NCBI GenBank assembly: GCA_965248535.1
Contig: CBDFJR010000002.1
Location: forward strand, 384,001 to 448,000
Length of the DNA stretch: 64,000 nt
Direction: 5' to 3'
Source: Phormidesmis sp.
GTDB taxonomy: Bacteria; Cyanobacteriota; Cyanobacteriia; Leptolyngbyales; Leptolyngbyaceae
The notes below the pieces were generated by a model. That model did not search any database and was not told the origin of the DNA. It saw only the letters and a program-made list of their open reading frames with translations. Below, piece after piece: positions 1 to 64,000 of this stretch (position 1 is its first letter; every line of letters starts with the position of its first letter). The position numbers were made by a program, and so were the translations under genes.

Positions 1-315
1 ACTTAAGGTCAATGGTTTTTCGGCTAAGACGTGCAGGTTTTGCTCTAGAGCAGCCGTGATCAGAGAGAAATGAGTGTTGGCAGGAGTGGCGATCGCCACC
101 GCTTCAACCCCAGGGATTTTCAGGGCACTTTCAAAATCGTTGGTTAACACCCCGCGATCGTGAAGGTCAAACTGCTTGGCGGCTCTGGTCAGATTATCTG
201 GGTTGGGGTCAACCACAGCCACCACACGAGCGAGAGGGTTCTCTAAAAAGTTTCGCAACAAATGGGTTCCCCAGCGCCCCACTCCAACGATCGCCATTCC
301 AACTTGACCAGACAT
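1..315 (-). CDS. Gfo/Idh/MocA-family oxidoreductase, N-terminal part (runs off window start)
   Basis: Manual translation from ATG at 315: MSGQVGMAIVGVGRWGTHLLRNFLENPLARVVAVVDP, a Rossmann GxGxWG start; GAGGAG RBS upstream. Confidence 0.75.
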   Translation of the reverse strand, partial: MSGQVGMAIVGVGRWGTHLLRNFLENPLARVVAVVDPNPDNLTRAAKQFDLHDRGVLTNDFESALKIPGVEAVAIATPANTHFSLITAALEQNLHVLAEKPLTLS

Positions 316-358
316 TTACTCCTCCTCAAATTAAATTTAATTGAAAATTAAGCAGACC

Positions 359-1069
359 CTATTGACCACTCAACGCCAAAAATGCGATCTGGGCGGCGGC
401 TTGTTCGGCAGCTTTGCGCGATCGCCCGGTGCCCTGTGCCCAGCACTGCCCCTGAATCCACACTTCAGCCGTGAAGCGATCGGGGTCATTGTGAGTTTGT
501 CCATTCTCTTGAGTTCGATAGTCCGGCAGAGTTTTTTGATGAGCCTGAGTCCAGTTTTGCAGCGCGGCCTTATAGTTTTGTCGAGCCGGGTCTGCCAAGA
601 TTTCGGTCGCAAGCGGCTGAAAGTGGCGATCGAGCCAGGGTCGAATGAGTTCTAGGGTATGAGTGCTCAGGTAGAGCGCCGCTAAAACCGCCTCTAAAGA
701 GTCGGCCATGCGAGACTCTTGTCCCGCTACATCTGACATAGCGCTAGCAGAGACCAGCAGATAGCGATCGAACCCATACTCATTGGCGATGGTTGCCAGA
801 ATGCGATCGCTGACCAACACTGACCTCAACGCAGTGAACTCACCCACCTTTAAATGGGGATAGACTTCTAGCAAAAACTCAGCCGCACCGAGTTTGACAA
901 CCGCATCGCCTACAAATTCGAGTTGCTCATAGTTTTCTTCTGCCGAAATGGTGGAGTGCGTGAGCGCTAAATCCAGCAACTCCCACTTAATCGGGGCCGT
1001 TTCAAGCAAGCCCAATCTCTGAACCAATTGTCGTAGCTGCTGCTGACGACGGGGATACTGTAAATTCAT
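359..1069 (-). CDS. rnc: Ribonuclease III
   Basis: NYEQLEFVGDAV signature, ADSLEAVLAALYL, C-terminal dsRBD (GTGRSRKAAEQAAA). Confidence 0.95.
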   Translation of the reverse strand: MNLQYPRRQQQLRQLVQRLGLLETAPIKWELLDLALTHSTISAEENYEQLEFVGDAVVKLGAAEFLLEVYPHLKVGEFTALRSVLVSDRILATIANEYGFDRYLLVSASAMSDVAGQESRMADSLEAVLAALYLSTHTLELIRPWLDRHFQPLATEILADPARQNYKAALQNWTQAHQKTLPDYRTQENGQTHNDPDRFTAEVWIQGQCWAQGTGRSRKAAEQAAAQIAFLALSGQ

Positions 1070-1134
1070 CCTAAAGAATCGCAGAAGTGAAAGCCATCTT
1101 CTCCACCCTACCCTCTTTTTTGTCGGCCCTGCTC

Positions 1135-1752
1135 TTAAGCAGAGCGCAACACGGCATAAGTGCGTTGAATTTCACCGATGGTGGCAGTGGTTAAAAGAGG
1201 AACCTCAGTGGCTTTTTGCAGCGCCCTATTCAGCGTAATGGTTGTTACTTTTAGCTGGTCAGAATTGGGCAGAAACGCGGTGTAGCCTGATTTTTCTGGA
1301 TGCCAGTGCTGCGCTCTCACAGCATCGATCGTGCCTGGAAACACCCCCACCAACATGGCTAGCACGTCACTCGGCAGGCTAATCACAACCTGGCGACCAA
1401 AAAATTCTTCAAAGCCAGCCAAGAGTCGCTCTGCCCGCAGAGTCGGATCGGGGTTGTCAACAATTTTCTGCAACCATCTCCCCCATTGAATGCGTCGCCC
1501 ATAGGCTCGGCGGCGATCGTCAAGGGACTTAATTGAAATTAGCTGCGGTGACCCGATCGCAATCACGGCTCGATAGTGAGGCTCAACTAAGCTGCCAACC
1601 ACCGCGCCGGGGCCAGCAAACTCTGCGTGAAACTCCTTGCAGAGAATGAGTCCGCTCTTTTTTTGTTCGCTGATAGCTAGCAGGTGTTCAACGGGAAAGG
1701 GGCCCCCTGAACGGTTAGATGAAGCGATAAGAGTAGAAGATTGGCTATCCAC
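1135..1752 (-). CDS. Conserved cyanobacterial hypothetical protein, possibly degenerate Crp-like
   Basis: 205-aa ORF; AEFAGPGAVVG segment and HTH-like LAMLVGVFPGTI segment. Confidence 0.55.
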   Translation of the reverse strand: MDSQSSTLIASSNRSGGPFPVEHLLAISEQKKSGLILCKEFHAEFAGPGAVVGSLVEPHYRAVIAIGSPQLISIKSLDDRRRAYGRRIQWGRWLQKIVDNPDPTLRAERLLAGFEEFFGRQVVISLPSDVLAMLVGVFPGTIDAVRAQHWHPEKSGYTAFLPNSDQLKVTTITLNRALQKATEVPLLTTATIGEIQRTYAVLRSA

Positions 1753-2027
1753 GAACTGATATTAATGTTTGTTGGTAAAGCGAACGTCTTTAATTAGGAA
1801 GATGCTTGGGTCACCTCATCGTAGTGCAGGGCAAAAGCATGACGTTGCTTTGGTTAGAAGACTTTGCGGAATCTACACATTTCCTGAGCCAATCTTGAAG
1901 AATTTCAGGAAATCAGGTCTTCTGTCTGGGGGCGCAGATTTTTGCGGCATGAACCACGCTCAAAAACCTTCGACGCTGCCCGACTAGCCCGATCCGTTAA
2001 ATAACTAGATCAATCAATTAATTAATA

Positions 2028-2446
2028 GAGAAGAGCCAGACATAAGCCGGGTTCTGTTCTTTGAGCGCACTCAAAGGGCAGTTATCTATCTGGGACATCT
2101 GTTACCAAATGCCTCAAGCGGCTCTCTATAGCGGTAGCCATCCACCGCCATCACGCAGAACGGGAAAAAGACCAACCGTTGTTCTTTGACCTTGCTCCCA
2201 ACCGGGGTTTACCGAGCCAGCACCTCTCGATGCTGCTGGTGCGCTCTTACCGCACCTTTGCACCCTTACCAAGCGTGGTTTGAATGAGTCATTCGACCTG
2301 CGCCAGGCGGTATTTTTCTGTGGCACTATCCTCACGATCGCTCGCACTGGGCGTTATCCAGCAAGTTTGGTCTTTGGGGAGTCCGGACTTTCCTCAGGCT
2401 GATAGGCTAGGCCCACAGCCCGCAACTACCTGCGCTGACTCTTCTC
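2028..2446 (-). ncRNA. rnpB: RNase P RNA (class A)
   Basis: Minus strand contains GAGGAAAGTCCGG, GATAGTGCCACAGAAA and 3' AACAGAACCCGGCTTA; complementary ends GAGAAGAG/CTCTTCTC form P1. Confidence 0.97.
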
Positions 2447-2489
2447 CTCTCATAGTTTATACGCAGATGTTGAGGGTTGATGAGACAGG

Positions 2490-3173
2490 TTATTTGCGAG
2501 GGTTCCAAGGCAGTCCAGCGCTCCAGTCTAGTTTGGTGATGACTAGAGTGCAGATGATGCGAGTGCGATCGCCTGTCAGAGACGTGTTAGAACCCGCGAT
2601 TCGCATGGCTAAATAGAGCGAAAACTTTAGCTCTTCTTTGCTAGCCATGAAGTTTTTGTAGCGTTTTTTGGTCGCGTCGGGCGCTTTTTTATTAGGCTCG
2701 GTCAGATCGACGATCGTCTTATCTGTGTCTAGAACCCCACTGTCTCCTTTGCGAACCAGCGTATCTTCAGAGGCGATCTTCTCTTTTAGGGTTTTGCCAG
2801 GAGCAATCACGCTGAAGACTTGACTTTGAAATAGATCAAGAGTGCTGCCGGGAGGAAGTCGCGTGACGCGCCGCGATCGCCCGTCAAGGTCAGTGATTGA
2901 GCAATAATCCCAATCGATGTAAATAGGATGGTCTTCAGATTTGTTGTTGATGCTAATTGCTAGGTCTTTGAGAGATTTAAACTCATAGTGCGTGTCAAAC
3001 TTAAAGCTAACGCCAACAGTGTCTTGCAAGTGAAGGGCTTGAAGCTGTTGGTCTAAGTCGTCTTTATCTAACTGAATTGAAAACTCGTCGTTAAAAGAGT
3101 TGACGATCTGGTAGATCACAAACGTGACGCACAGAAGATAGATGGTTAATAGAACATAATCGATTTCAGTCAT
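2490..3173 (-). CDS. Hypothetical protein with N-terminal transmembrane anchor
   Basis: 227-aa ORF with hydrophobic N-terminus. Confidence 0.7.
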   Translation of the reverse strand: MTEIDYVLLTIYLLCVTFVIYQIVNSFNDEFSIQLDKDDLDQQLQALHLQDTVGVSFKFDTHYEFKSLKDLAISINNKSEDHPIYIDWDYCSITDLDGRSRRVTRLPPGSTLDLFQSQVFSVIAPGKTLKEKIASEDTLVRKGDSGVLDTDKTIVDLTEPNKKAPDATKKRYKNFMASKEELKFSLYLAMRIAGSNTSLTGDRTRIICTLVITKLDWSAGLPWNPRK

Positions 3174-3244
3174 CGTTGACCCTGCTAAACAAAAGACCTC
3201 AGACTGAGGGATTGTAGACCTTATACCATTTCAGACTCTAGATC

Positions 3245-3286
3245 AAACAAAAGCTCAACAAAGAATACAGTTTCTCGGTTGAGCTT
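3245..3286 (-). terminator. Probable intrinsic terminator downstream of the atpT-like gene
   Basis: Minus strand AAGCTCAAC...GTTGAGCTT stem followed by TTGTTT. Confidence 0.55.
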
Positions 3287-3333
3287 AACAGCACCAAATA
3301 GGATTTTGAAGTCATGCAGCCAGCGACCAGTCT

Positions 3334-3486
3334 CTACCAGTCTTCAGACTGCTTTTTGTTAGAAGTCTCACCTTCGTAGGGCTGAACCCCGGTTTCTGGA
3401 TAGGAATCGTCGTTTAGCCCAAAGATGCGCGTCAAGGCCCCAGAGACATAGCCGATTACATCTTTGATCACTCTAAGAAGGCTCAT
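3334..3486 (-). CDS. atpT: 50-aa small protein, probable ATP synthase inhibitor AtpTheta (Norf1) family
   Basis: MSLLRVIKDVIGYVSGALTRIFGLNDDSYPETGVQPYEG...: amphipathic helix then RIF-x3-DD-x-YP-x2-GVQP motif; GAGGT RBS before ATG 3486. Family recalled from memory. Confidence 0.6.
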   Translation of the reverse strand: MSLLRVIKDVIGYVSGALTRIFGLNDDSYPETGVQPYEGETSNKKQSEDW

Positions 3487-3691
3487 AGAATTCACCTCTA
3501 AGCTAAGTAGATTGGCTGAAGGAGCACCCGGCAATGTAGCGAGTTTGTAGCGAGTTTCTAGTGCTCTTCAGTTGATAGTAAGATTATGCACAATCTAATC
3601 AAGGGGCGATCGTAAAAGACTCAATTGTTTAGATATCTAGCGCCTTCTCAAATCGGTAAGATTAAGCTTTTCAAGAAGGATGCACGAGTCT

Positions 3692-4300
3692 TTAGTCTCG
3701 TCGCAACTCGTCGGGGATGCCGATCGCCGAAATGCCCGCGATCGCTCTTAAACTCTGACATCTCAACAATTCAATAAAACTGAGGGAACGCTTCTCAAAT
3801 TGGGCCACAGACTCGATCGCAGACAGCAAATAACCCGCTGCATCTGCTTCGCTATAGCCCCGTCGTTGAGCCACCTGAAGAGCTTTTTCATCGGCATCCA
3901 GTTCAATGCTTGTGCTGTGGTTGCTGCGCCAGATTTGAGTGGCGGCGATCGCGCTCAAAGCACTAGCGGCGGCAACGCCCACAAAATCCTGCTGCATGAG
4001 TTCCACCCCAGTGCCTAACAGCCCGGCAGCCACCAGTCCAAAATTAAGATTGGGCTGAAACCATTTAACTGCGCCTAACCAGTGAACCGTCCGCAAGATC
4101 AGCAAATCTCGCTGCGATCGCGATAGCCGACTCCAGAAATCGAAGTTGATGTAGATGGGACGATCGCGCACCCACGGCATTGGAAATGGGGCATCAATCA
4201 CCCGCCGTTGCTCTGGCTTGCTCACAAGTTTGGTCGTCATTCGCCCCGAAGCTGGCATCACATCCAGCAGGCGACGAATTTCTGGCTCTGGGTTGATCAT
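3692..4300 (-). CDS. DUF3318-like cyanobacterial protein
   Basis: EIRRLLDVMPASGRM start and ELDADEKAL...RRGY motifs. Confidence 0.75.
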   Translation of the reverse strand: MINPEPEIRRLLDVMPASGRMTTKLVSKPEQRRVIDAPFPMPWVRDRPIYINFDFWSRLSRSQRDLLILRTVHWLGAVKWFQPNLNFGLVAAGLLGTGVELMQQDFVGVAAASALSAIAATQIWRSNHSTSIELDADEKALQVAQRRGYSEADAAGYLLSAIESVAQFEKRSLSFIELLRCQSLRAIAGISAIGIPDELRRD

Positions 4301-4400
4301 TGTCTGATTTTAAGGCAACCGGGAAACGATCGAGGGTAATGGGCTTAACCTTTGGCAAAAACTTGCTGAGAAAACTTAATTGCCCCCGATCGCTTCAGCC

Positions 4401-4529
4401 TCACTGACCCAAAACCAGCAGATCAGGCGAAACCCGGTTGATCAAAATAAACGCAGTCAGCAACAGACTGCTAGAGACCACCGCTAACACAGCAGCATTA
4501 GACAAAAACTTTAACAATGCAGAGGGCAT
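4401..4529 (-). CDS. Divergent PsaJ-like small membrane protein (42 aa)
   Basis: Manual translation MPSALLKFLSNAAVLAVVSSSLLLTAFILINRVSPDLLVLGQ; AGGAG RBS; gapless 15/41 identity to the neighbouring PsaJ. Confidence 0.75.
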   Translation of the reverse strand: MPSALLKFLSNAAVLAVVSSSLLLTAFILINRVSPDLLVLGQ

Positions 4530-4676
4530 AGCAAAATCTCCTAGAGAATTAACTTACCCATCTTGAGAGTTATTAATTAGCTGAACATCCTGATTAAGCA
4601 TGACCTTAAGTTACGTCTCAAGATATAGGAACTTCCCAGATTGGATCGGGTGATGAGGGCCCGATCAAGTCAGATC

Positions 4677-4711
4677 AAAAAAAGCCCGCAACCTTGATCA
4701 AGACTGCGAGC
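4677..4711 (-). terminator. Intrinsic terminator after psaFJ
   Basis: Minus strand GCTCGCAGTCTTG-AT-CAAGGTTGCGGGC followed by T7. Confidence 0.8.
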
Positions 4712-4759
4712 CTAACGCTTTTATAGAATTAATCTCTAAGTTGAGAGATTTTAGAAACC

Positions 4760-4885
4760 TTACAATGGGTGAAAGAGTAAGTCAGGAAAAAAGCGATTGA
4801 ACTCGATCAAAATGCCAGCCGTGATGGTCATCCAAACTGCCATCAAAACAGGCGCGGTCGAGAGATATTTAAGGAAATACTGCAT
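4760..4885 (-). CDS. psaJ: Photosystem I subunit IX PsaJ
   Basis: Manual translation [49 protein letters not shown]; directly downstream of psaF. Confidence 0.97.
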
Positions 4886-4978
4886 CGATTAGCCTCCAAA
4901 GACAAAAAGTGAAAATCAGCAGGGGTTAACTGCTGAAGTGCCGATCTAGATCTAAAAGAAAAGTCCTCTAGAAATGAG

Positions 4979-5467
4979 TTAGCGAGGTGACACGGTGATT
5001 TTGTCGTCGCTCTCAGTGAGTTCGCCAGAGAGAAGCTCTTTCACAGCCAACAGGGGCCAAAAAGCGCCACCAATCATGCACTTGATCGCCAAAGGCACAT
5101 CAATGATGATTTCCTTCTCTTCGGGGTTGCTGTCCTTCTTAATCGCTTGCAGATAGGTGCGACCCGCCCAGCCGATCCAACCTGTGATCAGAAGAAACAG
5201 AATACTAGGGATGAGAAATTCTCCAGCGTGGCTGAGACTGCCATCTACGATTAGATGAGGCAGCCCATCATCTTGACCGCAAAGCAGCCCAGATTTTGCA
5301 TAGAAGTCAAACCGTTGAGGTGCGGTTGCACTGACGGAATCCTTCGCACGTTGGGCAAATGCAGCCGACTCGCTGCAAGGAACTAAGTTATAAGCGTGGG
5401 CTGGCTCAGGAGCGACGAAGCCAAACCACAAAGACACGACGAGAACTAGAGCAAACAACCGTTGCAT
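4979..5467 (-). CDS. psaF: Photosystem I subunit III PsaF
   Basis: [47 protein letters not shown]; likely start MQRLFALVL at 5467. Confidence 0.96.
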
Positions 5468-5631
5468 GGAATTGTTTCCCTTTATTAAGAAGAGTGAACG
5501 ATGCAAAAAGATGAGACTTTTTGTAGGACTGAATTCTCTAAACTGGGCGGGGTTCTAAAGGTGATTAGACCTGCTCAGACAGAGTTTAAGCTACTGTTAA
5601 ATAGCCCATTCCTTCAAAAAACTACCAGCAA

Positions 5632-6699
5632 ATGGCAACGGTTTTAGCAATTGAAACAAGTTGTGACGAAACGGCGGTAGCGATCGTTAAAAATCGTCAC
5701 GTCCTGAGCAGCATTGTCTCGTCTCAGATTGCCATTCATCGTCCATATGGGGGCGTGGTGCCAGAGGTGGCTTCGCGTCAGCACGTCGAAATGGTCAACT
5801 GGGCGATCGCGCACTCCCTCAAGGATGCGAATCTCGATTGGCCAGAGATTGATGCGATCGCCGCCACTTGCGCGCCGGGGTTAGTCGGAGCACTGTTAGT
5901 GGGCTTGACGGCAGCCAAAACGCTGGCACTGGTTCACCAAAAGCCTTTAGTAGGCGTTCATCATCTAGAGGGGCACATCTACGCTTCTTATTTGACTGAT
6001 CCAACGTTAGAACCGCCCTTTCTCTGCTTGCTGGTGTCGGGCGGTCACACGAGTCTGATTTATGTCAAAGCCTGCGGGGTGTATGAGATTTTGGGACAGA
6101 CCCGCGACGATGCAGCAGGAGAAGCCTTTGATAAAGTGGCGCGGTTGCTGAAGTTGGGCTATCCGGGCGGCCCAATTCTCGATCGTCTGGCGGCAGAGGG
6201 CAATCCCAAAGCGTTTCCGCTGCCAGAAGGAAAAGTGTCGCGTCCCGAAGGCGGTTTTCATCCCTATGACTCTAGCTTTAGTGGTCTCAAAACAGCCGTG
6301 CTGAGATTGACCCAAACCCTTGAGCAAGGGGGTCAGCCGATGCCTGTCAACGACATCGCGGCTAGCTTTCAGGCAACAGTCGTCAAGGCGCTCACCAAAC
6401 GAACGATCGCTTGTGCGTTGGATTATGGATTGAGCACGATCGTGGTCGGCGGTGGCGTAGCGGCCAATAGTGGGTTGCGGCAACACCTGCAAGCGGCGGC
6501 AACTCAGCGCAATTTGCGGGTGCTGTTTCCGCCCATGAAATTCTGCACTGACAACGCCGCCATGATTGGCTGTGCGGCCGCAGAGCATTTTGAGCGCGGC
6601 CACCGCTCACCTTTGACGCTAGGGGCGCAGTCACGATTGCCCGTCTCAGAGGTAATGCAGCTTTATCGATCTAATAACAATTCCCACTCTGCGGTCTGA
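5632..6699 (+). CDS. tsaD: tRNA t6A threonylcarbamoyltransferase
   Basis: [34 protein letters not shown]. Confidence 0.97.
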
Positions 6700-7253
6700 C
6701 TATTCCAACTCGGTTGGGCCGTTTCTCCGACCACATAGGGGCCCCAATAGCGCTGTGACCCATCTTGAGCAAAGGCAACGACAATATCGCCTTTTTTAAG
6801 GGTAACGCTACGATCGGGCAAGGATACTAACAGCCCTTTTTCGCTGCCTTCGCTGGGTGAAAAATCCCAATGCACAGGAGCACCAAACCCAGCCGGAGTC
6901 GTCTCGCCAGATTTCGCTTGGGTGGTTTTGGGCTGGTGAGAAAGCAGCGCCACTCGTAGGGGATGACTGGATCGGTTGCTAACGCGCAAGGTGCCTTGGC
7001 GGGCGGCTGCCATCGCCGGATCGGGCTTGTTAGGGGAAGGAGCTAGGTTAGCAGGTTGCCCCGGTGTCTCGGAGGGGTTTTGCTCTCCTGCCTGCAAAGG
7101 GTCGGTTTTGATAATGGGAATCGAGTCAGGGGCAGTGACTCCGACTTCGATTTGAAATCGTTTTGACACCAGCCAGCCACCGACTATCAAAACAGCCACC
7201 GCTAACGCAATTTTAACCGCAGGGTTCCCTTTTGCCTTCATCTCGTTCATCAA
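6663..7253 (-). CDS. Hypothetical membrane-anchored protein
   Basis: 196-aa ORF, N-terminal TM, C-terminal [18 protein letters not shown]. Confidence 0.7.
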
Positions 7254-7280
7254 CCCCGCATCCTCATTCTTCTATTCTAG

Positions 7281-8747
7281 CTAACTCGGCGGGAGACCCC
7301 ACACCAAACGAAGCGTTATGGTGTGGGATGAAAGCCAGGGCGTTGACGAGTTGTGTCCTTGACTATTGCTTAACGATGTTGCGCCAAGGCTTGGACACGA
7401 GTGTTTCGCCCCACTTCGTGAGGAGGAAACGCCACTGTCTCAGGCGCTCTAGCAAAATTGTTAATTGGGTTAGAATCGCGGAATGTTGAGCCTGACTTAC
7501 ACTTACCGAATCTATCCAGACCTCATCCAGGAAGCTGAAATGCTGTTCTGGTTGGAGCAATGTCGCAAGGTCTACAACTTTGCCTTGCGAGAGCGCAAAG
7601 ACTGGATGAATTCGCGCCAGTGCGCCGTCAACGCTTGCAGCCTCAGAGCGGAATTTATCATTCCAGCCAACGCACCCTATCCCGACTACTACAAACAAAA
7701 GAAAGCCCTGACTCAAGCCAAGAAAGAACGTCCAGACCTTCAGAAAGTCGATGCCCAAGTGTTGCAAGACATCCTGAAACGACTAGACAAGTCTTTCAAG
7801 TTCATGAAAGCGCGAGAATTTGGTTTCCCGCGCTTCAAAAAGTTTGGTCAGATTCGCTCGTTTGTGTTTCCGCAGTTCAAGGCAAGCCCACTCCGAGGGA
7901 CTCAGATTAAGCTGCCGAAGGTGGGATTGGTGCCCATCAACTTGCATCGTCCCCTTCCCGATGGGTTCGACCTCAAGCAAGTGCGCGTGGTGAAGAAAGC
8001 ATCGGGATGGTACGCCCAACTGATTCTGCAATGTGAGGTTCAAGTGCCCGATATTTTGCCCCATGGTGAACCCATCGGCATTGATTTAGGTTTGGAAAAG
8101 TTCTTGGCGGTTTCGACCGGAGCGTTGATTCAACGACCCCGCTTCTTTGTGGACTTGCAAGGCAAGCTGAAATGGCTGCAACGCAAATTGAGAAACAAAA
8201 AACAGGGTTCTGCGAACTACCGGAAAGTACAAGCCAAGATTCGACGATTGCACGAACAGATTCACGACACGCGGAGAGAGTTCCATTTTCAAACGGCTCA
8301 CCAGCTTTGTGATCAGGTTGGCATGATCTTTGCCGAAGACCTCAACCTCAAAATGATGAGTCGAGGGATGTTGGCAAAGCATTGTCTCGATGCTGCATGG
8401 GGTGGCTTCCTCAACATCCTGGAATGGGTGAGTTGGAAGCGCGGGGTGTTCTTCGCCCAGGTAGACCCCAACGGGACGAGTCAAACTTGCCCCAACTGCG
8501 GAGCGCATACCGGGAAGAAAGAACTGAGTGAGCGGGTGCATAAGTGTGGGGAGTGTGGATATGTCACCGACCGAGATGTAGCTGCTGCCCAAGTGGTAGT
8601 GCAGCGTGGACTTGTAGCGGTGGGACACACCGTGATACTGCCTGTGGAGGAAGGTTGCCTGGGAACCCCGATGAAGCAGGAAACCTCAAAGTCGACTTTG
8701 AGAAGCCCACTCCATACCGCCTAGCGGTTGGGGGGGGAGGATGTCAC
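7281..8747 (+). mobile_element. IS200/IS605-family (IS1341-like) element with tnpB and no intact tnpA
   Basis: Left hairpin CCCACACCA...TGGTGTGGG (7298-7327); related right hairpin 8705-8738 ending in ATGTCAC; left boundary approximate. Confidence 0.8.
7483..8724 (+). CDS. tnpB: RNA-guided endonuclease TnpB
   Basis: YTYRIYP N-terminus; RuvC GIDLG, AEDL, DRDVAAA; zinc finger CPNCG...CGECG. Confidence 0.95.
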   Translation: MLSLTYTYRIYPDLIQEAEMLFWLEQCRKVYNFALRERKDWMNSRQCAVNACSLRAEFIIPANAPYPDYYKQKKALTQAKKERPDLQKVDAQVLQDILKRLDKSFKFMKAREFGFPRFKKFGQIRSFVFPQFKASPLRGTQIKLPKVGLVPINLHRPLPDGFDLKQVRVVKKASGWYAQLILQCEVQVPDILPHGEPIGIDLGLEKFLAVSTGALIQRPRFFVDLQGKLKWLQRKLRNKKQGSANYRKVQAKIRRLHEQIHDTRREFHFQTAHQLCDQVGMIFAEDLNLKMMSRGMLAKHCLDAAWGGFLNILEWVSWKRGVFFAQVDPNGTSQTCPNCGAHTGKKELSERVHKCGECGYVTDRDVAAAQVVVQRGLVAVGHTVILPVEEGCLGTPMKQETSKSTLRSPLHTA

Positions 8748-8782
8748 TGATAGCAATCTCTGGCGCGATCGAGAGATTTTTT

Positions 8783-9944
8783 GGGAGCATGTCAGTTTTG
8801 CAGGTTGATGTTAGAGGGTCAACAAATCATTGAGATAGGCACAACGGTGAGCCAGAACTTGAGGAACATTCTCCTGATTCCACTGTGCTCCTGAAATCTT
8901 AGTGCGTCGGCTAATCTGCTTGACGGTTGATTCCACTGCGCCCGAACCAATGGAACAAATCTGCTCGCTCTGGTAGTACTCATAGTTGACAATGCGATGC
9001 CGATGTTTCCGCAGATAGGTACAGAAGTTTGCTGCCTGTTTCCGGTTGCAGTCTGCAAACAGAGTTAGGGTATCATCGACATTCCCCTTCCACAGCAAGG
9101 CTCTGGCTTGGTCTAAGCGTTGCCTTGCCCCCCCGACCTTCTCAAGATTCTCCATCAGGTGATACCAATCAAGGATTTCTCGTCGCTCAGGGTCAGGAGC
9201 CATCGGTTTGATCAAATTCCAGACCCCATCGTGTCCATCCCCTAAACAGGTTAATGGAGAGTTCAACGGTTGTTGGCGCACCCAATCAATCAACTGCTGA
9301 TTGTCTTGAAAACAAGCACCTGTCGCAAACTCATGCAGTCGAACCGCTTTGTAGTCCTGCCAGCGACATTCTTCTCCGACGGGGGTTCTGATGCGAATCT
9401 TGCCGCCATCCGCACTTAACTCTTCGATGGGTTGCCCACTTTGCGGCAATTCAAAGGTTTGACGATGCACTAAGCGTTGCTGTGTTTTGGCAGGGACGCG
9501 AATTCCGGTGAACAACTCGATATCCTTCTCAGTGTGTTCGTAAGAGACATTTGCACTCACCCGCAAACAGCACATTTCTAGATAAGGACTCAAGCGAGTG
9601 TGGCAAACAACCCCTAACTGCTGGGCTTGCCCACGGGTCAGACTCAGTTCTCCAAGGATACTTTTAACCGTGCGAGAGCGTCCTACGGTTGTTCCTGTGC
9701 TCGTTGTGATAAAAAAACTCCCACTTCTGGCATCACGTATTTCTGCATCTGTTCCCGCACAGCTTGCTCAATCCCTCCCAGCGTTTTTAACTGTTCGGAA
9801 GGCGTATTCTTGTAGAGGATTCTAGCGATGGCTTGAACATGTTCTTGTAAGGCTTGTTCTTCTGCGGGTGTCATGGCGATGTCTAGGTATCAACCCTCTT
9901 ATTTTTGCGCTTTCGCTAGACTTTTGCAAAAGTGACATGCTCCC
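8783..9944 (-). mobile_element. ISKra4-family insertion sequence, 1162 bp
   Basis: Terminal IRs GGGAGCATGTCA(G/C)TTTTGCA; 8-bp target duplication GATTTTTT at 8775-8782 and 9945-9952. Confidence 0.9.
8811..9874 (-). CDS. ISKra4-family transposase, two ORFs joined by probable -1 frameshift
   Basis: orfA 9683-9874 plus orfB with DGGK, LGDGHDGVW, LDWYHL, IGSGAVES; T7 run (minus strand) at 9711-9717. Confidence 0.85.
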
Positions 9945-9986
9945 GATTTTTTTTGGTAACTTGAGTCTTAACCTGGTTGCTTTTTT

Positions 9987-10319
9987 ATGCAAAACACTCG
10001 CCTCAATGGTCTGGTAGGAACTGTGACGGGACAAATCGGTCAAGTGTTTCAAAATCCGTGGCGGCGATCGTCGCTGTTGCTGATCAGTCTCCTCTTTGGC
10101 TTTTATCTAGGCACCGCGATTTCAACCACGGCAGGGCAGCGGGCCCAGCTAGATATTGTGGCGGCAACTATTTTAGTCGTGTTGACGGAGATTATTAGTC
10201 GGGTTGTTTATAGCGGCAGCGATCGAGTCCGGCGATCGCTGCCCGCAGAGCTGGTGAACGCCCTCAAAATCGGCGTAACCTACAGTCTATTTATTGATGC
10301 TTTTAAATTGGGAAGCTGA
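9987..10319 (+). CDS. ycf20: DUF565/Ycf20-family membrane protein
   Basis: MQNTRL...NPWRR...FIDAFKLGS. Confidence 0.85.
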   Translation: MQNTRLNGLVGTVTGQIGQVFQNPWRRSSLLLISLLFGFYLGTAISTTAGQRAQLDIVAATILVVLTEIISRVVYSGSDRVRRSLPAELVNALKIGVTYSLFIDAFKLGS

Positions 10320-10337
10320 CGGCGATCGCCCGCCCAC

Positions 10338-10982
10338 TCAGCGCTTTTTAAATTGGTAGGAGTCTGCTTTGGCACCCCAAACCTGTTTGCCATCGGGCCC
10401 ATAGCCCCGATCCCAGGTGTCCATGCCTGACGGATGGAGGGTGATTTGATTGGTGATTTTCACGGCTCCTCGAACCTTTGCCGGGCAGCCATCGATCGGC
10501 GTTCTGCCTGCATAGTCGGGGCCCGATCGTTTGAGAAAAACGCTGCAAACAGGGCTGCCTAGCTCCTTGAATTCAACTACACGGGAGGCTTGTGGCTGAT
10601 TGCACAGCCCAATCAAGGCTTTTGGGTTAACCGGACGGAAGGAGCGCGATCGTACCGTTTGACTATAGACGCTCGGAGAGATTTGCAAAAACCGTTGACG
10701 ATAGGGGCTGTCTAACTTTTCTGAGAGCGCCTGTTCTTGATAGAGATAGATTGTGCTGGCTGCGGGTGGCGCATTTCTAAAGGTGATTGGGCAGGTCGTC
10801 ATTCTGACGTTGGGGGCTTTGGGGTTGGCGGCGGCTTGAGCAGAAGTATCCATCACCCCTGACAGCCGGGTCGCGACTTCATTGACCTGTGGCTCGATCG
10901 CCGCCTGTCTTGGGTCGGCGGCTAAACTTGGCAGGGCAACCGTGAGAATGCAAGTAGTCAATAACCACCTAAAGTTCGTCAT
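10338..10982 (-). CDS. CpcT/CpeT-family chromophore lyase-like protein with signal peptide
   Basis: YQEQA..PYRQR and TWDRGY..GKQVWGA motifs. Confidence 0.8.
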   Translation of the reverse strand: MTNFRWLLTTCILTVALPSLAADPRQAAIEPQVNEVATRLSGVMDTSAQAAANPKAPNVRMTTCPITFRNAPPAASTIYLYQEQALSEKLDSPYRQRFLQISPSVYSQTVRSRSFRPVNPKALIGLCNQPQASRVVEFKELGSPVCSVFLKRSGPDYAGRTPIDGCPAKVRGAVKITNQITLHPSGMDTWDRGYGPDGKQVWGAKADSYQFKKR

Positions 10983-11134
10983 CTACTTAAATTTTGTCAT
11001 CTAAAACTTCTGAGAGTCACTCATGTGATCAGCTTTCTCAATAGATTAGAGATCCTCACCTCGATTAGCAAGCGATTAAGATAATTAATGGACACCCTGC
11101 TATTAGTCAAGCTTTGAGAATTGGAGACGAGACT

Positions 11135-11326
11135 ATGGAGATCAACTGTGCTGAAGCCTGCAAAAATGGCTGCGTTTTGGGAGACAAATGTCCCAATCTA
11201 GAATATAAAGATCAGACCTCTAAGTTTATTCAAGAAACCTCACTAGATCAGATGATTGCCATGGCAGAAGCGGCCGCCCGCAAAAAGATGACGGCTCCCC
11301 CGCAGTGGATCTTGCCCGAAGATTAA
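11135..11326 (+). CDS. Small Cys-rich hypothetical protein
   Basis: MEINCAEACKNGCVLGDKCPN...; GGAG RBS. Confidence 0.7.
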   Translation: MEINCAEACKNGCVLGDKCPNLEYKDQTSKFIQETSLDQMIAMAEAAARKKMTAPPQWILPED

Positions 11327-11330
11327 ACTT

Positions 11331-11366
11331 AGACCTCCGAGTTTTCTAATTAAAACTCGGAGGTCT
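11331..11366. terminator. Hairpin between convergent genes
   Basis: Perfect stem AGACCTCCGAGTTTT/AAAACTCGGAGGTCT. Confidence 0.8.
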
Positions 11367-11368
11367 GT

Positions 11369-12079
11369 TTATTGGATCGGCACTCCTCGAAAAGGAACTG
11401 TCTCAGGAATTTGCAAATCCATGCGGTTCAGCCCTTGGGGGACTCGCAGCATCACCGTCACGTCTACCGAGCTACCCGGACGCAGGTTGTAGAGCGAAAC
11501 CGTGCTGCCATCGGGAGTACGGGAGTCGATCGCCGGATATCGCTCATTGGTTCGGGTGTTGATGGCTACGATTTGAGCCAGATTAATATCGCCCAATCCG
11601 CGCACCTGCTCACGCACTCGCTGAACCCGCATCTTCAGGTTGACAATGTTTGCATTGCTGGCTCCACTGCCTCGATCGGCAGACAGCAACTCAATTTGCC
11701 CGGCTCCACTATAGGCAGGCTCGACAAAACGTCCTGGCTGAATGCGTTGCGCGATCGGGGGCAAGTTGCCCGGCAGAGCCAAGGATTTTGGGATAGCTTG
11801 AGAACTTGAACTAGCCTTAGGCGCAACCGTTGTAGCGGGCTGACGATTGGCTGCCTGCAAAACTGCCTCAGTATCGCGATGGGTTCTCACGGCTTGAACC
11901 ACGGCAATGCTGCTGAAGAAAAATGACACGATCGAGAGCAGGAGGGCCAGCCCGGTGGCTGTGTCGGTTGCCACGCTGGTGCTGTTCCCGGCTTTTTCTC
12001 TGACGACAGGACGACGCAAACGCTGGTCAATATCTTGCTCTTGAAACTTGGGTCGCTCAAGGTTTCGTTCTTGCACCAT
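11369..12079 (-). CDS. Hypothetical single-TM protein
   Basis: 236-aa ORF with one TM and a beta-rich C-terminal domain. Confidence 0.7.
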   Translation of the reverse strand: MVQERNLERPKFQEQDIDQRLRRPVVREKAGNSTSVATDTATGLALLLSIVSFFFSSIAVVQAVRTHRDTEAVLQAANRQPATTVAPKASSSSQAIPKSLALPGNLPPIAQRIQPGRFVEPAYSGAGQIELLSADRGSGASNANIVNLKMRVQRVREQVRGLGDINLAQIVAINTRTNERYPAIDSRTPDGSTVSLYNLRPGSSVDVTVMLRVPQGLNRMDLQIPETVPFRGVPIQ

Positions 12080-12227
12080 GATGATTACCCCGAAGTACTC
12101 TATGCGCTTAACTGTAGAAGAAGCACCCCCGGTTTGCTCCTCCCTAAAGGGGGATCTTTAGCGAGGGGTCTCATCCCTTGGTCATGGGTAACTCAGAATG
12201 TTGGACGGTATAGAGTGACTTCTCTGC

Positions 12228-14795
12228 CTACACCGAAGCCTGCTGTCGCTGATAGAGCGACCAATAGAGACCCTTCGATCGCAGCAACTCGTCATGAGTG
12301 CCTTTCTCAGCAATCACCCCTTTTTCCATAACCAGAATCAGATCGGCGCGTTTGAGGGGCGCAAATCGGTGAGCGATCAGAAACACGGTTTTGCTTTCGG
12401 CCAGCTTTTGCAGATTTTGCAGAACTTGCTGCTCGGTTTCACTGTCTAAAGCGCTCGTCGCTTCGTCGAGAACCAGCATCGGCGCATCAGAGAGAAAGAG
12501 TCTCGCTAAAGCGACTCGCTGCCGCTGTCCGCCCGACAGGGCTGTGCCGCGCTCACCCACACTCGTCTCATAGCCGCGAGGCAGTTCGCTAATGAAATCG
12601 TGAGCAACCGCCAAACGAGCCGCTTCGACCACCTGTTCTGCACTCACATCGGGGCGACCCAGACTAATATTTTCTAAAACACTGCCGTTGAAGAGAAAGT
12701 CTTCTTGCAGCACCACAGCCATTTGGCTGCGAAGGGAGTGCAAATCGGCACTCTTGATATCAAAGCCATCAATGAGAATGCGTCCTGATTCGGGTTGATA
12801 GAGTCGCTGCAACAGCTTAGACAGTGTGCTCTTACCGGAACCGCTGCGCCCGACTACGCCGATTAGCATTCCCGGCTCTGAGGTGAACGAGATGCCTTTG
12901 AGCACGGGTTCTTGCTGAGGGTTGTAGCGAAAGAAGACTTGATCAAACGTGGTTTGCCCCTTGAGCGGCGGCAACACTAAGCCCGATCCGGGTTCTGCTT
13001 CGGGGGCAACGTTGAGAATGTCACCAATGCGATCGACCGACAGCAACACCTGCTGCAAGTTTTGCCATAGCTGCACGAGGCGAAGCAAAGGCCCCGTCAC
13101 CCGCCCCGACAGCATTTGAAACGCCACTAGCTGACCCACGGTTAATTCTTGTTTAATCACCAAGTGAGCACCAAACCACAAGATCAGCAAATAAGAAAAG
13201 TTGGTGAGAAAGTCTCCTAGATTGTTGCTGATGTTGGAAGTCGTAGACGCTTTAAAGCTGGTGCGAATGTAGCGAGCGAAGAGACCTTCCCAGCGATCGC
13301 GTGATGCTTTTTCCGCCGAGTGCGCCTTAACTGAGTGAATTCCGGTAATCGTCTCGACTAAGAAAGACTGACTATCGGCACTGCGGTTGAAGGTCTCATT
13401 CAGCCAGTTTCGCAAAATCGGTGTGGTGGTCAACGTCAAAATCGCATATAGCGGCAAGACGGCTAACGCAACTCCGGTCAGCGGAACGCTGTAGAAAAAC
13501 ATCAGCGCTAAATAAACCACCGCAAAGAAGCTATCTAGAATCACCGTCAGCGCCGTTCCGGTCAAGAATTGGCGAATATTTTCCAACTCCTGGACTCGGG
13601 CCACGGTATCGCCGACTCGTCTCGCCTCAAAATAAGCCAACGGCAGCCGCATCAAGTGACGGAAAAGCTGCGCCGATAGACTCAGATCCAGTCGTCGCGC
13701 CGTGTGGGTGAAGATGAACAGCCGCAGAATTCCTAAAACGGCTTCAAAAAGGGCGATCGAGAGCAGCGCGATCGCCATTACATCCAGCGTCGGAATGCTG
13801 CCCTGCACCATCACTTTGTCGATCACCACCTGGGTGATCAGCGGCGTGCCCAACCCCAAAAGCTGGAGGGTAAAGGAGGCAAACAGCACCTCCCCCAGCA
13901 AACCTTTATAGCGCCAGATTGCAGGCAAAAACCAGCTTAGATTAAACCGTTCCTGCTTTTGGATCGGCTCAATCTGCCAAAACTGACCATCCCAATGCTG
14001 TTGGACGATCGATCGGTGAATCGCTTCACAGTTCATCGTCGGATTGATCGGGTCGGCAATGACTAAGCGATCGCCGCGCACCCCATAGATCACCACCCAA
14101 TGGGGTTCCACCTGCACCGAAACTGACCCGTTTCGTGCCCCTGACTCTTGACTTCTGCCCCACAAAATCATTGCCGGAAAATTGAGCAGCCGCAGACTTT
14201 GCCAACTGGTTTCAATCCGTCGGAGTTGCAGCCCCAATTTTTCAGCCGCATCTACAACATTGCTCGGACGCTGCCCGCGAAGCTGACGCTGCACCCAATC
14301 CATCTGAGCCGGATTTTGTAAATGGTTAGACACCATCGTCAGGCAGGCGGCGGCGGTGTTCATGCCCGACACAAACGGGAAGCCCTCAACCGATCGGGCC
14401 GAGTTATCGCTCTCTGGCTGATATCGAGTCCGTTGAATGGCCCAAAAGCGATCGATATCCGTTGAAGACAGCGACGACCAGTGAGTGGCTGTCCACTGCA
14501 CAATTTGCACATCGTTGCTAGCGGCCCTCGCCTTCCAGCCCGGCAGGTCGAGTAGGTCGCCCACCCACTCACCGGGTTTTAAGAGCAGCGATCGTCCGTC
14601 ATCGGCGACTAGACGCACCTTACCCACGAGCACGATAATCTGCACATTAGGCGTTTCGTCTGACCAGAGCAATTCTCCAAGCTTGCAGCGCCGAATTTCA
14701 GCTTTCGTCTTAAATTGAATCTGCTGTTCTGGACTCAGAAACGAGAGGGGCGGTGACTCCCAGGGCAGGTTTGCAGCAACGTCATTGGTAATCAT
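12228..14795 (-). CDS. HlyB-family type I secretion ABC transporter (cNMP-like, C39-like, TMD, NBD)
   Basis: GRSGSGKST, LSGGQRQR, LVLDEATSALD; C39-like AAACLTMV...HWVV. Confidence 0.92.
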   Translation of the reverse strand: MITNDVAANLPWESPPLSFLSPEQQIQFKTKAEIRRCKLGELLWSDETPNVQIIVLVGKVRLVADDGRSLLLKPGEWVGDLLDLPGWKARAASNDVQIVQWTATHWSSLSSTDIDRFWAIQRTRYQPESDNSARSVEGFPFVSGMNTAAACLTMVSNHLQNPAQMDWVQRQLRGQRPSNVVDAAEKLGLQLRRIETSWQSLRLLNFPAMILWGRSQESGARNGSVSVQVEPHWVVIYGVRGDRLVIADPINPTMNCEAIHRSIVQQHWDGQFWQIEPIQKQERFNLSWFLPAIWRYKGLLGEVLFASFTLQLLGLGTPLITQVVIDKVMVQGSIPTLDVMAIALLSIALFEAVLGILRLFIFTHTARRLDLSLSAQLFRHLMRLPLAYFEARRVGDTVARVQELENIRQFLTGTALTVILDSFFAVVYLALMFFYSVPLTGVALAVLPLYAILTLTTTPILRNWLNETFNRSADSQSFLVETITGIHSVKAHSAEKASRDRWEGLFARYIRTSFKASTTSNISNNLGDFLTNFSYLLILWFGAHLVIKQELTVGQLVAFQMLSGRVTGPLLRLVQLWQNLQQVLLSVDRIGDILNVAPEAEPGSGLVLPPLKGQTTFDQVFFRYNPQQEPVLKGISFTSEPGMLIGVVGRSGSGKSTLSKLLQRLYQPESGRILIDGFDIKSADLHSLRSQMAVVLQEDFLFNGSVLENISLGRPDVSAEQVVEAARLAVAHDFISELPRGYETSVGERGTALSGGQRQRVALARLFLSDAPMLVLDEATSALDSETEQQVLQNLQKLAESKTVFLIAHRFAPLKRADLILVMEKGVIAEKGTHDELLRSKGLYWSLYQRQQASV

Positions 14796-14844
14796 GGGGC
14801 TTTTGTCTTAGGACTGAATGGGGGTTAACAGCGATTCTCAAGAC

Positions 14845-15603
14845 CTACTCTACCTGAAGCTTCACGGTCATTTTTTGAATCTTTTCGGCTAGCCAGCGCT
14901 CAAATAGCTCAGTCTGCAAGGTCTGCCGCAACTGCTGATTGTCAAGCGTCGCCGGAATCACTTGCTCAACTCTAAACAAGGCCCACCGTTGCTCAACCTC
15001 GATCGGGCCCACCAGATCGCCCGGTTCGGCAGAGTCGATCGCTGATCGAATTAAATCGGGCATCGTGCCGCGACTCACCGGGCCCATCATGCCATTTGAG
15101 ATGCGATCGTCGGCGATCGAGTGTTCTTGGGCCAGTTCTTCAAAGCTCGTCCCTTCTTGAATCTGAATTTTTAACTCATCGGCTAGCTCTTGATTTTCGA
15201 CAATAATGCGAGAAAGCACGACGCGATCGAGAAACACCTTACGCTCTATGAAATATTCTTGCAGTTTTGCGTCGGCAATCACGCTTTTAAGTTTTTCAAC
15301 TTTAAAGTTTGAATTAATTTGACTATGAAAGGTGGAATAGTCTGACCCGTTGCGATTCAGCCATTCTTGAAAAACCTTCGGGTCAGTCAACTGCTGCTGA
15401 AGCCGAAAGTCAATCACCGCCTGCTCGATCACCGCAGAGTTAACCTCTAGATCTTCTCGATTGGCAATTTCCTGGTCCAACACATATTGCCGTAAGATAT
15501 CGCCCAAAAACCCTTGCAGTTTTCCGGCGGTCTGAAGATATTTCAGACAGTCTCTTAATGAAATGGATTGCTCGTCAACGGTGAGAAAAGCTTTAGCGTC
15601 CAT
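14845..15603 (-). CDS. PpiC/parvulin-type peptidylprolyl isomerase-like protein
   Basis: SFEELAQEHS...NGMMGPV rotamase motif; adjacent to HlyB-like gene. Confidence 0.85.
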   Translation of the reverse strand: MDAKAFLTVDEQSISLRDCLKYLQTAGKLQGFLGDILRQYVLDQEIANREDLEVNSAVIEQAVIDFRLQQQLTDPKVFQEWLNRNGSDYSTFHSQINSNFKVEKLKSVIADAKLQEYFIERKVFLDRVVLSRIIVENQELADELKIQIQEGTSFEELAQEHSIADDRISNGMMGPVSRGTMPDLIRSAIDSAEPGDLVGPIEVEQRWALFRVEQVIPATLDNQQLRQTLQTELFERWLAEKIQKMTVKLQVE

Positions 15604-15999
15604 GAATTTGTTTGATTACCCAGTGTCCAAGTTTGATGTTAGCGTGCCCAAGACTACAGTGCTTTCGACCAGTGCTTTACGAAATGTCTCAGAGATTTAA
15701 CGTAGGCTACCGTGATTAAACCTGAAGCTCTCAGATTCTCGACTCCGCAATTTCAACCAAATAATCCAAAAACCAGCAAAATCTCTATGATTTTCCCTAA
15801 GCACTGACGTAACACCACGCTGTGTGGGCTACAAATGCAGGATCTTCATAAACCTGAAACTGAGTAAAAGATTAGAGAGTGCGATCGTTCTCGTAACGCT
15901 TTGACTTAAATCGTAAATAGATCTGAACTCCGACCGGGGAACCGGGGTTTTATGGCATGATCGGTGGGTAACTATCTGCGATCAACAGGAAAATCGGTT

Positions 16000-16635
16000 A
16001 TGGCTCTCCGACTAGGCGACACAGTTCCCAATTTCACCCAAGAATCTTCTGAAGGCACTATCAATTTCTATGATTGGGCTGGCGATAGTTGGGTGATCTT
16101 GTTTTCACACCCTAAAGATTTTACGCCCGTCTGCACCACTGAGTTAGGCACCGTTGCAAAACTCAAGCCTGAGTTTGACAAGCGCAACGTCAAAGCTCTC
16201 GCCCTCAGCGTCGATGATGTCACTTCACACATGGGCTGGATTGGCGACATCGAAGAAACCCAAGGCACCAAACTCAATTATCCGATTTTGGCTGATCCAG
16301 ACCGGAAGGTATCAGATCTATATGACATGATCCACCCCAACGCCAACAATACGCTGACGGTGCGATCGGTGTTTGTGATCGATCCCCAAAGAAAACTGCG
16401 CCTCACCTTCACCTACCCGGCTAGCACAGGGCGCAACTTTGATGAGATTTTGCGTGTGATTGACTCCCTGCAACTCACCGACAATCACAGCGTCGCCACG
16501 CCCGCTAACTGGACAGATGGCGGCGATTGTGTCGTCGTGCCTTCGATCTCGACGGAAGATGCCAAGCAAAAATTCCCCAAAGGCATAACCGAACTCAAGC
16601 CCTATCTACGGATGACTCCTCAACCCAACAAATAA
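16000..16635 (+). CDS. 1-Cys peroxiredoxin (Prx6)
   Basis: FSHPKDFTPVCTTE, TGRNFDEILR, ATPANW. Confidence 0.95.
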   Translation: MALRLGDTVPNFTQESSEGTINFYDWAGDSWVILFSHPKDFTPVCTTELGTVAKLKPEFDKRNVKALALSVDDVTSHMGWIGDIEETQGTKLNYPILADPDRKVSDLYDMIHPNANNTLTVRSVFVIDPQRKLRLTFTYPASTGRNFDEILRVIDSLQLTDNHSVATPANWTDGGDCVVVPSISTEDAKQKFPKGITELKPYLRMTPQPNK

Positions 16636-16660
16636 GGGTGACAGAGATCCTAAATTAGTC

Positions 16661-16690
16661 AATAGGGGTGGGTTTTGACCTGCCCTTATT
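16661..16690. terminator. Hairpin between convergent prx and Uma2 genes
   Basis: AATAGGGGTGGGT/ACCTGCCCTTATT with G-U pairs, T-run follows. Confidence 0.6.
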
Positions 16691-16692
16691 TT

Positions 16693-17391
16693 TTAGGCGA
16701 TTTCGTCGGGGTTGACACCGAGCGATCGCAGTCGTTCTTTTAGCTGCTCAACCTGCTGTTCTGCTTGCTTTACCTGTTCTTCTGCTTCCTGTCGGGCCTG
16801 AGTTTCAGACCGGAGTGCCTGGGCAAGCTCACTGGGAATCAGCAGCTTTTCGCCTGTGTCTTCTCGATAAAAAGCAATCAGATGTCCATCGATTTCTAAT
16901 CGCAGCTTGAGCGGCTCGCTTAGCCCATCTGTAATTGGCTCATATTCATTTCGATGCAGCCGATAGCCCTTTAGTTTTTCTTCAATCCATTCACCTTTGG
17001 GGTCAAATAGCCAATATTCCGTCACACCTAACTGCTCATACAGCGTGCGCTTGAATCCTTGGTCTTGGTTTTTGGTTCCGGCTGAGGTCATCTCAAAAAT
17101 CACAGACGGAACTTGCCCCTCTTCCCAGGTTTTATAGTTGTCTCGTCCGCCGGGGGCAACATCAAAAATCACCATGACATCAGGAGCCACTCTCAACCTT
17201 GGATAACCCTGCGAATAGTAGAGAAACTGATTGCTTAAAACAGTCGCCTGCTGGCCCGCTAAATATTGAGTCAATACTTCTAGCGTCACCAAAATTGCAT
17301 ACAAGTGAAGATAAGATTCTGCCAAGGGTTCACCGTCAGAGCTTGGATAAAAAATTTCAGTCGTTTGCGCGATCGGGGAGAGACTGGTCAT
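16693..17391 (-). CDS. Uma2-family endonuclease-fold protein
   Basis: YPSSDGEPLAES, VAPDV, EYWLFDP; coiled-coil tail. Confidence 0.9.
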   Translation of the reverse strand: MTSLSPIAQTTEIFYPSSDGEPLAESYLHLYAILVTLEVLTQYLAGQQATVLSNQFLYYSQGYPRLRVAPDVMVIFDVAPGGRDNYKTWEEGQVPSVIFEMTSAGTKNQDQGFKRTLYEQLGVTEYWLFDPKGEWIEEKLKGYRLHRNEYEPITDGLSEPLKLRLEIDGHLIAFYREDTGEKLLIPSELAQALRSETQARQEAEEQVKQAEQQVEQLKERLRSLGVNPDEIA

Positions 17392-17559
17392 AGGGGAAGT
17401 ATGGCTAGGTAATCTCTAGTTTACCGTGATGCGATCGACCCCTAGATTCAAGAGTCAGACTAGCTAAAAAGCAAAGGGCTGATAGTCCTAAACTAAAAAG
17501 CAGGATCTTAGCCGCCGTCAGCCAAAATCGTTATAGAGAAACACGCAGGTAAATAAAGC

Positions 17560-18537
17560 ATGGATATTAAAACTGGATTTGTCGGCAGCGTTGGCAACAC
17601 TCCCCTGATCCGGATCAATAGTTTTAGCGACGAAACGGGCTGTGAGATTCTCGGTAAGGCAGAGTTTCTCAATCCGGGTGGGTCGGTGAAAGATCGCGCT
17701 GCTCTCTACATCATTGAAGATGCCGAAAAGAAAGGACTGCTCAAACCCGGCGGCACCGTTGTAGAGGGCACCGCAGGCAACACAGGCATCGGACTGGCTC
17801 ACATCTGCAACGCTAAGGGCTATAAATGTCTGATCATTATTCCTGAGACCCAATCTCAAGAAAAAATCGACCTATTGCGAACCCTAGGGGCAGAAGTACG
17901 AACCGTTCCAGCCGTTCCTTATAAAGACCCCAACAATTACGTCAAACTATCGGGCAGAATCGCCGCCGAGATGGAAAACGCGATCTGGGCAAACCAGTTT
18001 GAAAACTTGGCCAACCGCATTGCTCACTATGAAACCACAGGGCCCGAAATCTGGGCTCAAACCGACGGCAAGGTCGATGTTTGGGTTGCCTCAACGGGAA
18101 CAGGTGGCACCTATGCCGGAGTTGCCATGTTTTTGAAAGAAAAAAATCCTGATATTCAGTGCATTCTGGCAGACCCGATGGGCAGCGGGTTGTATAGCTA
18201 TGTCAAAACGGGTGAGGTGCATTCTGAGGGCAGCTCGATCACGGAGGGCATCGGCAACAGCCGCGTCACCGGAAACATGGCAGGTGCGCCCATAGACGAT
18301 GCGATTCGGGTCGATGACCAAGAAGCGGTGCGGGTGGTCTATCAGCTATTAGAAAAAGATGGGCTATTTATGGGCGGCTCAGTCGGAATCAATGTCGGCG
18401 CGGCGATCGCTCTTGCCAAAAAACTGGGAGCAGGACATACGATCGTCACCATTCTCTGCGATGGCGGCAGTCGCTATCAGTCCAAATTATTCAATCGCGA
18501 GTGGTTAGCGGCTAAAGGACTCTTACCCAAGGCCTAA
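17560..18537 (+). CDS. cysK: Cysteine synthase
   Basis: NPGGSVKDRAA PLP lysine, EGTAGNTG, GTGGT. Confidence 0.88.
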   Translation: MDIKTGFVGSVGNTPLIRINSFSDETGCEILGKAEFLNPGGSVKDRAALYIIEDAEKKGLLKPGGTVVEGTAGNTGIGLAHICNAKGYKCLIIIPETQSQEKIDLLRTLGAEVRTVPAVPYKDPNNYVKLSGRIAAEMENAIWANQFENLANRIAHYETTGPEIWAQTDGKVDVWVASTGTGGTYAGVAMFLKEKNPDIQCILADPMGSGLYSYVKTGEVHSEGSSITEGIGNSRVTGNMAGAPIDDAIRVDDQEAVRVVYQLLEKDGLFMGGSVGINVGAAIALAKKLGAGHTIVTILCDGGSRYQSKLFNREWLAAKGLLPKA

Positions 18538-18560
18538 AATCGATCTGTCAAACTAGAAAG

Positions 18561-18881
18561 ATGGAACTCATTGACCCATCTGCTGAATTTGTGATCGCTT
18601 CTAGGTGCGTGCGGGTTTGCCAAAGCAAGTCTTGCTGCAAACTGGGAGCCACTAAAGTCTTGACTGCTTTTCAAGCCCATCAGGTTGCTGGGGTGGAAAT
18701 TGTAGGGTGCGGTTGTCTGGGTCAGTGTGGCAATGGCCCGATGGTGGTGATTTCGCCTGATCAGGTTTGGTATAGTCGGGTGCGATCGGAAGAAGTGAGA
18801 GCGATCGTCACTCGGCACCTTCAAAACGGACAGCCGATCAAAGCCATGCTCATTCTTCAAAACGGATATGACGGCACATAA
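18561..18881 (+). CDS. Thioredoxin-like (2Fe-2S) ferredoxin; native C-terminus apparently displaced by a duplication
   Basis: VCQSKSC...GCLGQCGNGP; alternative end GQPIKAMLYSKFHPV* at 18884-18931. Confidence 0.8.
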   Translation: MELIDPSAEFVIASRCVRVCQSKSCCKLGATKVLTAFQAHQVAGVEIVGCGCLGQCGNGPMVVISPDQVWYSRVRSEEVRAIVTRHLQNGQPIKAMLILQNGYDGT

Positions 18882-18907
18882 TGGGACAGCCGATCAAAGC
18901 CATGCTC
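18828..18907 (+). repeat. 24-bp direct repeat, two copies, 32-bp spacer
   Basis: GGACAGCCGATCAAAGCCATGCTC at 18828-18851 and 18884-18907. Confidence 0.9.
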
Positions 18908-19093
18908 TACTCAAAATTTCACCCTGTGTAGAATTGAGGTTTGTTTCTCTCGCGTCACAAAGGGCAGGTCAATCAATTCGGTTTGAGCATTCTCAATCGT
19001 AACGGGCATTCCGGCGGCGGCGTTGGCCTTGGTGCGAATGTAGACTATCAGCCCGATCGCGCCTATTGCTCCTCCGTTTCTAATCAATGCTCG

Positions 19094-19945
19094 TTAGTTT
19101 GCCGACCTAGAATTCTCGACCTTCTCGTCTGCGATCGTGACCACGCTTCCCAACTCTGCAAGAGCATTTAATCGAACTCCCCAAAGCTGTTGCTTGACTC
19201 CGCTATAAGTGTCGAGACGAGCGATCGTTTCTTGCCCGATATAGCAGCCTTTGTTAAACGAGATGGTGTTCCACAGTCCAGCTTCTAACGGATTGTAATC
19301 CTCCGTCAGTTCGTGACCCGGCATCGGGCGACCTTGCTGAATGCGGAGTTGCTCCCAAGAGCGATCGCCGATCGGCACCGCTCCAGCGTCGATTAAAGAT
19401 TGTTGGAGGGCATCGGCTCGATCAGCGTCAACAATCAGTGTGTAACCTTCTGTCGCTAAACCACTGCCGATCGCCACTCGCACTTCTTGCCCATCTAGGT
19501 TAAATAAACGATGACTGGCGTAAGGCTGACCGATCATCTCGGCGGCACCCAGCTTTTCTAGAAACGCATGACTGCCGGAACCGATCAAGCTAAAGGTCGC
19601 CGTTTGAGCGGTGACATCCTCTAATTTCACTTTGTCTGCGAAGAAGATGTAGCGATCGAGAAACGTCATGAGTTTCTCGGTCAGATGGGGTGACACCAAC
19701 AGCAAAACCGAGTCTTCTAAAACGTAAGCCGTTGCGAGGTCGATCGTTCGTGCCGTCGAAGTGACAAACACCGTGTCACAGCCATCACCCGGCTTGAGAC
19801 TCTTAAAATCATTAGTGCTTTGGTTGTGCAAAAACCGAATTCGGTCAGCGTCAGAGACTTTAATGCGCCCCCAATGAGCACGATCGTAGAGTGCCACGCC
19901 CAACTTTGCAGCTTCTAGGGCTGCGGTGTCATTCTCAAAGTTCAT
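19094..19945 (-). CDS. ygfZ: YgfZ/GcvT-family folate-binding protein, 3' end disrupted
   Basis: KGCYIGQE signature; expected GKLTS...YIRTK continues out of frame toward ~18920. Confidence 0.85.
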   Translation of the reverse strand: MNFENDTAALEAAKLGVALYDRAHWGRIKVSDADRIRFLHNQSTNDFKSLKPGDGCDTVFVTSTARTIDLATAYVLEDSVLLLVSPHLTEKLMTFLDRYIFFADKVKLEDVTAQTATFSLIGSGSHAFLEKLGAAEMIGQPYASHRLFNLDGQEVRVAIGSGLATEGYTLIVDADRADALQQSLIDAGAVPIGDRSWEQLRIQQGRPMPGHELTEDYNPLEAGLWNTISFNKGCYIGQETIARLDTYSGVKQQLWGVRLNALAELGSVVTIADEKVENSRSAN

Positions 19946-20435
19946 CTGATTCACTGGGCAGAGTTGCAAAGATCTGTTCGATTAGCTGGTTCGTCTTATC
20001 GTCGAGCCGATTCCAGTCTACATCGCCCGTTTCATCAATGAGACTCAGATCAACCTCGACCCGCTGAGAAGTGGGTTCTCCCTGTCTAAAGCAAACTTTG
20101 TAGCATAGTTCCCACAGGTCAATCACAACTTGGCGATCGCCGTTCTCTAAACACAATTCATAGCCTGGATGCGGCGATGGCAGATGAGAGAGCGTTTGCT
20201 GAATCTCAGTCGCTTGGCTAGCCGTTGCCGTTTGAAGCTGTTCTTGCAGTCGCGTCACCGTGGCTTTGATCTCTTCGGGTGTGTCGTCATCCCAGATTGG
20301 CACGTCTCGATAGGTGCCTTTCCAGGACGATTGATCTAGCTGCTTACGAAGGTTGTCAATGACCCGAATAAACGCGGGCTGCATCAAGATTTCGGCTCGT
20401 TGCCACTCCTCGATCGTGGCAAATTTAGGTTTCAT
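19935..20435 (-). CDS. Conserved cyanobacterial hypothetical protein
   Basis: LMQPAFIRVIDNLRK, DLWELCY, GDVDWNRLD. Confidence 0.75.
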   Translation of the reverse strand: MKPKFATIEEWQRAEILMQPAFIRVIDNLRKQLDQSSWKGTYRDVPIWDDDTPEEIKATVTRLQEQLQTATASQATEIQQTLSHLPSPHPGYELCLENGDRQVVIDLWELCYKVCFRQGEPTSQRVEVDLSLIDETGDVDWNRLDDKTNQLIEQIFATLPSESDEL

Positions 20436-20456
20436 CACGTTACTCTGCACTCCTTT

Positions 20457-21131
20457 CTATCTTTGCAGTTGCGGCCCTGCCCAAACGCTGTTGGTCACCT
20501 GTCCGTGGGTTTTTGAGCGATCGTCCATCGCTTCTAGCGTTTCGCTCTCCATGTCCACCGTCCAGAGTTTCCAGGGCGTTTCCCCTAAGTTACCTGCGCT
20601 AAAGAGCACCCGATCGCTCTGCGCTTCACTCCAGCCCAACAAAATTGCGTTGGTATACTCAATTTTAGTCGGCGCAACGGTGCTAGAGCGATTTGATGTG
20701 CGATCCCAGATCAGCCCATAGTCAGAGGCGATGTCTGAACAGAAAATCGACTCAAACTCTCTCGCCAGCAGCCGATCGCCCGTAGCTGACCACGAGACGG
20801 GGATGACGATCGAGATCGTTCCCGCCAGTCCAGCACTGTTGCCAATAAATGGATTTTCTGCAAACGGAGAAGTCGCCGTAATCACCTGCAAGTCACCTGT
20901 TTGCAGATTTTCTAAAAACAAAACGCTGCTAACGCGGCTTTGATAAACCTCTGGCTCTACCTGCATCTGAATCCGACTATAGGCTTTGTAGTGACCATCG
21001 GGTGAAGTCAGCGCATGACTGCGATAATAATGCTGATTGGGTTTGCCCTCTGCCAAAGTTGCCATTACCCAACTCCACGGCACCGGATGAGGACTGTTTA
21101 ATGGATCGAGTTGCACGGATTGAGAGGTCAT
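20457..21131 (-). CDS. Conserved hypothetical protein
   Basis: DPLNSPHPVPW start, PVSWS..GDRLLAREFE. Confidence 0.7.
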   Translation of the reverse strand: MTSQSVQLDPLNSPHPVPWSWVMATLAEGKPNQHYYRSHALTSPDGHYKAYSRIQMQVEPEVYQSRVSSVLFLENLQTGDLQVITATSPFAENPFIGNSAGLAGTISIVIPVSWSATGDRLLAREFESIFCSDIASDYGLIWDRTSNRSSTVAPTKIEYTNAILLGWSEAQSDRVLFSAGNLGETPWKLWTVDMESETLEAMDDRSKTHGQVTNSVWAGPQLQR

Positions 21132-21317
21132 AGAGAGTCCCCCACTTTTAGAGTCGCGTTGGGTGATGAATAGCTTCACATTATGGACGGAAACCCGATC
21201 GCGGCGAGGTCAGTTTACAAGACTTCTTAAGATGACGAGCCGTTCAGCGATTTGAATGGAAAAGCCCGTTGAAGTCGTAATTTTAGTACAAACGCTTCAA
21301 AATGGGAATTTCTGGTG

Positions 21318-21967
21318 TCAAACAGACTCCCACCCTTGTTTTGCGATGATATCTTCCAGTTCAGACTCTAGGGCTGCAAAGGCAGGTAGGATGCGTAATG
21401 GACTAAAGTCATTAATGAGTTCTGAAACTCGATGAGTACGATCGCTGACTGAAAAACTACTCCTAAGCCGTCTTGGACGAAGATCACTGGCTTGGCGAAG
21501 AATCTCATGGAGAATGTTTTTAGGGTCAGACTCATGCTCAAGTCTTCTAATATCTGGAAGTTGCAATTCGATACTTCCGTTTGGATTAGACGCGGCTTGA
21601 CGCAAGGCAGCAATATCAAATAGCAGCCAAGCTTCTGTCATGCGAACTGGTACAACACAAACGGTTGGTACAGAAATAAGAGAATTAGCTTGATTAATAG
21701 CCGTGCGAATTTCATTGACGCGAGTCTTATGAGCCTCTCTCTCTGCATCACGATGGATAAATAAATATCACACGGATATAGATCTAAACTTAGTTTAATT
21801 CGCTTCTTAAACGTGTCTCTGAGCGACTTGTCTAAACTACGAAGATCTGCCCACTGGGGTTGAATAGCACAATGACTAAGGTGCGTTTGTAACAACCAAT
21901 TGATTACATGAATAAGTGCTCTATCTGAACTACCGTCAGAGAGCAAAGTATAGCGGATTTCCATCAT
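21318..21967 (-). pseudogene. DUF4276-like TOPRIM-type protein split by a 1-nt frameshift near 21765 (possible sequencing error)
   Basis: Adding one T restores PCDILFIHRDAE...VPVRMTEAWLL; overlaps the ATPase stop. Confidence 0.65.
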
Positions 21968-23505
21968 AATTGCTGACTAGGCAAACCTGGAAGTAAGAGT
22001 TGTTGAAAATCTTCTCTATCTATGACTCGACGCTTCTTAGATTTTGAAGACTTTGGTTTTTGATAATCTATACCATATCCATTATTTTCTAACTCTAAAT
22101 CTTGATCGGGAACTGGATTGAGATACGCAAGAAGTCTACCCTTAGCAATAACATTCACGCTATCAGACTCTGGATCTTTGAGTTGTCGCCAAGTCTCAGG
22201 TAGATATCCAAAACAAACTCTCTTAAACCTTTGACCTAGATGTATTGTGTCTCTCAACTCAGCTACTAGAAGGCTTTCTTCAGGTACTTGCATCACAACT
22301 GATGGTGAATGAGTATTAATAATTACTTGACGTAAAGGATTATCCAACCCAATAGCCTCATCCGTGTCAGTAGCAATATCTTGAAGAAGGTGAAGAATTT
22401 TTGGAATGCGCTCTGGATGAATTCCATTCTCTGGCTCTTCAAGGCATAAAAGACCTTGAGCTTCTGGATCTAGCTCAAGCACTGCCAGCGCTAAAAACCG
22501 CATTGTTCCATCTGAAAGTGCTTTAGCTGGGTGAGATGTTCCGTCTCGACTCGTAACCATTAGAGTAAGAAGTTCACGCCTATTATCTCGATCAACCCAT
22601 ACTTTATCAACATCATCAATTAAATTTGCTAAACGATTTGCGATCTCGTAATAAACTCGATCATCTAGTTCGTCATCAGATCGTTCATTTTTGTTTTTAT
22701 CTAATCTTGCAAGATGATAAAGAGTTGCAGCTAAGTGGGAACCGTCCGCTTCTAATTTAGTCGGAGCAGTAAATTGGTCAGGCCGCCTTAAAGAAGACGG
22801 TTCTAGCTGGAGCAGCCGCCAAGATTGTATTTCCCGTCTTGCTAGTAGTGCTGTAGGGCTTTCAGCAGCATTTGCCACAGATAAGACGGTTCGAGGAAGG
22901 TTAGCCGCCGAGCGAGATAAAGGTTGACCTCTACTTCCGCCATCTTGATGCAGTCTGATTAATCGACTTACACCATCATCTTCAGTAGAAATAAACGGTG
23001 AGGTTCTTCTTCCCTTTACTGCTGATTTACGCCAGACAGGAAGATTAGGAAATAGTAAATTTTTTGAAGCATCTCCTAGATTAATATGCACCAACTCTTC
23101 TTTAAGAATTTCCAAAGAGCCGAGAGAGCGAAATCTGTCATCAGACCTGTAAGTAAGTGTTAAAGAGTAGCGTAAAAAAGTAATACTCGCTTCTGCCTTC
23201 TGTCCTAAATCATCTTCGCCTCCGGCTGGCACTATCATCTCTGCCTCGAAAGACATTTCATCACTATAAGTTTCACCTACACGATGAAAGAGACTTCGTA
23301 CGTCCCCTGTTCTCCCTTCTTCATCCCGAACGGACAAAGCAGCTTCAATCAAAGGTAAATCTGCTAGTGCACTTAAGAATCTAATAGCATCGAAAAGGTT
23401 GGATTTGCCGACACCATTAGCTCCGGCAATGCAGGTAAATGCCCCAAATCGAACATCTACATTGACAAGATTCTTGAAGCCAGAAACTTTCAGCCGGGTC
23501 AGCAT
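21964..23505 (-). CDS. AAA_21-type ABC-like ATPase
   Basis: GANGVGKSN, LSDGT, LEEPENGIHP, NTHSP. Confidence 0.88.
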   Translation of the reverse strand: MLTRLKVSGFKNLVNVDVRFGAFTCIAGANGVGKSNLFDAIRFLSALADLPLIEAALSVRDEEGRTGDVRSLFHRVGETYSDEMSFEAEMIVPAGGEDDLGQKAEASITFLRYSLTLTYRSDDRFRSLGSLEILKEELVHINLGDASKNLLFPNLPVWRKSAVKGRRTSPFISTEDDGVSRLIRLHQDGGSRGQPLSRSAANLPRTVLSVANAAESPTALLARREIQSWRLLQLEPSSLRRPDQFTAPTKLEADGSHLAATLYHLARLDKNKNERSDDELDDRVYYEIANRLANLIDDVDKVWVDRDNRRELLTLMVTSRDGTSHPAKALSDGTMRFLALAVLELDPEAQGLLCLEEPENGIHPERIPKILHLLQDIATDTDEAIGLDNPLRQVIINTHSPSVVMQVPEESLLVAELRDTIHLGQRFKRVCFGYLPETWRQLKDPESDSVNVIAKGRLLAYLNPVPDQDLELENNGYGIDYQKPKSSKSKKRRVIDREDFQQLLLPGLPSQQL

Positions 23506-23704
23506 TACGAGTCCTTCCGAGATGTGCTTCTCTGACAGAGAAAAGGCTCCCCTATCACTAATGACATTTCACATCATAGCTGATGCTTAAATAAGCGGTT
23601 CGGGCGACGTTAAGCTCTGGCGTTAGTTTCTAGAAACGCCGCAAGACAGATTTTGGCTACAATACCTGTACTAAAAATAGGGACAGACTCTAAGCTGCGA
23701 TCGC

Positions 23705-24694
23705 ATGAAAATTGTTTTTTTTGGAACGCCTCACTTTGCCGTCCCGACGCTGGAGGCTTTGCTGGCAGATCCCCGTTTTGAGGTAGTGGCCGTGGTCACG
23801 CAGCCCGACAAACGCCGAGGGCGCGGCAATGAATTGTCTGCCTCACCTGTAAAAGCAGTGGCCGTGGCGCATCAGATTCCGGTTTGGCAGCCTAAGAGCG
23901 TCAAAAAAGATGCCGAGACCCTAGACGCGCTCAAAGCATCTCAGGCAGACGGGTTTGTGGTGGTTGCTTATGGACAAATTCTCTCTCAGGCGATTCTTGA
24001 TCTGCCAAGGTTGGGCTGTGTCAATGTTCACGGGTCTCTTTTGCCTGATTATCGCGGGGCGGCCCCGATTCAGTGGTGTCTCTATCATGGCGAGACTGAG
24101 ACGGGCATCACGACGATGCTGATGGATGCAGGCATGGATACGGGCGCGATGCTGCTGAAGGCAGGGCTGGCGATCGCGCTCTTTGACAACGCTCACGATT
24201 TGGCGACAAAATTATCGCCTCTAGGCGCAAATCTGCTGATCGAGACGCTTTTAAGGCTTGCTAAACAACAAGTTCAGCCGATCGCACAGGACAACAGTCA
24301 GGCAACTTATGCACCGTTGATCAAAAAAGAGAACTATGAGTTGGATTGGTCACGCAGTGCGATCGCGCTTCACAACCAAATTAGGGGTTTTTATCCCAAC
24401 TGCACGACTCTTTTCCGAGGCACTGGTCTCAAAATTATGGCAAGTGTCCCGATCGCTCCGTCGATAGAACTGCCGTCAGAGTTTGCCATGCTGACTTCTT
24501 TATTAGCTGAGTCTCATCGGGCGGCGGGGGAAATCGTGGCGATCGTCAAAAATCTTGGAGCCGTAATTCAAACGGGTGACGGGCTGCTGTTTTTGCGAGA
24601 AGCCCAACTCGCGGGTAAGCGCTCTCAGTCAGGCTGGGATTTTGCTAACGGCAGTCGGTTAGAAGTCGGCGACCGATTGGGCAACGCGAGATGA
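23705..24694 (+). CDS. fmt: Methionyl-tRNA formyltransferase
   Basis: [37 protein letters not shown]. Confidence 0.96.
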
Positions 24695-24702
24695 TCGCCT
24701 TC

Positions 24703-25095
24703 TCAAGGCATTCCTAAGAAAGATTTGAGAGCAGCTTTATGGCGATTCTTTAAGCGTTTAGACTTGAGTCCGCCTTGCTGAATTTTTGCGAGAATCGCTA
24801 GTGAACAAGATCCTTGTGGAATCGAACTGTTCACCGTAATCAATCCAGCGAGTTGACTAGCATTCATCTCACGAGCAAACTGATAGGCAACGATCGACTC
24901 ACGAACTATAAAGCTTGGCACGTCTGAACCGGGTACTAAAATACAGGCAGTTTCAGAATTAGGTCTGCGGCTAGTAACATTAACAAACAAATAATTACTA
25001 CTAGAAGTCTGGGCAATTGCAATGTAGAGATGTTCTCCGTTAGGAGGGGTATCGATCAAAAAAGCATCTCCCAAATTAATGGGGATGCTAGCCAC
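24703..25095 (-). CDS. Putative toxin, PemK/MazF-like fold
   Basis: 130 aa; GDAFLI..EHLYIAI..FVNVTS pattern; start overlaps the Panacea gene stop. Confidence 0.55.
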   Translation of the reverse strand: MASIPINLGDAFLIDTPPNGEHLYIAIAQTSSSNYLFVNVTSRRPNSETACILVPGSDVPSFIVRESIVAYQFAREMNASQLAGLITVNSSIPQGSCSLAILAKIQQGGLKSKRLKNRHKAALKSFLGMP

Positions 25096-25645
25096 TCAAA
25101 ACCTCGTCTAAAAACGCTTCTCGCATCGCTTCTTGCCGAATATCTTCTATCTCTGCGGCAGTTTTGCCTACATTTTTGAGAATGTCTTCGATTGAAATCG
25201 GCACCGCAGAGCCTTGAGGATCGCTCCACTCTGGTAGGTCATGAGTCCATTTAGCGACTTCAAGCGGGTCAAGATGCCCAAACGATCGATAGACTTGCTC
25301 AAGAATTTCTTCCTCTTCTTCACACAGGTCTTCGGCTCCGGGATCTTTTAGCAAGAAAACCTGATTTGCGTGACGCGAAGCAATAAACTGCGACCATAAA
25401 GGCAAGGCTTCTTCGGCAGGCTTTCCCTTGATTAGATCATAAACGCCGCTCAGAACCGGGCCGTAGTCCATCGACACGTAATGATCCCCTGTGATCGGCT
25501 GCTCCATGCGCTCTAGTGCCACCCGATCGGCGATGTAAAGCATCTTCAGCAAGCCTAAATAGTTCATCGGCTTGCCGTGCAGTTTCAATAGCACCGCCGC
25601 AGCTTCAACCGCTTTCTCTGAATGGAACCGAAACTTGATCTGCAT
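25088..25645 (-). CDS. Panacea (DUF4065/SocA-like) antitoxin
   Basis: LLKMLYIADR, ITGD.YVSMDYGPV, WTHDLPEW. Confidence 0.88.
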   Translation of the reverse strand: MQIKFRFHSEKAVEAAAVLLKLHGKPMNYLGLLKMLYIADRVALERMEQPITGDHYVSMDYGPVLSGVYDLIKGKPAEEALPLWSQFIASRHANQVFLLKDPGAEDLCEEEEEILEQVYRSFGHLDPLEVAKWTHDLPEWSDPQGSAVPISIEDILKNVGKTAAEIEDIRQEAMREAFLDEVLSG

Positions 25646-25740
25646 GACTATTTTGAAGCGGCTGCCTCATGCTAGTACTTCTTTATTATGACTTCTCACG
25701 ATCGGACAGGCACCCATGATCTGAAGAGCGCGGTCGTAGT

Positions 25741-26124
25741 CTAAAGTTTTGGGGTTTGACGATCGCTTCCCTCATCCTTCTCATAAAATCGACAGCCCGC
25801 ACAGAGTCCTTGGGGGTTGACCGCACAGCGAAGTAGCTCCGATCGGGCATTAAACCCGCAGGTGGCATCGCCCAAAACCCAGCGACCCTCGATCAGCGAT
25901 CGCTCGATCGGGCGTTGAGCCGTTTGCACAGAGAGCGCAATTTTGTGTAGGCAATAGCGCCCCGCCCTTAGCTGATAGCGGTGACGACGCTCTAAAACTG
26001 CATAGGTCTGCCCCGCCCAATCTAAATACACGCCAGGTTGAGGTGCCCACTCTAAATAAACAGTTCCGAGAGATTGACCAGAATGACTCAAAATCAACTC
26101 AGTAGGCAGCGATGGTTGCTCCAT
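25741..26124 (-). CDS. DUF6464-like protein
   Basis: VLERRHRYQL, GDATC.FNARSELLRCAVNP.GLCAGC. Confidence 0.75.
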   Translation of the reverse strand: MEQPSLPTELILSHSGQSLGTVYLEWAPQPGVYLDWAGQTYAVLERRHRYQLRAGRYCLHKIALSVQTAQRPIERSLIEGRWVLGDATCGFNARSELLRCAVNPQGLCAGCRFYEKDEGSDRQTPKL

Positions 26125-26181
26125 GAAAAATTTGGTTTAGAAGGACACAGGTTTTTGGATGATATGGCAGACCTACCCCAT

Positions 26182-27678
26182 CTATCGTCGTCCAAACCAG
26201 GGATTGACCTGCAAAACGCCACTCGGCTTAAAGACTACCCTAAACGAAGCCAAAGGCTCTGAGGTCGGTGCATTAGGGTCGATGGGCTTGATTAATTGAG
26301 GCAGCGGGGTCGATTGAGAATAGTCAAGAGCCGCTGAGTTTTTAGACTCATAATCAGCGATCGTGCCATCTGCCTTGACTTTGACTCGATAGATCAACTC
26401 TTTAGTAAACGGAGGGCTGCCCTTCCAGTTTTGGTCAATCAGATCATAGAGCTTTGGTTGCAGCGCCTCTAGCTGCGGTGGCGCAGTGATCTCTGAGGAA
26501 GCAGGAGACGACCCACTCAGCGAAGCACTGGGGCTAGGTGTTGCCGATGCGGTGGGACTGGGAGACGCAGTAGGACTGGGAGATACTAACGCTGATGGAC
26601 TGGGAGACGGAGACGCATCCCACGGGCTGACTTCGAGCTTGCCTTGGGATGTGAAAGCGACTTTGAATTGCCCGATCGGGTCTTGAGACGGCGTGCTGCC
26701 AACCGCAGGAATGTAGAGCAGATTCAGCAAGGGCGTTTGCTTGACGTTTTCAAGCGCCCCCGGACTTTCGGGCTTATAGCCCACGATCGCCCCATCTTTG
26801 CCCACTCCAACCCGATAAACCAAATCTTGAGCCGGGTTGGTTTGCGGCTTCCACTTGTCATTCACCTGGTCATAAAGCCGTTGCCGGAGTCGAGCCAGTT
26901 CTTGAGGATCGGTGATCGCAGGGGTCGTGTTGAGGGTGTTTTCAAGTTGGGCCAAATCAGGTTCAGCCAACTGGCTCGGACTCGGTGAAGCCGATGCCTG
27001 CCCACTCGGTGACGCTGAAGGACTCAGAGACGGGCTTGCGGTCGGCTGGGGAGACGCAGACGAGGTGGGGCATTCGCCAGCCGTGAGACACGCGGGTTTA
27101 TTGACCTTGGGCATCGGCAGCATCAAGAACGCGATCGCCGCCAGCACCACCCCCGAAGCCCCGATCGCCGCCGGAACGGCCTGCTTTGCTAATGGCTCTC
27201 GCGCAAAGGCATAGCGCTTGGGCACAGGGGCTAGATTGAGTGACCAAAACGGCAGCGTCTGCGTATCGGCCACAAATTGGTCGATCGCTTCCACTAGATC
27301 AAAAAGCTGCACGGTGCTCAAATCGACTTTCTGAGCGGTGGTTGTGGTATGGTCAGCGCTCGGCTCAACCGTGAGGCGGTGATAGATGCGATCGAGCCGT
27401 TCTAACTTCACAAACGATGGCTTATCGCTATAGGTGTGGTGCGGTAGGTGAATGCCACTCAAAAACTCTTGAGCATATAAACTAACGGCAGTCACTAGAC
27501 TCTCAAAAAACTCTCGCCCGCCCGCTAGGGGCTTTTCTTGCCCCGCTAAATAGCACTCAGCATTAATCAGCAGGGCCATAACGGGGCGCGTCTCAGCCTG
27601 AGAAGTCGCGATCGTGTCGGCTAACCCCTCTAAAACCAGGGTGCAGTTAGGCAAACTATATTGACGTTGGATGGTCAT
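26182..27678 (-). CDS. DUF4335-domain membrane protein with Ser/Pro linkers
   Basis: IQRQYSLPNCTL start, VQLFDLVEAIDQF, TM helix, two repeated C-terminal domains. Confidence 0.8.
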   Translation of the reverse strand: MTIQRQYSLPNCTLVLEGLADTIATSQAETRPVMALLINAECYLAGQEKPLAGGREFFESLVTAVSLYAQEFLSGIHLPHHTYSDKPSFVKLERLDRIYHRLTVEPSADHTTTTAQKVDLSTVQLFDLVEAIDQFVADTQTLPFWSLNLAPVPKRYAFAREPLAKQAVPAAIGASGVVLAAIAFLMLPMPKVNKPACLTAGECPTSSASPQPTASPSLSPSASPSGQASASPSPSQLAEPDLAQLENTLNTTPAITDPQELARLRQRLYDQVNDKWKPQTNPAQDLVYRVGVGKDGAIVGYKPESPGALENVKQTPLLNLLYIPAVGSTPSQDPIGQFKVAFTSQGKLEVSPWDASPSPSPSALVSPSPTASPSPTASATPSPSASLSGSSPASSEITAPPQLEALQPKLYDLIDQNWKGSPPFTKELIYRVKVKADGTIADYESKNSAALDYSQSTPLPQLIKPIDPNAPTSEPLASFRVVFKPSGVLQVNPWFGRR

Positions 27679-28301
27679 CCTACTTCTCCATCAAACAAAC
27701 TGATCCACAATCGCTGCATTCCTGATGTTCCGGTGCAAAAGAGCAACTGAGCCAGCAGATCAAGTGCCAGTTCGTTCAGCTTTTCGTCAGAACTGTAGGC
27801 CATCACCCCGGCCCGGCGCGCATTCATGCGGCTGCGAAAATGGGCGCGAAATCGCTCTAAATATTCTGACAATCGAAAGTGATGCTCGGTCGATAGCTGC
27901 TTTTCGTTGAGTTGCTGATAGGCCAGCAGTAACTGCCTGACCAGCACCGTCAAGCGCCGCGCTAAATAGCAGGTGATCACTACTAGGGCTTTTGCTTCTA
28001 AAAGCGTCAACGGGCGACGCTGGCTATAGCGTCTAAAGGGATTGGTGCTGCGTAAGCGCCAGAGAACCACCCGGTTTTTAATAATTCCCCGCAGGTCGAG
28101 ATCGTTAGCGGTTGATAAGATCGCTTCTGAGCCGCCTAGGTCAAGGGCCTCGATCGCCAACAGCAGCAAGTCAATCTGCAAGCGCGTCCGTCGGGGGCAA
28201 ACGCCCTCTGGCACCGGAGGGTCAGGCAAACTATCTAAAATCAGGGGGACGGTCGGGGCGGGTAGGCTATTTAACTGCATTACGCTCACAGAAACACTCA
28301 T
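27675..28301 (-). CDS. DUF3038-domain protein
   Basis: DLLLLAIEAL, NRVVLWRLRSTNP, RLWISLFDG. Confidence 0.8.
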   Translation of the reverse strand: MSVSVSVMQLNSLPAPTVPLILDSLPDPPVPEGVCPRRTRLQIDLLLLAIEALDLGGSEAILSTANDLDLRGIIKNRVVLWRLRSTNPFRRYSQRRPLTLLEAKALVVITCYLARRLTVLVRQLLLAYQQLNEKQLSTEHHFRLSEYLERFRAHFRSRMNARRAGVMAYSSDEKLNELALDLLAQLLFCTGTSGMQRLWISLFDGEVG

Positions 28302-28715
28302 TCCAATTGCGGGGGGTGGTCAGTTAACGATGATCTGATCAATCGTGTGGGCATCTTCCTAGACTTCATCGTTGGCTCTGTTGCCAATGTAGCAATAGAA
28401 ATCACCAGATCTTAGAACGATTCTTTCGCTCTGTCTTAGAGTGCCTCAGTCAGCAGACCCTCTATCAGGGCGGTTAGGGCGTAATTTCCCCACCCTCGCT
28501 GAGAACTGCTAGCAACATTTCAGTCTATCCGACTTTCAGCCAATCAGCCCGGTCTTAAAGTCTAAGATTTTTTCAATCACCACCCTGAAATTTTAAGGGT
28601 CTGACCGCTATCTGGCATTCACTGATCCAAAGAAATGGGACAATGGGCCATTGAGTTCATCAGGGAAGTTAGAGATTTTGCCCTGCTCTCAGCCGAATTT
28701 AGGAATTTTAGAGAA

Positions 28716-29261
28716 ATGCTCAAACGATTTGTTGCGCTGGTGCTGGTGGTTTTTAGTCTGAGTTTGCAGGGCTGCGTGTCGGGGGTCGGGGGCTTAAAAA
28801 GCTATGCCGATAGCACTGATGGCTATCGATTTCTCTACCCTAACGGCTGGACAGAGGTGAAGGTGGCTAACGGGCCTGATGTGGTGTTTCATGACATTAT
28901 CAAGCCGACTGAAAACGTTAGTGTGGTGATCAATCCCACTCAGGGGCAAAAAACCCTCAGCGATCTAGGAACGCCGAGCGAGGTGGGCTATAGGTTGGGC
29001 AAAAGCGCGATCGCGCCTCCTGACTCAGGTCGCACCGCCGAGCTAGTGAATGCCGAAGCGCGAGAACTGGGCGATCAAACCTATTATTTGCTGGAATATC
29101 TGGTCAAGCTGCCCGGCGACCAAGAGCGCCACAACCTTGCCAGCGCGATCGTCTATCGGGGCAAACTCTATACGATTAATGCCTCCACCTCAGAAGCCCG
29201 ATGGGACAAGATGAAAGATCTGCTGACAACGGCCGTGAAATCCTTCTCGATCGACGGCTAA
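28716..29261 (+). CDS. psbP: Photosystem II PsbP-like lipoprotein (CyanoP)
   Basis: Lipobox [24 protein letters not shown]. Confidence 0.9.
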
Positions 29262-29275
29262 ACCCGATTGACTCT

Positions 29276-29940
29276 ATGATTCCTTTTGTTTTGGCTTCTG
29301 CGTCTCCGGCTCGAAAACGACTCCTTGAGCAGGCGGGCATTGACCCGATCGTGCATCCCAGCGATTTTGATGAATCTCAAGTCAAACTCACCGACCCGGC
29401 AGAGTTGGTAAAGGTCTTGGCCGAGCAAAAAGCCCTGGCAACGATGCGATCGCTCTGGGAAAACCGGGGCGATCTGCAACTTGTCGGCTACGGTCGATTG
29501 TTTTCGCGCACGCCAGGGGTGATCTTGGGGTGCGATTCGGTTCTATCGCTCAATGGCGAAATTTACGGCAAGCCTGCGGATGGGCCGACGCGATCGCTCG
29601 TTGGCAGCAGATGCGCGGTCAAGTGGGCGACCTCTACACCGGGCACGCATTGCTGGTTCCCTATTCAGAGCAGGGAATGCTGCTGCCCTCGGCAGCGATC
29701 GTGCGTGCTCAGATGACGCGAGTCTTTTTTGCGGAGGTCAGCGATCGTCAGATCGAGGCTTATGTTGCCACGGGCGAACCGCTTTTTTGTGCAGGCTGTT
29801 TTGCCTTAGAAGGGCGAGGCAGTCTGTTGATCGACCGGATAGAAGGCTGTCACACCAACGTGATCGGGTTGAGTATGCCGCTGCTGCGACAGATGCTGGC
29901 TGAGGTCGAGGTTGACGTGACAGATTTTTGGCAGACGTAG
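29276..29940 (+). CDS. maf: Maf-family nucleotide pyrophosphatase, frameshift near 29582
   Basis: [12 protein letters not shown]...YGKP in one frame; YVATGEP..CAGCF, NVIGL in another. Confidence 0.85.
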
Positions 29941-30041
29941 CGGCAGGAAGAGACAAACCCGAACTTTAAAGATTTCCCCATCGGGTCGGAATAGTTCATA
30001 GACTGGAGCAATCTGGAGTTCTTCGTGCCTGATTGACCGCA

Positions 30042-31118
30042 ATGGATTGTTCACCCACGGATCTCGCTAACTTTCGCTCTGACATTCTCGATCAGACTTA
30101 TTTGGGGCAAATTTGCGGATCTAAACAGCTATTTGGAGAGCGCTACGAGATTCGGAAACTGCTGGGTCGTGGGGGCTTTGGGGTGACGTTCTTGGCCCGC
30201 GATCGCGGCTTGCCCAGCAGCCCGCTCTGTGTGATCAAACAACTGTGTCCCAAAGTGCAAGATGCGGCGGCGCTGCAAAAAGCCCGTGAGCGATTTGAGC
30301 AAGAAGCCAAAGCCTTGGCTCGGCTCGGCAGTCATTCTCAAATTCCTCAACTGCTCAACTATTTTGAGACGAGCGGCGAGTTTTATTTAGTGCAGGAATA
30401 TGTGCATAGCCACACTCTAAACAAAGAGGTGCGGCAGTCTGGGGTCTTTTCGGAAGAGAAGGTCAAAGCGTTTTTGCGAGAATTTTTGCCACTGTTGCGC
30501 TATGTGCACAAAAATCGAGTCATCCATCGCGATATCAAACCGCCCAATCTCTTACGCTGCAAAGATGACGGGCGACTGGTGCTGATCGATTTTGGAGCCG
30601 TCAAAGAGCGAATTGCTGCGATCGAGCACTCTAGCATTCGCCCCTCAACTCAGTTTGTCGGCACGATCGGGTTTGCCCCACCAGAGCAGCTTTCTCTGCG
30701 CCCGATTTATGCCAGTGATATTTATGCGGTGGGAGTCACCTGCCTCTTTTTATTGACCGGAAAAGCCCCGATCGAGTTTGACTATAAACCCACGACGGGC
30801 GAGATTGAGTGGCGCGACTTGGTGCAGGTTGGCGATTATTTTGGGCGAGTTTTAGACAAAATGCTGCGGGTGTCTGCTTGCGATCGCTTCCAGTCTGCCG
30901 AAGCGGTGCTGCGGGCGCTAGAGCTAGAACCCTATTTAGAAGGTTTGCTGCCCTGCCTGAGCCATCAGCCGCTAGCATCCCCGATCGCGCCGAGTCAATC
31001 ACGAGAATTTGTGTCTCCGTTGAAACGGACTGCGATCGCGATTCGAGAATGGCAAGCCCGCCTACAAGAACGACGAGAGTCCCAAGACGCGGCGGATCGT
31101 TTGTTATCTGACGATTAA
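30042..31118 (+). CDS. Ser/Thr protein kinase
   Basis: LGRGGFG, VIK, HRDIKPPN, DFG, GFAPPEQ. Confidence 0.93.
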   Translation: MDCSPTDLANFRSDILDQTYLGQICGSKQLFGERYEIRKLLGRGGFGVTFLARDRGLPSSPLCVIKQLCPKVQDAAALQKARERFEQEAKALARLGSHSQIPQLLNYFETSGEFYLVQEYVHSHTLNKEVRQSGVFSEEKVKAFLREFLPLLRYVHKNRVIHRDIKPPNLLRCKDDGRLVLIDFGAVKERIAAIEHSSIRPSTQFVGTIGFAPPEQLSLRPIYASDIYAVGVTCLFLLTGKAPIEFDYKPTTGEIEWRDLVQVGDYFGRVLDKMLRVSACDRFQSAEAVLRALELEPYLEGLLPCLSHQPLASPIAPSQSREFVSPLKRTAIAIREWQARLQERRESQDAADRLLSDD

Positions 31119-31150
31119 ACGAAGTCCATTGAGCTTGTCAAACTGTCGAT

Positions 31151-31575
31151 TTACGGGGTATTTGGAGCAATAACGAAAATAGCTTGGTTTTTGTGTTTGC
31201 GGTAAATGTAGAAGTCGCTGTCAAGGGTGAGAATGGGGCTATCGGGATAGAGTTCAGCCAGACGAACGAGGCAGGCATCGGCAAGCGACATAGGAACAGA
31301 GCAGTATCGGGTCAGCAGGGTTTGCAGAGCGATCGCTTCATCTTCGATCCGAAACGGAATTTGAATGAGTCCGTCGGCGATAAGAGAGAGGATCGTGGCT
31401 TCTCCAGAAGGGGTGTTTCGTAGGAGGAAACAGGCTTCTGTGATGACGGGTTCGCAGGAAATGAGACTGGAGAGGAGACGCGATCGAGTTCTGCAACTGC
31501 CCAAGCATGAAACTGATCCTGAGCTTTCAAGGAAGCAACTAGCGGTCCTGTGTCTAGTAGAACTGGATGGCTCAT
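31151..31575 (-). pseudogene. VapC/PIN toxin, frameshift near 31466
   Basis: VLLDTGPLVA start; second frame CEPVITEACFLL...MSLADACL...TLDSDF. Confidence 0.8.
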
Positions 31576-31817
31576 TATTCTCCAAAGCCTTCCATATATT
31601 GCGGGTTTGTAGACAAGTCGGATGGACCGCCTTCCAAAGAGCCTATATAATGCTGGGCGGCAGCAGCGAAGGAACGCGATGGAGTGGCTGGGGTGGCTGG
31701 GGTGATGGCGTTTTGCCGCTGTTGACTCAGGAATAGAATGAAGTTGAGGACTTCTTGTTGTTGGCTGCTGGGAAGGGCGCGAAGATGTTCTAGGACTTGT
31801 TCTTCGAGTTGCGGCAT
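31575..31817 (-). CDS. DUF2281-like antitoxin
   Basis: QQQEVLNFILFL, GPSDLSTNPQYMEGFG; coupled to the PIN gene. Confidence 0.75.
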   Translation of the reverse strand: MPQLEEQVLEHLRALPSSQQQEVLNFILFLSQQRQNAITPATPATPSRSFAAAAQHYIGSLEGGPSDLSTNPQYMEGFGE

Positions 31818-32275
31818 GGGAATTTCTCCTGCTTTAGATGGGTGTTCATCACTTTAACTTCCAGCTTTCTAGAATAGTGCTGAAGAATTATCCCTACTTA
31901 CAACCTTAAACCTTTCTTGATCGCTGAGAACTGAAAGTAATTTTCCTGCAACTTTACTGAAAATTTCTCAAGCGCGTTTCCACAGGTAGCCTGAGATAGT
32001 CTGACGATGTACTTGAGCGACGATCGGCTAATCTCAAACAAATCGAGAAGACCCTGTTCAACCCTCTAATGATTTGTTAGGTTGCCCGATACTTGCCGAC
32101 TTTTCGCATTGCCCAACCTAAGTTGTCGCAAGATACTATGGAGCCGTCAGTTATGAATACTAGTCTGGCGATCGGCGCTTAAGTTCAGCAATGGGTAACA
32201 GCAGATTGTCTCCAATTTCTTGGCGGGTACGATCGCTGACTGCTCCGGGTTTCTCAAACAGTCTCTCCAACTGCT

Positions 32276-32497
32276 CTACAGGCTCACAACTTCAACATCA
32301 AGCCGCTGCTTAACGGGATGTTCGGTAGTCAGTAAGCGATCGATTTGATCTAAAACTGTGGCGTGAAAGTATCGCTCACCGCATTCTGGACAAACTTCAG
32401 CATCAACGTTCTCAATAATGTAGAGTTTTCCCTTTAGCCAATGTTGCCGCCTCACCTTTTTGGTGATGGTTTGCCCGTCGCAAAATTCACAAATCAT
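32276..32497 (-). CDS. YgiT-type zinc finger protein
   Basis: CEFC...NVDAEVCPECGERYF. Confidence 0.85.
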   Translation of the reverse strand: MICEFCDGQTITKKVRRQHWLKGKLYIIENVDAEVCPECGERYFHATVLDQIDRLLTTEHPVKQRLDVEVVSL

Positions 32498-32622
32498 GTG
32501 TTCTCCGCAAGTGCATAGACGGTGATGATAACATCGCCTACCATTTCGTCTTCAGTGTTCGATGAAAGGTAGTAGTCGCGATCGCGAATCTTCTAACGAA
32601 TTTGCTCGATGCTCCATTCCAT
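32494..32622 (-). pseudogene. DUF4258-like toxin remnant with internal stop and deletion
   Basis: MEWSIEQIR*KIRDRDYYLSSNTEDEMVGDVIITVYALAENT*; ATGA overlap with the YgiT gene. Confidence 0.65.
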
Positions 32623-32660
32623 TTCTTGCTCTACCTAAAATGTCTCTAGGGTTCCAATGG

Positions 32661-33143
32661 TTAGGGTTTTGCTATCACCGTACTTCCATGAAAACGGTTT
32701 TTTACAAAAGAGTAAGAATAGTCAACTGTGACTGGTCCCTGACAACGACCCCTTACATCATTGTCAACGTACTTACTAGCCCAACTCCAAGTAGCTATGC
32801 CTTCCTTTCCCCACTCAACCTGACCTAATTCAGAGGGTCGGTTGTTCAAGGTGAACATATAGTCAACTTCGAACTTAACCAAATCATTTCCTTCAAGATG
32901 AACGTCCTTAGCGTAAGAGGCTTGTTTTAAGCTTTCAGCACACATTTTTACTGACTTTGATGCTCCAAAGCTTGGCATCTTTAGCACTGATAAATCATAT
33001 CGCCCAGTGACATCGTGGAAGTAAATTTGATAGCCGATTTGATAAATTACTATTGGAAGTGTGATAGGGAGTGTGAGAAGCCCAAAACAGACTACTACCC
33101 AACCTAATGAACGTAACGAACTTAATGTCGAATTTTTATTCAT
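32661..33143 (-). CDS. Hypothetical membrane-anchored protein
   Basis: AT-rich ORF with TM segment; start uncertain, probably MNKNST at 33143. Confidence 0.55.
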   Translation of the reverse strand: MNKNSTLSSLRSLGWVVVCFGLLTLPITLPIVIYQIGYQIYFHDVTGRYDLSVLKMPSFGASKSVKMCAESLKQASYAKDVHLEGNDLVKFEVDYMFTLNNRPSELGQVEWGKEGIATWSWASKYVDNDVRGRCQGPVTVDYSYSFVKNRFHGSTVIAKP

Positions 33144-33309
33144 GAGCAAAAATAACTTGGTAACCCGAAGCATTCCCCAAATTCTAGGAAAGATTGTGAT
33201 CTGGCTGTAAGAGGATGTTTGAAAAGTCTCAAATGCTATGTTGAATGAGGCGATCGCTCCATTCATCCCGCTACGTAATGGTGTCAGCATATCCACCATT
33301 CTACATACA

Positions 33310-33370
33310 CGAACAATCGTGGACATCCCTGAACGATCGTGAACGCTGGCTGAACATCGCTGAACATCAG
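33310..33370 (+). repeat. Six degenerate direct repeats with 10-11 bp period (TGAAC core)
   Basis: CGAACAATCG TGGACATCCC TGAACGATCG TGAACGCTGGC TGAACATCGC TGAACATCAG. Confidence 0.75.
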
Positions 33371-33422
33371 ACCCCATAAGGCTTTTGACAGACTCAAGGA
33401 GTAGTCAACCCAGCACCCAACC

Positions 33423-33602
33423 ATGAAGCCTTTCAATCTTCGATCCGCGATCGCATCTACCCTCACCGCCGTAGCTGGCGCAACCTCGATCTACCTCGCC
33501 ACACTCCCCAACCCGACCCAACCCCAAACAGACTTAGGTCACACCGCCAATCAGATTTTCCTCATCGGTAGCCAGTCACTCCTCAAAAACCGCAAGGAGT
33601 GA
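33423..33602 (+). CDS. 59-aa small hydrophobic protein
   Basis: Manual translation MKPFNLRSAIASTLTAVAGATSIYLATLPNPTQPQTDLGHTANQIFLIGSQSLLKNRKE. Confidence 0.55.
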   Translation: MKPFNLRSAIASTLTAVAGATSIYLATLPNPTQPQTDLGHTANQIFLIGSQSLLKNRKE

Positions 33603-33628
33603 CCTCTGGTATGAGTGTTTCTACCCAA

Positions 33629-36600
33629 TCAACCCGTGTTTCTCATCCCCGCCGCGATGCCATTAATCGTCAACAGTGCCCCCCGCAGCAGTTCGCCCTT
33701 GCTGTAGCGCGATCGCACCACCCCAGCCGCCGCAAAGGTTTTGTGCTGACGGAGCCGTTTGAGCAACGAGACTTGCAGAAACCCTAGGGGCACGATCGTG
33801 CCATTGCGAAGCTGCACCGATCGCTGTAATTCTGGGTCACCGTCTAGCAACCGCTTGTGCTCAGTGATCGTCAGCACCAGTTCCCGCGTCAGGTAATATT
33901 CACTGAGAATTTGCTCATAAACGGGGGCAAATCGTTCGCGGTCTTCGGGTTGAGTCAACTCACTCACATAGTGCCCGGCAATTTGCAGATCGACTTTTGA
34001 GAGCGTCATCTCAACCTTTGAGATCGCCATTTTAAAGAACGGCCATTTCAGATAAAAATAGCGGAGTAGCTTCAAATTCTCTTCAGGGTGCTCTGCCAAG
34101 AAACTTTGCAAGGCCGTGCCGACTCCATACCACGACGGCAGCAGAAAGCGGCTTTGAGTCCAGCTAAACACCCACGGGATCGCCCGCAGGCTGGCCAGAT
34201 CTTTTTTGCCGCCGCGACGAGCCGGGCGCGAACTGATTTGCAGTTGACTAATTTCCTCGATCGGGGTGACTTGATGAAAGAAATCAATAAAATCTGGCTG
34301 CTCATAAATCAGATCCCGGTAGTGAGTCCGCGATTTGGCCGCTAACTCCTCCATGATCTCGTGCCAAGGCTGAATGTCGTCAAACCCCGTTCGCAGCAGA
34401 CTGCCCTGAATCACGGCAGTGGTCACCGTCTCTAGGTTAAACAGCGCCAACTCTGGGAGCGAATATTTTGAGGCCAGCACTTCGCCCTGCTCGGTGATTT
34501 TAATGCGCCCATTAACGCTGCGACCGGGCTGCGCCAAGATCGCCTCATAAGCAGGGCCGCCACCGCGCCCGACTGAGCCGCCACGCCCGTGGAAGATTCG
34601 CAGGGCAACCCCGTGCTGGTCAGCAATGCTTTGCAGCGCTTGCTGGGCTTTGTGAATCTCCCAGTTGCTGCTGAGAAACCCAGAATCTTTGTTGCTGTCA
34701 GAGTAGCCCAACATGACTTCTTGCAGCGAGACGCTGTGCAAAAGCCTAGAGGAAGAGTCTTTGGGGTCGGCGATCGCTCCCCCTTCAGGCTTTGCAAAGC
34801 CGCCTGAGAGCATCGCTCGATAAAAGGGTAGTTGAAAGATCTCCGTCATAACAGAGGGCGCTTTGAGCAGATCTTCGACCGTCTCAAATAGGGGCACCAC
34901 CTGCACCGTGCTGATCCCCGTCGCGGGATCGTAGAGTCCGGCTTCTTTGGCCAGCAGCAAGACTTCGAGCATATCGCTGACATCATGGCTCATGCTGATG
35001 ATGTAAGTGCGGCAGATGTCGAGTCCAAATTCTTGCTGAAGCTTTCGCATCATGCGGAAGGTCGCGATCGTTTCCTGAACCTTTTCTGAGAAGGGCAACT
35101 CAGCAGGGATCAGGGGTCTGCGAGTCTGAAGCTCAGTGGCCAGCCAGATAGTCTTTTCAGACTCTGACATCTCGTTATAGGGCTTAGGCAACACTTGAAG
35201 ATAGTCGGCGATCTCGTTGAGAGCGTCAGCGTGGCGCGTGCTTTCTTGCCGGATGTCGAGGTGGGCCAGATTAAAGCCAAAAATCTCGACCTGACAGATT
35301 AGGTGATCTAAATCGCGGCAGTTCAGCCCAGTTTCAGCCAAGTTGCGCTGAATCAGACGCAGTTCGATCAAAAAGTTTTTGCCAGAGCGATAGACGATCG
35401 CCTCGTCATAATCGGGAATTTCTTGGGGCAGCGCATCGGTGTGATACATCTGCTCGTTGCGGGCCAGCGTGTTTCTCAGCCGCTTTTGAATGTAGGACAG
35501 CTTGAGTCGATAAGGCTCTTGGCGATAGCGCACAGAGAGTTGATCATAGACATCGGGCATCCGCTGCTGGTCTTGCTCTAAGGATTCCAGCAGGTCGGGC
35601 AGCACGTCGCTCCAGTGCAGAGATAAACTCAGCAGGTCAATCAAGCGATCGAGCGACTGAATATATTTTTCTAACACCATGCGCCGCTGATAGCACGCCG
35701 TTTGCCAGGTGACGTGAGGCGTGACCGAGGGGTTGCCATCGCGATCGGAACCCACCCATGAGCCAAACTGACAAAAGTTATAGCGAGGCAACTGCATTCC
35801 GGGAAAGGACGAGTGCAATCCCTGCTTGAGGCGCTGATAAAGGTGGGGAATCGCGTCAAACAGCACCTCTTGAAAGTAGTGCAGAGTGTAGTCTACTTCA
35901 TCAAGCACGGTGGGTTTGAACTGGTGCAATTCATCAGTGCGCCACCAGAGGCGAATTTCTTCAGTGAGTTGATCCCGCAGTGACTCGGCTTCCCATGAGG
36001 AAGATAGACCCATCGATTTAAGGCTGTCTTCGACGCGATCGAGTTCTCGCAAAACTTTGGCAATGCGGCGCTGCTTATCGCGAATGGTGTGCCTCACAAT
36101 CTCTGTCGGGTGGGCCGTAAACACGAGCCACACATCTAGCTGATCAATCAGCCGCTGAATCTGTTGAGGCGGCACATTTAGCCGCTTGAGCTTAGGAAAG
36201 AGCCAGTGAAACGTGCCGACTTCTCGCCGCAGGTTGCTCTCTTGCATACTTTTTTCGAGCAGATCGGCTTCTAAGCTAGAAGGTGTCTCAGGCGATTGAC
36301 CATAATCATGCTTGCTGGTTGCCGAAGGCGCTGCTTCACGAGCCGCCCGATATTGCTGCTGCTGATCTCGCTGCTCATAGTGCTGCTCAACAATGTTGAT
36401 CAGTTGAAAATAGAGAGCAAAGGCACGAGCCGCCCGAATAGCCTCATTAAGATCGAGCTTTTCGACCACTTGCAGCACGTCTGACTCAGCAAAGGTCGTG
36501 GCTTGACCTTCGGGCGAACACATTTCGCGCAGTTGATTGAGCAGATCGACCAGTTCTTGACCGCATTCCTGTCGCAAAACCGCTTCCCATAGGTCTTCTA

Positions 36601-36733
36601 CGATTTTGAGACGATGGCGAAGAAAGAGGTCGGAGGTGAAAACCCCAATATCATCTGATGACATAGCTGACACTGCGCTAGCTTCTGTGGCGGTTCTGGA
36701 AGATTCTTCGGGAGAGGGGCGGGTCGAACTCAT
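33629..36733 (-). CDS. ppc: Phosphoenolpyruvate carboxylase
   Basis: [47 protein letters not shown]. Confidence 0.98.
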
Positions 36734-36807
36734 AAAGCGGTTCCAGCAGAGATACTCGACAATTTCACGGGCAAGTCAAATAGTTAATCCTAATCGTCGC
36801 TAACCCT

Positions 36808-37035
36808 TCAATCCGTATCATTTGTATCAGAGAGAGGATTAGCCGTTGGCAAGGTTGAGAAGTCTAAAATCGGCAGCCGATCGCCCCGAAAAATCTCTTC
36901 ACTCAGCGATCCCAGTTCGCGCAGCCCTTCGGACAAGGCTCGAACGCCAACCATGCCCGCTAGCACTGGCAAGGTTGTTAGCCCAACTAAAACTTTAGAC
37001 TCGATGCTGAACCTGAAAAGCGGGTCGAATTCCAT
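36808..37035 (-). CDS. Small conserved hypothetical protein
   Basis: LGSLSEEIFRGDRLP motif. Confidence 0.7.
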   Translation of the reverse strand: MEFDPLFRFSIESKVLVGLTTLPVLAGMVGVRALSEGLRELGSLSEEIFRGDRLPILDFSTLPTANPLSDTNDTD

Positions 37036-37498
37036 AGCGGCTGCTTAAATAACTTGAATAGACAGGTGAACGTTCAAGCGTCTGAGCCGATGGGTCTAAA
37101 CGGCCAGATTTCATTCAATCTTTGAGTTGATGGTCATGTTTCTTTGTTTTTAGACTAAAATCTCTAGGATTTCAGCCTGAAAACGGCGCAAGCTGCCGTA
37201 TTTTGAAGTCATGGGCGGAACTGCATCTTCACAAAAGAGGAAAGTGCTCTTTTGTAAGTCACGGCCTTTGGCGATCGCGGTGCTCTGCGGCTGCTCATGC
37301 ACTATATTGATTAGCCTAGCAAGTTTATTGATTGAGAACCTAGAAGACTCACTCACTTTTAAGTCGATTCGTTAACTTGTGCTTACCATATCAAAGAAAA
37401 GTTCGATCAAAACGAAAGGTCTTGTGAAAAAGTAGAGCCGGAGCACTACTGATAGAGAAAACCCGTCGTCTGACCCACCCCAAGGAATTCTGCTGCTG

Positions 37499-40400
37499 AT
37501 GTTGAACGTACCTGAGCGCGCACCGTCTTCTATAAAACCCGTTAAAGACAGACCGAGTTTGGTGCAGTGGCTTAAGCAGGTCATTGATTTGCCGCAGGTG
37601 CGGGTGCAGGTGCGGTTTCGGGGCAATAATCTCTATATTTTGTGTGAGGGGCAGATCTGTCCGCCGCGATCGCTGCTGTTGCTGCGAGTCGTGCGGGCGT
37701 TAGCCAAGACAAGGTTAGATCGCTTTATTGCCAGTGGTCAGCCTCAAGTTTATCAAGTCTTTCTCTATGGTCGGGCCCTAGGTCGGCCTCGCCCTGACTG
37801 GGCAGAGGTGATTGATCTCCATCAGATTGATCGCTACCTAGAAAACGCTGCAAACAGGCACCTCGACGAAAAAGGGGGGGACTCTGTCCGATGACGCGGC
37901 GGTTTCTTCGCTAGCGATCGCGACGATTCAACTCGCTCAGCAGGGGCGACCGGAGGCGATCGCTCGATATTTAAGTGAGTCGTTTAGCAGTTTAGGGGTG
38001 GCGGTGCGCGCCAGCGTCAAGCCTATTCCGTCAAAAGAGGGCGAGGCTGACGCGCTGCGGCTGTGGGTGGTGTGTGAGTCAGCCTATAGCCCTGATGCGT
38101 CTCTGATGGCGGAATCGATCGCGCAAAAACTTCGAGATTTGGCGCTAACTGGCTTTGAGTCGGCGATCGTGTTGAGCCAAGTTCACGGAGAGCTACAGCC
38201 TGACTGGACGCTGCGAGTCGATCTGACTCCTCCTGATGAGATGCTCAAAGCTTGGGCCCGCTGGGGCGACCCTGCCGCGATCGCTCGGTTGCTCGATCGC
38301 ACGCTGCGCGATCAGCAAATTCGTGCGTCTGCCACTTTCAAAGACACAACGCTGCATCTTTCTTGTGGGGGAGAAAAATTGCCTGATCGGGGCCGAGTCA
38401 TGGCAGCTATCAAGCCTTTGTTGGATGCGATCGCGCCTCAAGGAATTTTGTCGGCTGCGGTCTATGGGGTCGAACCGTCGTCTGACTCCTCTAAACCTTC
38501 TGATTCTCAGCTTGACGGCCCTGCCTGGGTTGAGTGGCTAAAGCTGCCTGCCTCAGTTCACCCGGCGCTGTCAGACTCGACCCACTGGCTAGCCGAAAAA
38601 GGAGACATTCCCGCGATCGCGTTTTTGCTGAGTCGGCTACTTAACCCCGATCTCGATCGCCAACTGGCGACGGGCGGCATTCGCATTCAGGTGCGGCAAA
38701 AAGAAGATCTCTTGCACATCATGGCCGATGCGCCCCTCTGCCCACCTCAAAACCGGGTCGGATCGGCGATCGCTCAGTTCCTCAAGCCGCTCGATATTCC
38801 GGGGGTTGCCGGAGTGAGAATCTATGGGCGCAGAGCCGGACAAGCTCGCCCTGCCTGGAGCTATGGCTCTGATTTTGGGTTGCGCGATCGCCTAGTGCCT
38901 GCCGCAACTCCAGAATTTGCTGCCTCAGATGAATATGTGGGCGATCTGCTGACTGCATCGGGCGAGTTAGCGCGGCGACCTGACCTGACGGCTGATGATC
39001 TGCGAGTTGCCCTCGATCGGCTCCGAGACAGAATGCAGGGCGTTTTGACCCGATCGCAGCTATTTGTTGTAGTGGCGACACAGAATTCCCGATCGCCCGA
39101 CTCAACGCCAAAATCTCAAACCACCAAACTGGCTTTAGTGTGGGCTACCCTCGGTCTGCTGCTCACCGTGCAGTCTGATTGGATCTTGGGACAACTGCTC
39201 AAGCCAAAAATGGAGCTAAAGCCGATGGCGATCGCCACGGTCTCTCCGTCTCCAGTAGTCTCAGACGAGATCCCGCTGCCTCAGATATCGCTGCAAAAAC
39301 CGGGCATTGGTCGCGGCGATGCGTTTAATGGCTCTGGCTTTACTCAGTCGGGGCAAACGGTGCTTTCAACGGATGATCCAAGTCCGGCACCGGGGGCGAT
39401 CGCCGCACCCTCTCCTGCTAAAGCCTTAGTTGCGGCGCAACTTCAGCAAAAAGCCGTGGTTGATGCGGCGCGATCGCCCTACCCCACTCTTAACGCTCGA
39501 CAGCTTGACGAAAAGCTGGTGCTCTATCGTCAATATATTGAGAAGTCAGGAGCACCTGATGTCTTGGTGGTGGGCAGTTCTAGAGCCATGCGAGGCATCG
39601 ATCCAACTGCGTTGCAGCAAGCGTTGGCTACCCAAGGGTATCCCGGTTTGAAGATCTTTAACTTTGGGGTGAATGGGGCTACGGCCCAAGTCGTCGATTT
39701 AATTGTGCGTCGCCTGCTGCCTGCCGAAAAGCTGCCCAAGCTGATCATCTGGGCCGATGGCTCACGGGCGATCAACAGTGGGCGAGTCGATGTCACCTAT
39801 AACGCGATCGCGGTCTCCCAGGGCTTTAAAGCGATTCCAGTTGATGGGTCTCCGGCGATCGCCCCTCCCCCAACTCCTCCTGCGCCTGAGTCATCAATCA
39901 CGACTTCGTTAGGCACGATTTCGTCTACTAACTCGGTGGTGGCTGACAGCTATCAAACCGTCAACACTTGGCTAAACCAGACGTTAGCCAATCTTTCTAG
40001 CACCTACGCGCAGCGAGAATCGCTTAAAACCCTGTTTCAGCGTGAGGTCGCCTCTGGATTTAAACCTCGGTCTAACGGTGATCAAGACACTGACCTGACG
40101 ATCGTGCAAGACGGCCAGGGGCTGATCGATGTCGCTGGCTTTTTGCCGATTTCAAATCGATTTAACCCAGCAACTTATTATCAGAAATATTCCAAAGTGG
40201 CGGGCAACAGCGATGGCGACTATGCTGATTTTCGGCTAGAGGGCGGTCAGTCTGCGGCGATCGCCTCTTTAGCCACTTTCACGCAAGCGCAAAAAATTCC
40301 TCTAGTGTTTGTCAATCTGCCCTTGACGGCTGACTATCTCGACTCAGTGCGCCGACAGCATGAGCAAACCTTCCAGCAATATATGCTCCGCACTTCTGCT

Positions 40401-40550
40401 GAGTTAGGGTTTACCTACCGCAATTTGACCGAAGAATGGAAAGCCGAGCCTGACTTCTTTTCTGACCCTAGCCATCTCAACCGCTATGGGGCGTTTGCGG
40501 TCGCTAGTCACCTAGCCAAAGATCCGTTGATTCCGTGGGCCAAGCGTTGA
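37499..40550 (+). CDS. Large DUF1574/SGNH-like domain protein, frameshift near 37880
   Basis: ORFs 37499-37894 and 37998-40550 share repeated domain-like segments; C-terminal GSSRA, NFGVNGA, FSDPSHLN. Confidence 0.7.
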
Positions 40551-40809
40551 GCGATCGCCCCGGCAAATTTTGTCGGTCAATCTCTTTAACTTCAGAGATT
40601 TTCGCTTGAGCGTTATCAAATCGTGATATAACGATTAAGGTTTTGTTACAAATAGCACTGCAACGCATCTAACTCAAGATAGATTTGTCCAAAAATCTGT
40701 CCACTATTGAGTTGCAGTACAGCGGTTAACTCATCAGCAAAAGACCTGCTCACTGCTAGGCAGGTTTTTGTGTGCGTTCCGAACACTACTCGGAGGAAAA
40801 AATCAATTC

Positions 40810-41856
40810 ATGACAGCATCGACCGTCCAGCCTCAGAACCCGGCTCTCGATCTCACTGGTTCAAAGCTCCGTCTTAAGGATATTCTCAAAACCCTGCCCC
40901 GCGAAAGCTTTCAGCGCAATCAGCGAAAAGCCTGGACGATGGTGCTGGTCAATGTTTTGATGGTGGGTCTCGGCTATTGGGCGATTCAGGCATCGCCCTG
41001 GTTCTTACTCCCTTTTGCCTGGGTGTTTACGGGCACCGCCCTAACGGGATTTTTTGTGATCTCTCACGACTGCGGGCACCGATCGTTTGCCCAACGCAAA
41101 TGGGTCAACGATCTGGTGGGACATATTTTTATGGCCCCGTTGATCTACCCCTTTCACTGCTGGCGCATTTTGCACAACAAGCACCACAAACACACTAATA
41201 AGATGGATGTGGACAATGCCTGGCAGCCGTTTCGCCCAGAAGTCTATGACGAGTTTGGCCCCGTTCGGCGAGTCGGCTATGAATATATGCGCGGTCGCTT
41301 GTGGTGGCTAGCGTCGATCTTGCACTGGGGAATCATTCACTTTGATCTGTCGCAATATGAGCCAAAAGATCGTGACAAAGTAAAAGTCTCGATCGCTGTA
41401 GTGGTCGTGTTTGCCGCGATCGTGTTTCCGACTTTGATCGCGACGACCGGAGTGTGGGGCTTTGTCAAATTTTGGCTGCTGCCCTGGCTGGTCTATCACT
41501 TTTGGATGAGCACCTTTACATTGGTGCACCACACCCTGCCCGCCATTCATTTCTCTGAGCCAGAAGACTGGAACGAGGCTCAGGCCCAGCTATTTGGCAC
41601 CGTTCACTGTGAATATCCGGCGTGGGTTGAGTTTCTTTGCCATCACATTAACGTTCACATTCCTCATCATCTCTCAACGGCGATTCCGTCCTATAATCTG
41701 CGGCTGGCTCACCGCAGTTTGCAAAAGACGTGGGGCACTTCTCTGCAAGAGCATCGCTTTTCTTGGCAGCTAATTCGCCAGATCACTGACGAGTGTCATC
41801 TCTATCACCCCGAAACGGCCTATCAATCGTTTAATGATTATCGGGGCAAGCCCTAG
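40810..41856 (+). CDS. desA: Acyl-lipid delta-12 desaturase
   Basis: His boxes HDCGH, HNKHH, HIPHH. Confidence 0.9.
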
Positions 41857-41889
41857 GGTTGAGATCAGCGATCGCCGCTGACTGACTTT

Positions 41890-41943
41890 CAAGAGTGCGA
41901 AATCTGGGGCTGAGATTCCAGGTTTCGCACTCTTGCTTTTTTT
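41890..41943 (+). terminator. Intrinsic terminator after desA
   Basis: CAAGAGTGCGAAATCTGG...CCAGGTTTCGCACTCTTG followed by T7. Confidence 0.85.
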
Positions 41944-42176
41944 ACGGTCTGTCGATAACAGATGTGAACGAATTCATGATTCTCAACCGCGCACCTTTAT
42001 AATCTGTTACGTCTCTAGGAAAATCACGACAGCGATCGCCCACTAAAAGCGGTTAGACCGAGTGATCTCATTATTCCTGCTTACAAAGTTGACTATAGTT
42101 ATTACAGTTTGTCATTCACCCTTAAATTGACTAATCAAACCTGTCCCTTCTAGCCACTCTGCCGAGTCAATTCTGA

Positions 42177-42446
42177 ATGAGCACTGAGACCTATTTAAAT
42201 CACCCGACCTTTGGCTTGCTGTTCAGAGTCTGTTTGGTAGAAGACAAGCGCGAGTTATTCAGCACGCTCTACGCCCAGCGCCTCTTTTTTATCGTGTCCA
42301 ACGACCCCGCTGGCATTGAGTTTGATTCTATCAATCGCACTGAGGCCAAAGTGATGGTCGAAAATCGTCTGCGAATGCTGCGCCGAACTGGCTTATTCAA
42401 AGACTATGATCAGCTTCAAGTGATTCACAAACGCACGTTTCAATAA
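42177..42446 (+). CDS. pipX: PII-interacting protein X
   Basis: ETYLNHPTFGLL, TLYAQRLFF. Confidence 0.96.
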   Translation: MSTETYLNHPTFGLLFRVCLVEDKRELFSTLYAQRLFFIVSNDPAGIEFDSINRTEAKVMVENRLRMLRRTGLFKDYDQLQVIHKRTFQ

Positions 42447-43132
42447 TGGATGCTGATTTTGATCGGGTTAGCGATCGCATAGTCCGATTTTGCCAAACCA
42501 TTCCTGAGAGCGTCCGAGTCGTTGCTGTCACCAAAAACGTTTCGGTTGAGTCGATGCGGGCGGCCTATGCGGCAGGTGTGCGTGACTTTGGCGAAAATCG
42601 CGTTCAAGACGCTGAGATTAAGCAGGCGCAACTCACCGATTTGCCCGATATCACTTGGCACCTGATTGGACATCTGCAAGCCAACAAAGCCAAAAAAGCT
42701 CTAGAGCAGTTTCAGTGGATTCATTCTGTCGATAGTCTCAAACTGGCCCAGAGGCTCAATCAACTGGCTGCCGATCGCCCCCAACTGCCTCAGATTTGTC
42801 TGCAAGTTAAGCTGCTTCCCGACCCCAATAAGTTTGGCTGGACAGAATCAGAGCTATGGGCTGACCTGCCGCACCTGAGTGAGTGTGAGCATTTGCAAAT
42901 TCGCGGATTGATGACGATCGCGCCTTTAGGGTTGAGCGCTTCAGAAATTTTTGATCTTTTTGTGCGAACTCGTGAACTTGCGGTTAAGATTCAACAACAA
43001 AATGCACGGAGATTCTACTTAGATCAACTCTCAATGGGGATGTCCGAAGATTACCCCTTGGCAATCAAAGCGGGAGCTACTATGATTCGACCCGGACGAA
43101 TTTTATTTGGGGATCTGCAAAGCTCAGTTTAG
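42446..43132 (+). CDS. pipY: PLP homeostasis protein (YggS/PipY)
   Basis: VAVTK, FGENRVQ, WHLIGHLQ.NK, LSMGMS.DY. Confidence 0.95.
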   Translation: MDADFDRVSDRIVRFCQTIPESVRVVAVTKNVSVESMRAAYAAGVRDFGENRVQDAEIKQAQLTDLPDITWHLIGHLQANKAKKALEQFQWIHSVDSLKLAQRLNQLAADRPQLPQICLQVKLLPDPNKFGWTESELWADLPHLSECEHLQIRGLMTIAPLGLSASEIFDLFVRTRELAVKIQQQNARRFYLDQLSMGMSEDYPLAIKAGATMIRPGRILFGDLQSSV

Positions 43133-44101
43133 CGCCTCAGTAGGGGGTCTCACCCCCCAACCCCTCTCTGGGTAAGAGTTTAACTCAGTATTTCTCAGTT
43201 TGGGCAAGACTGATTGCCTTTTAAGGAATCGATCGCTGATCCAACGCCAAAGAAGTGAGTAGCTCGACGCAGAAATGCGGATTAGCGAGTAGTAACCGAC
43301 ACGGTTGTATCAGTAACTAACGCTCGATCGCTGCGAGTCTGCGAGTTGTCCATTGCCATAAAGCTGGCTTTGGAGCTAGGGTTTAAAGCTTTTTGAGCGT
43401 CTGCTAAAAACTTATTGGTGAATGTGACGAAAGATGATATCTTAATTAGCCTAAGTAACTTGGTTAGCTCAAACTCGACCTTAAAGCCTGACAAAATTGA
43501 CGGGTTAAGCGACTTGAAAAAAGTTAGCCAAACTGAATCTATCCGCCTGCATTTTTCGAGCCAGCATTGAGTTATTAATTTGACTTCTACAAAGTTGAAA
43601 CTGATCAGGATTGTTCTGATTAAACGTTAGAAAAGATGGGGCGATCGGGGGCGGTTCGATCGCCGGGTTTTGCTCAGTCAGCAGAGACGATATCAAAAGT
43701 CTCTGTCTGCAATCTATCGGATGTCTCTTCTGTAGAGAGGCTTCTATGCAAAGGTTTGGGGGGTATATAGGGCCATTGGATGTAAAAAGCAGTGATCAAA
43801 TGATTCAAAAGTTGAACTAGCCGATAGAATAGCGGCTAAGATTACGAAAAAAACCACGGGGGCTTTCAAATTTGAGAACTAGCGGTATACTACTTATTCA
43901 TTAATTCTCAACAGTAATGTGATAGACTTCCTGAGTCGCAAATCAGAAACTTAATTCTTGAATTGAGCGCAAAGATATTGACTCGGAGCTTTATTTCCCT
44001 CGTTTAACTAAAAACTGAGTCCGGCTGTATCGTTTGCTACTCTCGGTTATAAAAACTGCTTTGCCAGTGCACTCAATTGAAATCTTGATGGAGCGTGAAT
44101 C

Positions 44102-44710
44102 GTGAATATCTTCAGTAAACTGCGGGATTTTGTCGGCTTGAATGAGCAAGTTGACTATGAATATGAATATGACGAGATGGATGGTCAAGAGTATCAGACT
44201 CTCTACCAAGAAGAGAATCCGGCTCCGGCCCCGATCGCTGATGAAGAAAGCCGCGCTCGTCGTCAACGATTCCGCGATCGCGCCGCCATTACTCCCGAAA
44301 CAACCCCTATTGCAACAGGTGTCAACAGCAGCATGAATAACGTGATTGGAATGCCCGGAGCCGCTAACGGCATCTCAGAAGTCGTCGTGATGGAGCCTCG
44401 CACCTTTGAAGAGATGCCCCAAGCGATTCAAGCTTTGCGTGAGCGCAAGTCTGTCGTTCTAAACTTGACGATCATGGACCCGGATCAAGCTCAACGAGCG
44501 GTTGATTTTGTGGCCGGTGGCACCTACGCGATCGACGGTCATCAAGAGCGCATCGGCGAAAGCATTTTCCTCTTCACGCCTAGCTGTGTTCAGGTCAGCA
44601 CTCAGACGGGTGTGATTCACGAAGTGCCTCAGCCTCAGCCTGCCCGCCCCGCCCGCCCTACAGCCCCGACTCCGGCTTGGGCCACTGAGCCAGTCAGAGC
44701 CGCGCAATAA
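44102..44710 (+). CDS. sepF: Cell division protein SepF
   Basis: [30 protein letters not shown]. Confidence 0.95.
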
Positions 44711-44731
44711 CGAGGTTTCGGGTCATTAATT

Positions 44732-45556
44732 TTGGGGACTAAGTTGTCTACTAAATTTGGAATGATTGGCGGCGGGATGATGGGGGAAGCTCTGTTGTCC
44801 CGTCTTGTCGTTGGGCAGGTTTATGCGCCAAGTGACATGGTGGTGAGTGAGCCACAGGCAAAGCGTCAAGAATTTTTAGCCGAGAAATATGGCGTGCAGG
44901 TCACAGGTGAAAATCGGGTGGCTGCACGCTCGATCGAGGTGCTCTTCTTGGCAATCAAACCTCAAGTCTTTGAGCAAGTTGCGGCTGGGTTATCGGCTGA
45001 CGATCGCCAGTCATCAACCTTAGTGATCTCGATTTTGGCAGGAACACCCCTCGAAGCTCTCGAAGCGGCGTTTCCAGAGCAGCCTGTGATTCGAGCCATG
45101 CCCAACACTCCGGCAGCAGTCGGAGCGGGAATCACGGCGATCGCCGCAGGTCAACACGCTCAAGCTCACCATTTAGACCTAGCTCGACGCATTTTAGAAA
45201 CGGTGGGCGAAGTTGTCGAGGTGCCAGAGTCGATGATGGATGCCGTAACCGGGCTTTCGGGATCGGGCCCTGGCTATGTGGCGCTAATGGTTGAAGCGCT
45301 GGCAGACGGCGGGGTCGCGGCTGGGTTGCCGAGAGCGATCGCCATGAAGCTTGCCCTCCAAACCGTGCGCGGAACGGCTCAACTGCTGCAAGAAGAAGGC
45401 ATTCACCCTGGCGAACTTAAAGATCGCGTCACCAGTCCGGGCGGAACCACGATCGCGGGGATCGCTGCGCTAGAAAAAGCAGGCTTCCGATCGGCAGTCA
45501 TCGAAGCGGTAAAAGCGGCGTGGATGCGATCAAAAGAATTGGGCAAGAAATCCTAG
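44732..45556 (+). CDS. proC: Pyrroline-5-carboxylate reductase
   Basis: IGGGMMG, RAMPNTP, SGSGPGY, VTSPGGTT. Confidence 0.96.
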   Translation: MGTKLSTKFGMIGGGMMGEALLSRLVVGQVYAPSDMVVSEPQAKRQEFLAEKYGVQVTGENRVAARSIEVLFLAIKPQVFEQVAAGLSADDRQSSTLVISILAGTPLEALEAAFPEQPVIRAMPNTPAAVGAGITAIAAGQHAQAHHLDLARRILETVGEVVEVPESMMDAVTGLSGSGPGYVALMVEALADGGVAAGLPRAIAMKLALQTVRGTAQLLQEEGIHPGELKDRVTSPGGTTIAGIAALEKAGFRSAVIEAVKAAWMRSKELGKKS

Positions 45557-45975
45557 ACTTCAAACAGGTCGATCGGTAAATGTCCAAATGTCTCATTGAT
45601 ATCATCGTCTTCAGCAGACTGACAGGAAACCAACACACCTCTATGGTTGCCTGTGTAGGGTTCTGCGTGGCACCGTCCGGTTTTGGGGTTGTATTTGATG
45701 TAAACTGCGTCATTGGTCGTTGACACAATATCGGGTCGTTCATCCCGATTCAGTGCCGTTAAGTAGCTGTGAAGGGCCTGCTGTCCTTGAATTGCATTGT
45801 CGGCACAGATGCCAAAGATTTGAAAGTCGGAGCGATCGACAACTAAAAGCAGTGCGTCGCGAACAGTGGCGTAATCTAATTTGGGGGTAGAGGGTTCACG
45901 ATCGAGACAAATAAACTGTCTTAGTAATTCTTGTGCTTCTTGTACGGTCAGATTAGTGGAAGCTTGAAAAGACAT
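45553..45975 (-). CDS. DUF1824-like protein
   Basis: GICAD, VYIKYN, RGVLVSCQS, TFGHLPIDLF. Confidence 0.8.
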   Translation of the reverse strand: MSFQASTNLTVQEAQELLRQFICLDREPSTPKLDYATVRDALLLVVDRSDFQIFGICADNAIQGQQALHSYLTALNRDERPDIVSTTNDAVYIKYNPKTGRCHAEPYTGNHRGVLVSCQSAEDDDINETFGHLPIDLFEV

Positions 45976-46087
45976 CGGTGATCAGAGATGAAGGTCGAGA
46001 AAACGAGTCTATCGTGCTTTGAGTCTCGTTTGAAAAGGTTGGGGAAAGTATTGTAGTTTGAAGTGCAGTGTCTAGCCAAAATTCATC

Positions 46088-49000
46088 GTGCCCCGAATTT
46101 TTGACAACATTGAGCTAAAGTTGTTGCCCATTTTGCAAGAAACGCTGCAAGCTGCAAAACGAGCAGACTTCTGTGTGGGCTACTTTAATTTGCGGGGCTG
46201 GCGACACCTCGATCGCCTAATCGAGCAGTTTCCGGGAGGTGAGCAGGGCTGCTGTCGGTTAATGGTGGGGATGCAAAAAATGCCGCGCCAACAGCTTGAA
46301 AGTGCGTTTTCGCTGACTGGCTCAGACTGGGAGATTGATCAGCGCGATTCGATTCGATTTAAGAAACAAGCCGCGCAAGAGTTTAGAGAGCAACTGACGA
46401 TCGGGGCACCCACCAACGACGATGAGGCAGGATTGCGGCGACTTGCCCATCAACTCAAGGCAGGAAAACTCGTCGTCAAGCTCTATCTGCGGCATCCCCT
46501 TCACGCCAAACTGTATTTAATTCACCAAAACAATCCCAATTTGCCGACGATCGGGTTTCTCGGCAGCAGCAATTTAACACTTTCTGGACTGCAATATCAG
46601 GGAGAGTTAAACGTCGATGTGTTGGATCATGATGCGACGAATAAATTAGAACGCTGGTTTGACGAACTTTGGAGCGATCGCTTCTGCCTTGATATTTCTA
46701 AAGAACTCGCGCAATTAATTGATGAAAGCTGGGCACGGGAGGCACTCATTTCGCCCTATCACATCTATTTAAAGATGGCTTATCACCTCTCGCAAGAGGC
46801 GCGAATCGGATTGTCTGCCTATCGAGTGCCCAAAGAGTTTCGCGATCGCTTGTTTGATTTTCAAAGTGCTGCTGTCAAGATTGCTGCCCAACACGTCAAC
46901 AAACGGGGAGGAGTCTTAATTGGCGATGTCGTCGGATTGGGCAAAACGATGGTGGGGTCTGCCCTAGCGCGGATTTTGCAAGAAGATTTGTTGTTAGAAA
47001 CGTTGATTATTTGCCCCAAAAATCTCGTCTCCATGTGGCAGGATTATGTGCGGGAATATCGACTGATTGCGGAAGTGATTTCGATCAGTCGCGTTCAGAC
47101 CGAGCTACCGAATTTGCGGCGTTATCGAGTTGTGTTGATTGATGAAAGTCACAACCTTCGCAACACGGATGGAAAACGCTATCGAGCCATCCAAGAATAT
47201 ATCGCGATGAATGAAAGCAAGTGTATTTTGCTCACCGCAACGCCCTATAACAAAACCTATTTAGATTTATCCGCACAGCTACGATTATTTATTCCTGAAG
47301 ATAAAGATTTAGGCATTCGTCCAGAACAACTGCTGCACGAGTTAGGAGGCGAAGCGACCTTCAAGCGGAAGCATCAGGTGCCAATCCGATCGCTACGGGC
47401 ATTTGAGTTTAGTGATCACGCCGATGATTGGCGAGATTTAATGAAGCTGTATATGGTGCGACGAACGCGCAGTTTTATCAAAGCAAACTATGCTCAAGAT
47501 GATAAAGGACGGAAGTTTTTAGAATATCAAGATAAAACCCGCGCTTATTTCCCTGATCGGATTCCTAAAACCGCAAAATTTGAGATTGGCACTCCGCAAG
47601 ATGATCCCTACGCAAGACTCTATTCTGATGGAGTCGTAAATGTGATCAATCAACTAAATTTACCGCGCTATGGATTAGGAAATTACATTCAAGCGATGGT
47701 TAAACGCAACGTGAAAGATAAGAGTGATGAAACAGAACAGCGATTGGTCGAAGGATTATCAAGAGCCGGAAGGCGATTAATGGGATTTTGCCGCACCAAT
47801 TTATTCAAACGATTAGAAAGTAGTGGAGTGGCATTTATTCAATCGCTAGAGCGACACATCTTACGCAACTACATTTATTTGTATGCGATCGAGCATGGCT
47901 TAGAGATCCCGATCGGAACTCAAGATGCCGATTTGCTCGACACTCGCACCAGCGATGAAGACTCAGATTCGCTGCTGGCTTCACTATTTGATGTCGAAGT
48001 TGAAGAGACAGAAGGACAGGTTCGAGAGGTGCTAGATGTCTCTGAAACCGATTATCGATCGCGATCGGCAGAGGTTTATCAAGAGTATGCAACGCAGTAT
48101 CGACGACGGTTTAAATGGATACGATCGTCGCTGTTTACCAAACAGTTGGGCAAAGATTTGCAGGCGGATGCCAAAGCACTCACGGGTGTGTTGCAACAAT
48201 GCGGAGAATGGAATCGGAGGACGAGATGCCAAGTTAACCACATTGTTGACCCTGTTGCAGGTTGAGTATCCAACCGAAAAAGTTCTCATTTTCACGCAGT
48301 TTGCAGACACGGCGCGATATTTAGAAGCGGCATTACAAGAGGCTGGGGTGACCAACATTGCTAGGGTATCAGGGGATTCCACCGATCCCACGTCAAGCGT
48401 GTGGCGATTTAGTCCAGACAGTAATCGGAAGCGCGATCTGATTGCACCAGAAAATGAATTAAGAGTCCTCGTTGCGACAGACGTATTAAGTGAAGGACAA
48501 AACTTGCAGGACTGCGCGATCGTGATTAACTACGATTTGCCGTGGGCAATTATTCGGCTGATTCAACGGGCGGGACGGGTCGATCGAATTGGGCAAAAGG
48601 CGGACAAAATTTTGTGCTATTCATTCTTGCCTGCGGAAGGAGTCGATCGCTTAATCAACTTGCGGGGACGATTGCAGCAGCGACTTCAAGAAAACGCGGA
48701 AGTGGTGGGAGCCGATGAATCGTTTTTTGAAGACTTGTCCGATCGGGTCATGCTGGATTTATATAACGAAAAAGCGGGACTGCTCGACGGCGAGGAAGAT
48801 ACAGAAGTTGATTTGACTTCTGAAGCGTTTCAGATTTGGAGCAACGCAACGGCAAACAATCCGGGATTGAAGAAAACGATCGAAGAGATGTCTAGTGTGG
48901 TCTATTCGACGCGCCGCCACACGCCCACCGCCACCCAACCAGAAGGCGTTTTGCTCTATATGCGAACCGCAGAAGGCAACGATGCGCTGGCGTGGCTCGA

Positions 49001-49466
49001 TCGCGAAGGTGAAAGCGTCACCCAGTCACAGTTAGCGATTTTGAGAACGGCTGCCTGTGAGCCAGAGACACCCGCGATCGCTCGTCATCCGCTCCATCAT
49101 GATCTCGTCAAAAAAGGCGCAGATTGGATCGCTGAAGATGAGCGCAGCATCGGCGGACAGTTGGGACGAAAATCGAGTGCGCGATATCGAGCCTATGAGC
49201 GACTCAAGCGATATGCCGATGAGGTGAAGGGCACGCTGTTTGAGTCGGACGAACTGCTGAAAGCGATCGACGATATTTATCAACATCCTCTCAGGCAATC
49301 AGCGATCGACACCTTAAATCGGCAACTCAAAAGCGGAATTGGAGATTCGCAATTAGCAGAGTTGGTGATGGCGCTAAGAACCGACGATCGACTCTGCATA
49401 ATTCACGATGAAGGTCAGCAACGAGAACCTCAAATTATCTGTTCATTAGGATTATTTCAGTCGTGA
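46088..49466 (+). CDS. PLD-nuclease/SNF2-like helicase fusion, frameshift near 48215
   Basis: HAKLY...GSSNLT; GDVVGLGKT, DESHN, TATP; second ORF has SEGQNLQ and QRAGRVDRIGQ. Confidence 0.88.
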
Positions 49467-49482
49467 TTATGGAGTTAGCACA

Positions 49483-49846
49483 ATGGCAATCGTAGAGCAG
49501 TATCGGCAATATGTTCAGCAGCTTCTCAGCGATCGAGCCGCTCGATCCATGAAATCGAATCCTCAAGTCGAGGCTCAAACCGTTTTTGATCGCGACCATG
49601 ACCACTATCAACTCGTGTATGTCGGCTGGAAACGGAACGGCGTTTGCTTTGCAATGCTTGGGGCAACGCGATTATGGCTGTTTACTTCATCTCGATATCA
49701 AGGATGGCAAAATCTGGATTCAATACGACGGCACAGAGGGCGGTATCGCGAATGAGCTAGTGGAATTGGGCGTTCCGAAGGAAGACATTGTTTTGGGATA
49801 TCATCCTCCTTCTGTTCGACGACTTACAGAATTTGCTGTGAGCTAA
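49483..49846 (+). pseudogene. xisI: XisI-family gene disrupted by ~22-nt insertion
   Basis: FD..HDHYQL..VGW, then HLDIKDGKIWIQYDGTE.GIA.EL...GVPKEDIVLG in a shifted frame. Confidence 0.85.
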
Positions 49847-49874
49847 CAATGAGGGTCGATCAACGGTGCATCCT

Positions 49875-50286
49875 TTACCAGTGACGAATTACTGAGTAGG
49901 TATCGAAAGCCTTATCCGAACTGATGATTGGAATTTTCTCCGTCAATGCTTGAGCGATTAAAAGTCGATTACCCTTCGGGAACTGCGAAGCAACCAAAGG
50001 GATCTCGATGATGATAGGGCAACGTCGCGACTGTAGCTGCGTGAGAAATCTCGATCGGCAAAATCTCAAACTCATTCACCTGAATTTGTTGCTGCATCCA
50101 AAACTCAAACGATTCAGGCAACTGATACTTTCCAATACTAATTTTGATCGCAATTTTCCAGTAGGATGCAGGGCTAACGAACAGATCATTGAGTGGATCG
50201 ACGATTAGAGTAGAAGCAACCTTACTGAGAGAACGATCGTTCAGCACAAACCACAAAAATGCCTGAGTATCGAGTAACAATCTCAT
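49875..50286 (-). pseudogene. PIN/VapC toxin disrupted by 25-nt insertion
   Basis: MRLLLDTQAFLW; removing 49970-49994 restores HHRDPFDRLLIAQA. Confidence 0.85.
49970..49994. mobile_element. Very small hairpin insertion resembling cyanobacterial small dispersed repeats
   Basis: TACCCTTCGGGAACTGCGAAGCAAC; inserted at G^ATCG (minus strand) with no target duplication. Confidence 0.65.
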
Positions 50287-50513
50287 GGCATATAATCGCC
50301 AAAATCTTCCAAATGGGTTTGATCATCAGACAAAATCACCAGGGTTCCTGCTGCGCTTCCAGGCTGCCGTGGTTTTCGAGGTGTGGGCACTTCTGCAATC
50401 AGTCTTGCGATCGCTCGATTCCCCGAAATAATCTGCACTTCTTCACCCGGTTGCAACCCTGCAATTAATTCAGGTAGATGAAGTTGAGCCTCCGCTAACG
50501 TAATGTGAGCCAT
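50283..50513 (-). CDS. Phd/YefM-like antitoxin
   Basis: ITLAEAQLHLPELI..GEEVQI..ARL; ATGA overlap with the PIN gene. Confidence 0.8.
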   Translation of the reverse strand: MAHITLAEAQLHLPELIAGLQPGEEVQIISGNRAIARLIAEVPTPRKPRQPGSAAGTLVILSDDQTHLEDFGDYMP

Positions 50514-50638
50514 TGCTCGATTCCACCATTGACTACACGCTCTATTCTACTTTTTCTGATCCAGTTGGAGTGTTTGGGAGTAAAACGGAGAAAGTTTGCG
50601 TCATATTTGTAACAGCAGCCCCCGATTTTTACTGTCTT

Positions 50639-53600
50639 ATGCAATTTGATTTCAAGAAGAGCCGCCAGTATTTGCAAGCGTTTGCCTTCGGAGATTTGTT
50701 TCGGGAGGTCTTGGGCTGGTCGAAGCCGACCGTTCGCAAGGCGGAGGAGTTGGAGATTGAGGGGCAGCTTTACGATCGCCAAATGATTGCCGAGCTTTCG
50801 GGGGTGGCGGTCTATGAGGTGACGGCGCACGATGGCGCGATCGCGGTTGAGAAGGTGCGAAAGCAAATCTATCAGCAGACGGCAGAGATCTCGCTGGAGA
50901 ATTTGTTGATTTTTGTGGATCGCGATCGGACTCAGAGTTTTTGGTATTGGGTGAAGCGGGAAGACAAGAAGCGGATTGGGCGATCGCTGTCGTATTTTGC
51001 GGGGCAGTCGGGGGATTTGATTTTGGGCAAGATTAGTGCCCTAATGGTCGATTTTGAGGAGTTGGGAGACGAAGCGCCGTCAGTTGTCGCGGTGGCGAAA
51101 AAGCTCAAGGATGCGCTGGATGTCGAACGGGTTACGAAGAAGTTTTACAAGGAATTTAAAGAGCATTTGGAGTGGTTTGTTGAGCAGATTAAGGGAATCG
51201 ATCACGAGAACGATCGCCGTTGGTATGCGTCGGTGATTTTGAATCGGCTGATGTTTGTCTACTTTTTGCAAGATAAGGGATTTGTGGATGGGAATCCCAA
51301 TTATTTGCAGGATAAGTTAGCGCAACATCAAGGCAAAGATTATTACAAAGCGTTTTTGTGTGTGCTGTTTTTTGAGGGATTTGCGAAGGCTGCACCCAAT
51401 CGATCGGAGCCAACGAATCTTCTTTTGGGCAATATCAAATATTTGAATGGGGGATTATTTTTACAACATCGGATTGAGAAAGACAATACGATCTCTTCGA
51501 GTCATCCGCAAGGGATCGCGATCGCGAATGAGGCATTTGAGAAAACGCTGGCGTTATTTGAGCGCTATTCGTGGAATTTGGATGACACGCCGGGGGGACA
51601 GGATGATGAAATTAGCCCGTCGGTGTTGGGCTATATTTTTGAGAAATATATTAACCAAAAAGAGTTTGGGGCTTATTACACTCGTCCTGAGATTACAGAA
51701 TATTTGTGCGATCGCACGATCAATAAACTGATTCTCGATAAGGTGAACGCGGAGTCGAAACGGCGGTTTGAGTCGATCGAGGAACTGCTGTTTAATCTCG
51801 ACACGGATCTGTGTATTCGACTGTTAGAGACTATATTGCCAGGGTTATCGCTGCTTGATCCGGCTTGTGGGTCGGGGGCGTTTTTGGTGGCGGCGATGAA
51901 GACGTTGATTAATATTTATAGCGCGGTGATTGGCAAGGTCGAGTTGTCGAACGATCGGACGCTCAAATCGTGGCTCAAAAAGGTACGCGATGAGCATAAG
52001 TCAACGGCGTATTACATCAAAAAGCGGATCATTACGGACAATCTCTATGGTGTGGACATCATGGAGGAGGCGACGGAGATCGCCAAGCTGCGGTTGTTTT
52101 TGGCGTTGGTGGCTTCGGCGCAGAGTTTGGATGAGTTGGAGCCGTTGCCGAATATTGATTTTAATGTGATGGCGGGGAATTCGCTGATTGGTCTGATTAG
52201 GGTCGATGAGGATGGGTTTAATGAGTTAGACGGAATGGCGATCGAGCCGACTCAGAGAAATCTGCTGAAGCCAACGGCGATCCAGGGAAGTTTGTTGCCG
52301 ATGTTGGCGGCGAATGAATATCGGCGGATTTTAGACGAGAAGAATAAGAGTATTGCACTGTTTAAGCAGCAGGCGTTTAGGGCGGATGATTCGACTGAGC
52401 CAGAGATTAGAACGGATATGCTCAAGGCGAGTATTGATGAGCTAAACGGCAAGTCGCAAATCAAGCTCAATCGGCTGTTGTTTGATGAGTTTGGGCGGTT
52501 GAAGATTAAGTTTGAGCAGGCGCAGGCGACGGGCAAGCCCACAAAGCGACTGTTGGAGATGAAGGATATCGATCGCTTGGAGCCGTTTCACTGGGGCTAC
52601 CATTTTGATCAGATTATCAATGAGCGGGGCGGGTTTGATGCGATTATCGCTAATCCACCGTGGGAAGTGTTTAAACCAGACGCAAAGGAGTTTTTTCAGA
52701 AATATAGCGATCTGGTGACGAAAAAGAAAATGGATATTAAGGCATTTGAGAAACACCAAACAGAATTGCTAGAAGATCCAGAAGTTGCAGCAGCTTGGTT
52801 GCAATATCAGAGCCAGTTTCCTTATGTAAATCTCTACTATCGCACTTCAGATAATTATAGAAATCAGATTTCGGTGATTGATGGGAAGAAAGCAAAAAGC
52901 ACTGATATCAACCTATACAAACTTTTTCTAGAACGGTGTTTTAGTCTCCTGAAACCGAGTGGAGAATGCGGAATTGTGATTCCTAGTGGCTTGTATACCG
53001 ATTTGGGATCGAAACAGTTGCGAGAAATGCTGTTCAGCAAAACTCGGATCACAGGATTATTCTGTTTTGAGAATCGCAAGACAATCTTTGAGGGGGTTGA
53101 TAGTCGTTTCAAATTTATTGTTTTGTCATTTTGTAAAGGAGATCGGACAGAAAGTTTTCCAGCCGCTTTTATGCGTCACGATGTCAGAGAGTTAACTGAT
53201 TTTCCAAATCTCAATAGCTTACAGATTAGCGTTGACTTAATTCGCCGACTATCGCCAGACTCTTTATCTATCATGGAGTTTAAGAATAGCGTAGATGTGC
53301 AAATCGCTGAAAAAACGCTCCAATTTCCGTTGCTAGGTGATCAAATTCCTGATAGGTGGAATCTGATACTTGGACGAGAATTTCACATGACGGACGATAA
53401 AAATCTCTTTCAATCTGAATCAATTGAAGGCAGACTTCCTTTGTACGAAGGCAAAATGATTCATCAGTTTACTCACACATTCTCTCAGCCTAAATATTGG
53501 ATCGATGAGATAGAAGGTAGAAAAGCGTTTCTTTCAAGACGAAAAGAGGACTGTGGGCAAGAACTGAACTATCAAAAATACCGTTTTGCATACAGAGCAA

Positions 53601-54693
53601 TTGGGAGAAGTACAGATTCTAGAACTCTAATTGGGACAATACTACCTAAAAATACTTTTTCTGGACACTCAATTAACGTTGGTTCATCTATTGAAGACTT
53701 AAGCCACGTACTCTATTTATGTGCTGTACTGAATAGCTTTTGTTTCGATTTTGCGTTGCGGCAACAGGTATCTGCTAATCTAACAATCTTCTTTATTCAC
53801 CAAACCCCTGTTCCTCGGCTAACAACAGGCGATCGCTTCTTCGCAGAAATCGTAGAACGCGCCGCAAAACTCATCTGCACCACCCCCGAATTCGACGACC
53901 TCGCCCAAGAAGTCGGCTTAGACTCCCACAAAAACGGCATCACCGACGAACGCGATCGTGCCCAACTCCGCGCCCAACTCGACGGCATGATCGCCCACCT
54001 CTACCACCTCACCGAATCCGAATTCGCCCACATCCTCAGCACTTTCCCGATCGTCCCCGCCGCCACCAAACAAGCCGCGATCGAAGCCTATCGCACCTTT
54101 GCCCCACCCGCAGGCGACACCGCGATCGCCACCCTCATCACCCAAGGCGAAAGCGCCACCCTCGAATTCAAATCCACCGCCCGCTGGAACCTCAAAGAAG
54201 ACAAGAAAGATCGCACAATGGAAGAGGTCATTCTCAAAACGATCGCCGCCTTCCTCAACACCCAAGGCGGAACCCTCTTGATTGGAGTCGATGACGCTGG
54301 AGACCCGATCGGACTTACCCCCGACTACAACACCCTCCAAAAAAAGAACCGCGACGGCTTTGAACTCTGGCTCATGGGCGATCTGTTGCTCAAAGAATTA
54401 GGCAATGATCTCGCTCCCTTACATTGCCATCAGCTTCCACACCCTCAACGGGCAAGACCTCTGCAAAAATCACCCTCAGCCCTGTCTATGTCACGTGACC
54501 CGCCTCAAGAATCTTTGTCATCCGCTCAGGCAAGACCAAAAACGACAAACCCAGTCAATCGAAAGACATCAAAGAACTTTTTTATTCGGGCTGGCAAATT
54601 AAACCAATGCTTCACCAAAAATCCCTCGACAAACCCAGCGAGATCAGCCACTACATCAAACAACTGTTTGGTAATCTTGCAACTTCACTCTGA
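50639..54693 (+). CDS. Eco57I-like N6-adenine DNA methyltransferase with TRD and C-terminal Schlafen/AlbA_2 domain; 3' end frameshifted after ~54420
   Basis: GAYYT, LDPACGSGAFL, IANPPW; C-terminal GESATLEFKS..AFLNTQGGTLLIGVDD; probable true end SEISHYIKQLFGNLATSL* at 54693. Confidence 0.85.
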
Positions 54694-55520
54694 AAGGCAT
54701 TGGCAAAATAGAATTCGAGTTATAAAACCACCGATTTGACCATGCCTCAGTTTCACTAAACCGTAGATTTGACGAAGCCCTGATACAATTGAAGTCGATC
54801 CGAGATCGTGTCCTACGACCAGCCAAAATATCTAGAAACGACGTAACCCGACTGCGAATACTGCTTTGCGAGAAGTTTACATTCAAGCCGTCTTGATACC
54901 ATCGCTCCAAAATCCTAGACTCTATCAAAGAATCGATTGACTACGATGACACCTACAACGATGACAAAGCCCAACCCGCCAAATCGCCATGAGAAACCGT
55001 GATTGCTTGACACATCTGACTATGGTCATCTCAGGCTTATGCGCCAGAACTAACGCTTCCCAATTCAGAGTCCAGATCGTAACGATCAACTCCGAATCTG
55101 ACCACTGATCGCTGAATCACGAGGTGTGTATTTTTGGAGCCGGATTCGCAACTCCGAAGAAATTCTCTACTGGACTTCGGCCCCGAACAATTTGTAACTT
55201 TGACTGCGTGACTATCTCAGACTCCTTTCCAGATTTGAACCCGATCCATTTTTCACCTTGCCCAAAGCAAGATGAATTATGGAAACTGCCGCCGCGATCG
55301 AGAACAAACTTCTAACACTTGTCGCCGTCAATGGGATTCAAGGCTCTAATACAGATTTTCCCGCAATTTGTGCTGTTCACAGCCTCGATGACCCCACGAA
55401 ATGTTGGAGCCACGATTTGGGTAATTCTTACAACTCAGAGATGGCAAAAAGATAAAACCACCATTGACAATCTTTCAAACCTGTCTCCCGATCGCTCCCT
55501 TCTATAATCGCTTGACCACC

Positions 55521-56000
55521 TCAAACCGACTCTTCCAATTGCAGCAAAAGCTGACAGAATGCCTGCACATCCTCAGCCAATCTGTTATGGCATTCGGGCA
55601 GCATCTCCACCAGCGCTTGCACCCGATCGGGCTTTAACTCAGCGCTATATCGGTGCATAACCCCATGACGAAACCCGCGATAATCATTGAGTTGCTCTAA
55701 CGTCTCTGCTCGAATCACCGCAGGGCGATTTTTTGGAATCTGAAGACCCATCTGATCCAGCAACTCTCGATACGAACTCGCGCCTGTTGAGGGCGATTGA
55801 TCAACCTGCTTGGCAATCTCCTCAAAAATCCGTTCAACGCCCATGTAGAAGTTTTGCAGACTCAGCGCTGCCGCTTGCACATAGTCCCGATCGCCCGTTT
55901 TCTTCGCTTTCTCGATTTGAGAACTCGCAGATTTCACCGTTGAGTCAATCTGGTCAAGCTCCTTTTGAACTCTGGCAACTAAGACTGTGTATCGGCTCAT
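55521..56000 (-). CDS. HEPN (HepT/DUF86-like) RNase toxin
   Basis: LQNFYMGVERIF, YRGFRHGVMHRY (Rx4H motif). Confidence 0.8.
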   Translation of the reverse strand: MSRYTVLVARVQKELDQIDSTVKSASSQIEKAKKTGDRDYVQAAALSLQNFYMGVERIFEEIAKQVDQSPSTGASSYRELLDQMGLQIPKNRPAVIRAETLEQLNDYRGFRHGVMHRYSAELKPDRVQALVEMLPECHNRLAEDVQAFCQLLLQLEESV

Positions 56001-56121
56001 AGCTCGACTCCTAACGCACTTGCTCCTGATATATGCTTGCATCTTAGCGATCGGAACCCGTAGACCTGAAAATTGCTGTCAGAATGTCATTATATCCCGA
56101 CGCACTTTGCGACTTTTGATT

Positions 56122-58488
56122 ATGCTGGCTGACCGATCGCCCTCAAATTCTCCGCTCTCACGCGAACCGCTGCTCAAAATCCTGCGCGATGGCTTGCGAC
56201 CGGGGCAGCAAGAGATTGCCGACTGGCAAGGCGGACGGTTGGCGGTTTCAGCCGTGCCCGGAGCCGGAAAATCGACAGGCATGGCAGTCGCGGCAGCGTT
56301 GGCGATCGCGCGTTATCAACTCCATACCAAACGTCAACTAGTCGTCGTCACCTTTACCCGATCGGCCGCCGCGAATATTAAATCAAAAATTCGTGCCCAT
56401 CTGAAGATGCTGGCCCTGCCTCAAGGCGGATTTGTGGTGCACACGCTGCACGGGTTGGCGTGGTCGATCGCCCGCAGCTATCCAGAGCTTTCGGGGCTGA
56501 ATCCTGACAGTGTGCTGATCACGCCCAATCAGAGTCACCGTCTGATTCGCAACAGTGTTGAACAGTGGATTGGGTTACACCCGGCTCTCTATCAGCAGTT
56601 GTTAGAAGGGCAACAGTTTGATGGCGAAGAAACTGAGCGGTTGCGTCGTCAAGCCGTTTTGCGAACCGAAGTTTTGCCTGCTTTGGCAGATACGGTGATT
56701 CGTGAGGCAAAGAGTTCGGGGTTAATGCCGCAAGATTTGCGCGATCGTGGCGATCAACTATCCGACGACTCAATTTTGACGATCGCCGCCGGACTCTATG
56801 AACACTATCAGCTTCAGCTAAAAGCAAGGAACTCGATCGATTATGACGAGATGATTTTAGGCGCGCTGCGAGTGTTAGAAGATCCGAGGGTGCGATCGCG
56901 CTGGCAAACGCAAGTTTTTGCCGTGTTTGAAGATGAGGCTCAAGATTCCAGTCCGTTGCAAACCAAGCTATTAGAATTGTTGGCAACCGATCCTGCTGAT
57001 AATGCTCAGAATCTGGTTCGGGTCGGCGATCCTAACCAAGCGATTAACTCAACGTTTACGCCTGCCGATCCGGTGTTTTTTCGTCAATTTTGCCAAGAGT
57101 GTAGCGCTGACGATCGCCTCGCAGAAATGAATCAAGCCGGGCGCAGCAGTGCGGTGATTATTGACGCAGCCAATTTTGTGCTGACCTGGGTTAATCGCCA
57201 CTACAGCAAAGGGGGCACCCAGGAAGCGATGACCGACTCTGCCACCCCGTTTCGCCCCCAAGCGATTCATCCCGTCGCGTTTGATGACCCCCAAGCGGAT
57301 GCAAACCCGTTGCCGATCGGGTTAGGCCTAGAAATCTATACGCCAGAAGATGTTTATAAAACGGTGGAATTAATTGGACAGCGATCGCTGACATTGTTCA
57401 CCGATAATCCCGATGCTCAGGCGGCGGTTTTAGTTCGCACTAATGAGCAAGGGCGCTTTGTGGCAAAAGAACTGAAACGCTGGCACGGTGAAGATCTCAA
57501 TGTGTTTGAAGTCGGACAGCGCGATCGTCAATCTCACATTCCCGCCGAGATTTTGGCCCTGTTGCAGTTTCTCGATCGTCCTCATTCTCCTGACAATCTC
57601 AAAGCCGCGCTTTTAGCGTTAGTCGGACGACGCTTAATTCCTACCCAAGACCTTAACGCGCTCGTTACCTTTCCCGAACAGTTTCTATATCCCGCACCGC
57701 TCGATCCGCCTCAATCGCCTCAAGTCAGAGAAGCCAGTCACTATTGCGTCAGCCTGCTCCGCGCTCGATTAGAACTGCCGCTCTATCAGTTAATCTCGTT
57801 TCTGGCCTACACATTAGACTATGACCAAACAGAGCTTGCAACCGCAAATAAGCTGTCAGAACGAATCATGCAGCAAACGTTAGAGAGTTCGCTAGGCGCA
57901 ATGCTGGAGATATTAAGTGAGATCGTCAGTTCAGAACGATTTGAACCCGTTGAAGCAGAAGATGACGATCGCTACATTCGCCCCAGCCAATTAACGATAA
58001 TCACGATGCACAAAGCTAAAGGATTGGATTGGGACACGGTTTTTATTCCCTTTTTGCACGAAAACATGATTCCTGGAAGTCTCTATGTGCCGCCGCAGGC
58101 GAAGTTTTTAGGTGACTTCACCGTGTCAGAAGTTGCTCGTGCTCAGATTCGAGCGATCGTGCATGAAACCTCGATTCCCGATATCGGAACGGCTTGGACA
58201 CGAGCCGACTATCTTAAAACTGCCGAAGAGTTTCGCTTGCTCTATGTGGCGATGACACGCGCCAAACGGCTGCTGTGGATGTCGGCTGCCAAACGAGCAC
58301 CCTTTAGCTGGAATAAATCGGAGAACTTGGACGATCGCAAGCCGTGCCCTGTGATTCCTGCCCTCAGAGCTAGATTTCCTGACGCTGTGATGACGACGAC
58401 GAGGTGGAATTTTGAGGTGAGACTTCAAAATCTGGAAAGTCACGATCGTCAGATGTGCCCTTTGGTAGAAGCATTCTATCTCAGATGA
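56122..58488 (+). CDS. UvrD/Rep-family helicase
   Basis: AVPGAGKS, EDEAQDS, VGDPNQAI, TMHKAKGLDWD, YVAMTRAK. Confidence 0.92.
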   Translation: MLADRSPSNSPLSREPLLKILRDGLRPGQQEIADWQGGRLAVSAVPGAGKSTGMAVAAALAIARYQLHTKRQLVVVTFTRSAAANIKSKIRAHLKMLALPQGGFVVHTLHGLAWSIARSYPELSGLNPDSVLITPNQSHRLIRNSVEQWIGLHPALYQQLLEGQQFDGEETERLRRQAVLRTEVLPALADTVIREAKSSGLMPQDLRDRGDQLSDDSILTIAAGLYEHYQLQLKARNSIDYDEMILGALRVLEDPRVRSRWQTQVFAVFEDEAQDSSPLQTKLLELLATDPADNAQNLVRVGDPNQAINSTFTPADPVFFRQFCQECSADDRLAEMNQAGRSSAVIIDAANFVLTWVNRHYSKGGTQEAMTDSATPFRPQAIHPVAFDDPQADANPLPIGLGLEIYTPEDVYKTVELIGQRSLTLFTDNPDAQAAVLVRTNEQGRFVAKELKRWHGEDLNVFEVGQRDRQSHIPAEILALLQFLDRPHSPDNLKAALLALVGRRLIPTQDLNALVTFPEQFLYPAPLDPPQSPQVREASHYCVSLLRARLELPLYQLISFLAYTLDYDQTELATANKLSERIMQQTLESSLGAMLEILSEIVSSERFEPVEAEDDDRYIRPSQLTIITMHKAKGLDWDTVFIPFLHENMIPGSLYVPPQAKFLGDFTVSEVARAQIRAIVHETSIPDIGTAWTRADYLKTAEEFRLLYVAMTRAKRLLWMSAAKRAPFSWNKSENLDDRKPCPVIPALRARFPDAVMTTTRWNFEVRLQNLESHDRQMCPLVEAFYLR

Positions 58489-58625
58489 CGTAGGCTTCTA
58501 TCTGAGTGCCCTTGCAGGAAAATTGACTAAACACAAAGCTACACGGAATCATTCCGACAATGCTAGAGAGAATGGTTAAGAACACATTAAGCTAACGTTT
58601 TGAATGCCCTTGTTTTAATTGTTTT

Positions 58626-61205
58626 ATGAACAATCATCATCTTCCCAACAACAGCCATACGCCTACCCACAGACATCACCTAAAACGAACAGCACCTGTC
58701 GAGATTCAGGTGCAAGACGATCGCACGGGAATGGATGGTGAAACCCTCAAGCGGGCAGTGCTGGATAATCTTTACTACATTCTGGCAAAAGATCAAAATT
58801 GGGCGACTCCTTATGATTACTACATGGCGTTGGCCTATACGGTGCGCGATCGCTTACTGCAACGCTGGCTCAAAACTGTTGAGCAGACCTACTTTAAGCC
58901 CGATGTTAAAGTTGTTTGCTATCTCTCAGCCGAATATTTGATTGGGCGGCAATTGGGTAAAAATCTGATTAACGTCGGGCTTTATGAGTCTGCTCGTCAG
59001 ATTATGACAGAGCTAGGACATGATCTCGACGATTTGCTAGAGCAAGAAAACGAGCCGGGACTGGGGAATGGTGGTTTAGGACGATTGGCAGCCTGCTTTT
59101 TAGACTCGCTCTCAACGTTAGAACTGCCCGCGATCGGGTATGGCATTCGCTATGAGTTTGGCATCTTTGAACAAGTCATTCGCGATGGCTGGCAAACAGA
59201 GCGCCCCGATCGCTGGCTGCGGTTTGGCAATGCCTGGGAGATTCCTCGCCCAGACTACATTGTGGAAGTTCAATTTGGAGGACACACCGAGGCCTACACT
59301 GACGAGCAGGGGCGCTATCAGGTGCGTTGGGTTCCAGAACGAACGGTATTGGGAACGCCTTATGACACGCCAATATCAGGCTATAGCAGCAACACAGTTA
59401 ACACACTGCGACTGTGGAGCGCAAAAGCCAGCGAAGAGTTTAATTTTCAAATCTTTAACACTGGAGACTATATCGACGCTGTTGCCGATAAAACGTTTTC
59501 AGAAAATATTACCAAAGTTCTCTATCCCAATGACAACACTGATCAAGGCAAACAGCTACGGTTAGAGCAACAATACTTTTTTGTGTCGTGCTCGTTGCAG
59601 GATATGATTCGTACCTATTTTCAAAATCATAATACCCTTGATCAGTTTTCTAATAAAGTTGCGATTCAGATCAACGACACCCATCCTTCGATCGGCATTG
59701 CAGAATTGATGCGATTATTGATCGATGTGCATCAACTCGATTGGGATCAAGCGTGGAACATTACGCAAAATAGCTTTGGCTTTACCAATCACACTATTTT
59801 ATCTGAAGCGTTAGAGCGCTGGTCAATCACCCTATTCGGACGCTTGTTGCCCCGCCACCTCGAAATCATTTTTGAAATCAATCAGCGATTTCTCGATCAG
59901 GTGCGGGCTAAATATCCGGGAGAGGGCGATCGCACAACCCGACTTTCTCTAATCGAAGAAGGAGCCGATAAAAAAATTCGCATGGCTTATCTAGCGTGCG
60001 TGGGCAGTCACGCGATCAATGGGGTTGCCGGACTGCACACCGAACTGCTAGAACACGATTTGTTGCGTGACTTTTATGAGTTGTTTCCAGAGCGATTTAG
60101 CAATAAGACCAACGGTGTAACGCCACGTCGATGGATGCTGCTCACCAATCCAAAGTTGGCGCTGCTCATCACCCAAAAAATTGGCAAAAGTTGGATTAAA
60201 AATCTTGATGATCTTCAACAGCTAGAAGCTTTTGTCGAGGATGCAGACTTTAGAAAAAACTGGAGACAGATCAAGCAAGACAACAAACAAGATTTAGCTG
60301 AATATATTTTGCAAACAACGGGAATCAAAGTCAACTCTGAGTCGCTCTTTGATATTCAAGTTAAACGTCTGCATGAATATAAGCGACAACACCTAAATGT
60401 TCTGCACATCATCACGCTTTATAACTATCTTAAACATAACCCTAACGCCGATATTGTCCCCCGAACGGTGATTTTTGCGGGCAAATCTGCACCGGGTTAT
60501 GCCACCGCAAAGCTGATCATCAAGCTGATTACTTCTGTGGCAGAGGTGGTGAACGCTGATTCTGACATTGGCGATCGCTTAAAGGTGGTGTTTTTGCCTA
60601 ACTACAATGTCTCTTTGGGTCAGCGAATTTTTCCGGCAGCCGATCTTTCAGAACAGATTTCAACCGCAGGCAAAGAAGCCTCTGGCACCAGCAATATGAA
60701 ATTTGCAATGAACGGCGCACTGACGATCGGGACGCTCGACGGCGCTAATATTGAACTGCGCGATCGGGTGGGAGCCGATCACTTCTTCCTGTTTGGTCTA
60801 ACCGCTCCTGAAGTCGCTCAAACAAAGGCCCAAGGCTATCACCCTGAAGATTATTACAACGCTAACCCGACGCTCAAGGAAGCGATCGACCAGATTGCAT
60901 CGGGCTATTTTTCTCCCAGCGATCCCGCGCTTTTTCGACCCTTGATCGACTCGCTCAAACAACAAGATGATTATCTCCTGTTTGCTGATTATCAAGCTTA
61001 TATAGAGGCGCAAAAGCAGGTGAGCCAGACTTATCGACATCCCGATCAATGGGTGCGGCAGTCGATTCTCAACACTGCCCGAACGGGTTATTTCTCCTCA
61101 GACCGGGCGATTCGTGACTATGCTCAAGAGATTTGGCATCTCAAACCTGTTCCCGTCATGTTGGATGGGTTGCCAGTTGAGTCTGCACCCAGAGTCAGCG
61201 TTTAA
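58626..61205 (+). CDS. glgP: Glycogen phosphorylase
   Basis: GLGNGGLGRLAAC, INDTHP, KRLHEYKRQ, EASGTSNMK. Confidence 0.97.
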   Translation: MNNHHLPNNSHTPTHRHHLKRTAPVEIQVQDDRTGMDGETLKRAVLDNLYYILAKDQNWATPYDYYMALAYTVRDRLLQRWLKTVEQTYFKPDVKVVCYLSAEYLIGRQLGKNLINVGLYESARQIMTELGHDLDDLLEQENEPGLGNGGLGRLAACFLDSLSTLELPAIGYGIRYEFGIFEQVIRDGWQTERPDRWLRFGNAWEIPRPDYIVEVQFGGHTEAYTDEQGRYQVRWVPERTVLGTPYDTPISGYSSNTVNTLRLWSAKASEEFNFQIFNTGDYIDAVADKTFSENITKVLYPNDNTDQGKQLRLEQQYFFVSCSLQDMIRTYFQNHNTLDQFSNKVAIQINDTHPSIGIAELMRLLIDVHQLDWDQAWNITQNSFGFTNHTILSEALERWSITLFGRLLPRHLEIIFEINQRFLDQVRAKYPGEGDRTTRLSLIEEGADKKIRMAYLACVGSHAINGVAGLHTELLEHDLLRDFYELFPERFSNKTNGVTPRRWMLLTNPKLALLITQKIGKSWIKNLDDLQQLEAFVEDADFRKNWRQIKQDNKQDLAEYILQTTGIKVNSESLFDIQVKRLHEYKRQHLNVLHIITLYNYLKHNPNADIVPRTVIFAGKSAPGYATAKLIIKLITSVAEVVNADSDIGDRLKVVFLPNYNVSLGQRIFPAADLSEQISTAGKEASGTSNMKFAMNGALTIGTLDGANIELRDRVGADHFFLFGLTAPEVAQTKAQGYHPEDYYNANPTLKEAIDQIASGYFSPSDPALFRPLIDSLKQQDDYLLFADYQAYIEAQKQVSQTYRHPDQWVRQSILNTARTGYFSSDRAIRDYAQEIWHLKPVPVMLDGLPVESAPRVSV

Positions 61206-61245
61206 CGTCATCCTCAGACGCTCTAAAACCCCTGCGGATTCAAGA

Positions 61246-61923
61246 TTAAGCTCTTGGATCGGCGGGCCCGATCGCCATCTGCCACCGGGTGGGCTGAGGA
61301 GCTTGGGTTAAGGGCTTGACGAGAAAGTCTGGATGCAGATCCCAACTCAAAAGCCCTGCCAGCCCCATCACTACCCCAAACACCGTCGGCAACATGGCAG
61401 CTATAAACAGCCAGCGTTTTTGAGATAGAGACGTGATCGCCAGCAGCGAAATAGCGATCGACAAGGCTGCATCTGACAAATCGAATTGGTCATCGTGAAA
61501 ATTAAGCTGATCGTAGGTTTTTTGGTCTCCTTCAGCGATCGCTTTTTGCTCGGCTTTCTTTTGGTCTTCTTTAGTCGCCAGCGATTGATAAGCTTGAATT
61601 TGTTTGTCGTAAGCTGCCCGACTTGCCCCTGTTTGTGAAGCGGCTTGCAGTTGGAGTTGAGTCACCGTCGATTTGGCAATCTCAGCGCGAATGTTGCGGG
61701 CTTGATAGAGCGACCAATCATCAATACGATTCGCCTGCGCCTGCTGCATTCCCTGCACGATGTTGTCGTCTTTGACTTTGCAAACTCCAATAAAGGTGGC
61801 TAGCAGCGCTACCGAGATTGCCACCGCCGTATTTAACTGATTTTTCCGTTTGTCTCGTCGCTCTGAGTCTGTCTCTTGACGATCGTCATCGGTTTCGACG
61901 AGGTTCATAGGGTCAATATCCAT
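61246..61923 (-). CDS. DUF4337-like membrane protein
   Basis: WSLYQARNIR, HDDQFDLSDA; three TM segments. Confidence 0.7.
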   Translation of the reverse strand: MDIDPMNLVETDDDRQETDSERRDKRKNQLNTAVAISVALLATFIGVCKVKDDNIVQGMQQAQANRIDDWSLYQARNIRAEIAKSTVTQLQLQAASQTGASRAAYDKQIQAYQSLATKEDQKKAEQKAIAEGDQKTYDQLNFHDDQFDLSDAALSIAISLLAITSLSQKRWLFIAAMLPTVFGVVMGLAGLLSWDLHPDFLVKPLTQAPQPTRWQMAIGPADPRA

Positions 61924-62277
61924 CGTTCCGGGCCAGATTTGATAAGGCTAACGCCCACTATTCTCTAACAATTTAGCGTCAATTTATGCAGTCTTTTTCA
62001 TTCCTCAGCCTCCTAAATTTGCCAAATGTAGAGAGCAGAGACTTTCCAAAATGGTGCCAGATCTGAGGTAAACCCAGATCTAAGTGTTAACAACCGATGA
62101 AGAATTAGTTAATAGCTTGAATACCTTTCTAAAGCAGTAGAACTGGTACTGAAAAATACAAAATTATCAAGACTAGAACGTTCTCTGTTGCAGGATTAGC
62201 CGATGCTTCTACCCACAGGTCTAACTTTGAATTTTTGAGACTGAGCTTCTCTACTTCAAGAGACACAGATCTCGTCG

Positions 62278-62307
62278 ATTAATGTTCTGTTAAACCCATC
62301 TTTACGT
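62278..62307 (+). promoter_or_regulatory. Putative Pho box (SphR/PhoB site)
   Basis: ATTAATGT, GTTAAACC and CTTTACGT at 11-bp spacing upstream of pstS, resembling cyanobacterial YTTAAYY(T/A) repeats. Confidence 0.55.
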
Positions 62308-62475
62308 TGCTCTTGTAACGTAGCCAGTTATTACGATACGAAAAATTTCGACTTGATCAAGGTATAGCAAGATAGCCCCTAAACAGGCCATAATTCTCTT
62401 CATACTATTGTCCTATTGAGATTAAATAGCCAGCTTAATTCTCTCCAAAATTGTTACCTAGAAAACAACATTATT

Positions 62476-63543
62476 ATGGTTGTTCAACTTCGATTTATAC
62501 AACGATCGCTGCCCCGAAAAACTTTCTTTCTAACGTTGGTTCTGCTTTCTTTGATTGCGACCTCCTGCATAGGTAGTTCAAACGCCAAAGACGCGACGAT
62601 TACCATTATTGGGGCTGGAGGCACTTTTCCTGCGCCTTTATATCAACGCTGGTTTTCTGAATATAACAAGCAAAAGCCCACGGTTCAAGTCAGCTATCAA
62701 GCGGTGGGTAGCGGGGCAGGGGTCGAGCAGTTTACAACCGGGACTGTAGACTTTGGAGCCAGCGATACTGCTATGAAAGATGAGGAAATCAAGAAAGTTA
62801 AACAAGGGGTATTGCTGTTGCCAATGACGGCTGGAAGCATTGTTTTGGCTTACAATTTGCCAGAGGCAAAAAGCGGTCTTCAGCTCTCTCGCCAAGTTCT
62901 CGCAGACATCTTTTTAGGTAAAGTTAAAACCTGGAATGATCCAGCGATCGCTAAACTTAATTCCGGTGTTAATTTACCCGATTCTCCGATTACTGTGATT
63001 CATCGTTCAGAAGGCAGCGGAACAACAGATGTTTTTACAAAGTTCCTGAGTGCCATTAGTCCAGAATGGAAGGAGAAAGTTGGGGAAGGAAAATCGGTGA
63101 GTTGGGTCGTTGGTTTGGGTGGCAAAGGCAACGACGGAGTTGCGGCCCAAATTCAACAAATTCAGGGCGCGATCGGCTATGTGGAATATATCTACGCCAA
63201 GCAAACAAAGATGCCCTTTGCCAAGCTAGAAAATAAGGCTGGAAACTACATTGAATCAACCACAGAATCTGCAACAAAAGCCCTTGATTCTGCAAAGCTT
63301 CCTGATAATTTGCGGGTTTTTATTACTGACCCCGATGGTCAAGATGTCTACCCGTTAGTCACCTATACCTGGATGCTAGCCTACAAAAAATATAAGGATG
63401 CTAACAAGGCTAATACTCTGAAAGAAGTCTTGAATTGGGCGCTTGCAGATGGACGAAAGTACAGTGAAGAACTGGGCTATATTCCGCTGCCTTCAGCAGT
63501 TTTAGAAAAGGTAAAAGATGCTATCAATCAAATTCAGTCTTAA
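62476..63543 (+). CDS. pstS: Phosphate ABC transporter substrate-binding lipoprotein
   Basis: GAGGTFPAPLY, VGSGAG, DFGASD, RSEGSGTT; lipobox ATSC; start approximate. Confidence 0.95.
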   Translation: MVVQLRFIQRSLPRKTFFLTLVLLSLIATSCIGSSNAKDATITIIGAGGTFPAPLYQRWFSEYNKQKPTVQVSYQAVGSGAGVEQFTTGTVDFGASDTAMKDEEIKKVKQGVLLLPMTAGSIVLAYNLPEAKSGLQLSRQVLADIFLGKVKTWNDPAIAKLNSGVNLPDSPITVIHRSEGSGTTDVFTKFLSAISPEWKEKVGEGKSVSWVVGLGGKGNDGVAAQIQQIQGAIGYVEYIYAKQTKMPFAKLENKAGNYIESTTESATKALDSAKLPDNLRVFITDPDGQDVYPLVTYTWMLAYKKYKDANKANTLKEVLNWALADGRKYSEELGYIPLPSAVLEKVKDAINQIQS

Positions 63544-63575
63544 TCTTGATCGACTGTTGTTCATTGAGGTGTGTG

Positions 63576-64000
63576 ATGACTGCTGCAACCAGTGATTCTG
63601 AAATTCAACCGCGATCGACAACCGAAATCACTTTAGATAAAGGCTTTTCTTGGGTAGCGCTGGTCTCGGCGATCGCAGTAGCGGCAGTTTTGGCATGGAT
63701 TGCGATCGTTGTAGGAATTCAAGCGTTTCCAGCCCTTCAAAAGTTTGGTGCAAACTTCCTCACTACTACTAGTTGGAACCCCGTCAAAGAAACCTTTGGC
63801 GTACTTCCGATGATGTATGGAACGCTGGTGAGTTCCTTGATTGCGCTATTAATTGCGGTGCCGACTGGGTTAGCTTGCGCGATCGTGTTGAGCGAAGATT
63901 TTTTGCCGCGATCGGTGCGAACTACGTCAGTGTTTTTGATGGAGCTATTAGCCGCGATTCCCAGCATTGTCTATGGCTTTTGGGGCATTTACGTTCTGAT
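63576..64000 (+). CDS. pstC: Phosphate ABC transporter permease, partial
   Basis: Manual translation ...WNPVKETFGVLPMMYGTLVSS...ELLAAIPSIVYGFWG; follows pstS. Confidence 0.92.
   Translation, partial: MTAATSDSEIQPRSTTEITLDKGFSWVALVSAIAVAAVLAWIAIVVGIQAFPALQKFGANFLTTTSWNPVKETFGVLPMMYGTLVSSLIALLIAVPTGLACAIVLSEDFLPRSVRTTSVFLMELLAAIPSIVYGFWGIYVL

Follow-up and report, generated by a model that had tools for sequence, protein, structure and literature searches.

The window, that is, the whole 64,000-nucleotide stretch of Phormidesmis DNA analysed here, carries a large DNA methyltransferase gene that runs in frame into the beginning of a Schlafen/AlbA_2 domain and, upstream of it, a gene for an HKD nuclease joined to a SNF2 helicase. 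The features of this region are as follows.

46088..49466, plus strand: HKD (PLD-type) nuclease and SNF2 helicase (Pfam PLDc_2, SNF2-rel_dom, ResIII and Helicase_C)
49483..49846, plus strand: XisI-family gene, split into 49483-49755 and 49586-49846
49969-50286, minus strand: PIN-domain (VapC-like) toxin ORF (Pfam PIN, E 7.8e-7)
50283-50513, minus strand: small ORF upstream of the PIN toxin, without a Pfam match
50513..54739, plus strand: largest ORF of the region, 1408 aa counted from the first TTG
50639, plus strand: ATG, the likely methyltransferase start (residue 43 of the longest ORF; gene call P0001, 1366 aa)
50639..54100, plus strand: methyltransferase body, comprising an N-terminal domain, a gamma-class N6-adenine methyltransferase, the target-recognition region and a conserved C-terminal helical segment
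52739..53789, plus strand: variable target-recognition region, with a low G+C of 0.36-0.42 against 0.5-0.6 in its flanks
54101..54418, plus strand: first ~106 residues of the Schlafen/AlbA_2 domain, in frame (PF04326, family HMM and alignment)
54417..54467, plus strand: next 17 residues of the tail, readable only in frame +1 (14 of 17 identical; tblastn with P0002 and P0005)
54465..54498, plus strand: second shift, a short homologous stretch and then TGA (three-frame translation, tblastn and DNA reading)
54514..54669, plus strand: two imperfect tandem versions of the domain's last strand and helix (tblastn matches to the final 26 and the final 15 residues of P0002)
54737..54739, plus strand: stop codon of the ORF, at the end of an out-of-frame extension

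By its sequence, the ORF from 50639 to 54739 on the plus strand is an Eco57I-family gamma-class N6-adenine DNA methyltransferase. The Pfam Eco57I profile matches it at E 3e-25 (89.7 bits against a cut-off of 25.3), MmeI_Mtase and N6_Mtase match the same ORF, the PADLOC type IIG model REase_MTase_IIG matches at 2.7e-110, and the translation contains both the AdoMet-binding motif DPACGSG and the catalytic motif NPPW. The body of the protein is colinear with its intact relatives. Pfam places no nuclease domain within the methyltransferase chain, the nuclease candidate being the separate HKD-SNF2 gene, and a phmmer search of the whole protein against PDB sequences gave no match at E 0.001. Because seven genomes of the same genus hold no close homologue (best E 5.5e-23), the methyltransferase gene is accessory.

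The protein from a metagenome denoted P0002 is 92-100% identical to the window protein over residues 1-700 and 84-100% identical over residues 1051-1250, with a drop to 26-80% over residues 701-1050, the target-recognition region; its Schlafen tail is intact. Judged from this comparison, the target-recognition region looks like a swapped specificity module, and it is mainly there that the two alleles differ. A metagenome scan with P0002 as the query did not recover the protein's own contig, and its best match was 60% identical. Base composition also changes along the gene: the stretch 53800-54400, which covers the helical segment and the start of the tail, is C-rich (G+C 0.52-0.61, with GC skew down to -0.46), in contrast to the 5' half of the gene, where the skew is +0.2 to +0.45.

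Two overlapping frames, 46088-48265 and 48036-49466, together make up the helicase gene and are separated by a single frameshift near 48215-48225; the intact homologue L014 (1145 aa) aligns accordingly, with residues 20-729 in one frame and residues 747-1144 in another. This frameshift may reflect genuine decay or a one-base mistake in the assembly; taken as it stands, it makes the locus look like a restriction-like system in decay, of which the methyltransferase core may persist as an orphan methylase. PADLOC matches the helicase gene with its 'HKD+Snf2' model C3a139 and with a DrmD-like model. Between the helicase and methyltransferase genes sit the XisI gene, whose profile positions 1-52 fall on one ORF and 52-110 on the other (Pfam and a three-frame view), and the PIN toxin-antitoxin pair, in which the ORF at 50283-50513 is, from its position, likely the antitoxin.

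A HepT-like toxin gene (55521-56042, minus strand) has no recognisable MNT partner, and the nearby 90-aa ORF at 54656-54928 (minus strand) has no Pfam match. Further away lie other genes of defence or mobile-element type: an AAA_21/AbiEii-like ATPase (21964-23505, minus strand), a SocA/Panacea antitoxin-domain protein (25088-25645, minus strand), a Uma2-family putative endonuclease (16693-17391, minus strand) and an IS605-type TnpB (7483-8724, plus strand), and an 850-aa ORF (37998-40550, plus strand) matches nothing in Pfam or PADLOC.

The first-pass annotation had described a Schlafen/AlbA_2 domain fused to the C-terminus of the methyltransferase and had quoted a peptide from it; the peptide is indeed in frame with the ORF 50513..54739, and PF04326 identifies it as AlbA_2/Schlafen. 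The profile SLFN_AlbA_2 matches residues 1213-1277 at E 9.9e-14 (52.3 bits against a Pfam cut-off of 25.3), and this is the single PF04326 match in the whole genome (5.03 Mb, 5 contigs). Homology to intact tails runs in frame from 54101 to 54418, with 98 of 106 residues identical to P0002 by tblastn. Within this stretch, the sequence and the alignment place an Ex4ExK motif at 54149-54172 and a conserved Asp at 54293-54295, so that the acidic E-x4-E and D residues named in the annotation are kept and align with the catalytic-type residues of Schlafen nucleases. The match stops early, however: the window copy covers only profile positions 1-58 of 118, whereas an intact relative spans positions 1-112, and when 19 intact tails were combined into a family HMM, its match to the window was confined to positions 1-107 (E 2e-46).

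What follows position 54418 is wreckage. Homology leaves the frame there through a first +1 frameshift (f0 to f1) at the CCC/TT junction at 54416-54420, and a second (f1 to f2) lies inside the A5 run at 54465-54469. A TGA at 54496-54498 then stops the frame that remains homologous to intact tails, several codons are missing from the 3' part of the tail through small deletions, and the last segment is present twice, as copy A at 54514-54582 in f2 and as copy B at 54578-54598 in f0 and 54625-54669 in f2. The duplication is supported by the direct DNA repeats D3 and D4, which match at 12 of 12 and 15 of 17 bases, 84-87 nt apart, and form an imperfect repeat of ~85 nt at the 3' end. The indels that had been noted in the last ~270 nt are thus real features of the assembled sequence, but their extent had been understated, since frameshifts are accompanied by a stop, lost codons and a duplication.

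The complete AlbA_2 fold, with its C-terminal strands and helix, is not found in the window copy. Even with both +1 shifts corrected, the domain would still stop at the TGA, and the strand and helix beyond it hold two residues that are kept in 161-162 of 166 relatives. With two +1 frameshifts, the TGA, lost codons and a partly duplicated segment falling on the completing strands and the terminal helix, the fold would be lost, and the domain in the window is most likely unable to fold, inactive and a dead relic. The proposal of a working effector in this copy accordingly fails, the last third of the fold being destroyed. The damage appears to be recent, because P0002 is so close over residues 1-700 and has an intact tail.

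We considered whether the tail might be intact in the organism, with its indels introduced by sequencing or assembly, and regard this as quite improbable. It is true that the damaged 3' end is known from the assembly alone, that the first +1 shift sits at a CCC/TT junction and the second within an A5 run, and that a genome in five contigs fits a long-read assembly. A Maf-like gene elsewhere in the window (29201-29900) is also frameshifted at a short homopolymer run, near 29582-29590 in a short G/C run; within the ORF its Pfam profile is matched over positions 2-81 of 187 only, the remainder lying in another frame. Because this frameshift is far from the island, the assembly may hold scattered single-base indels, so that neither the helicase shift nor the XisI shift is safe evidence of decay and one or two of the shifts in the tail could themselves be errors. 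However, the tail holds at least three frame changes within ~250 nt, against three other single frameshifts in the 64-kb window, and the TGA, the missing codons and the duplicated 3' segment persist after the shifts are corrected and are not products that indel errors yield. The large housekeeping ORFs of the window are whole, including PEP carboxylase (1034 aa) and phosphorylase (859 aa).

Reads from elsewhere were also searched. No listed sequencing run held half or more of the sampled words or came from the strain itself, and none of the holders was an RNA run. The four metagenome runs examined represent contigs of relatives, and their coverage ends at ~54500 except for a trace at 54546-54639 in one run; at the site of the first shift, relatives' contigs from two of the metagenome runs are without one base, at 54415 or 54420.

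Phase variation through repeat tracts is known from restriction-modification genes, and one of the shifts here lies in a short A run; both points would suit programmed frameshifts, by recoding or phase variation, that give the full-length domain in a fraction of cells. We find this hardly credible, given that translation would have to get past a stop as well as three or more separate changes of frame, that the runs are only 2-5 bases long and that relatives have plain open frames. Genuine decay of the tail therefore remains the reading that we follow.

We then turned to homologues of the fusion. Of 2361 candidates retrieved with residues 1120-1300 as the query, 1629 were long proteins with E values of 0.001 or better; PF04326 was present in 120 of 120 among the matches listed, and most were 1300-1360 aa long. 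Their source names are 'Eco57I restriction-modification methylase domain-containing', 'putative DNA binding domain-containing' and 'RNA-binding domain-containing' protein. Our survey of the locus covered 163 loci, 80 of them from species genomes, 80 from metagenomes and 3 from relatives of the window's genome. Among the 144 in which the end of the methyltransferase core was in view, 47 had an intact tail, 5 a broken remnant and 90 no tail, and 2 ran off the contig. The fusion is thus real and common in homologous methyltransferases; the alternative effector tails for which the first-pass annotation had proposed to look did not appear, as none of the 144 loci carried another C-terminal extension of more than 40 residues. 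Nor was a split or standalone AlbA_2 gene found near the tail-less methyltransferases when the family HMM was run over 1.5 kb downstream in three frames, which returned only the five decayed remnants.

An HKD-SNF2 homologue lies beside the methyltransferase in 142 of the 163 loci, which indicates that the conserved unit is a two-gene, ATP-dependent restriction-like system; 17 of the 21 loci without a helicase match have less than 3.5 kb of upstream DNA. By a crude count, the helicase is in one open frame in 98 of the 163 loci, and 32 are flagged as broken or partial; from these sequence counts we draw no link between the state of the helicase and that of the tail. One locus (L021) has an intact tail beside a helicase remnant (103 bits, query residues 1-74), which shows that the tail does not strictly depend on an intact partner. 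In five further loci (L116, L124, L151, L067 and L087) the methyltransferase match extends over more than 5 kb, a length that points to an insertion within the gene, and the tail of L087 also has an in-frame stop after 103 residues.

Decay or loss of the tail is, on the evidence of the aligned sequences, a recurrent event in this family. Mapped on a FastTree tree of 127 cores, tail state requires at least 17 changes, against a mean of 42 when states are shuffled, and 10-12 changes are already required if only well-supported branches are counted. L046, a tail-bearing Leptolyngbyaceae protein, is sister to the window's protein. Fourteen of the tail-less rows, which include a large Nostoc clade, stop in a short piece of the linker that leads up to the domain. 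As a clade, 15 methyltransferases of the tree stop at or just past a linker stub of 11-26 residues; its Nostoc loci include L017, L019, L033, L039, L040, L065, L082, L085, L092 and others, and as read from the tree and the stubs this clade lost its tail in the past and has passed the loss on by descent. In three Nostoc loci (L036, L045 and L061), ~58 homologous residues persist beyond the stop.

The intact tail itself is strongly conserved. Of the 166 tails compared, all have K24, 165 have E17, 165 have E22 (a further one has D at this place) and 164 have D65, the Asp of a GVxD stretch. The tail of L046, the closest intact one in the surveyed loci, gave an AlphaFold2 model with a pLDDT of 90.5 and a pTM of 0.86, for which the best Foldseek matches were DIP2311 (3lmm, 6e-6) and the SAMD9 DNA-binding/tRNase domain (7ksp and 9o0d), followed by SLFN13 (5yd0, 1.9e-4) and SLFN14, 5, 11 and 12. 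The family profile aligns the tail's Glu, Glu and Asp with ES..IEFK and GVDD of SLFN11, 13 and 14; the aligned SLFN13 residues are its catalytic E205, E210 and D248. The same profile matches CbCash at 5.8e-4. CbCash is described as cleaving tRNA by means of E17, D22 and K24 and as being activated when its Schlafen domains assemble (PMC13462974). Similarly, tRNA cleavage and abortive infection by RorSlfn5 are reported to need an Ex4DxK motif, and the motif Ex4(E/D)xK is given there for prokaryotic Schlafens and SLFN11 alike (bioRxiv 10.1101/2025.07.24.666596).

By analogy with these enzymes, the intact tail in the family is most likely a latent tRNA/RNA endonuclease that would serve as a second-line effector, and this reading is best placed at the level of the family because the catalytic residues are nearly invariant in the 166 tails. 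That the RNase would act as a back-up effector of abortive infection, as the annotation had suggested, is plausible from the CbCash and RorSlfn5 analogy together with the conservation of the residues. A two-copy complex prediction of the intact tail (score 0.02, mark 0.42) was counted neither way.

The tail might instead be a non-catalytic nucleic-acid-binding or sensing module that helps the methyltransferase-helicase complex to bind DNA or RNA. The sources that name relatives 'putative DNA binding domain-containing protein', the crystallisation of the SAMD9 domain with DNA (7ksp) and the dispensability of the tail, which is absent from 90 of the 144 loci, would all agree with such a role, as would the description of several mammalian Schlafens that lack the catalytic residues and have non-nuclease roles (PMC13462974). 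We nevertheless consider it unlikely: a mere binder would have little reason to keep Ex4ExK and the Asp in 164-166 of 166 tails, and the same SAMD9 domain is also in the PDB as a tRNase domain (9o0d).

Together, these observations make it probable that the window carries a decayed Schlafen tail on an Eco57I methyltransferase with an HKD-SNF2 partner, in a restriction-like system that is itself decaying, and that the intact form of the tail is a latent endonuclease. According to this explanation, the methyltransferase would be the modification and specificity partner of the upstream HKD-nuclease/SNF2-helicase, and the pair would be a restriction-like system of two genes, ATP-dependent and widespread. 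A tail of ~165 residues with a near-invariant Ex4ExK...D is carried by about one third of the family's members. The nuclease of an intact tail would be switched on when the domains come together, as we infer from the CbCash and pSlfn papers, and the window copy has kept its first ~106 residues, catalytic-type residues included, and lost the remainder of the fold. Little of this has consequences for the present genome, given its broken domain and a system that looks inactive. At the level of the family, the picture that emerges from the survey is one of a conserved HKD-SNF2/methyltransferase pair with an optional tail, either Schlafen or nothing, that keeps its catalytic residues almost without change and is frequently lost.

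More tentatively, and as a model that we hold to be somewhat short of probable, the tail may be a covalently tethered guard, that is, a latent tRNase triggered by a stalled or phage-inhibited restriction complex, whose cost would explain its losses. If so, that cost would account for the repeated loss and breakage of the tail, with at least 10-17 changes of state and the Nostoc stub clade, and the window allele would be a natural 'disarmed' variant of the almost identical intact P0002, caught soon after inactivation.

Several parts of this picture have counterparts in print. The idea of the fusion is not new, as it is abundant in databases and is mentioned by Weickert, Liu and Strecker (Nat Commun 2026, PMC13462974), where methyltransferase-Schlafen fusions appear as 'Cluster 3' in one sentence and a figure. 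Going by that description, their cluster, a Schlafen/AlbA_2 domain fused to a restriction-modification methyltransferase and placed among defence-linked prokaryotic Schlafens, resembles the present family; that sentence and figure offer no mechanism, and the copy in the window differs in being broken. In the portion of the supplementary text covered, the terms methyltransferase, Eco57I and 'Cluster 3' have no match, and our literature search found no paper with both 'Schlafen' and 'Eco57I'. CbCash (PDB 9ylu), a CRISPR-associated Schlafen described in the same paper, has, like the family tail, one prokaryotic Schlafen domain, centred on E-x4-(D/E)-x-K, but it is fused to a Csx15 sensor and switched by cA4, whereas the tail in the window is fused to a DNA methyltransferase. 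RorSlfn5 and pSlfn share the Ex4(E/D)xK motif, the logic of fusing sensor to effector and abortive infection by tRNA cleavage, although the sensor of RorSlfn5 is described as Ig-like and as recognising a protein of phage T5 (bioRxiv 10.1101/2025.07.24.666596). The main text of that paper, by Taboada et al., contains 0 mentions of methyltransferase fusions; the present architecture may be one of its 55 types, in the supplements.

The two core genes also recall larger defence systems. 'Type-2 BREX-related' systems are described as combining an HKD-endoDNase and Swi2/Snf2 helicase with an N6-methyltransferase (NAR 2026, PMC12839542), and both these and DISARM class 1 resemble the window in pairing an HKD-SNF2 effector with a large N6-adenine methyltransferase; PADLOC also gives weak DrmD and DrmMI matches in the window. 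However, the BREX-related type 2 systems are described there as also needing a DUF499 ATPase and DUF3780, and DISARM needs DrmA and DrmB. Pfam detects none of DUF499, DUF3780, DrmA or DrmB (DUF1998) on the window's ORFs of 90 aa or more, and we rejected assignment to either system because these required genes are absent from the window.

Among eukaryotic proteins, mammalian SLFN11, 13 and 14 and the SAMD9 tRNase domain share with the tail its fold, as judged by Foldseek, and its aligned catalytic residues, but the mammalian core is two-lobed and joined to helicase or other domains, whereas here a single domain of ~165 residues forms the end of a bacterial methyltransferase. A functional parallel to a tethered guard is PrrC with EcoprrI, a latent tRNA nuclease that is silenced by a restriction-modification enzyme and released when phage inhibits restriction. 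PrrC is a separate protein in which an ATPase domain accompanies a nuclease domain of a kind not related to Schlafen, and the system that it guards is type I. The comparison with PrrC and type I restriction drawn in the first-pass annotation therefore holds as a shared concept, but not for homology or for a type I host system: Pfam matches include no PrrC-like family in the methyltransferase chain, and since the proteins are unrelated the analogy is functional only. The candidate nuclease here differs in being a Schlafen domain covalently attached to the methyltransferase of an HKD-SNF2 system, and, if the guard model is correct, the methyltransferase tail would be a single-chain analogue of PrrC-EcoprrI.
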